From: a virus
Length of the DNA stretch: 18,367 nt
Reading direction: 5' to 3' (one strand)
Virus genome (UHGV): UHGV-1667981
Shown here: positions 1-18,367 of the stretch, piece after piece
Position numbering within the stretch: the first letter of the stretch is position 1
How the letters are laid out: the number at the start of each line of letters is the position of its first letter
Notes under the pieces: model-generated
Seen by the model: only the letters and a program-made list of their open reading frames with translations
Database searches by the model: none
What the model was told of the DNA's origin: nothing
Made by a program: the position numbers and the translations under genes

Positions 1-124
1 TCCGCACACTCGCGCAGAGGAGTTCCCCGTCGGGCTACGGTCATAGTTAATGCGGGAATACGGCGACGATGCAGCGCGGAATTTAGCGAGCGACCACGAT
101 CGCACACGAGAAACAAAGAGATTT

Positions 125-436
125 TTATACTGCAGAGGAACAAGCTGGCGGGTAATTCAGCGTAGTGAATACCGGCATCTCCATCTTGTATGCGTAATGA
201 TACTCAGCAGTTGCTCCAGCAGACGCTTTCCAGCCAGGAAGCATCAAAATAGCATCCGCACAACGAAGCATTGCAAAGCAAATATCCATGTATTCACGTT
301 GTGTCAGACCATTAGGCAAAGTGGCTGGATTCAAGACAGAGTGACCATGTCGTGACAAACGATCTGCCTCTTTATTAAAGGCGTCACGATTAAAGTTCTC
401 ATATCCCGTCATTGGCCCGGCAATATAAATTTTCAT
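125..436 (-). CDS. DUF4406 / nucleoside 2-deoxyribosyltransferase-like protein (103 aa)
   Basis: ORF track 125..436(-). N-terminal MKIYIAGPMTG...NFNRDAF...HSVLNP pattern recalled as typical of the DUF4406 nucleoside deoxyribosyltransferase-like family. No strong SD seen upstream. Family assignment is from memory of the motif, not a search. Confidence 0.55.
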   Translation of the reverse strand: MKIYIAGPMTGYENFNRDAFNKEADRLSRHGHSVLNPATLPNGLTQREYMDICFAMLRCADAILMLPGWKASAGATAEYHYAYKMEMPVFTTLNYPPACSSAV

Positions 437-477
437 TCACTATCCAACAAATTGAGTTCGTTTTTGATACAGAGGGA

Positions 478-945
478 TTAATTCAGGCATTGCGTCTTGA
501 TGTATTCTTGAAGCGTTCTCAGTGCTGTTTGGTCGCGGATAATTCCGTCCCGGATACCGAGAACGTTTCGTCCAGCAACTGGAGAGAGTTCGACGGTGGC
601 ATCATTGCCCATGCCGGAGGCGCTGGAGGTTTCGGCTGAGGATGGCACAGGGCATTTTCCTTTGACGAGCACCCTGCCACCATTATCAAGCTTGCGCCGA
701 AGAGCATCATTTTCAGCTTTCGCATCAGCTAACTCCTTCGTGTATTTAGCATCAAGTGCATCAGCATCACGCTGGCGCTGCTGCATGTCAGTAATGGTGG
801 CGGCCGCCTGCTTCAGTTCACTGACTTTTTTATCGCGCTGCTCTTTGTAGGTAATGGCGTTATCACGGTAATGATTAACAGCCCATGACAGGCAGACGAT
901 GATGCAGATAACCAGAGCGGAGATAATCGCGGTTACCCTGCTCAT
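478..945 (-). CDS. Rz-like i-spanin (lysis protein)
   Basis: ORF 478..957(-), but codon at 957 is GTG; in-frame ATG at 945 forms an ATGA overlap with the endolysin stop and follows a G-run. N-terminal hydrophobic anchor ([18 protein letters not shown]), then charged coiled-coil region, with a second ORF embedded in another frame, as in Rz/Rz1. Confidence 0.8.
519..725 (-). CDS. Rz1-like o-spanin lipoprotein, embedded within Rz in a different frame
   Basis: ORF 519..725(-) lies entirely inside the Rz ORF. 19-aa signal ending in lipobox-like IMVAGC, followed by a proline-rich segment ([11 protein letters not shown]). Embedded architecture is characteristic of Rz1. Confidence 0.7.
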
Positions 946-1442
946 TGTTGCCCCCACAAACAGACCTCACGCTCAATCTCACGGCGAGTCATCAGCCCTT
1001 TCCATTGCTTACCGCCAGCGTATGTCCAGCGACGTAGCTGGTCACATGCGCCTTTGATATCGCCCTGGTTTATTTTGCGAAGAAGCGTCGATGTTCTGAA
1101 ATTGCCAGCCCCCACGTTGTAGACGAACGAGTAAAGAGCGCCGCGCGTTGTTTCCGGTATATCGACTTTGATGTACGGGTTAATTTGTCTGGCGACAGTG
1201 GCAAGGTCTTTATTCAGGAGAGCTTTGCATTCTGCTTCGGTATACGTTTTACCGAGCATGATGTCTTTTCCAGTGTGTCCGTAACATACAGTCCATACGC
1301 CAACAATATCTTTGTATGGTATGTAACTGACACCTTCCAGACCATCGTTACCACTTGGGCCAGTGATGAGCATAGACGCTATGGCAATAGCCCCGCCACC
1401 AATAGCAGCTGTGACAGCTTTGCGTAATGATGACTGCATCAT
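942..1442 (-). CDS. Phage endolysin, T4-lysozyme (GH24) fold with N-terminal SAR (signal-anchor-release) domain
   Basis: ORF 942..1442(-), 166 aa. Gly/Ala-rich weakly hydrophobic N-terminus ([20 protein letters not shown]) typical of SAR endolysins. Catalytic spacing E-x8-D-x5-T visible in [25 protein letters not shown]. 4-nt overlap with holin stop. Confidence 0.9.
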
Positions 1443-1711
1443 ATTTCCTTCGGTGCTCTCTTCCCCAGCTCTCCAATAACCATCGCTGTAGCAGAAAGAT
1501 TATTGGTATTAGTTTTATCCAATATGTCCTGCAATATCTTCGTGCGCTTCATCTGCTCGCGTTTATTGAGCCGGTATGTAAGCACACCGAGGATAATGCT
1601 GAACGCGACACCGATAATGAAGCCCCAATCCTGCAATGACAGGCTGGCAAAGAACGCAGCAAGACCAGCGCTACCATAAGATGCACTGCTGTATCGTTCA
1701 TCCATCTTCAT
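1439..1711 (-). CDS. Holin (pinholin-like, two predicted TM segments)
   Basis: ORF 1439..1711(-), 90 aa. Two hydrophobic stretches ([12 protein letters not shown] and [16 protein letters not shown]) then charged C-terminus. GAGG SD about 9 nt upstream of ATG. Sits immediately upstream of the endolysin with overlapping stop/start. Confidence 0.75.
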
Positions 1712-1806
1712 ATCTCTTACCTCGCAATAGTTGCTGAGGTTTCGGCTTGGAAACTATATGGCGAAAATAACCCCTACCAAAAACGGCAGGGGAATATATT
1801 CTCCAG

Positions 1807-2928
1807 TTACTCAAATAACTTTTTCACTTCATCAACTGTCTGAAGATAACGTTCGCCCTCAATCTCAATACCTATTGCCTGACGTCCTAACTTCAGCGCA
1901 GCTTTAATAGTTGAGCCTGATCCCATAAAGAAATCGGCAACGATATCTCCGGGGCGTGAACTACTCTTTATAATATGTTCCATCATCGCTGCAGGTTTTT
2001 CACATGGGTGCTTGCCAGGATAATATTGCACAGGAGGAAACTCCCATACATCGGTATAAGGTACATCAGCAGTAACATGAAATGGACGGCGTAAATTTTC
2101 ATACTGAGCCTTCAAATCATCATACTGCTTCTTTACTTCCTCATAATGCAATTTCAGATCGCTATAACGCTTTTCATGTTCTGAATAATCAACATTAAAA
2201 GGATATGGACACGGGACACCGAGTGAATCTGCCTTCCTGCGAAATAATTCGCATAGTTTATTAAAATCAATTAATGATGGAAGCCGCCACTGCGAATAAG
2301 AAAACCAGTGTGAACACATCTGCTTTCCTGTCGCTGAATTAATGTCTGCGGCTGATATATCTAACTGACGGCGAGCCAGCGAAAAAGCATCAATTAGTGG
2401 AGAAAAAATATTTTTTCTTAAATCTGCACATTTTGAAGCATAACCTGACTGACCTTTAGCATAACCTGACGCGCCGTAATGCTCTGCAAATAATATTCTT
2501 TCAGTAGCAGGAAAATAAGCCCTTAAACTTTCTTTATGACAACCGCGCCACATACCACTGGGTTTAGCCCAAATGATATGGTTCAGAACATTGAAACGGT
2601 CGCGAGTTAATAATTCAATTTTTGACGCAAGGCGAGAGCCGGTAAACATATACAGGCTGCCATTAGGGGCCAATATCCGCCAAAATTCTGCCAAAAATTC
2701 GTCAATCCACCCCAAAAAGTCAGCATCGCTATCCCACTGGTTATCCCATGCGTTAGCCTTTACGCCGAAGTATGGTGGGTCTGTTGCAATCAAATTGACC
2801 GAGTTATCAGGGATGGTTTTGATAAATTGCAGAGAATCTGCGCAAACGAGTTGTGCGCCATGAATATTAGTGGTTTTGAACATAGCTATTATTTTTTTGC
2901 CTGGGTAAGCTAACCCGGCGATGCGCAT
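1807..2928 (-). CDS. DNA methyltransferase, N6-adenine/N4-cytosine family (beta-class motif order)
   Basis: ORF 1807..2928(-), 373 aa. DPPY catalytic motif (IATDPPYF) near the N-terminus and AdoMet-binding FxGxG motif (DFFMGSGST) near the C-terminus. Start codon uncertain (alternative internal Met at MFKTTNIH). No adjacent restriction endonuclease gene seen, so it appears orphan. Confidence 0.85.
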   Translation of the reverse strand: MRIAGLAYPGKKIIAMFKTTNIHGAQLVCADSLQFIKTIPDNSVNLIATDPPYFGVKANAWDNQWDSDADFLGWIDEFLAEFWRILAPNGSLYMFTGSRLASKIELLTRDRFNVLNHIIWAKPSGMWRGCHKESLRAYFPATERILFAEHYGASGYAKGQSGYASKCADLRKNIFSPLIDAFSLARRQLDISAADINSATGKQMCSHWFSYSQWRLPSLIDFNKLCELFRRKADSLGVPCPYPFNVDYSEHEKRYSDLKLHYEEVKKQYDDLKAQYENLRRPFHVTADVPYTDVWEFPPVQYYPGKHPCEKPAAMMEHIIKSSSRPGDIVADFFMGSGSTIKAALKLGRQAIGIEIEGERYLQTVDEVKKLFE

Positions 2929-3018
2929 CGCGGGTGGGCTTTAGGTTCAGCCTATAGCTCTGGCATGGGTTGACCGCAGGACAAGCTGCAACTTGTCCTG
3001 CGCCCACTTTTCAGGCAC

Positions 3019-3040
3019 AAAAAAACCGCCATAAAGGCGG
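3019..3040 (-). terminator. Intrinsic terminator (minus strand): 5-bp GC stem CCGCC/GGCGG with 5-nt loop followed by U7
   Basis: Plus strand 3019-3040 is aaaaaaa-ccgcc-ataaa-ggcgg; on the minus strand this is a hairpin followed by 7 T. Lies between the small upstream minus-strand genes and the methylase-lysis block. Confidence 0.5.
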
Positions 3041-3127
3041 CTTGTTGGCTGTTGGGTACAAAAAACCCAACTTAACAAAACAATAACTAAAAACCGTCAT
3101 TTTGCCAAGCTTTTTCGTTTTTGTGCT

Positions 3128-3145
3128 GTGCGACCGTGGTCGCAC
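3128..3145. repeat. 18-bp palindrome GTGCGACC-GT-GGTCGCAC (copy 1 of 3); candidate SopB/ParB-type centromere site
   Basis: Perfect 8-bp inverted arms with 2-bp spacer; arms extend to 11 bp here (3125..3148). Same 18-mer recurs at 7507..7524 and, with 7-bp arms, at 9950..9965. Resembles the F-plasmid sopC core TGGGACC-AC-GGTCCCA as recalled. Confidence 0.5.
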
Positions 3146-3150
3146 AGCTT

Positions 3151-3378
3151 TTAGAAAGTTGCCTGCTTATATTCATCGGTCAAAGAATATCGACCAGATC
3201 CGCTACGCTTTGCAACCCCAAAACAGATCATCTGTTCGATGATAAATTCAACGGCAGCTTGACTCAAAAAACAGGCTTCGCTTAACTCTTTCAGGGAAAT
3301 GTGTGGGTATCCACGCATAACACATTCCACACTCAGGGCCGCTTCAGTCATATTTCCACGAATTTCATTAATATTCAT
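3151..3378 (-). CDS. Hypothetical small protein (75 aa)
   Basis: ORF track 3151..3378(-); no recognisable motif. Positioned upstream of the hairpin-rich control region. Confidence 0.45.
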   Translation of the reverse strand: MNINEIRGNMTEAALSVECVMRGYPHISLKELSEACFLSQAAVEFIIEQMICFGVAKRSGSGRYSLTDEYKQATF

Positions 3379-3391
3379 AACGCCTCTCTAA

Positions 3392-3613
3392 TCAATCTTG
3401 AAACTGGAAATCAACATCAGCCATAAAGCGGTTCAACTCAGCCAGTTTTGGCCCCATAGTCCCAACTAAGCGACCAGCCAGTCGGTCTGTTAGGTTGGTA
3501 CTGTTGAAACCATATTCCTTTTCGAAACGTTCAACCTTCTGCCACAACTCATACAGTTCGTTAGCTATCTCCGCAACGTCGCCGCGCATTTTTTCGTTAC
3601 CTTGATAATTCAT
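3392..3613 (-). CDS. Hypothetical small protein (73 aa from second Met)
   Basis: ORF 3392..3631(-); the in-frame ATG at 3613 is preceded by GGAGGG with a 4-nt spacer, so the shorter start is favoured. No recognisable domain. Confidence 0.5.
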   Translation of the reverse strand: MNYQGNEKMRGDVAEIANELYELWQKVERFEKEYGFNSTNLTDRLAGRLVGTMGPKLAELNRFMADVDFQFQD

Positions 3614-3778
3614 AATACCCTCCAAATTCATATAGTTAGTGGGTTATTGCCCCTCAATGACACGAACTGTAACTCTGCCAAACGAACACATCCAGTGTTA
3701 TTTTTCGCTTTTTAATGAAATTTTTAATTTGCGTTGTTTTCTTGTTTTGGTGTATTTTATGGATGTGGAGGCTATAAT

Positions 3779-4090
3779 ATGTTTAACGTGATAACCCACC
3801 CTGCAGCACTGGATGAACTGCTTGAACTACCAGATGATTTGCGAGGTCGCATGGCCAGATTAATTGAGCGACTGGAGAAAGAAGGCAACAAACTGAAGAT
3901 GCCCCATAGCCGTGTAATAGGTGGAGGGCTTTTTGAACTACGAGTAGGGGATAAAAACATCGCAAGAACGCTGTACGCCTACGCGACTGGTAACGAAATT
4001 TATCTATTGCATGCATTTGTAAAAAAGACACAGAAAACACCGGTGAAGGCTATCGAAATCGCCAGAACTCGCCTGAAGGAGATGAACTGA
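3779..4090 (+). CDS. Type II toxin, RelE/ParE superfamily, HigB-like (Gp49-like)
   Basis: ORF 3734..4090(+); favoured start ATG 3779 with GGAGG SD 8 nt upstream. Motifs GGGLFELRV and LLHAFVKKTQKTP are recalled as typical of HigB/Gp49-like toxins. Toxin-first order, stop overlaps antitoxin start (TGATG). Confidence 0.8.
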   Translation: MFNVITHPAALDELLELPDDLRGRMARLIERLEKEGNKLKMPHSRVIGGGLFELRVGDKNIARTLYAYATGNEIYLLHAFVKKTQKTPVKAIEIARTRLKEMN

Positions 4091-4377
4091 TGAAAGCGAA
4101 AGGCATCCCGTTTAACGAAGTAAAAGAAAAACTCCTCAACACTCCAGAAGCCGTCAAAGGATATGAAGAGGCCGACAAAGAGCTGGAGATGGTCGAAATG
4201 TTATACGAAATGAGGGAAAGAGCAGGTTTAACGAAATCAGCTCTGGCTGAACGAATGGGGTTACGACCGTCAGCCATCAGCCGCCTGGAAAGCAATCCTT
4301 TAGGGGCAAGTATGAAAACTTTGGCTAAATATGCTCATGCCTGCGGCGCAGCCATCGATATTCGCGCTGTTTATTAA
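4090..4377 (+). CDS. HTH (XRE-family) antitoxin, HigA-like
   Basis: ORF 4090..4377(+), 95 aa. Helix-turn-helix segment LTKSALAERMGLRPSAISRLE. AAGGAG SD 8 nt upstream. Translationally coupled to the upstream toxin. Confidence 0.85.
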   Translation: MKAKGIPFNEVKEKLLNTPEAVKGYEEADKELEMVEMLYEMRERAGLTKSALAERMGLRPSAISRLESNPLGASMKTLAKYAHACGAAIDIRAVY

Positions 4378-4393
4378 TTAGACTCTTTTACTA

Positions 4394-4413
4394 CCCCGTC
4401 CAGAAGGGCGGGG
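4394..4413. other. GC-rich hairpin between convergent genes (8-bp stem with one G-U, AGAA loop); possible non-canonical terminator
   Basis: ccccgtcc-agaa-gggcgggg. No U-tract on either side, so not a canonical intrinsic terminator. Confidence 0.3.
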
Positions 4414-4419
4414 TGTGCA

Positions 4420-4623
4420 TCAATGATGTGAACGCTCAACAGCGATAGTTTTCTGACAATGCTGGGCAATCTCTCGCGACATGTTGATGAGTCGTGAAAC
4501 CTCACCAATATGTAGGCTGGCTTCTGGAGAAGCCAGGGTGACGCTAACCAGATCCAGAATGGCGTCAATATCTCTTAAATTTGAATCGAGTTGTTCAAGA
4601 GTTGATACGGCTGCTTCAGACAT
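4420..4623 (-). CDS. Small protein (67 aa) downstream of a LexA box; candidate SOS-inducible antirepressor
   Basis: ORF 4420..4623(-). A CTGT-N8-ACAG LexA box lies 37-56 bp upstream of the start and overlaps a candidate -10. Function is inferred from context only; no sequence family recognised. Confidence 0.5.
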   Translation of the reverse strand: MSEAAVSTLEQLDSNLRDIDAILDLVSVTLASPEASLHIGEVSRLINMSREIAQHCQKTIAVERSHH

Positions 4624-4659
4624 TAAATCTCATACCATTTAACTAAAAAAGGTTGTTTG

Positions 4660-4679
4660 TACTGTATAAAATTACAGGG
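4660..4679. promoter_or_regulatory. LexA (SOS) box tACTGTATAAAATTACAGgg
   Basis: Both CTGT and ACAG half-sites intact with an AT-rich 8-bp spacer; 15/20 matches to the TACTGTATATATATACAGTA consensus by eye. Overlaps a candidate promoter (TTGAGT-17-TACAGT on the minus strand) for the 4420..4623 gene. Confidence 0.6.
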
Positions 4680-4705
4680 TAAAACTCAAACTTTACGGTC
4701 AATTT

Positions 4706-4948
4706 TCAATGAATTAACTGCGTAAACTGCTGTGTGGCCCGATACTTATGCTCTCTCCCTATGCCACGATCAACTTTCTCAAGAAGTCCAGTACGGACAG
4801 CAGAATCAAGCATCCTTTTAACAATTCTGCTATTTAACCCAACATCAAAAGCAAGCATCGAAGCGAAAACAAACCCATCACCACCATCAGAAAAGCTCTT
4901 TTCGCTCCGTTTTCGTATCATTTCAAAAAGCAATGCCTTTTTATCCAT
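4706..4948 (-). CDS. Hypothetical small protein (80 aa), possibly DNA-binding
   Basis: ORF 4706..4948(-). GGAGGG SD 4 nt upstream of ATG, immediately preceded by the CGTGACCAGTCACG palindrome. DNA-binding role is a guess. Confidence 0.5.
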   Translation of the reverse strand: MDKKALLFEMIRKRSEKSFSDGGDGFVFASMLAFDVGLNSRIVKRMLDSAVRTGLLEKVDRGIGREHKYRATQQFTQLIH

Positions 4949-4956
4949 TTATCCCT

Positions 4957-4971
4957 CCGTGACCAGTCACG
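4957..4971. promoter_or_regulatory. Palindrome CCGTGAC-CA-GTCACG (copy 1 of 2); candidate regulator binding site
   Basis: 14-bp core CGTGACCAGTCACG; its reverse complement CGTGACTGGTCACG recurs at 14594..14607 inside a longer 20-bp palindrome. Sits directly upstream of the SD of the 4706..4948 gene. Confidence 0.35.
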
Positions 4972-5293
4972 CTTTGAGCGCAAGTTTCAGCCTCGTGGTT
5001 GTAAGGTGGCATGACCCTTCGCCATCAAAAATGCATTCTGAAACAGGCATTTTTTGACCACATCGTGGGCAAGTAGTAGATAGCTGCTTCTGCAGCTCCT
5101 TATAGTTTTTCCTGATCAACAAACCAATGACTTCGTTCTCCGAATATGGAACTCGCCCTGGTCTACGCAATACACAAATTTCCCCCAACATACGTAACTC
5201 GTCAGGTTCTAGAATCCAGTCCCGTCTTGATGTGCCTTCCTTCTTCAACCGTTCCCTGCGTCTCCTTTGCCGTTCTGCCGGTGTCAGCGCCAT
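4967..5293 (-). CDS. Hypothetical protein (108 aa) with Arg-rich N-terminus and CPRCG...C..H putative zinc-binding cluster
   Basis: ORF track 4967..5293(-); QRRRRERLKK then CPRCGQ...SECIFDGEGSCH. No confident family assignment. Confidence 0.5.
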   Translation of the reverse strand: MALTPAERQRRRRERLKKEGTSRRDWILEPDELRMLGEICVLRRPGRVPYSENEVIGLLIRKNYKELQKQLSTTCPRCGQKMPVSECIFDGEGSCHLTTTRLKLALKA

Positions 5294-5308
5294 AAATCCT
5301 CCTGAAAA

Positions 5309-5968
5309 TTACTTAACCCAATTAACTACACCGCCAGCGGCCACAACCGCCCTTTCACAGTCACGCTCATATCTCAAAGGTTGAAATACACCATCAATAA
5401 AATATTTATCTCCACCAAACGTTGCAGGAAGTGAAACAGAAAACTGAACATGACCATCCGGAGTTACCGGAGAGTTGCCAGCCTCATACGCGACCCTTAT
5501 CCAGTGCATAAACATTTCAGTACTTACACATCCACAATCAACATCAATTTTGTCATGCTGCTGTTCCAGCCATTGCTCAAAAGTTAACTTGTAAGTTTGG
5601 CTTACAGGTTTGGCTTCCAGTTCTGCTACGCGCTGTTTTGCAGCATCCAGTTCAATCGACAATTTTTCCAACTGCTCTTTATGCTTCTTGTATTCCTGAT
5701 ATGCGTGCCAGGACTGACCTTTGCGCACACTATCAGTAATATCAGTAATCTGTTCTGGTGTTAGCGTAGTCAGTGGCTGTGCTGGGAAAATCAGCACTTT
5801 CCCGGAATCCCAATCAAAACCAGCGTGAATTGACTGAACCTCAACTGAGGGTGTTGAACCAATGCTGCCAGGCGAATGAATAACGATTGTTACATCCATA
5901 TCGCGACGATGGCTGTGGTTGTTGGACAAAATACGATTCACCAACTCAGAAAATTTGGAAAATTTCAT
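5309..5968 (-). CDS. Hypothetical protein (219 aa) with central coiled-coil segment
   Basis: ORF track 5309..5968(-); KEQLEKLSIELDAAKQRVAELEA heptad-like segment. Overlaps the upstream gene's stop (5965..5968), suggesting translational coupling. Confidence 0.55.
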   Translation of the reverse strand: MKFSKFSELVNRILSNNHSHRRDMDVTIVIHSPGSIGSTPSVEVQSIHAGFDWDSGKVLIFPAQPLTTLTPEQITDITDSVRKGQSWHAYQEYKKHKEQLEKLSIELDAAKQRVAELEAKPVSQTYKLTFEQWLEQQHDKIDVDCGCVSTEMFMHWIRVAYEAGNSPVTPDGHVQFSVSLPATFGGDKYFIDGVFQPLRYERDCERAVVAAGGVVNWVK

Positions 5969-6255
5969 GCTGATTCCCCTTTCTCTGCTCTCTCCTGTCG
6001 GAACATCACTATCATCAGGTCGCCTTTTGTCGCTATCTTGGCTGTTGTGCCTGGCTCAATGCGGCTAAGTTCAAATGCGTCATAGAACGCCTCTAACACT
6101 TTCTGGCGTCTTTCCTGTTTGCGGTGCTTTCCCCACTGCTTTAGAAAAACAGAGGCCGCCCACTTCCCCGCACTGAACATGATGTAAAACCAACCGAGAA
6201 GTGCCAGACCGATATTTAGGGCCGTATCGATCGTTATCGTGGTGTCGATATTCAC
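5965..6255 (-). CDS. Hypothetical small membrane protein (96 aa, one N-terminal TM helix)
   Basis: ORF track 5965..6255(-); hydrophobic LNIGLALLGWFYIMF followed by a charged tail. Start overlaps the upstream gene's stop. Confidence 0.45.
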   Translation of the reverse strand: MNIDTTITIDTALNIGLALLGWFYIMFSAGKWAASVFLKQWGKHRKQERRQKVLEAFYDAFELSRIEPGTTAKIATKGDLMIVMFRQERAEKGESA

Positions 6256-6674
6256 TACGCCACCTCCTGTAAATTTCCCTGATAAAAAGCCAGCACACGC
6301 TGCATAACTTCACTTTTCCGGCAATCGTGACAAATCATGTTCAAGCGCCTGTCGTAACGACGTATTTCTCCGTCAGGTAATGACCAGATAAGGTCTGGAT
6401 CAACCACTACCGATTTCTTCGGCTTTACTCTTGATAGTTTTTTACGGGCGTTTTGCCAGTCCTTGCGTGCTTGTGCAGACAGAAATATCCCGGAGCCAGA
6501 GATATACAAATCACCACTGGCAGCAAGCTCTCTTGATAAACGACTAACAGCACACCGGCTAATACCAGTTTCATCCGCAAGTTGCCTAACCGTTCCTCGT
6601 CCATTCAGGCGCACGAATTCCACAATTTGTTTATTCAGTTCTTCCCTCTGTTCTGGTGTAAAAGCCTTTGCCAT
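6255..6674 (-). CDS. Hypothetical DNA-binding protein (139 aa) with N-terminal HTH and CHDC motif
   Basis: ORF track 6255..6674(-); HTH-like segment TVRQLADETGISRCAVSRLSRELA. Start overlaps the exonuclease gene stop at 6674. Confidence 0.55.
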   Translation of the reverse strand: MAKAFTPEQREELNKQIVEFVRLNGRGTVRQLADETGISRCAVSRLSRELAASGDLYISGSGIFLSAQARKDWQNARKKLSRVKPKKSVVVDPDLIWSLPDGEIRRYDRRLNMICHDCRKSEVMQRVLAFYQGNLQEVA

Positions 6675-7273
6675 TACGATTCTCCTTGCCCTTTTACAAG
6701 ACGGGAGAAAATTGCGGATACATATTTAGCCTGATGAATAGCATCAGCCAGGGCATTGTGTCGTTCGCCATCAAATGGCATATCTTTTTTAGGATTAAAA
6801 CCAATAAACTGACCAAGATTAACGATTGTTCGAACATCCTGATCATTAAAATATTCCCATGGACAGGCTAAGCCAACGCGCTCATAAGCACCGCGTAAAA
6901 TTACATTATCGAACGTTGCTCCATTTCCCCATACTTTCAACTTTTTTAAATTACATGCATGGCAAGTAATAAAGTGTGATAATTCAAAAAGTGCATCATT
7001 AATATCAAGGGCATCATTAGTACAAATAGCGGCTCTGGCTTCCTTGCTCTGTTTCAACCACCATAAAATGGTATCACCATCGGCGATACCACCATTCAAC
7101 ATCGAGCTTCTGAGATTCACTGGCACATAAAAAGTAGGACCTAATTCCTCACTTTCTGGAGAAAAAAACACTGCCCCGATAGAAACAATTGGAGCACATG
7201 TGTTAGTACCCATTGTTTCAAGGTCAATCATTACATCAGACCGTTTCCTGTCGTAAATAATCTGATTAGTCAC
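6674..7273 (-). CDS. DEDDh-type 3'-5' exonuclease (DnaQ-like fold)
   Basis: ORF 6674..7273(-), 199 aa; GTG start with GAGGAG SD 8 nt upstream. Exo I-like motif MIDLETMG (D-x-E) and C-terminal H-x4-D (ERHNALADAIH). Confidence 0.7.
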   Translation of the reverse strand: MTNQIIYDRKRSDVMIDLETMGTNTCAPIVSIGAVFFSPESEELGPTFYVPVNLRSSMLNGGIADGDTILWWLKQSKEARAAICTNDALDINDALFELSHFITCHACNLKKLKVWGNGATFDNVILRGAYERVGLACPWEYFNDQDVRTIVNLGQFIGFNPKKDMPFDGERHNALADAIHQAKYVSAIFSRLVKGQGES

Positions 7274-7296
7274 GAATAATTCTCCTCAACGTTTAT

Positions 7297-7524
7297 CTAT
7301 ACCCAAATTTTCTGTTGATATGTTCTGGATGGTTTTGGCGTTCTTTCTGATTCAGGTAAATGAACATAAACACAATATCCATCACCTAAAAAATCAGAAC
7401 GAACAACCAGAACTTTCTTACCACGCCGCCGATAAGTATCTGAAAGACGCTCTGCTTCATCATGCGTCATCGGCCCCTGCTTAAATGGCGTTATTTTCAT
7501 TTTCTTGTGCGACCACGGTCGCAC
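7297..7524 (-). CDS. Hypothetical small protein; start codon ambiguous (7524, 7500 or 7470)
   Basis: ORF track 7297..7524(-). The longest version overlaps the 3' end of the 7481..7801 ORF and the palindrome at 7507..7524; a shorter start at 7470 (MTHDEAERL, preceded by AGGGG) avoids the overlap. Confidence 0.3.
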   Translation of the reverse strand: MRPWSHKKMKITPFKQGPMTHDEAERLSDTYRRRGKKVLVVRSDFLGDGYCVYVHLPESERTPKPSRTYQQKIWV

Positions 7525-7801
7525 CCTCTCTGATTTCCAAGTAACGCTTAATCCAAAGATTTTCTATATGCTTATTACCTGGCTGATTTGATAAATACCA
7601 ATCGGCAATTACAGACTGCTTATTACTATCTGGTCGTGTCCTGTAACCACAAGTTGGACACCAGATAACATATTCATTTCTTACCCCCGAATACCTTAAT
7701 TCTGGCTTCGACGGTTTCCTGAACATAACTTGTTTACAAAGGCAGAATGGCACTTCCTGCCCTATGGCGTTTGATGATTTCACTGCGCTTCTCCGCCGCA
7801 T
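7481..7801 (-). CDS. Hypothetical Cys-rich protein (106 aa), possible zinc ribbon
   Basis: ORF track 7481..7801(-); FCLC...WCPTCGY cysteine pairs. C-terminal codons GCG ACC GTG GTC GCA CAA (ATVVAQ) are the 18-bp palindrome. Overlaps the upstream gene by 68 nt at its 5' end, so the start is uncertain. Confidence 0.4.
   Translation of the reverse strand: MRRRSAVKSSNAIGQEVPFCLCKQVMFRKPSKPELRYSGVRNEYVIWCPTCGYRTRPDSNKQSVIADWYLSNQPGNKHIENLWIKRYLEIREGATVVAQENENNAI
7507..7524. repeat. 18-bp palindrome GTGCGACC-AC-GGTCGCAC (copy 2 of 3, opposite orientation)
   Basis: Exact reverse complement of the 18-mer at 3128..3145. Lies at the overlap junction of two minus-strand ORFs. Confidence 0.5.
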
Positions 7802-8444
7802 TTAATAATGCAGTTCGATTTAAGCTCAGACATCGCGACTTAATTAAAAGCCAGCGTTCTTTATAATCTTGTCTCCAGCTATCAATAGATATATTCAGTA
7901 GAAAACTCAGATGCCTGTCCTGTTCTCTCTCATCAACTGCCTCAGCACACGTAAGTTCTGATTTAACCTGCTGTGCCGCGTAATAAATCAATTTCCGCAT
8001 GGCTTTTTTCGTGGAGGCCTTCATTTTTTTAAAGCCGCCCCCCGAATGAGCAACCAGAAAATCAAGCCATAACCACTGACAAACAATCACATCATTGTTG
8101 TAATCAGGCTTGCATCCGTAGCAATAATAAAGCCAGGCTGATTCCTCGTTATTCAACTGACCAATAGCCCTGCGCCAGCTGGCGCTCTGAAAATCAATAT
8201 CAGTGAGCAACATTGATGATTGTTTAAATGTTTTCCCCTGATGGAATCTAACCGGCTCAGCAGGAACGGACACTTCGTATGAGTTATCATCCCCCACACT
8301 GATTGACCGGACTGGTTTATAGTTAAACCGTCCTGACCTACCGAGACGCATCTGCTCAAGCTGGACCTCCAGAATGCCACCCTGGCGATAATGAACATCA
8401 GCCAATGCCGTAGAGACGCAGCTGCGTATATACTCAAGCTCCAC
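7734..8444 (-). CDS. Hypothetical protein (236 aa); candidate Q-like late regulator by position downstream of cro
   Basis: ORF 7734..8444(-), GTG start preceded by AAGGAG. Several Cys (YYCYGCKPDY). Function is inferred only from synteny with the N15-type immB order (cB, cro, Q) as recalled; no motif-level support. Confidence 0.5.
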   Translation of the reverse strand: MELEYIRSCVSTALADVHYRQGGILEVQLEQMRLGRSGRFNYKPVRSISVGDDNSYEVSVPAEPVRFHQGKTFKQSSMLLTDIDFQSASWRRAIGQLNNEESAWLYYCYGCKPDYNNDVIVCQWLWLDFLVAHSGGGFKKMKASTKKAMRKLIYYAAQQVKSELTCAEAVDEREQDRHLSFLLNISIDSWRQDYKERWLLIKSRCLSLNRTALLNAAEKRSEIIKRHRAGSAILPL

Positions 8445-8655
8445 GCTTACTACTCTCCTTAATCGACTGCTTTACCCGCCGAGTTGTAAAGTCACTCTTC
8501 AGCTTATAAGCAGTACGAACTTCAATATCGCTTTGCCGCAATGAAGGAATCTCTCCAGCGGTTAACCATTGGTAAACAGCTCCGGGTGTTACACCTACCC
8601 CTGCCGCTGCTTTTTCTACACTGCCAAAATGGCGAATAAGTTCTTCTGGTTTCAT
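8434..8655 (-). CDS. Cro-like HTH regulator (divergent from the repressor)
   Basis: ORF 8434..8682(-); first ATG at 8655 gives MKPEELIRHFGSVEKAAAGVGVTPGAVYQWL, an HTH-like segment. Divergent from the CI-like gene across an operator-containing intergenic region. Confidence 0.7.
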   Translation of the reverse strand: MKPEELIRHFGSVEKAAAGVGVTPGAVYQWLTAGEIPSLRQSDIEVRTAYKLKSDFTTRRVKQSIKESSKRGA

Positions 8656-8682
8656 GTTGTTATTATAAACAATAAACAACAA

Positions 8683-8724
8683 TTAAAGCCAGCTATAACA
8701 AATAAATTTTATAGCCAGCTATAA
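8683..8724. promoter_or_regulatory. Two operator-like sites in the cro/repressor intergenic region: TTAAAGCCAGCTATAA (8683..8698) and palindromic TTATAGC-CA-GCTATAA (8709..8724)
   Basis: AGCCAGCTATAA repeated directly at 8687 and 8713 (26-bp spacing); the second copy has 7-bp inverted arms. Located between divergent HTH regulator genes, the classic position for operators. Confidence 0.55.
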
Positions 8725-8746
8725 GAAGATCATTTATGATTACAGT

Positions 8747-9343
8747 ATGAAAACACGAGGCGAACGACTGAAAGCACGCCGTTTAGAGATGAAGCTGACG
8801 TTGCGAGAAGTTGCTGAGGCTGTCGATATCTCTATAGCAGGCGTCCAAAACTTAGAACGTGGCGACGTAATGCCGTCACTGGAGATAGGTATTGCCCTGG
8901 CTAAGTGCTTACGCAAGCCAGTGCATTGGGTGCTATATGGGACAGAATATGACCCTGATCGCATTCCTGTTATTGGCACAACTGAAAGTGGGCCAGATGA
9001 AGAGTGGAAGCCGGGACAGGTTCCAAATACTGAGCGATTCCTGCCATTCATCAGCCAGCGCAATACTGTGTATGCGTTAACTATCAGCAATCTTACGCAG
9101 GGAAACTATCAGCCAGGCGATTTTCTCCTGGTCGATTCTGCGCTGGAACTGGTCCCCGGCGAGGATGTTCTGGTTCGTGATACTGCAGGAAATATCACTA
9201 TCCAGCGCCTGGCCCGTTTTGATGATGAAAATTACTATCTGGATGGAACAAACTCACAACGCGCCATCTTCAGGAAAAGCGATCTTGAATTTGTTCACCA
9301 AATAGTCGGAACGATCAAATCATTCATGGTTGAGGGTAGATGA
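8747..9343 (+). CDS. CI/CB-like prophage repressor: N-terminal XRE-type HTH plus C-terminal LexA/S24-like domain
   Basis: ORF 8747..9343(+), 198 aa. HTH region LTLREVAEAVDISIAGVQNLERG; C-terminal PGDFLLVD...GEDVLVRD resembles the S24 fold. No obvious Ser in a G-x-S-M context, so autocleavage may be absent. Confidence 0.85.
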   Translation: MKTRGERLKARRLEMKLTLREVAEAVDISIAGVQNLERGDVMPSLEIGIALAKCLRKPVHWVLYGTEYDPDRIPVIGTTESGPDEEWKPGQVPNTERFLPFISQRNTVYALTISNLTQGNYQPGDFLLVDSALELVPGEDVLVRDTAGNITIQRLARFDDENYYLDGTNSQRAIFRKSDLEFVHQIVGTIKSFMVEGR

Positions 9344-9442
9344 CTTAATACGGGGTTTATTGTTTGCTGTAAATCTGGTTTAATGCAGGGCATATGTTCT
9401 GTGGGTTGACTCAGGTTACAGCAGCAGAAAAAAGACGAAAAA

Positions 9443-9471
9443 AACCCGAGTCGGCAAACTCGGGTCCTTTT
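9443..9471 (+). terminator. Intrinsic terminator downstream of the repressor gene (8-bp stem ACCCGAGT/ACTCGGGT, 6-nt loop, T-tract)
   Basis: acccgagt-cggcaa-actcgggt then ccTTTTc; preceded by an A-tract, so it could act bidirectionally. Confidence 0.6.
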
Positions 9472-9587
9472 CAGGAAGCAGCCACAACAAAGCGACGGAT
9501 TCCGTCAATCAAAGATGCGTTTATTGTGGCTGCTCCTGCGGATTTTTTCAACCCGAAAAAACATAATTCGCATGGAATGGCTAAAAA

Positions 9588-12500
9588 ATGACATTAAACG
9601 ATTTCTATGCGGATCGCTTTGGCAGCGATCCGTTCTCGCTAATTGAAGCAGCACGGGATGAACTAACCGAGCTGGCACAGATGGCTGGTATCAACTGGCC
9701 TGCCTGTTCCGACAACATCCAACTCAACCCTCGCGGGGGTGTTGAGCGTTACTCTTCATACAATAAAACATCTCCAGAAGCTCTCGAGAAGAGCCTCAAA
9801 GGACGCGTAGAAATTTACTCCCGGCTGGAACACAGCAAAGGGATTGATTATCCGTTCATTAACTTCGTCCATAAAGGCAGCGATGCTGGCTCATGGAGCG
9901 GTTTCTCCTTCCTGTTTTCTGAATATCGCCGTGAGCAACAGCGGAATAATGCGACCGTGGTCGCACAACCGGAAGAAGAACGGGCAAGAATAGAACGTCA
10001 GGCCGAAGCACGTCGTCGCCGTGAAGAACAAAAACGAATTAATGACCTGAAAAACAACCAAATGGACCATGAACGTTTGCTGGGATGGCTGGCATTTCAC
10101 AGCGCGTGGGAACATGCTCCTGCAGAAGACGGCTCGTGGCCATATGCGATTAAAAAAGGTATTCGTGACGTTTTTAATTCGTGTGATGTGCGTCGCGTGA
10201 CCAGTCACGACAGCGCAAAATGGAGCAGGGGGCCAACCACGTATATGGCTATCCCTCTGGCTCACCTGGACGGTCGTTACGATGGTCGTATTGTGGGTTG
10301 GCAGCGAATCGACAAACAAGGTGGAAAATACCAGACCAGCGCCGTAACCAGCGGCGATTTCGTCGGTGCCTGCTTTGTTATCGGTGAGCTAAAAGGGGCG
10401 CAAAACATCGCTGTTACAGAAGGTTTTGCTACTGGTGCATCCATCTGGCTTGCCACGAAAAAAGATAAACGCTTTGACGCTGTGGTTGTCGCTGTATCCG
10501 CTAACAACATGGTTCATGTTGTGGAACAACTGGTAAACATGTACCCGGCGGCAAAAATCACCTGCGCACTGGATAATGACAGGAAATCAGCTACAGAAGG
10601 AAAAGGGAATACCGGCCTGCGGACTGGCTATGAAATCTTATCGAAATTCAACGATGTCCGCTGCGTCTATCCAACTTTTGAAGACGATCCGCAAATGGAG
10701 TGCAGTGACTTCAACGACCTGCACAAACTACGTGGACTTCGTGAAACAGCACGTCAACTGTTTGCAACTGCAAACCGCCTGAAAACTGGCACTGATTTGC
10801 TATCTCTGACGCTCAACCGCCTGAAGACAATTAAGCGGGATAACCGTCGTACTTTTGCCAAAGAGCTGCTGAGAGCGGTGGATATTGGCATGCTAACCTG
10901 CCCGGTTCCTAACAGTCCGTCAGATTTATTTAACATGTTCTGCATCGTTCTGCGTGAAATGGGACTGGAAAATATCTATCGCGCTACGGTAAAAGACCAC
11001 ATTGCCCGTCGCCTGAATAAAAAGTGCCGTATTGCCCAGGCTCCGCGCTCTTTCAGCGAACGCATAACTGATCCCAATAAACGCCCTCAACATATCACCT
11101 ATAAGCGTTTTGAAACTTCGGTAATGACCGATGATGTCCTGAAGTACGTGCAATCACTACAGGGGATAGTCATCGTCCGTGCTGGTATGGGTTCCGGCAA
11201 ATCTACTGGATTGTTACGACCGTTAATGCATAGCTCAGAACGTGGTATCTCTGTTGCTCACCGTGTCTCCCTTATTGGTGGCCTGTGGGAAATGATGACA
11301 GAAGGAAAAGGTGTAAAAGCCGATATCCTGCACTATCAGGACCCTGGCTATCAGGAAATGGCTCCATACGCCAGTAAACTGACCATCTGCATAAACTCGA
11401 TTGTTAAAAACTGCTGGCAACCGTTGATGCGCCAGCACGACTATTTTGGCTTTGACGAGGCCACGCAAGGGCTACGTGCCGTTCTTTCCGGTCGGGCTAT
11501 GGAAAACCCGGTTGCTGTATTCAATACGCTAATTGACGCGCTGGCCAGAACGGAACAACACCCAATCATGGTGGATGCTGATGCGAACGATCTACTGGTT
11601 GACCTGGCTGAACTGGCTATGAAACGCCGTGAAGAACTAGGTTTACCGGCATGGCTGCAGATCCACGTAATTGAATTACCTGTTGATGTTTGCAACCGCG
11701 AAACAGGTGAGCCAATCCGGGTTTTTTATACAGAAAAAGATCGCATCATGACCGAGGTGGTGAAAGCTGTATCGGATGGCGAAAAAATCATGTTGGCCAC
11801 CGACAGCTCCACCTTTGCAGAAGATGTGACAGCCACCCTGAGAATGCATTTTCCTGGTAAGAAATTTCTGTGTGTAAACCAGAAAAACAAACCAGAGCCA
11901 GAAGTTGAAGCATTTACCAATCAACCGAAAAAGATGGTCAAAAAATACGACGGCCTGATTTATAGCCCGTCTATTTCATCCGGCGTGTCGATTGAGCAAA
12001 AACATTTTGACCGTCATTTCGGCATGTTCTGTGGTGAAGTTGTACCCAGCGACGCAGTGCAAATGCTACGCCGCGACCGTACAGCAAAAGAATTTATTAT
12101 CGGCTTTGATAAAGCTCGTGCAAAACGTGAAACTGACCCGCAAAAAATAGAACGAGCATTCGCCCAGGCATTGCTTGCTACCGCAGGTATGAACGGTGAA
12201 CTTACGGATGTCGTTTTCGATGGCGACCGTATATCAATGGGGGTGGCCAATACCGACTTTACCAGGATGAAAATTAAAGCAGCCGCAATTGAAGCGACTG
12301 CGCGTAACGACTACGCCAGCAACATGATCTGCATCATGCACAGCGACGGTTATAAGGTATCACCGCTGGCCACCGATTATGCTGCGAATGATATCGGTAA
12401 AGATCTGCGTAAAGAAGCGCGGGATATTGTGTGGGAACAGACACTGGATCTGCACCTCAATACAGAAACTCCACAAGAATCAGAGCGTGAAGAACTGCTA

Positions 12501-13583
12501 AAAAAACGCGCGCTGACGCTTGAAGAACAGGCAAAACTTGTCCGCTGGGATATTGAAAACGAACTGAAACTACCGGTTGAAGAAGGCACGCTGAAATTCT
12601 ATTTCGATGGTGCTCGAGACAAAGTTCGCCGCTATGAAACAATGCTTTTAGATGAGGTAACAGCTCGTCGTTACGACCGGGAAGAAGCAGCCATCAATTT
12701 TACCTACGCATACCGTCAGGCGGGACAGTGGCAATATTTTGTAGTGACCGCGATGACTCGCGAGCAGGCTGATGATGTCTTTAAAACTAAATTCCCTGGA
12801 ATAATCGATCACAAGGTAAAAGCTACTCCTACTGTTGAAGTCGGGGCGCGCGGTTTCTATGCGCTTAAATCAGCAACTCTCCGGCAGTACTTTATCGACT
12901 GCGGTATCAACCCTGAAACTATGACCGGCGAGGCGACTCAGGAGCGTCTCAAATTCGCTCGAGATAACCTCATGACAGCCGAACGCCGTGACCTGTTGAA
13001 TAACGTTCTGCACATTGGTGGTTTTATGACGCCAAAAGGGAAGCCTAAAGTGCCGGAAGCGTTGTTTAAAAACATTTGCGACTCTCTTGGCCTTAAAACA
13101 GGTAAACGTCGCGGCAGAGACGGCGATAAGCGTCCAACCTTGCGTTTTGTTGAGCCCGAATCAGCGGCATTTATGCTGGATATTCTTGTTCAGCGTCAGA
13201 AAGATGGCCTAACCCTAAAAACGCGTAAAGCCGAGAAGACAGCCATCGAAATGGATCGCGATTTGGATCTCAATATATATATGGATGATAAAACGCGATC
13301 CACAAACGAGCAGGTTCAAAACGCCCCTCATTCAGTAATTTCTGAGGCTTTGGCCGTATTGCCGGTGGCTGTTCCTGAGTCCTGGGCGATGAGTGCGCTT
13401 TCCGGTGAGGAGCTGGCCACTATGTCATCATGGTCATCAACCAGCATAGCTATGACGTTTGCATCTCTGTACCTCACAGAGTTCATGGATCACTTGTCCA
13501 GCAATGAACTGCGGCGGTTACGAGAATACATTACCGGGAATAGCTCATGCAGCTACGAAGAGCAGGGCGCTTTCTATGGGTAA
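9588..13583 (+). CDS. repA: Multifunctional replication protein, primase-helicase (N15 RepA-type, 1331 aa)
   Basis: ORF 9588..13583(+). TOPRIM-like primase signature (AVTEGFATGASIW ... CALDNDRKS) in the N-terminal third; Walker A RAGMGSGKSTG and Walker B-like FGFDEATQG in the middle. Size and architecture match N15 RepA (about 1300 aa) as recalled. Confidence 0.9.
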   Translation: MTLNDFYADRFGSDPFSLIEAARDELTELAQMAGINWPACSDNIQLNPRGGVERYSSYNKTSPEALEKSLKGRVEIYSRLEHSKGIDYPFINFVHKGSDAGSWSGFSFLFSEYRREQQRNNATVVAQPEEERARIERQAEARRRREEQKRINDLKNNQMDHERLLGWLAFHSAWEHAPAEDGSWPYAIKKGIRDVFNSCDVRRVTSHDSAKWSRGPTTYMAIPLAHLDGRYDGRIVGWQRIDKQGGKYQTSAVTSGDFVGACFVIGELKGAQNIAVTEGFATGASIWLATKKDKRFDAVVVAVSANNMVHVVEQLVNMYPAAKITCALDNDRKSATEGKGNTGLRTGYEILSKFNDVRCVYPTFEDDPQMECSDFNDLHKLRGLRETARQLFATANRLKTGTDLLSLTLNRLKTIKRDNRRTFAKELLRAVDIGMLTCPVPNSPSDLFNMFCIVLREMGLENIYRATVKDHIARRLNKKCRIAQAPRSFSERITDPNKRPQHITYKRFETSVMTDDVLKYVQSLQGIVIVRAGMGSGKSTGLLRPLMHSSERGISVAHRVSLIGGLWEMMTEGKGVKADILHYQDPGYQEMAPYASKLTICINSIVKNCWQPLMRQHDYFGFDEATQGLRAVLSGRAMENPVAVFNTLIDALARTEQHPIMVDADANDLLVDLAELAMKRREELGLPAWLQIHVIELPVDVCNRETGEPIRVFYTEKDRIMTEVVKAVSDGEKIMLATDSSTFAEDVTATLRMHFPGKKFLCVNQKNKPEPEVEAFTNQPKKMVKKYDGLIYSPSISSGVSIEQKHFDRHFGMFCGEVVPSDAVQMLRRDRTAKEFIIGFDKARAKRETDPQKIERAFAQALLATAGMNGELTDVVFDGDRISMGVANTDFTRMKIKAAAIEATARNDYASNMICIMHSDGYKVSPLATDYAANDIGKDLRKEARDIVWEQTLDLHLNTETPQESEREELLKKRALTLEEQAKLVRWDIENELKLPVEEGTLKFYFDGARDKVRRYETMLLDEVTARRYDREEAAINFTYAYRQAGQWQYFVVTAMTREQADDVFKTKFPGIIDHKVKATPTVEVGARGFYALKSATLRQYFIDCGINPETMTGEATQERLKFARDNLMTAERRDLLNNVLHIGGFMTPKGKPKVPEALFKNICDSLGLKTGKRRGRDGDKRPTLRFVEPESAAFMLDILVQRQKDGLTLKTRKAEKTAIEMDRDLDLNIYMDDKTRSTNEQVQNAPHSVISEALAVLPVAVPESWAMSALSGEELATMSSWSSTSIAMTFASLYLTEFMDHLSSNELRRLREYITGNSSCSYEEQGAFYG
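9950..9965. repeat. Palindrome TGCGACC-GT-GGTCGCA (copy 3 of 3), inside repA coding sequence
   Basis: Shares the 16-bp core gcgaccgtggtcgcac (9951..9966) with the 18-mer at 3128..3145; 7-bp inverted arms here, because the flanking base is A rather than G. Encodes ATVVAQ in the repA frame, the same peptide the copy at 7507..7524 encodes in the 7481..7801 ORF. Confidence 0.5.
13252..13302. other. Candidate internal replication origin element within the 3' part of repA: 9-bp inverted repeat flanking an (AT)n tract with three GATC sites
   Basis: tggatcgcg (13252..13260) and cgcgatcca (13294..13302) flank atttggatctcaatatatatatggatgataaaa. GATC at 13254, 13266 and 13297. Confidence 0.35.
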
Positions 13584-13771
13584 TCAGTGGATATTATCTT
13601 TGTGTCTCTTGCTTTATGTGTTCCAGCAATGGTTTTGGTTCATAGATCGAAAGTCTCACAAGGAAAACATGAAGGCCAGGAAGGCGATGTTTCGTGGTGA
13701 ACAATTTGCGCAGACTTATCGTATGTGGAAACGTTTCTATCGTGAATTTTCGGTGAACGGGGAGTAAAAAT

Positions 13772-14098
13772 ATGTCTACTACTGCATTTTTGGACAAACT
13801 TGATTACCGTCAGCTGCAGTTCTGCCGGGATGAATGCGAACGACGCATTAGGGCTATCCAGGAGGAAGAAAAAAAGGTCGCCTGGGCTGTAACAGATCGT
13901 GGCCTTATCTTTGGCTGGTTCCGTACGGAGGATTATCTGAAAGCAGTGGAATTATTGGCGCGTGAAGCTGCTGAGCGTTGGGAACGAGCCGACAAGAAAA
14001 ACCCGGAGACGAAGTATGAACTGAATCTCTACATCGAGGGCAACCATCTACCATTGTCAGAGTATAACGCTTTGTTTGCTGATGGTGAGTGGGGTTAA
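13772..14098 (+). CDS. Hypothetical protein (108 aa)
   Basis: ORF track 13772..14098(+); GGAG SD about 7 nt upstream. No recognisable domain. Confidence 0.55.
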   Translation: MSTTAFLDKLDYRQLQFCRDECERRIRAIQEEEKKVAWAVTDRGLIFGWFRTEDYLKAVELLAREAAERWERADKKNPETKYELNLYIEGNHLPLSEYNALFADGEWG

Positions 14099-14302
14099 AA
14101 ATGGATGTTCAATTATACAAATACGAATCCCCTTTGGTTGACATCCTCCACGCCCTTCATGGCGTGGACTCCTGCCACGCTCTGGCAGCGCCTGAACCGT
14201 TTGTGGTTCGTTCCGCTTTACCGGTCTGAAGTAGCAAATGTATTGTTATGGTGTATAAATACTCTTTCTTTTCAATAGAAAGCCAAAAGAAGGAGTATTT
14301 AT

Positions 14303-14530
14303 ATGGTGAACTGCAACAAAAATGAAGAAACTCGCCTGGTTTGGACGGTAGTAATCGGAGATAAAAAGGGCGGTGAAGAGCCTCATTTTGATTATTCTGT
14401 GGCTTTGCAGGCTCTCATCCTTGAAGCGCAGATATACCAACAAGAGATGCAGAAGAACCCTCAACTGGAACCTCGACCAATTGGCCTATTCTGCGAGCGA
14501 GTATCAGCGGCTGAACTCCCTGATATCTGA
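14303..14530 (+). CDS. Hypothetical small protein (75 aa)
   Basis: ORF track 14303..14530(+); AGGAG SD 7 nt upstream. No recognisable domain. Confidence 0.5.
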   Translation: MVNCNKNEETRLVWTVVIGDKKGGEEPHFDYSVALQALILEAQIYQQEMQKNPQLEPRPIGLFCERVSAAELPDI

Positions 14531-14591
14531 TGCCCTCCAACAGCTGATCAGGTTCTGATCAGTTAGTAAAGCAAACTATAAAAACACCTGT

Positions 14592-14611
14592 CCCCGTGAC
14601 TGGTCACGGGG
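14592..14611. promoter_or_regulatory. 20-bp perfect palindrome CCCCGTGAC-TG-GTCACGGGG (copy 2 of the GTGAC-N2-GTCAC motif)
   Basis: 9-bp inverted arms; core matches the reverse complement of the site at 4958..4971. Lies at the entry to the structured region upstream of the antirepressor operon. Confidence 0.4.
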
Positions 14612-14637
14612 TAAAATGTCTTTTCAAATTATTGACG

Positions 14638-14746
14638 TGTGCGTCGTTTTGACGGTAAAGTTACTTCGCTGCGGTAAATCCCGTAGCCGGGACTCTCAAC
14701 CCCGAAATCCGAACGACGCACAACACGCGCCAGCGTGTTTTTTTGT
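14638..14746 (+). ncRNA. Candidate structured small RNA or leader (c4/CA-RNA-like) ending in an intrinsic terminator
   Basis: Long-range stem gtgcgtcgtt (14640..14649) pairs with aacgacgcac (14712..14721), enclosing about 60 nt. Followed by terminator hairpin aacacgc-gcca-gcgtgtt plus T-run (14722..14746). No credible coding ORF here. Identity as a regulatory RNA is inferred from position and structure only. Confidence 0.35.
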
Positions 14747-14844
14747 GTGTATGAGCCTGCGCATATCCGAATTATGGTGGCTCAGGTGGGGCAGCCGAAA
14801 GGCTGGCCGGTGTCGTTTGGGCCGGTGTTGAGAACCCCGCTTGG

Positions 14845-14890
14845 GCTACCACCCCATAGAGATTCTCAACTCTGGTGGTAGCACTGTTTT
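14845..14890 (+). terminator. Attenuator-like hairpin (9-bp stem GCTACCACC/GGTGGTAGC, 20-nt loop) followed by TTTT, just upstream of the antirepressor operon SD
   Basis: Loop contains TTCTCAAC, which is complementary to GTTGAGAA at 14827..14834 and is also repeated (CTCTCAAC) at 14693..14700. T-run starts 4 nt after the stem. Confidence 0.35.
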
Positions 14891-14910
14891 ACCAAACAAG
14901 AGTGCATACC

Positions 14911-15075
14911 ATGTTCAAATTCAAATTTGCGGCAGTCGTTCGCACAGACAAAAAGTCACACATCCATCATCTTTCCACCATCGCGTCATCTGAACGGGAA
15001 GCTCGTCGCCAGTTCGCCAGCCGGTTTGTCCTGGTATTGTCTGCCCGTATTCCGGTGCGCGAGGTGGCTGCATGA
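14911..15075 (+). CDS. Small protein (54 aa), first gene of the antirepressor operon; possibly Icd-like
   Basis: ORF 14875..15075(+); ATG 14911 preceded by AAGAG with 8-nt spacer. Stop overlaps the next gene's start (ATGA). Icd-like role is a guess from operon position. Confidence 0.45.
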   Translation: MFKFKFAAVVRTDKKSHIHHLSTIASSEREARRQFASRFVLVLSARIPVREVAA

Positions 15076-15305
15076 ATCAGGTAAAAATGAACACTGTTGG
15101 CCTGCTGGAATCGTTGGATGAACGTCTGGCTCAGGTCTATGCGCTTGTGTCATCCGCCCATCGTACAGTCTCCAGCTGTGAGGCGTCGATTTATCTCTCA
15201 GAAGCCGGGAAGCTCCTTCAAATTGCGTGTGAGTTGACACACAAAGCACAGGGGTATTCAGCATCTCTCTCGTCGCAATTGCAGCACAATAAGGAGGCCA
15301 AATGA
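15072..15305 (+). CDS. Hypothetical protein (77 aa), second gene of the antirepressor operon
   Basis: ORF track 15072..15305(+); GAGGTGG SD upstream; ATGA overlaps at both ends indicate translational coupling. Confidence 0.55.
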   Translation: MNQVKMNTVGLLESLDERLAQVYALVSSAHRTVSSCEASIYLSEAGKLLQIACELTHKAQGYSASLSSQLQHNKEAK

Positions 15306-16084
15306 GCGCGTTAGCTGTATTTTCGTTTCAGGAAGAGCATCAGGTTCGTGTAGTGATGATTAACGGCGATCCGTGGTTTGTAGCGGCTGATGTTTGTAAT
15401 GCCATCGGGATTATCAATCATCGTGATGCTGTTGGTAAGTTGGATGAAGACGAAAAGGGGGTCGGTTCAACAGACACCCTTGGAGGTAAACAGGGAGTGA
15501 CAATTATTAACGAATCCGGCCTCTATACCCTAATCCTCCGCTGCCGTGACGCGGTGAAGCAAGGCACAACAGCTTGGCGGTTTCGCAAATGGGTAACGAA
15601 CGAAGTCTTGCCCTCTATTCGCAAAAATGGAGAGTACGTTTACGTCGAGCCAGAGCCAATGCGAGCAGCAGAGCCGTTGAACTGGAGGCAGAAAGAGTAT
15701 CTGCGAGGGCTGATTAACGATATTGCACAAAGTTTTCAATACCGAAATGCCTGGATTAGCGGTGTATGGTTGGCTTTGCGTCGGGCGTGTCGTAATCCAT
15801 CCCCGAACCCCATAACTGTTGATGATTTGCCAGCAATTACGGCAGAACTGCGCCGGATTTTGACGGCTGCTGAGTCGGCATTGGGGAACATGCGCACGTA
15901 TGAACGAGAGTTGTTGCGTGATGTTGTTCGTGGTGGTAGGCGGAGTATGTCGTGTGGTGATTTGCCCATCACCGATATCAACTCTGATCTGGAAAAGGCG
16001 TTACCCGCGCATTTTGAACTGGCAGTTCAAAAACTTGAGCAGTTGTCCGCGCAGCTAAAGCCAGCAGAAATCACCAATAAATAG
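15302..16084 (+). CDS. Prophage antirepressor with Bro-N/AntA-type N-terminal domain
   Basis: ORF 15302..16084(+), 260 aa; AAGGAGG SD. N-terminal motifs (GDPWFVAADVCNAIGI, LGGKQGVTIINESGLYTLILRC, WRFRKWVTNEVLPSIRKNGEY) match the Bro-N/AntA antirepressor domain as recalled. Confidence 0.8.
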   Translation: MSALAVFSFQEEHQVRVVMINGDPWFVAADVCNAIGIINHRDAVGKLDEDEKGVGSTDTLGGKQGVTIINESGLYTLILRCRDAVKQGTTAWRFRKWVTNEVLPSIRKNGEYVYVEPEPMRAAEPLNWRQKEYLRGLINDIAQSFQYRNAWISGVWLALRRACRNPSPNPITVDDLPAITAELRRILTAAESALGNMRTYERELLRDVVRGGRRSMSCGDLPITDINSDLEKALPAHFELAVQKLEQLSAQLKPAEITNK

Positions 16085-16221
16085 GGGTTGGCCAGCCCGA
16101 ATTCATGCCCTTCTTAGAGAGGGAAAGCTTCGCAGTCGGGGCGGTGATGTCTGTGGTTGCAGCCGCGTTTCCTCCGTTACTTCTGCCCTTTGCAGGGGGT
16201 GGGCGAGGCAGGCCACATAAC

Positions 16222-16246
16222 AAGGCACCGATTAATTCGGTGCCTT
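16222..16246. terminator. Hairpin between convergent antirepressor and protelomerase genes (9-bp stem, AATTAATT-like loop); probable bidirectional terminator
   Basis: aaggcaccg-attaatt-cggtgcctt; short T-runs on both sides. Confidence 0.45.
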
Positions 16247-16257
16247 TAACGTATGCT

Positions 16258-18177
16258 TTAGCCGAAATATGTCAGCCATGCTAACTGCATTGCTGACATG
16301 GGGCTGTTTGCACTGCCTGACCACGCATAATTCTGGCCATTATAATGAAACTCGACAACGTATGAGCCATCACCAATATTTCTCACTGGCTTAAATACCG
16401 GCTTAGATACAGGCGAAGAAGGTGCGGGTGGCTGCTGTTCTTCTACGCTTTCTTCCTCTTCCTCTTCCTCTTCCTCTTCCTCTTCCTCTTCCTCTATCTC
16501 AATTTCGTCGTCATCCAGATCGTCATCATCTGATAATTCATCCGCCTGTTCAGGTATTGCTTCCAGCTCTTCTTCGTCAGGCATAACGATTTCTGGAGTA
16601 TCTATTTTCAGCTGCCATTGTCCATTTTCGCCAACAAATTGCCCCAGAGCATCAGCAGCAAATTCCAGGTATCGACTAATCATTGTTGGGCTAAATTTGA
16701 ATGCTCTTAGCGTGCTGTTCGTGATTTTTATAGAGGGGTCCTGCTCTACCAGCTGCTTAACTGTGTTATGCAGACGAACCCCGGCATCTCCTCTGGCGAA
16801 TCCAGGCATTTCGTCATCAAGCTGCTGCAATGCTTCCAGCCTGGTATTTTCGTTTCCAGTATTTGGCCTCCATGTCTTTGAGAAGTTGGCCAGCTTGAAT
16901 TGCTTATAGTGTAATTGAGTGTTTTCATCGTCATGGCCTAAAATTTCCATAAAGAAAACATCCTCATCTACGTTTTTCCAACGAGGATCTACGCGGAAAA
17001 ACATTTCATACGCAATACGGGCATAAATAGCACGACTATCTTTATAAACACGGCGGTCATCTTTGAAAAATGATTTAACCCACGGGTTAAAAGCCTTTGC
17101 TAATATGGCATTAATACGTCCGTTTTCAGAGCGTGTGTCGTTATCTCCATAACCTTTAACGACATCATCAAAATCAGATGCTGCTGGGCATGATCGAAGT
17201 ACATTTATTAAATAAACAAATGTTTTTGCTTCGCATAATGTATATATTTTTCTGGTTATATCATCAGAAGTTCTTTTTTTAGCTTGGCCTAAAAAATCAA
17301 CGGTATACTTACCAGAAACAGTAAATGTACCTTGATACATAATCTCAATCATTCGTCTTCCTGACAATGCAGCAAGTGCAAATGCCAAAGGAGCCATACC
17401 TGAACGAGTGTTTAGATTATTTAATGTAGCAGGGCTATTTATAATATCGTAAATAGCTTGCATATATTTAGGGTAATCAATGACCACCACGTTACGTTTC
17501 TTATTGTGCAGAACGTCTGCCCATCGTTGCTGGATAGATGCGCGTTCGGCAGGGCTTAGTTGAAGATGATAGAGAATCTCATGGTTAACTTTTAGCTGAT
17601 TCAACTCCTCAAGCAAGGCAGATCCTTGCTGTAGTAATTTATATAAATAATCGCGCTTATCTTTCCAGTTATCGCTAGTTAAATCAGAAATGGCGAATTG
17701 CCACTCTTTATATTTATTTGATAATTTTAATAACTTATTATGACTTTTGTTATCACCAATTCTGATATTAGATAAATCTTCTGATAAAGGGAGAATTAAT
17801 TTTAATTTTGCCTGTAAAGCTGACATTCTCTGGCGAATATCGGCAGCAGGTAGAGAAAGCCATGATAATAGCTCCTCATTATATAAAGGATACTTTTCAG
17901 ATAGGCGATGTATATTTTTTTCAAAGCTATGATGAAGTTTATCATCAAACCGTTTTCTGGCCCTGCTCATATAGGTATTGAATGTGTTGGCTGTAATTCT
18001 TTTTTCTAATCCTTTCCCCCTAAACTTTCGCTTGTCATTAAATAATGCATTTTTAAATTTTAATGCAACAGCCTTTATTTTTTTTGTTTTTTCTCCTTGA
18101 GGACGGTCAGAGTTATCTATTGACTCAACATCGCTAACAAGTGAGTTTATTAATTCACCGATTTTTACTTTTCTCAT
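16258..18177 (-). CDS. telN: Protelomerase (telomere resolvase, TelN/TelK family)
   Basis: ORF 16258..18177(-), 639 aa; strong SD GGAGAGGAAAG upstream. Recognised from memory as closely resembling N15 TelN / phiKO2 TelK along its length (e.g. MRKVKIGELIN..., RSGMAPLAFALAALSGRRMIEI, ILGHDDENTQLHYKQF). Adjacent to a telomere-palindrome half-site at the window end. No alignment was run. Confidence 0.9.
   Translation of the reverse strand: MRKVKIGELINSLVSDVESIDNSDRPQGEKTKKIKAVALKFKNALFNDKRKFRGKGLEKRITANTFNTYMSRARKRFDDKLHHSFEKNIHRLSEKYPLYNEELLSWLSLPAADIRQRMSALQAKLKLILPLSEDLSNIRIGDNKSHNKLLKLSNKYKEWQFAISDLTSDNWKDKRDYLYKLLQQGSALLEELNQLKVNHEILYHLQLSPAERASIQQRWADVLHNKKRNVVVIDYPKYMQAIYDIINSPATLNNLNTRSGMAPLAFALAALSGRRMIEIMYQGTFTVSGKYTVDFLGQAKKRTSDDITRKIYTLCEAKTFVYLINVLRSCPAASDFDDVVKGYGDNDTRSENGRINAILAKAFNPWVKSFFKDDRRVYKDSRAIYARIAYEMFFRVDPRWKNVDEDVFFMEILGHDDENTQLHYKQFKLANFSKTWRPNTGNENTRLEALQQLDDEMPGFARGDAGVRLHNTVKQLVEQDPSIKITNSTLRAFKFSPTMISRYLEFAADALGQFVGENGQWQLKIDTPEIVMPDEEELEAIPEQADELSDDDDLDDDEIEIEEEEEEEEEEEEEEESVEEQQPPAPSSPVSKPVFKPVRNIGDGSYVVEFHYNGQNYAWSGSANSPMSAMQLAWLTYFG
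16448..16495. repeat. Hexanucleotide microsatellite (TTCCTC)x7 encoding a poly-Glu run in the protelomerase C-terminal region
   Basis: Seven perfect tandem TTCCTC units at 16454..16495 with partial flanking units; on the coding strand this is GAG/GAA giving EEEEEEEEEEEEEEEE. Confidence 0.9.
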
Positions 18178-18211
18178 CTTTCCTCTCCTGATTATTCGCT
18201 CGGATTATCGT

Positions 18212-18307
18212 AACACAATTTGAGAATAAGATAACTAATAACGCGTTAACTTAGCTACAAACTAACAGAACACAATAACGGATAGTAAACAAAAACACAA
18301 TATCGGA
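18212..18307. repeat. tos-like repeats upstream of the protelomerase gene: AACACAAT-containing direct repeats
   Basis: AACACAATAACGGA (18269..18282) and AACACAATATCGGA (18294..18307) are 14-bp direct repeats with one mismatch; AACACAAT also at 18212..18219; related GCACATAAT in the terminal half-site. Inverted CGGAAC/GTTCCG at 18304..18309 and 18333..18338. Confidence 0.5.
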
Positions 18308-18340
18308 ACGCTAAAAATTGTTCCTTGACTTTGTTCCGAA

Positions 18341-18367
18341 AATCAGCACATAATTCCCCATTATACG
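18341..18367. other. Telomere-resolution site half (telO-like): AATCAGCACATAATTCCCCATTATACG, ending at the palindrome centre
   Basis: The final 10 bases CCATTATACG are the left half of the N15 telO core CCATTATACGCGCGTATAATGG as recalled; the preceding ATCAGCACATAAT resembles the flanking N15 telRL arm. The window stops exactly where the palindrome would turn. Confidence 0.65.

Follow-up and report, generated by a model that had tools for sequence, protein, structure and literature searches.

The described loci closest to the one considered here are (i) immI of P1, (ii) immA of N15, (iii) the IsrK/STnc1160 locus of Salmonella Gifsy-1, and (iv) the CI RNA locus of P4. The 5′ end of the P1 c4 RNA is cut by RNase P, and the N15 CA RNA reportedly acts through premature transcription termination. 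The P4 CI RNA arises by processing of its target operon's leader and has complementary sites on either side; the genes under its control serve replication and do not encode an antirepressor. P1 immI is laid out in the order promoter, a1, b1, c4 RNA, a2, b2, icd, and ant (NC_005856), and the a and b labels used below follow this GenBank nomenclature. The APSE records carry the two labels swapped. For N15, the title of the paper by Ravin, Svarchevsky & Deho (1999, Mol Microbiol 34:980; cited in PMC4488713) states that the antirepressor is controlled by a small processed RNA. In Gifsy-1, a short terminated isrK leader is complementary to downstream RNA and is accompanied by an ~80-nt processed RNA and a translationally coupled antirepressor; activation of antirepressor translation by the short RNA in trans, >100-fold, is demonstrated there, whereas a repressor role of the c4-like RNA is not established (Hershko-Shalev et al. 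2016, PMC4825925). As summarized in the same paper, IsrK has a structural homologue in the P4 seqA RNA, and the P4 CI RNA acts by premature transcription termination (PMC4825925).

The DNA analyzed, referred to below as the window, is an 18,367-nt stretch of UHGV virus genome UHGV-1667981. It derives from an N15-like telomere phage-plasmid, with 98.7% identity to phage YDC107_1 and ~80% to N15 over the control region. The segment ahead of its antirepressor genes is very probably the control region of a secondary-immunity (anti-immunity) operon, built like P1 immI and N15 immA (Table 1). The switch type is one already known, and no new mechanism class is implied. The first-pass annotation had proposed c4/CA-RNA-like antisense control before a translationally coupled antirepressor operon, a proposal upheld by matches to Rfam C4 and isrK, orthology with N15, and the identities of the genes. 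These gene identities and Rfam memberships are obtained directly, as are the folds, the three-way complementarity with its co-variation, and the fact that b2 sits at the ribosome-binding site.

Table 1. Features of the putative control region and its surroundings (positions in the window).
Feature	Position	Strand	Details
repA	9588-13583		
Near-palindrome CCCCGTGACTGGTCACGGGG	14592-14611	.	9+2+9; 21 bp upstream of -35
ORF, 71 aa	14616-14831		
Probable P1 immI/N15 immA-type control region	14632-14910	+	
Sigma-70 promoter (Pa-like)	14632-14661	+	TTGACG / 18-bp spacer / TAAAGT
IsrK/c4-a1b1-type leader RNA	14668-14746	+	Rfam isrK
Leader hairpin 1	14668-14687	+	
Leader hairpin 2	14688-14704	+	followed by single-stranded linker and intrinsic terminator
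a1 target/decoy CUCUCAAC	14693-14700	+	loop of leader hairpin 2; 7 bp with a′
b1 target/decoy CCGAACGAC	14709-14717	+	single-stranded linker immediately 5′ of terminator
Intrinsic terminator	14722-14746	+	stem-loop 14722-14739; 7-bp stem, GCCA loop, T7
ORF, 48 aa	14735-14881		
c4-family antisense RNA gene, N15 CA RNA orthologue	14770-14856	+	Rfam C4
c4 RNA hairpin 1	14792-14805	+	within 16-17-bp closing stem of the c4 fold
c4 RNA hairpin 2	14806-14826	+	within 16-17-bp closing stem of the c4 fold
b′ element UGUCGUUUGGG	14811-14821	+	loop of c4 hairpin 2; pairs with b1, b2
a′ element GUUGAGAA	14827-14834	+	single-stranded c4 junction; pairs with a1, a2
a2-presenting hairpin GCUACCACC / GGUGGUAGC	14845-14882	+	arms 14845-14853 / 14874-14882, 9/9
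a2 target UUCUCAAC	14863-14870	+	8 bp with a′; ~45 nt upstream of icd ATG
b2 target CCAAAC	14892-14897	+	6 bp with c4 loop; abuts icd Shine-Dalgarno AAGAG (14898-14902)
icd-like gene, 54 aa, first cistron	14911-15075	+	NCBIfam NF033153 phage_ICD_like
antA-like gene, 77 aa	15072-15305	+	start overlaps icd stop (ATGA)
antB-like gene, 260 aa	15302-16084	+	Bro-N domain; start overlaps antA stop
ORF, 639 aa	16258-18177		convergent; at protelomerase position

The regulated operon comprises three coupled cistrons. The icd product scores 67 bits against its NCBIfam model (cut-off 25), its ATG lies at 14911, and the gene is annotated in phiKO2, PY54, and plasmid relatives. The antB product matches Pfam Bro-N with an E value of 1.6e-20 and shares 74% identity with N15 gp30, and Gp27 of phiKO2 is annotated as AntB-similar; identity of the antA product to N15 gp31 is only 59%, and in phiKO2 it is Gp28 that carries an annotation of similarity to N15 AntA. 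With three coupled homologues flanked by the repA block on one side and the protelomerase gene on the other, icd-antA-antB has the membership of the N15 immA operon. The locus is orthologous to N15 cA/immA and syntenic with it in the order repA … leader, icd, antA, antB, protelomerase, with ~80% DNA identity in the leader, and the promoter, isrK-like leader, terminator, C4 RNA, and all three cistrons are common to both. The antirepressors of P1 are Ant1/2, unlike AntA/AntB here, and Gifsy-1 lacks icd, its first cistron being a 45-codon ORF that overlaps the c4-like RNA (PMC4825925).

It is highly improbable that the region upstream of icd encodes a small repressor protein, even though it contains the 71- and 48-aa ORFs and CDSs are annotated on the homologous stretch in YDC107_1, N15 (gene 32 and the old “cA secondary immunity repressor” CDS), phiKO2, KpLi5, and an E. 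coli plasmid, among them hypothetical, “Icd-like,” and “ash family” entries. Neither these two ORFs nor their annotated counterparts have a match in Pfam or NCBIfam, and the leader as a protein-coding sequence is rejected because of this absence. The annotated frames and extents vary between phages, the leader region of relatives has 1-2-nt indels, and sequence change tracks base-pairing rather than codons. The old N15 cA CDS itself begins within the c4 region. The earlier view that no credible ORF precedes icd agrees with the absence of family matches and with the indels.

The leader RNA matches Rfam isrK (RF01394) over 14668-14743 with 54.9 bits against a threshold of 50, the 3′ intrinsic terminator included, and when folded alone (MFE -26.7 kcal/mol, z -3.4) it adopts the same structure as the model. 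The c4-a1b1 model (RF03163) remains below threshold in the window, with 25.1 vs 46.7 bits at 14655-14708; both of its hairpins align, and the missing score lies in loop and flank sequences. Four Klebsiella relatives (46.8-49.1 bits) and P1 pass that threshold. The P1 leader thus reverses the situation of the window, with c4-a1b1 above (51 bits) and isrK below (35 bits) as opposed to 25 and 55, respectively. The arrangement that defines c4-a1b1 function, with a1 in a loop and b1 downstream, is present in the window by virtue of complementarity. Across the 12 N15-like leaders that make up the comparative alignment, pairing is complete (100%) in both leader hairpin 1 and the terminator, with one compensatory pair. 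The stem-loop with its T-run, recognized as a canonical terminator from the outset, is the only terminator-like site called by a scan of 14300-15300; it is kept, invariant or compensated, in 12/12 relatives, and the N15 and phiKO2 records annotate it as putative rho-independent.

The antisense RNA gene scores 71.8 bits with Rfam C4 (RF01695; threshold 45, E 1e-12), full-length over model positions 1-87; the corresponding score is 68.8 bits in P1 and 78.8 bits in N15, where isrK scores 62.4 bits. Together, isrK and C4 occur in 11/11 N15-like relatives tested and also in PY54 and APSE-3. Placed by register with the annotated 77-nt P1 c4 RNA, the predicted mature RNA spans 14776-14853 (78 nt) and is probably excised from a read-through transcript. 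Its fold (MFE -48.7 kcal/mol, z -4.9) is identical to that of the model, and among the 12 relatives 97% of cells are paired, with five compensatory pairs; the closing stem and hairpin 2 are paired throughout (100%), and hairpin 1 is 98% paired, three of its five pairs being compensatory. Conservation extends to the acceptor-like form of the closing stem, to the sequence AAUUAU that flanks the RNA on its 5′ side and is invariant, and to the ACC tail at the 3′ end, which points to excision as a separate RNA.

At the 3′ end of this RNA lies a hairpin that had been taken for a second terminator. Its 9/9 stem stands, as does the octamer TTCTCAAC in its loop, but its T-run is missing in 10/11 relatives, the scan makes no terminator call there, and a T-rich tail accompanies just 14/90 hairpins at c4 loci; a terminator at this position is therefore rejected in favor of a family-wide target-presenting hairpin. 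The arrangement recurs at 89/96 distinct c4 loci vs 173/960 shuffled-flank controls. In the 12 relatives, the stem is 100% paired, with two compensatory pairs in phiKO2. The 5′ arm of this hairpin doubles as the 3′ arm in the c4 closing stem, and the two folds are therefore mutually exclusive. P1/P7 c4 share an a2 hairpin that uses the c4 3′ arm, as well as a1 in a hairpin loop and a U-rich terminator-like hairpin.

Two complementary triples link these RNAs, namely a′ (14827-34) with a1 (14693-700) and a2 (14863-70), and b′ (14811-21) with b1 (14709-17) and b2 (14892-97). The first triple had been noted as an octamer TTCTCAAC at 14863-14870, its complement GTTGAGAA at 14827-14834, and a repeat, CTCTCAAC, at 14693-14700; all three are confirmed at these positions and co-vary, and the complement corresponds to a′ of the P1 annotation. 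TCTCAAC occurs only three times in the 18.4-kb window, both strands counted, at the two targets and on the strand opposite the RNA gene, and a 6-mer complementary to the c4 loop follows each target after 11-21 nt. The octamer triple is well beyond chance because TCTCAAC is confined to these three sites and because the sites co-vary in relatives. The second triple, which adjoins the ribosome-binding site, was missed by the first-pass annotation, which also did not place the RNA gene. A search for further c4 RNA targets across the window gave none that is convincing.

Both triples co-vary across the 12 leaders. The covariation score is 0.397 for a′/a1 plus b′/b1 (0.160 shuffled) and 0.435 for a′/a2 plus b′/b2 (0.144 shuffled; slid controls ≤0.19), and neither is reached in 500 shuffles (0/500 each). 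The internal folds are likewise conserved, in that 97.2% of their cells are paired and 14 are doubly changed, vs a shuffle mean of 4.2 (0/500). The folding and covariance check proposed at the outset comes out in favor of both the c4 folds and the target pairings. An alignment-free comparison, in which the RNA of each of 131 distinct c4 loci was paired with its own flanks and with those of the other loci, shows that these RNAs bind their own flanks better (cognate/non-cognate duplexes of -9.3/-6.6, -9.7/-7.5, -12.1/-7.2, and -11.8/-8.4 kcal/mol).

The individual pairings differ in strength. Among relatives, 4/7 pairs of a′-a1 are changed on both sides, and four pairs of a′-a2 are doubly changed in 5-6/12 sequences, with zero unpaired cells in those four; the corresponding window duplexes (-9.3 and -10.2 kcal/mol) are equalled by no flank from loci with different elements. 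The nine pairs between b1 and the c4 loop, one of them G-U, give -15.0 kcal/mol in the window, and b1 duplexes among the 12 leaders average -12.6 for cognate vs -8.0 kcal/mol for non-cognate combinations. For b′-b2, half of the pairs (3/6) are compensatory, and the window duplex alone is weak, at -8.4 kcal/mol; of the flanks taken from loci whose loop element differs, 52% bind the loop just as well. With only 6 bp at this energy, occlusion of the ribosome-binding site would depend on a weak contact plus a2. In P1, b2 is 8 nt long and overlaps the Shine-Dalgarno sequence, whereas that of the window is shorter and abuts it.

Recognition sequences diverge among these loci. The a and b sequences of P1 are unlike those of the window. 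N15 has the identical a element (GUUGAGAA, with targets CUCUCAAC and UUCUCAAC) but a different b loop, UUUCUUCUUGU in place of GUCGUUUGG, with b1 and b2 changed in step; one of the two recognition elements is therefore predicted to be common to both phages. The b element of the window phage is that of Klebsiella and E. coli relatives; the Klebsiella plasmid CP033624, for example, has an identical b′ but another a′.

The promoter is the sole plus-strand promoter-like site in a scan of 14300-15300, and both hexamers are invariant or nearly invariant in the 12 relatives. The end of the -10 lies 7 nt from leader hairpin 1, a distance equal to that of the annotated P1 promoter P1c4, and we infer a transcription start near 14668. 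P1 has a C1 operator at its promoter, whereas the window has a different palindrome upstream. This 20-bp palindrome, first described as part of the RNA structure, is present at 14592-14611 but is a dispersed DNA-level site outside that structure. Its core (C21-G37) is invariant in the 12 relatives, a 14-16-bp core is found again in the window at 4957-4972 and 10195-10210, and N15 has the core at three equivalent places. Five matches to the core are reached in 0/200 shuffles. Presumably, the palindrome is a SopB-type centromere or binding site. Its 7+2+7 geometry agrees with that of the F sopC site TGGGACCACGGTCCCA (PMC3597684).

A long-range stem had also been proposed. The complementarity exists, being 11/11 between 14638-14648 and 14712-14722, but it is rejected as an RNA structure because its 5′ arm sits within the spacer of the promoter, ahead of where transcription likely starts, and because it lacks both co-variation and cognate preference. 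Paired cells amount to 72% vs 70% in shuffles, the covariation score is equalled by 83/500 shuffles, and cognate duplexes (-17.4 kcal/mol) are no better than non-cognate ones (-17.6 kcal/mol).

By homology with the described systems, the start site, terminator read-through, processing, and the direction of the regulatory outcome, namely repression, can be assembled into a probable sequence of events. Transcription would begin near 14668 at a constitutive-looking promoter, and the first ~79 nt would fold into two hairpins. Most transcripts would probably end at the leader terminator as a short IsrK-like RNA, with a1 exposed in the loop of a hairpin and b1 in the single-stranded linker. The terminator may thereby attenuate read-through into c4 and the operon. 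A read-through transcript would carry the c4-family RNA, probably cut to about 14776-14853, and in the mature RNA a hairpin loop would expose b′ and a single-stranded junction would expose a′. Pairing of a′/b′ with a2/b2 on operon-length transcripts would block ribosome entry at icd and expose untranslated icd RNA to premature termination. Because the antA and antB starts lie on the preceding stops and untranslated icd would terminate early, the antirepressor would be off. The a1/b1 pair would bind a′/b′ either in cis, on the unprocessed leader, or in trans, as part of the short RNA; able to engage both c4 elements, it would act as a built-in decoy that sets a threshold. The activation by IsrK in Gifsy-1 is consistent with such a decoy role.

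The predicted binding energy of the c4 RNA is -24.3 kcal/mol at a1/b1 vs -18.6 kcal/mol at a2+b2, and leader pairing could therefore dominate. This difference bears on a variant of the mechanism, possible although rather doubtful, in which the processed RNA acts on a1/b1 and a2/b2 of nascent transcripts mainly by causing premature transcription termination, whether at the leader terminator, ahead of icd, or inside it, with any translation block being secondary. The end of b1 lies 4 nt from the terminator stem, a1/b1 is the strongest predicted site in the window, and the terminator is invariant in all relatives; P4 CI RNA, as described in PMC4825925, terminates transcription via seqA and seqC. 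Yet all predicted folds contain the terminator hairpin, whether or not a1/b1 is paired, and no anti-terminator alternative is evident for the RNA to resolve. The placement of b2 against the Shine-Dalgarno sequence here, and over it in P1, argues for a translational target, and in the P1 record both a2 and b2 are entered as repression sites for icd and ant translation. This variant differs from the preferred reading solely in which step dominates.

Positive control of the IsrK type is unlikely as the main mode of action. Here, the short leader RNA (14668-14746) would in trans open an inactive fold of the long transcript and turn icd-antA-antB on, and the c4-like segment would be mainly a cis-inhibitory partner rather than an independent trans-acting repressor. 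The isrK match above threshold agrees with this, and in the predicted fold of the full-length leader a1/b1 is locked onto a′/b′ in cis (z -6.0), comparable to “structure A” of Gifsy-1. In Salmonella, IsrK in trans lifts anrP translation 114-171-fold (PMC4825925); accumulation of the short RNA, its binding to Hfq, and its activating effect in trans are known from Gifsy-1 only. The c4 position of Gifsy-1, however, also yields a stable processed RNA of ~80 nt, STnc1160 (PMC4825925). Moreover, P1 c4 is annotated as trans-acting with defined ends, the title of the N15 paper indicates the same, and the conserved stem, flank, and tail of the c4 RNA suggest a separate excised RNA in the window as well. 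Activation by the short RNA is compatible with a c4 role, and repression by the processed c4 RNA with a leader decoy, the preferred reading, combines both.

The locus might tentatively be viewed as a two-RNA toggle rather than a simple antisense repressor, with antirepressor expression decided by how much terminated leader there is relative to processed c4 RNA, although this is more doubtful than not. In such a toggle, leader a1/b1 would out-compete a2/b2 for the c4 RNA on the basis of the modelled energies, and the arm common to the a2 hairpin and the c4 stem would tie 3′ processing to exposure of the target. The independent reshuffling of a and b across telomere phage-plasmids would provide a combinatorial specificity code for anti-immunity. 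If this holds, phages with one common element could partly cross-regulate.

These results are of use chiefly for annotation. The records of YDC107_1, N15, and many telomere plasmids from Klebsiella and E. coli either leave out these RNA genes and targets or list them wrongly as small proteins. Correct labels would clear away spurious CDSs and point out the probable switch that silences the AntA/AntB antirepressor in lysogens. A table of a and b elements also predicts which telomere phage-plasmids should cross-repress each other’s anti-immunity operons.

The region preceding the icd-antA-antB antirepressor operon is orthologous to the CA RNA system of N15 and belongs to the Rfam C4 family, and its leader is an isrK member. 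Control of the c4/CA-RNA type ahead of a translationally coupled antirepressor operon had been proposed in the first-pass annotation, and it is borne out by above-threshold Rfam matches to both C4 and isrK, by orthology with N15, and by the layout of P1 immI. The Rfam target motif c4-a1b1, at 14655-14708, scores below its threshold (25.1 vs 46.7). Folded by themselves, 14776-14853 and 14668-14746 adopt the exact model structures (z-scores -4.9 and -3.4, respectively). By register with the ends of P1 c4, the mature c4-type RNA would span 14776-14853. Besides N15 itself, PY54, and APSE-3, nine other N15-like phages or plasmids carry the same isrK and C4 pair, and both RNAs are already marked in the APSE GenBank records.

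The window belongs to an N15-like linear phage-plasmid (Ravinvirus). Over 14400-15400, it shares 98.7% identity with Escherichia phage YDC107_1, and identity to N15 is ~80% across its annotated gene 33, terminator, gene 32, and gene 31 stretch, which the older record U63086 labels “cA: secondary immunity repressor”. The N15 gene order is kept: RepA, small ORFs, the leader region, three overlapping genes, and a convergent ORF, here of 639 aa and in the protelomerase position. The three genes, named after the phiKO2 annotation, overlap such that each start codon lies across the stop codon of the preceding gene.

Element for element, the layout equals that of P1 immI, and the elements are named by register with the richly annotated P1 record, in which the order is promoter P1c4, a1, b1, c4 RNA (77 nt), a2, b2, icd, and ant. 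In the P1 sequence, a′ forms a single-stranded junction of the c4 RNA and b′ the loop of hairpin 2 of that RNA; a1 occupies the loop of leader hairpin 2. In the only promoter-like site nearby on the + strand (TTGACG-18-TAAAGT), 7 nt separate the end of the -10 from leader hairpin 1, a distance identical to that in P1, and the canonical terminator described earlier is present at 14722-14746. The complementary octamers of the first-pass annotation exist as well (GTTGAGAA at 14827-34, CTCTCAAC at 14693-700); that annotation had found the a set but recognised neither the RNA gene nor the b set. The heptamer TCTCAAC occurs three times in the whole window, both strands counted, namely at the two target sites and on the opposite strand of GTTGAGA itself.

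Features of the window, followed by small-protein calls over the leader/c4 region of relatives (L-numbers are retrieved records with their own coordinates)
Feature	Coordinates	Strand	Sequence	Remarks
Inverted-repeat core, 14-16 bp	4957-4972; 10195-10210 (inside repA); 14594-14609		CGTGACTGGTCACG	
RepA	9588-13583			1331 aa
Promoter	14632-61	+	TTGACG-18-TAAAGT	conserved among relatives
isrK	14668-14743			Rfam, 54.9 bits (threshold 50)
a1	14693-700		CUCUCAAC	7 bp with a′
b1	14709-17		CCGAACGAC	9 bp with b′
C4 antisense RNA	14770-14856			Rfam, 71.8 bits (threshold 45)
b′	14811-21		UGUCGUUUGGG	loop of hairpin 2
a′	14827-34		GUUGAGAA	junction of c4-type RNA
a2	14863-70		UUCUCAAC	8 bp with a′
b2	14892-97		CCAAAC	6 bp with b′; adjoins icd Shine-Dalgarno AAGAG (14898-902)
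icd	14911-15075			NF033153, 67 bits
antA	15072-15305			59% identity to N15 gp31
antB	15302-16084			Bro-N domain; 74% identity to N15 gp30
CDS, YDC107_1	L002 2717-3176			
gene 32, N15	L001 2751-3041			
cA CDS, N15	L137 413-715			
gp30, phiKO2	L127 1642-1818			
“Icd-like”, KpLi5	L125 1606-1740			
“ash family protein”	L129 1564-1734			

Folding and covariance analysis across related phage-plasmids supports both the RNA folds and the two complementary sets. Among 12 aligned N15-like leaders, four versions of the a element (UUGAGAA, UUGCGAA, UUCCUAC, UUCUCAC) and at least four of the b element (GUCGUUUGG, UUCUUCUUGU, CUUCGUUU, AGCUGAUUGG) occur, with both targets altered to match in every case. Within the internal helices 97.2% of cells are paired, and 14 are doubly changed vs 4.2 in shuffles. 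Covariation is 0.397 vs 0.160 for a′/a1 plus b′/b1 and 0.435 vs 0.144 for a′/a2 plus b′/b2 (0/500 shuffles each), with slid controls for the latter at 0.19 or below. An alignment-free test on ~130 distinct c4 loci, 120 of them extracted from viral contigs by structural pattern, shows that own flanks are bound better than those of loci with different elements (mean duplex energies of -9.3/-6.6, -9.7/-7.5, -12.1/-7.2, and -11.8/-8.4 kcal/mol). For the window, a′-a2 (-10.2 kcal/mol) and a′-a1 (-9.3 kcal/mol) are equalled by no different-element flank and b′-b1 (-15.0 kcal/mol) falls within the best 2.4%, while b′-b2 (-8.4 kcal/mol), taken alone, is indistinguishable from different-element flanks of these loci. 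The a1/b1 pair is predicted to bind the c4-type RNA more tightly than does the operon target a2/b2 and, as a site (14693-14717), the top prediction in the window, excepting the opposite strand of the RNA gene.

Three further structures had been proposed for this region. The second hairpin (14845-53 / 14874-82, with TTCTCAAC in its loop) is real and conserved, with 100% pairing and two compensatory pairs in phiKO2, but its role as a terminator does not hold: it is not called by the terminator scan, its T-run is absent in relatives, and just 14/90 such hairpins across the family have a T-rich tail. The 3′ arm of the c4 closing stem doubles as the 5′ arm of this hairpin, and a2 lies in the hairpin loop, an arrangement seen in P1 and in 89/96 c4 loci vs 173/960 shuffled controls. 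Because this arm is shared, formation of the hairpin excludes the mature c4 fold, and vice versa.

The long-range stem is present as an 11/11 inverted repeat (14638-48 / 14712-22) but is unsupported as RNA structure. Its 5′ arm sits in the promoter spacer; PhiR46_1 and an E. albertii plasmid retain this arm, yet b1, within the 3′ arm, differs. Pair counts and the cognate vs non-cognate comparison are both within controls. The spacer is complementary to b1 because it repeats, at 14643-14649, the core GTCGTTT of the c4 loop element (14812-14818). Since relatives carry a similar spacer regardless of b type, this repeat looks like a relic or coincidence rather than a structure.

The near-palindrome at 14592-14611 likewise exists, but as a DNA element rather than as part of the RNA structure. 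One copy of its core lies 21 bp upstream of the operon promoter, three copies occur in N15 at equivalent positions (28549, 33236, 39268), and the 7+2+7 geometry is that of the F sopC SopB site. N15 reportedly possesses dispersed SopB centromere sites (Ravin & Lane 1999), and the palindrome is therefore probably one of these N15-type sites. A separate palindrome, CTGATCAG, occurs twice at 14544-14562, just past the stop of an upstream 75-aa ORF (14303-14530); the copies are separated by GTT, each contains a Dam GATC, and they can form an 8-bp hairpin that lacks a T-run.

The P1/N15 scheme is the best-supported reading of the mechanism. Transcription of the leader would mostly end at the terminator and produce a short, IsrK-like RNA presenting a1 and b1, while read-through would yield the c4-type RNA for excision. 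Through a′/b′ this RNA would pair with a2/b2 and block ribosome entry at icd, and antA and antB would then be silenced by coupling and polarity. In the full leader, a1/b1 is predicted to bind a′/b′ in cis (z -6.0); the free short leader RNA would serve as a decoy, a role that agrees with the >100-fold trans-activation demonstrated for Salmonella IsrK (PMC4825925). Candidates for the dominant step are the translation block, P4-like premature termination, and decoy titration. For N15 CA RNA, premature termination is the reported mode.

Small-protein calls over the leader/c4 region of relatives vary in frame and extent, and none of three translations tested has an NCBIfam match; these calls look like spurious CDS over RNA genes. 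In some E. coli and E. albertii relatives (L123 2173-2337, L129 2177-2341, L131 2429-3286), a BRO fragment of 54 aa is all that is left of antB, or a transposase takes its place, with leader, c4 RNA, icd, and antA still intact. PY54 (L128 1437-1839) has the isrK and C4 pair (59.7 and 78.3 bits) directly before icd, with neither antA nor antB behind, and its RNA switch would control just the cell-division inhibitor. Directly upstream of the operon promoter, where the window holds small ORFs, Klebsiella telomere phages and plasmids (L124 123-1249, L130 1-638, L134 116-1249) carry genes encoding colicin-like pore-forming or pesticin-like muramidase proteins, in agreement with interbacterial weapons reported on telomere phages (PMC12042878).

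The window shares its a element with N15 but differs in b, and its b element also occurs in Klebsiella and E. coli relatives. By sequence, the locus is therefore a distinct specificity combination; it does not represent a novel type of system. The c4-type assignment is correct and already known in kind, and its value is chiefly one of annotation.

Follow-up and report, generated by a model that had tools for sequence, protein, structure and literature searches.

The segment at positions 16258–18367, the last part of the 18,367-nt stretch of virus DNA analysed (UHGV-1667981; referred to here as the window), very probably represents the left-hand telomere, telL, of a linear plasmid-prophage from Escherichia that is N15-like (Ravinvirus-type). 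With equal confidence, this telL region is taken to hold the protelomerase gene of the element, telN, together with the left half of its tos/telRL resolution site. The combination of telN, an arm of telRL, the associated repeats, the N15 gene order and an occurrence on plasmid records only leads to this assignment. The TelN/tos pair is a known system that was correctly read in the earlier note, and it is nothing new in kind. Close relatives are already in the databases, one of them (PhiR46_1, GenBank accession number PV340565.1) with both telL and telR annotated at the ends of the record. The suggestion in the earlier note that the element could be an unrecognised linear replicon was not supported, as relatives that are 97–98 % identical have been deposited as Ravinvirus phages or as plasmids, and the N15-like phage-plasmids of Escherichia and Shigella have already been surveyed (bioRxiv 10.1101/2025.09.12.675607).

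The telN gene (16258..18177, minus strand) is directed away from the telomere and encodes a protein of 639 aa. All four TelK domains recorded in Pfam, namely TelK_N, TelK_muzzle, ResT-TelK_cat and TelK_stirrup, are present in the expected order, with scores of 89–171 bits against cut-offs of 27–28. The match to PDB entry 2V6E (TelK) extends over amino acids 1–536 (E=4.6e-296). NCBIfam returned no match for the protelomerase, and the Pfam and PDB matches were decisive. When the protein was compared with N15 TelN and phiKO2 TelK, as had been proposed, the identities were 77 and 76 %, respectively, and its earlier recognition as a TelN/TelK-type protelomerase is upheld. Tyr424 is aligned to Y425 of N15 TelN, and the N15 TelN Y425F mutant is inactive (PMC12624138). 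The catalytic block (residues 373–433), plus R275 and K300, is invariant across the seven aligned proteins, which include TelN and TelK. As in other members of the family, R275, K300, R382 and H415 presumably have active-site roles. Hence, the telN product is a protelomerase of this type, and is predicted to cleave DNA and join it to form hairpin ends.

Within telN, a (GAAGAG)n microsatellite (16451..16495, minus strand; period 6, 7.5 copies, 100 % matches using TRF) encodes a poly-Glu tract in the acidic linker that precedes the C-terminal domain. The tract includes 15 Glu in the window, 9–15 in relatives that are 99 % identical elsewhere, and 9–11 in three of the four close relatives aligned. 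Upstream of telN, AGGAGAGG (18182..18189, minus strand) is a likely ribosome-binding site from direct reading of the sequence, lying 4 nt from the ATG with its AGGAG core 7 nt upstream. Downstream, a 10-bp stem with a 5-nt loop (16222..16246, both strands) is found 12 nt after the telN stop codon, between telN and a convergent gene encoding a Bro-N protein. The minimum free energies on the two strands are −19.2 and −18.7 kcal/mol (z=−4.2 and −4.6). This hairpin has no clear U-tract and is probably a bidirectional terminator; a terminator described as 'putative bidirectional' is annotated at the same place in phiKO2.

The start codon of telN (18175–18177) is separated by 164 bp (18178–18341), the distance given originally, from the terminal 26 bases of the window (ATCAGCACATAATTCCCCATTATACG, 18342–18367). 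These bases match the commonly quoted N15 telRL arm, ATCAGCACACAATTGCCCATTATACG, at 24 of 26 positions (2 mismatches), confirming that the window ends in the left half of an N15-type telRL/telO. No other site in the window is within 3 mismatches of the telRL arm, and a match was obtained in none of 200 shuffles. The syntenic arm of N15 matches at 22 of 26 positions and that of phiKO2 at 24. The first part of the 26-mer is an L3-type 14-nt repeat, ATCAGCACATAATT (18342..18355, plus strand), which forms the inner flank of the predicted TelN binding site and shares 12/14 nt with N15 and 13/14 with phiKO2; AGCACA.AAT is invariant in the seven elements compared. The designation L3 follows the L1, L2 and L3 naming of these repeats, and the tos repeats were defined in Deneke 2000. 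The last part, CCATTATACG (18358..18367, plus strand), corresponds by sequence comparison to the left half of telO, a 22-bp palindrome in which CCATTATACGC and GCGTATAATGG meet at the axis, and includes 10 of the 11 nt of this half. It is invariant in all seven aligned elements, and the one base lacking is the C immediately preceding the axis. In TelK, CGCGCG lies between the scissile positions, and known protelomerases all cut 6 bp apart with formation of a 3′-phosphotyrosine (PMC3558466). The scissile bond on the plus strand would be located between A18365 and C18366.

The earlier note placed the end of the window at the apex of the telomere palindrome. The palindrome was confirmed, but the exact position was not, as the window ends one nucleotide before the dyad axis, i.e. 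TATACG(C)/GCGTATA, where the slash is the axis and the bracketed C is one base past position 18367. The cut in N15 is annotated at 24802/3, and N15 position 24804 is the one aligned with the last base of the window. The NAR688 record, which is linear, terminates in CCATTATACGC; taken with the N15 cut annotation, this locates the axis one base beyond position 18367. Relatives that are 97–98 % identical run on after TATACG with CGCGTATAATGG, the continuation that had been predicted, and in PhiR46_1 telL is annotated at the matching end. Searches with the exact 39-mer of the window end found no match in genome_contigs (one genome per species) or viral_contigs, and a degenerate version of the 26-mer found none in genome_contigs (one genome per species).

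Repeats resembling those of tos were reported between telN and the end, and three copies of AACACAAT are indeed found there (18212–18301), in islands conserved at the N15 and phiKO2 positions. The window contains four copies in 18.4 kb (approximately 0.94 expected), and three of the four are within 90 bp, starting at 18212, 18269 and 18294, all on the plus strand. The corresponding tos outer repeats, also on the plus strand, are repeat 1, GTAACACAAT (18210..18219; 10/10 nt shared with N15 and 8/10 with phiKO2), repeat 2, AGAACACAAT (18267..18276; 9/10 with each), and repeat 3, AAAACACAAT (18292..18301; 7/10 with each), for which the AACA core is invariant in the seven elements. The repeats and the telO half are 87 % identical to those of N15 and of phiKO2, compared with about 50 % for the remaining intergenic DNA. 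The same islands are found at the same positions in four other telomere phages, the seven elements coming from Escherichia, Enterobacter and Klebsiella. In addition, tosROC-2, a primer used for PCR of the N15 'tos', terminates at the GTAACAC orthologous to outer repeat 1 (PMC2847241).

Whether the outer repeats are part of the TelN target can be questioned. They could be sites for another factor, or elements of the telN promoter or leader that are conserved only for that role. Repeat 1 does overlap a conserved extended −10-like sequence, TGTTAYGAT, on the telN strand, and a 56-bp telRL suffices for processing (PMC3540006), from which it follows that the outer repeats are dispensable for catalysis. 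However, the core of the outer repeat is similar to L3, the repeat within the TelN site (CACA[C/T]AAT), inverted copies, ATTGTGTTCT, are also present on the telR side of the relatives PhiR46_1 and CP148365, where there is no telN promoter, and additional repeats flanking the core have been placed within the 'telomerase occupancy site' (PMC12624138, PMC13381899). A role unrelated to TelN is thus rather unlikely. The accessible literature yielded no confirmation of TelN binding to the outer repeats, or of a regulatory role for them.

As telN reads away from the hairpin, its promoter must sit in the 190-bp tos-L half. A consensus scan of this leader (18178–18367) did not detect a sigma-70 promoter on the telN strand. 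The best candidate identified is the extended −10-like element TGTTACGAT (18207..18215, minus strand), which is conserved as TGTTAYGAT in the seven elements from the three genera and overlaps tos repeat 1; the molecule would end 150 bp further on. This overlap with the outermost tos repeat makes autoregulation possible, and TelN bound to the telomere-proximal repeats might regulate telN, tying the supply of the protelomerase, also the protector of the ends, to telomere number. We regard this as a tentative and somewhat doubtful proposal. A test of telN autoregulation by TelN was not found in the accessible literature. Two further candidates in this segment were rejected. A plus-strand promoter directed at the apex (TTGACT-18-CATAAT, 18325–18354) includes a TTGACT that is not conserved in N15 or phiKO2, and the complementarity in a terminator-like hairpin (18305–18324) is likewise not conserved in either.

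The order of genes in the window is that of N15, i.e. lysis genes, Q-cro/cB, repA, the immA locus with its C4 antisense RNA (14770–14856), telN and telL. Pfam matches were found for Q, P22_Cro, an HTH/S24 repressor, a RepA protein of 1331 aa (with Toprim and ori-binding domains) and Bro-N. The annotation of CP088738 (98 % identical) agrees with this N15-type arm organisation. The sopAB partition genes, expected at the other telomere, as well as cos and the lambdoid structural genes, are found in relatives, in parts beyond the 18.4 kb included in the window.

The closest known elements are Escherichia phage YDC107_1 (GenBank accession number CP025712.1), which NCBI classes in the genus Ravinvirus, PhiR46_1, and approximately 30 'plasmid' records from E. 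coli, E. fergusonii, E. albertii and Shigella. All share 97–98 % nucleotide identity with the window over the telN-tos segment, and the plasmid records share 97–98 % identity across 91–98 % of the whole window. Outside the poly-Glu tract their TelN proteins are 99–100 % identical, and the repeats and telO half are the same. However, none is identical to the window (the best database match is 98.1 %). The differences include point substitutions, such as TTCC in place of TTTC in the spacer between L3 and telO and Arg2 in place of Ser2 in TelN, and some accessory-gene differences from 14 to 15.3 kb.

N15 (GenBank accession number AF064539) is more distant. As in the window, telN adjoins telRL and points away from it, the half-site of the 22-bp telO is identical, an L3-type repeat and three outer repeats are found at orthologous positions, and repA, cB-cro-Q and immA are in the same arm. 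However, the nucleotide identity over telN-tos is only 72.6 %, with about 50 % in the non-repeat intergenic DNA, and the acidic linker sequence differs. The 3-nt spacer between L3 and telO also differs, at a place where the two arms of N15 themselves differ. For the Klebsiella phage phiKO2 (GenBank accession number AY374448), the 76 % identity of TelK over its full length rises to approximately 80 % over the crystallised residues 1–536, the N, muzzle, catalytic and stirrup domains are shared, and CGCGCG is also found between the scissile positions. In contrast, phiKO2 is a larger element (51.6 kb) from another host genus and has a divergent C-terminal tail and intergenic DNA.

The view of the earlier note that the element is a phage-plasmid and not an integrated prophage is supported by its distribution. 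Among 5,426 complete E. coli genomes, the telN-tos segment was found in 17, at 23 places on plasmid records and none on chromosomes, and an extrachromosomal location appears to hold for the lineage, which is seen on plasmid records only. Alternatively, the window could derive from an integrated or decayed chromosomal prophage remnant in which the gene for a protelomerase and one half of a tel site happen to have survived, as the mention of a chromosome assembly in the earlier note would imply. Thousands of E. coli chromosomes do carry lambdoid prophages that are approximately 95 % identical to the lysis cassette at positions 1–1432. However, the 15 matches with a coverage of 80 % or more of the whole window all fall on plasmid records of 36–75 kb, telN is intact and has a conserved catalytic block, repA, a plasmid maintenance gene, and the immunity genes are intact, and neither an integrase nor an att-like junction was found anywhere in the window. 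Lacking a chromosomal match for telN-tos in the complete E. coli genomes, this reading was rejected, and we consider it scarcely credible.

A linear molecule is harder to distinguish from one with an intact telRL (virion DNA, the circular lytic form, or a circular record opened at this point), for which the boundary would be an effect of assembly or of record cutting. Independent assemblies behave in three ways, stopping near the axis, folding back through it or joining it to telR/sopA. Among 29 PLSDB records, two inverted copies separated by 2 nt are present in 12, about 9 end 0–200 nt from the axis, and 8 have a single internal copy. Three of nine IMG/VR contigs stop 21–51 nt past the axis, two fold back over 400 nt or more, and four include a true telRL. 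The single internal copies in these 8 PLSDB records and 4 IMG/VR contigs favour an intact telRL, as those inspected are telN-telRL-sopA junctions (CP148365, the one PLSDB record examined, joins to sopA and is labelled circular). Assemblers are also known to break at palindromes, and the window end is one base off the axis rather than on it. As draft contigs of relatives usually overshoot the axis by 21–51 nt, some trimming or assembler behaviour must be involved. On the other hand, a chance boundary within one base of the axis would be expected about once in 10^4 for a 46-kb element, and the perfect palindrome is just 42–54 bp, which common assemblers can cross, as such records show. The stable lysogen form of N15-type elements is also a linear plasmid (PMC2847241, PMC10612081). 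We therefore consider an intact telRL in the source molecule improbable, and its presence would not change the identity of the locus as this telN/tos system. The 12 PLSDB records with inverted copies are fold-back chimeras through the hairpin, and many public records described as 'complete, circular' are affected. Because these records run through the hairpin, their sizes are inflated to 60–90 kb and genes are duplicated.

For the preferred reading, a linear plasmid ending at telL, a covalently closed hairpin telomere is predicted at the window end by likeness to the N15 system. The mechanism is established for N15 TelN and phiKO2 TelK, and we infer it here from the 76–77 % protein identity and the conserved target. 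After infection, the genome circularised via cos would carry an intact telRL. A TelN dimer on the palindrome would cut the two strands at positions 6 bp apart that flank CGCGCG, with Tyr424 as the nucleophile and 3′-phosphotyrosine links. The 6-nt 5′ overhangs would then fold back and be rejoined to the complementary strand of their own half-site, to generate telL and telR as covalently closed hairpins. When RepA drives replication of the linear plasmid in both directions, inverted-duplicate junctions, telLL and telRR, would be produced again, which TelN would resolve anew, as in the N15-type replication cycle (PMC2847241). Hairpin-bound TelN would also shield the end from SbcCD. Protection of hairpins by TelN against Mre11-Rad50 has been described, as have flanking repeats (PMC12624138). 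More speculatively, TelN occupancy might feed back on telN expression via the candidate promoter that overlaps repeat 1. We propose that the molecule physically folds back at this point, which would be why the sequence ends one base short of the dyad axis.

For annotation, the label that the contig should carry is telL arm of a linear N15-like phage-plasmid, and not circular plasmid, chromosomal prophage or 'cryptic' contig. TelN/tos is used as a biotechnology tool for linear vectors, doggybone DNA and engineered chromosomes, and the element provides one more strain-level variant of the pair. A synthetic full resolution site, with GAAAATCAGCACATAATTCCCCATTATACGC and GCGTATAATGGGGAATTATGTGCTGATTTTC on the left and right of the axis, is the predicted substrate for this protelomerase.

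The minus-strand ORF at 16258..18177 (ATG at 18175-18177), telN, encodes a 639-aa protein that the earlier note took to be a TelN/TelK-type protelomerase. This assignment is borne out by Pfam, which found the four phage-protelomerase-specific domains in order (TelK_N, muzzle, ResT/TelK catalytic and stirrup; 89-171 bits, cut-offs 27-28), by the sole PDB match, phiKO2 TelK (2V6E, residues 1-536, E=4.6e-296), and by the BLASTP comparison proposed there, in which full-length identity was 77 % to N15 TelN and 76 % to phiKO2 TelK. The protein has no NCBIfam match. In an alignment of seven proteins, residues 373-433, including Tyr424, are invariant, as are R275 and K300. Tyr424 aligns with Y425 of N15 TelN, and resolution activity is absent in a TelN Y425F mutant (PMC12624138). 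A perfect (GAAGAG)n microsatellite of 7.5 copies in telN (16451-16495, minus strand) encodes poly-Glu. Most TelN differences between close relatives fall within this tract, and because relatives with 99 % identity elsewhere differ in its length (9 to 15 residues), it is predicted to be a slippage-prone acidic linker ahead of the C-terminal domain.

Exactly 164 bases, the distance originally claimed, separate the telN ATG from the terminal string ATCAGCACATAATTCCCCATTATACG (18342-18367, plus strand). This string has 2 mismatches to the N15 telRL arm ATCAGCACACAATTGCCCATTATACG, as expected if the window closes on the left half of telRL, and is the sole window site within 3 mismatches; at that threshold, 0/200 shuffles matched the arm. 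The continuation predicted by the earlier note was found exactly in YDC107_1 and PhiR46_1, both of which run ...CCCATTATACG CGCGTATAATGG past the window end. The PhiR46_1 record extends 12 bases beyond that point and its first 22 bases are annotated as 'telL site'. The cut in N15 is annotated at 24802/3, the N15 base aligned with the end of the window is 24804, and the linear record NAR688 terminates ...CCATTATACGC. Together with the continuation in the relatives, these records place the dyad axis one base past 18367. The window end does lie at the palindrome, but a single nucleotide before its apex. Protelomerases cut 6 bp apart in all known cases, forming 3'-phosphotyrosine links, and CGCGCG separates the scissile positions of TelK (PMC3558466); the plus-strand scissile bond would therefore lie between A18365 and C18366. 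The 3-nt spacer between L3 (the 14-nt inner flanking repeat) and telO (the 22-bp central palindrome) differs from that of N15, whose own two arms also differ there.

Four copies of AACACAAT are present in the 18.4-kb window, where about 0.94 would be expected. Three, at 18212, 18269 and 18294, all on the plus strand and directed toward the end, correspond to the tos-like repeats reported between gene and end, and are conserved in N15 and phiKO2. Taken together with the L3-type repeat and telO half, these three decamers (repeats 1, 2 and 3; 18210-18219, 18267-18276 and 18292-18301) match N15 and phiKO2 at 48/55 positions (87 %) each; the remaining 135 intergenic positions are 51 % identical to N15 and 48 % to phiKO2. 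Across seven elements from Escherichia, Enterobacter and Klebsiella phages, the repeat and telO islands are invariant columns. A PCR primer for N15 tos, tosROC-2, ends in the sequence orthologous to repeat 1 (PMC2847241). In PhiR46_1 and plasmid CP148365, the telR side carries several inverted copies, ATTGTGTTCT, the symmetry expected of a 'telomerase occupancy site'.

Over 16258-18367, the Escherichia phages YDC107_1 (CP025712, Ravinvirus) and PhiR46_1 (PV340565) are 97-98 % identical to the window (megablast). The element is of a known kind, its identity to Ravinvirus phage-plasmids already deposited, one with tel sites annotated, being at the species level. N15-like phage-plasmids of Escherichia and Shigella are the subject of a survey (bioRxiv 10.1101/2025.09.12.675607), and it is now recognised that telomere phages are widespread (PMC12042878). 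The overall interpretation first offered is supported, with two exceptions: the window stops one base early, and the idea of an 'unrecognised' linear replicon finds no support.

The telN-tos segment was found in 17 of 5,426 complete E. coli genomes, at 23 places, all in plasmid records and none chromosomal; that the window is a chromosomal remnant is extremely improbable. The lysis cassette at 1-1432 (DUF4406, Rz-like and RrrD lysozyme) is ~95 % identical to lambdoid prophages on the chromosomes of >5,000 of these 5,426 genomes; as a shared repeat it would account for the other end of the window, should the window be an entire draft contig. Among 29 PLSDB records, 12 contain two inverted telN-tos copies exactly 2 nt apart, and are assemblies that have run round the hairpin. 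Approximately nine terminate 0-200 nt from the axis and eight have a single internal copy, joined to sopA in CP148365, the single-copy record examined. Three of nine IMG/VR contigs end 21-51 nt beyond the axis, two fold back over 400 nt or more, and in four there is a true telRL whose palindrome is perfect for 21 or 27 nt per arm. The window could derive from such a telRL form, or from a record cut at the palindrome, but we consider this unlikely. The stops, fold-backs and telRL sites are what a hairpin-ended replicon with a telRL-bearing phage form should yield, and the chance of a random window boundary falling within one base of the axis is roughly 1 in 10^4. The comparative evidence for a physical end is strong, and the window very probably includes the telL end of an N15-like (Ravinvirus-type) linear plasmid-prophage, with telN and the left telRL half.

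By the mechanism established for N15 and phiKO2, which we infer for this element, a TelN dimer would bind telRL or, after replication, the telLL and telRR junctions, and Tyr424 would make staggered cuts flanking CGCGCG. The 5' overhangs would refold, each being ligated to the opposite strand to give closed hairpins, and bidirectional replication from RepA initiation would remake the junctions. Bound TelN may also shield the hairpin from SbcCD (PMC12624138).

E. coli plasmid CP088738 matches the whole window best, with 98 % coverage at 98.1 % identity. The plasmid's annotation, with Pfam and Rfam searches of the window itself, revealed the N15 arrangement: lysis genes (holin, lysozyme, Rz), a DNA methyltransferase gene, a pair of RelE/ParE type, Q and cro divergent from a cB-like HTH/S24 repressor, RepA (1331 aa), an immA-like locus with C4 antisense RNA, then icd and Bro-N genes, and finally telN and the telomere. 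isrK (14668-14743, 54.9 bits) and C4 (14770-14856, 71.8 bits), both on the plus strand and above the Rfam gathering score, lie upstream of the Bro-N gene (15302-16084) and of an icd-like gene annotated in close relatives. This region resembles a P1/N15-type immA anti-immunity locus under a small processed RNA. A 10-bp stem-loop (16222-16246) separates telN from the convergent gene, and a bidirectional terminator is annotated at the equivalent place in phiKO2. A toxin-antitoxin pair (3734-4377, plus strand) is carried in the accessory stretch that separates the methyltransferase gene from a DUF551 gene; in it the ORFs for a Gp49/RelE-ParE-like toxin and an HTH antitoxin overlap by one base.

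As telN reads away from the end, its promoter must, in the linear form, sit within 18178-18367. A simple consensus scan of this interval found no promoter on the telN strand. On the telN strand, however, TGTTACGAT overlaps repeat 1, AACACAAT on the plus strand (joint span 18207-18219); it resembles an extended -10, is conserved as TGTTAYGAT across seven telomere phages of three genera, and may serve as a telN promoter subject to TelN occupancy. Autoregulation by TelN via this overlap is speculative.

An inverted repeat, GGAAC-N10-GTTCC (18305-18324, plus strand), lies between repeat 3 and L3; its complementarity is not kept in N15 or phiKO2. TGTTCC motifs recur at 18320 and 18334, and TGTTC-type motifs are also present, on the same strand, on the telR side of relatives. 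Two telR variants occur in the lineage, one shared by CP148365 (segment L005, 2868-2900) and the relatives L013 and L015, the other by PhiR46_1, L014 and L016. One variant is a perfect palindrome of 27 nt per arm with R3, the right inner repeat, intact; the other is perfect for 21 nt only and R3 is replaced, with ATTATGTTCCGTTG in place of ATTATGTGCTGAT. Many public records of this lineage presented as 'complete', and often as 'circular', are fold-back chimeras: CP088738.1, CP025712.1 (segment L001, 5067-5120) and 10 further PLSDB records. Their lengths are raised to 60-90 kb, with genes that occur twice or in pieces. The extra protelomerase of YDC107_1 is broken, and CP088738, 77 kb and labelled 'circular', exemplifies assembly round the hairpin.

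Follow-up and report, generated by a model that had tools for sequence, protein, structure and literature searches.

Why would the gene for a telomere-resolving enzyme carry a run of identical hexanucleotides inside its reading frame, and does the length of that run matter to the protein? The question arises from an 18,367-nt stretch of viral DNA (the window, hereafter), in which a preliminary description had reported a perfect (TTCCTC)7 repeat within a protelomerase gene. That description suggested that the repeat may change length between isolates and could thereby tune the C-terminal domain of the enzyme, and it proposed comparing copy number across related protelomerase genes. Here we examine the repeat, the gene and protein region that hold it, and its copy number among relatives, and we weigh what the variation might mean.

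The protelomerase gene and its hexanucleotide tract

The gene occupies 16258-18177 on the minus strand and comprises 639 codons plus a stop, an assignment based on the list of ORFs, the translation, Pfam, and an alignment to the TelK structure 2V6E. Four protelomerase families in Pfam match the product, all far above their cut-offs: TelK_N (residues 4-78), the muzzle (81-198), the catalytic ResT/TelK domain (257-427), and the stirrup (443-533). The stirrup, a DNA-binding domain (PF20818, E = 4e-48; 16579-16851, minus strand), is the last structured domain before an acidic linker, and Pfam reported no domain after residue 533, neither in this linker nor in the C-terminal domain, CTD2, that follows it. 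Residues 1-536 align with 2V6E (E = 5e-296), and Y424 pairs with TelK Y425 in that alignment. Together with R275, K300, and H415, Y424 is invariant in 47 protelomerase homologues; these are presumably the catalytic residues, as in TelK, with Y424 as the tyrosine nucleophile. The gene is 97-98% identical at the nucleotide level to those of the Escherichia phages YDC107_1 (Ravinvirus) and PhiR46_1, and its protein is 78% identical to a 631-aa protelomerase encoded on a 46,375-bp IMG/VR contig, which we take to be N15 TelN. Judged by its sequence, the product is a TelK/TelN-type protelomerase of an N15-like linear plasmid-prophage. The plus-strand ORFs that overlie the gene are short and unsupported.

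The region upstream of the start codon (18178-18367) holds the promoter/leader and the left half of a telomere palindrome, as identified by comparison with CP031108 and with telL of PhiR46_1. The window stops 1 nt short of the telomere dyad centre (...CCCCATTATACG|C GCGTATAATGGGG); about its dyad the palindrome reads ...CCCCATTATACGC|GCGTATAATGGGG, and the 190 nt between the start codon and the end of the window stop 1 nt before that centre. In CP031108, a perfect 382-nt palindrome separates inverted copies of the gene, and telL is annotated in PhiR46_1. The palindrome, centred on TATACGCGCGTATA, lies next to the gene, as expected of a protelomerase target site on a linear replicon. Since the upstream region reaches to 1 nt from the dyad, the end of the window corresponds to the hairpin telomere of the linear plasmid-prophage.

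Toward the 3' end of the gene, our scan for period 6 picked out a single perfect run, 45 nt long, at 16451-16495 (minus strand), and no other in the 18.4-kb window; the longest period-6 run in 200 shuffles of the window reached 16 nt. Tandem Repeats Finder delimits the same array, with period 6, 7.5 copies, 100% matches, and a score of 90, and ranks it by far the strongest repeat of the window. Seven full TTCCTC units lie at 16453-16494, and the local sequence over 16440-16500 reads ...CGCTTTC(TTCCTC)7TATCTC.... Read along the coding strand, it consists of (GAG GAA)x7 followed by one more GAA, at 16450-16452, which by the codon table gives 15 Glu, residues 562-576. The preliminary description, which had set the start at 16448 and counted 16 Glu, began 3 nt early: 16447-16449 is the codon of Ser577, and T16450 already breaks the period. 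Its underlying observation, a perfect hexanucleotide repeat within the protelomerase gene, is confirmed by Tandem Repeats Finder, by our own scan, and by the 639-codon ORF. Adjoining the tract at 16495-16506 (minus strand) is (Glu-Ile)x2, encoded by GAA ATT GAG ATA, whose GAGATA unit is present in two or three copies among relatives. With perfect copies standing head to tail beyond chance expectation, and with a copy number that differs among relatives, the tract is a real coding microsatellite, and a fairly ordinary one.

Copy number among relatives

Copies of the homologous gene were taken from 2 phage records, 24 plasmid records, and 11 IMG/VR contigs of the same clade, the plasmid hosts being E. 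coli, Shigella sonnei, E. albertii, and E. fergusonii. The tract segment was cut out between two conserved anchors in 38 records (95.6-98.9% nucleotide identity). The acidic run comprises 3 codons in two records, 5 in three, 7 in five, 9 in four, 11 in ten, 13 in six, 15 in five (the window included), 17 in one, and 25 in one, counts that are approximate because some IMG/VR and NCBI records may share one isolate; one further allele has (GAGGTA)3 in place of the usual units. All of these run lengths are odd, that is, they differ by whole 6-nt units. The window's allele, with 15 Glu, is a long one; the nearest relative of its gene in this sample, CP088738, is separated from it by 9 SNPs and has 11 Glu, with the terminal GAA codon in common. 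The comparison across related genes thus finds a tract that is variable and not invariant, and the expectation that its length may vary in frame between isolates holds, over a range of 3 to 25 codons in 6-nt steps.

The 33 intact copies fall into 25 haplotypes and vary at 112 of 1845 nt; their MAFFT alignment contains gapped columns at codons 561-573 only, and there is no other indel in the gene. Genes with 0 SNPs elsewhere nevertheless differ in the tract: L010 has 11 codons and L064 has 7, and L011/L059 have 15 where L013/L060 have 11. With Fitch parsimony and an NJ tree computed from the masked gene, at least 19 length changes are called for, and by our own rough arithmetic the tract locus changes ~300 times more often than the average nucleotide site. 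Point-mutated units have been amplified as well, namely GATGAA x3 in LR883007 (L055), GAGGTA x3 in CP165740 (L061), and GAGATA x2-3, the last accounting for the EIEI and EIEIEI alleles (L011, L013, L015, L059, L060, and L071). The polymorphism is in whole units, indels are confined to the repeat, and changes recur faster than point substitutions; tract copy number is hypermutable between near-identical isolates. At the protein level, 682 distinct sequences fall into the cluster at 90% identity, with listed lengths of 629, 631, 633, 635, and 639 aa. The commonest allele in this cluster is that of 631 aa (7 Glu), which is found on 103 contigs, and the window's exact protein is absent from the collection that holds the cluster.

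Length differences in a low-complexity repeat could in principle be errors of sequencing or assembly, and the sample does include noisy long-read assemblies with frameshifted copies (CP019258, LR883007, CP088430, and CP088562). We nonetheless regard such an origin as exceedingly unlikely. The differences among intact copies are all exact multiples of 6 nt, in genes that have indels nowhere else, and the same alleles turn up in isolates and sources that are independent of one another, as the 103 contigs with the 631-aa allele illustrate. The tracts span 9-75 nt, which we take to be below a typical short-read length, and in clean assemblies that read through the hairpin one arm matches the other, arm-to-arm differences being seen in noisy assemblies only. 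We note that the inverted gene copies of "circular" assemblies were considered as a test of within-sample heterogeneity and rejected for this use, since the two arms are the read-through of one hairpin and thus not independent.

A mutable repeat inside a gene also recalls phase variation, in which frameshifts would act as an on/off switch for the protelomerase or for its C-terminal domain. Apart from the presence of such a repeat, nothing speaks for this reading, to which we attach practically no probability and which we rejected. A 6-nt unit cannot shift the frame, contingency loci being characterized by units not divisible by 3, and the frame is preserved in 33 of 33 clean copies. The broken copies come from assemblies whose annotation calls them frameshifted or fragmented (CP019258, LR883007, and CP088430) or from the second arm of a read-through (CP025712 and LT906558); L054, L055, and both L065 copies have an identical, undamaged tract at the DNA level.

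The tract might instead act as nucleic acid, by adopting an H-DNA structure, by serving as a protein-binding site, or by making ribosomes pause ahead of CTD2 at its seven tandem Shine-Dalgarno-like GAGGA motifs. Its coding strand is 100% purine and contains repeated GAGG/AGGA motifs, which counts in favour of such roles. On direct inspection, however, GAGGAA is not a mirror repeat, which disfavours an intramolecular triplex, and H-DNA was rejected on this ground. No Rfam family was found at the tract, the Rfam matches in the window being only C4 antisense RNA and isrK at 14668-14856, and no tract-specific promoter or terminator pattern was found. Moreover, alleles of only 1.5 units occur in intact genes (L012 and L063), and the repeat is absent from other lineages, so that the gene can do without a fixed element of DNA or RNA at this site. 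A function at the nucleic acid level is, in our view, very improbable.

The acidic linker and CTD2

Residues 534-590 (57 aa; 16408-16578, minus strand) make up the linker that joins the stirrup domain to CTD2, outside the TelK538 construct of the crystal structure. Asp and Glu account for 34 of its 57 residues and Lys and Arg for 0 of 57, so the tract does lie within an acidic C-terminal region, as had been said. In the AlphaFold2 model of the whole protein, for which the 47 homologues were used, residues 535-590 are without secondary structure and score below 50 in pLDDT, with block means of 26-44. Taken with the composition and with the lack of a Pfam match, the model suggests that the linker is intrinsically disordered; charged low complexity, no predicted structure, and variable length occur together here. 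Among 128 family members at 55-98% identity, the spacer between stirrup and CTD2 measures 61-86 aa, is ~40% acidic, and is without repeats, Glu runs of at least 5 being confined to the E. coli clade. The clade's own spacers range over ~67-89 aa by the measure used for the whole family, and the clade's spread is therefore about as wide as that of the whole family. Independent linker indels are also found in other lineages, such as the duplication of DEDEIDL in L003/L034 relative to L035.

A D-E-I motif (Asp557-Glu558-Ile559; 16501-16509, minus strand), defined by conservation and by a block in the linker alignment, precedes the poly-Glu run by two residues. Among 47 protelomerases with identities as low as 56%, neither D557 nor E558 varies, and the conservation of I559 is at least 90%. 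Such conservation shows strong constraint, and hence selection, on this part of the linker.

CTD2 (residues 591-639; 16261-16407, minus strand) was delimited from AlphaFold2 and conservation and is predicted to form a beta-hairpin and a helix, with a pLDDT of 85-92 as part of the whole protein and of 90.8 when modelled alone. Its counterpart in N15 TelN is 583-631, and P593, F595, G604, W619, G621, A623, A629, M630, A633, and W634 are invariant in the 47 homologues. A Foldseek search with the CTD2 model against PDB and BFVD returned nothing at E <= 0.001, and CTD2 alone, used as the query in a homologous-protein search by word index, gave no candidate. Weak beta-beta-alpha resemblances, dsRBD-like and RNase H-like, are a lead and not a result. 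A CTD2 profile search of 1.84 billion representatives recovered mostly protelomerase C-termini and fragments; multi-stretch matches in large repeat proteins were rejected as spurious beta-hairpin similarity. We also observed in this search a few short stand-alone proteins that consist of an acidic segment and CTD2.

Published truncations bear directly on this region. The TelK construct that was crystallized ends at residue 538 and was reported to be active (PMC3575837), and the tract lies beyond this catalytically sufficient TelK538 core. N15 TelN with deletions of 541-631 or 583-631 carries out full telomere resolution in vitro and inhibits Mre11-Rad50 (SbcCD) in vitro like the wild type (PMC12624138). 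These deletions map to residues 540-639 and 591-639 of the window's protein, respectively, and the former therefore removes the whole tract. In vivo, truncated TelN protects linear DNA only when induced, and the authors call the function of the C-terminal domains unknown (PMC12624138). Given this need for induction, the C-terminal region may matter at native expression.

Interpretation and comparison with known systems

We think it probable that the tract is a hypermutable in-frame hexanucleotide VNTR, driven by slippage and tolerated near-neutrally in a disordered linker whose length is loosely constrained. In the mechanism that we propose, (GAGGAA)n would gain and lose whole 6-nt units, most likely via slipped-strand mispairing during phage-plasmid replication in E. 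coli. The disordered, strongly acidic linker would tether CTD2 to the DNA-bound protelomerase core, a role that would require acidity and an approximate, not an exact, length, so that changes in length would be tolerated and would pile up as near-neutral polymorphism. Tolerance would follow from the 6-nt unit, from the fact that both codons specify Glu, and from the loose constraint on linker length, the first two of which make every change in frame and conservative. We infer slippage from the whole-unit steps, the recurrence, the amplification of variant units, and the lack of indels elsewhere, although unequal recombination between units could yield the same length pattern. The preliminary description had anticipated expansion and contraction in frame, and the variation between isolates by whole 6-nt units is as slippage predicts. 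In E. coli, 6-bp VNTRs mutate by whole units at 4e-5 to 2e-3 mutations per generation (PMC3777172). The near-neutral character of the changes is suggested by the range of lengths seen across the family and by the published TelN truncations; with a linker predicted to be disordered and a region that is dispensable in vitro, near-neutral polymorphism is the most economical reading.

The proposal that tract length is a tuning knob is not supported by our results, and we hold it to be rather unlikely. Length would here determine how far the tether from the core to CTD2/D-E-I reaches or how charged it is, or else how strong an autoinhibitory, DNA-mimicking acidic tail is. Alleles would then differ in turnover, in non-specific DNA binding, or in how the enzyme engages a partner from host or phage, and selection would favour a mutable tract. 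The frequent recurrence (at least 19 events) and the wide allele range (3-25 codons) can be read in this way; however, recurrence and in-frame changes are expected of any 6-nt repeat without selection, and the allele range resembles that tolerated across the family, which favours near-neutral variation. Tuning would also accord with the family-wide conservation of acidity and of the D-E-I motif, with the high conservation of CTD2, and with the acidic tails that compete with DNA in other systems (HMGB1, T7 gp2.5, and SSB). C-terminally truncated TelN needs overexpression for protection in vivo, but TelN without linker and CTD2 is fully active in vitro, both in resolution and in MR inhibition (PMC12624138). 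That the alleles form a selected dial of length and charge, setting the competition between linker and DNA or the reach of CTD2 to a partner, strikes us as improbable; if true, the dial would adjust release of the enzyme from hairpin telomeres, or the choice between lysogeny and lytic replication, according to host.

A coding VNTR in a disordered linker that tolerates near-neutral changes is a standard phenomenon. Our literature search found no description of this protelomerase repeat. The tract provides a high-resolution typing marker for the widespread N15-like phage-plasmids of E. coli, Shigella, and related Escherichia, and the natural allelic series, from 3 to 25 Glu, is usable as a probe of the role of the linker and CTD2. 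TelN and TelK are used for making closed-ended linear DNA, and tolerance of large length changes in the linker would be useful for protelomerase engineering. The practical value is modest, and the understanding of telomere resolution is unchanged.

Among known systems, the E. coli 6-bp VNTR/MLVA loci (O157-10, TR3, TR4, and TR7) resemble the tract in being short perfect 6-nt repeats with recurrent, stepwise alleles of whole units, and several E. coli 6-bp VNTR loci also lie in coding regions. The tract differs from these in that it resides on an N15-like linear phage-plasmid and not on the chromosome, and in that it encodes poly-Glu in the linker of a telomere resolvase. N15 TelN and phiKO2 TelK have the domain order found here (N, muzzle, catalytic, stirrup, acidic linker, and small C-terminal domain) and share the conserved D-E-I motif and CTD2 with the window's protelomerase, but their linkers, while acidic, are non-repetitive and never have 5 or more Glu in a row; the (GAGGAA)n microsatellite and its length polymorphism are found only in the E. 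coli clade that resembles YDC107_1 and PhiR46_1. The acidic tails of DNA-binding proteins, including the HMGB1 tail and the C-termini of T7 gp2.5 and SSB, are likewise rich in Asp and Glu, disordered (as predicted here), and attached to a DNA-binding core. By this likeness an autoinhibitory or partner-binding role of the linker is possible, although the acidic segment of the protelomerase is internal and is followed by a folded domain. The contingency loci of Neisseria and Haemophilus, like the tract, place a mutable simple-sequence repeat within a coding region; there, units of 1, 2, 4, 5, or 7 nt shift the frame, whereas the 6-nt unit of the protelomerase tract alters protein length only.

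A conserved motif and recurrent indels in the acidic linker

Within the otherwise variable acidic linker of the protelomerase (residues 534-590), we find Asp-Glu-Ile to be invariant at residues 557-559 (window 16501-16509), in the context L-D-D-D-E-I-E. The triplet is kept across 47 protelomerases, at identities down to 56%, and could serve as a short linear motif for interaction with a partner. The same linker carries a 7-residue duplication, DEDEIDL DEDEIDL, in the loci L003/L034 (IMGVR_UViG_2916255364_000002) when compared with the homologous locus L035, and the duplicated unit takes in the conserved DEI motif. These loci belong to a separate lineage, and the event is independent of the length changes in the E. 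coli clade, whose protelomerases carry the poly-Glu microsatellite; we therefore regard the linker as an indel hot spot of the whole family, beyond the E. coli clade alone.

CTD2 as a modular domain

The small C-terminal domain that follows the linker, CTD2 (window 16261-16407), consists of a beta-hairpin and a helix and is modular. A second, divergent copy is present in Salmonella protelomerases of 682-715 aa, short stand-alone proteins consist of an acidic stretch and CTD2, and in one protein CTD2 is fused to a head-tail-adaptor-like N-terminus (proteins bearing on modularity: P0091-P0093, P0098 and P0103; P0159, P0165 and P0177). A fold search with CTD2 gave no significant match, and the resemblance to a dsRBD was weak.

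The hairpin end and doubled database records

Upstream of the protelomerase start codon, 190 nt remain to the right edge of the window (18178-18367), and the telomere palindrome has its dyad centre 1 nt beyond that edge (...CCCCATTATACG|C GCGTATAATGGGG). Because the window stops 1 nt before the dyad, its right edge is the telL hairpin telomere of a prophage maintained as a linear plasmid. Many database records of the N15-like element hold two inverted protelomerase copies flanking a perfect 382-nt palindrome, as in locus L053 (CP031108, 2601-6822) and in CP019258, CP126957, CP014491, CP088738, CP088810, CP088379, LT906558 and CP025712. Most of them are circular entries; CP025712 and LT906558 are linear ones. 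The two-copy records exceed the true 46-kb linear genome in length. The inverted pairs look like the product of long-read assemblies that ran on past the hairpin, or else like head-to-head dimers formed in replication.

Replication protein and a probable antirepressor-control RNA region

The 1331-aa ORF at 9588-13583 (+) matches the RepA-type replication protein of relatives; these counterparts are annotated 'plasmid replication protein, CyRepA1 family' or 'primase'. The N15 replication origin is situated inside repA. If the origin lies inside repA here too, protelomerase transcription would run head-on into a fork heading for the telomere. Two Rfam matches scoring above gathering, an isrK Hfq-binding RNA (14668-14743, +) and a C4 antisense RNA (14770-14856, +), fall in window 14668-14856 (+), which we take to be the prophage's P1/N15-type antirepressor-control RNA region.
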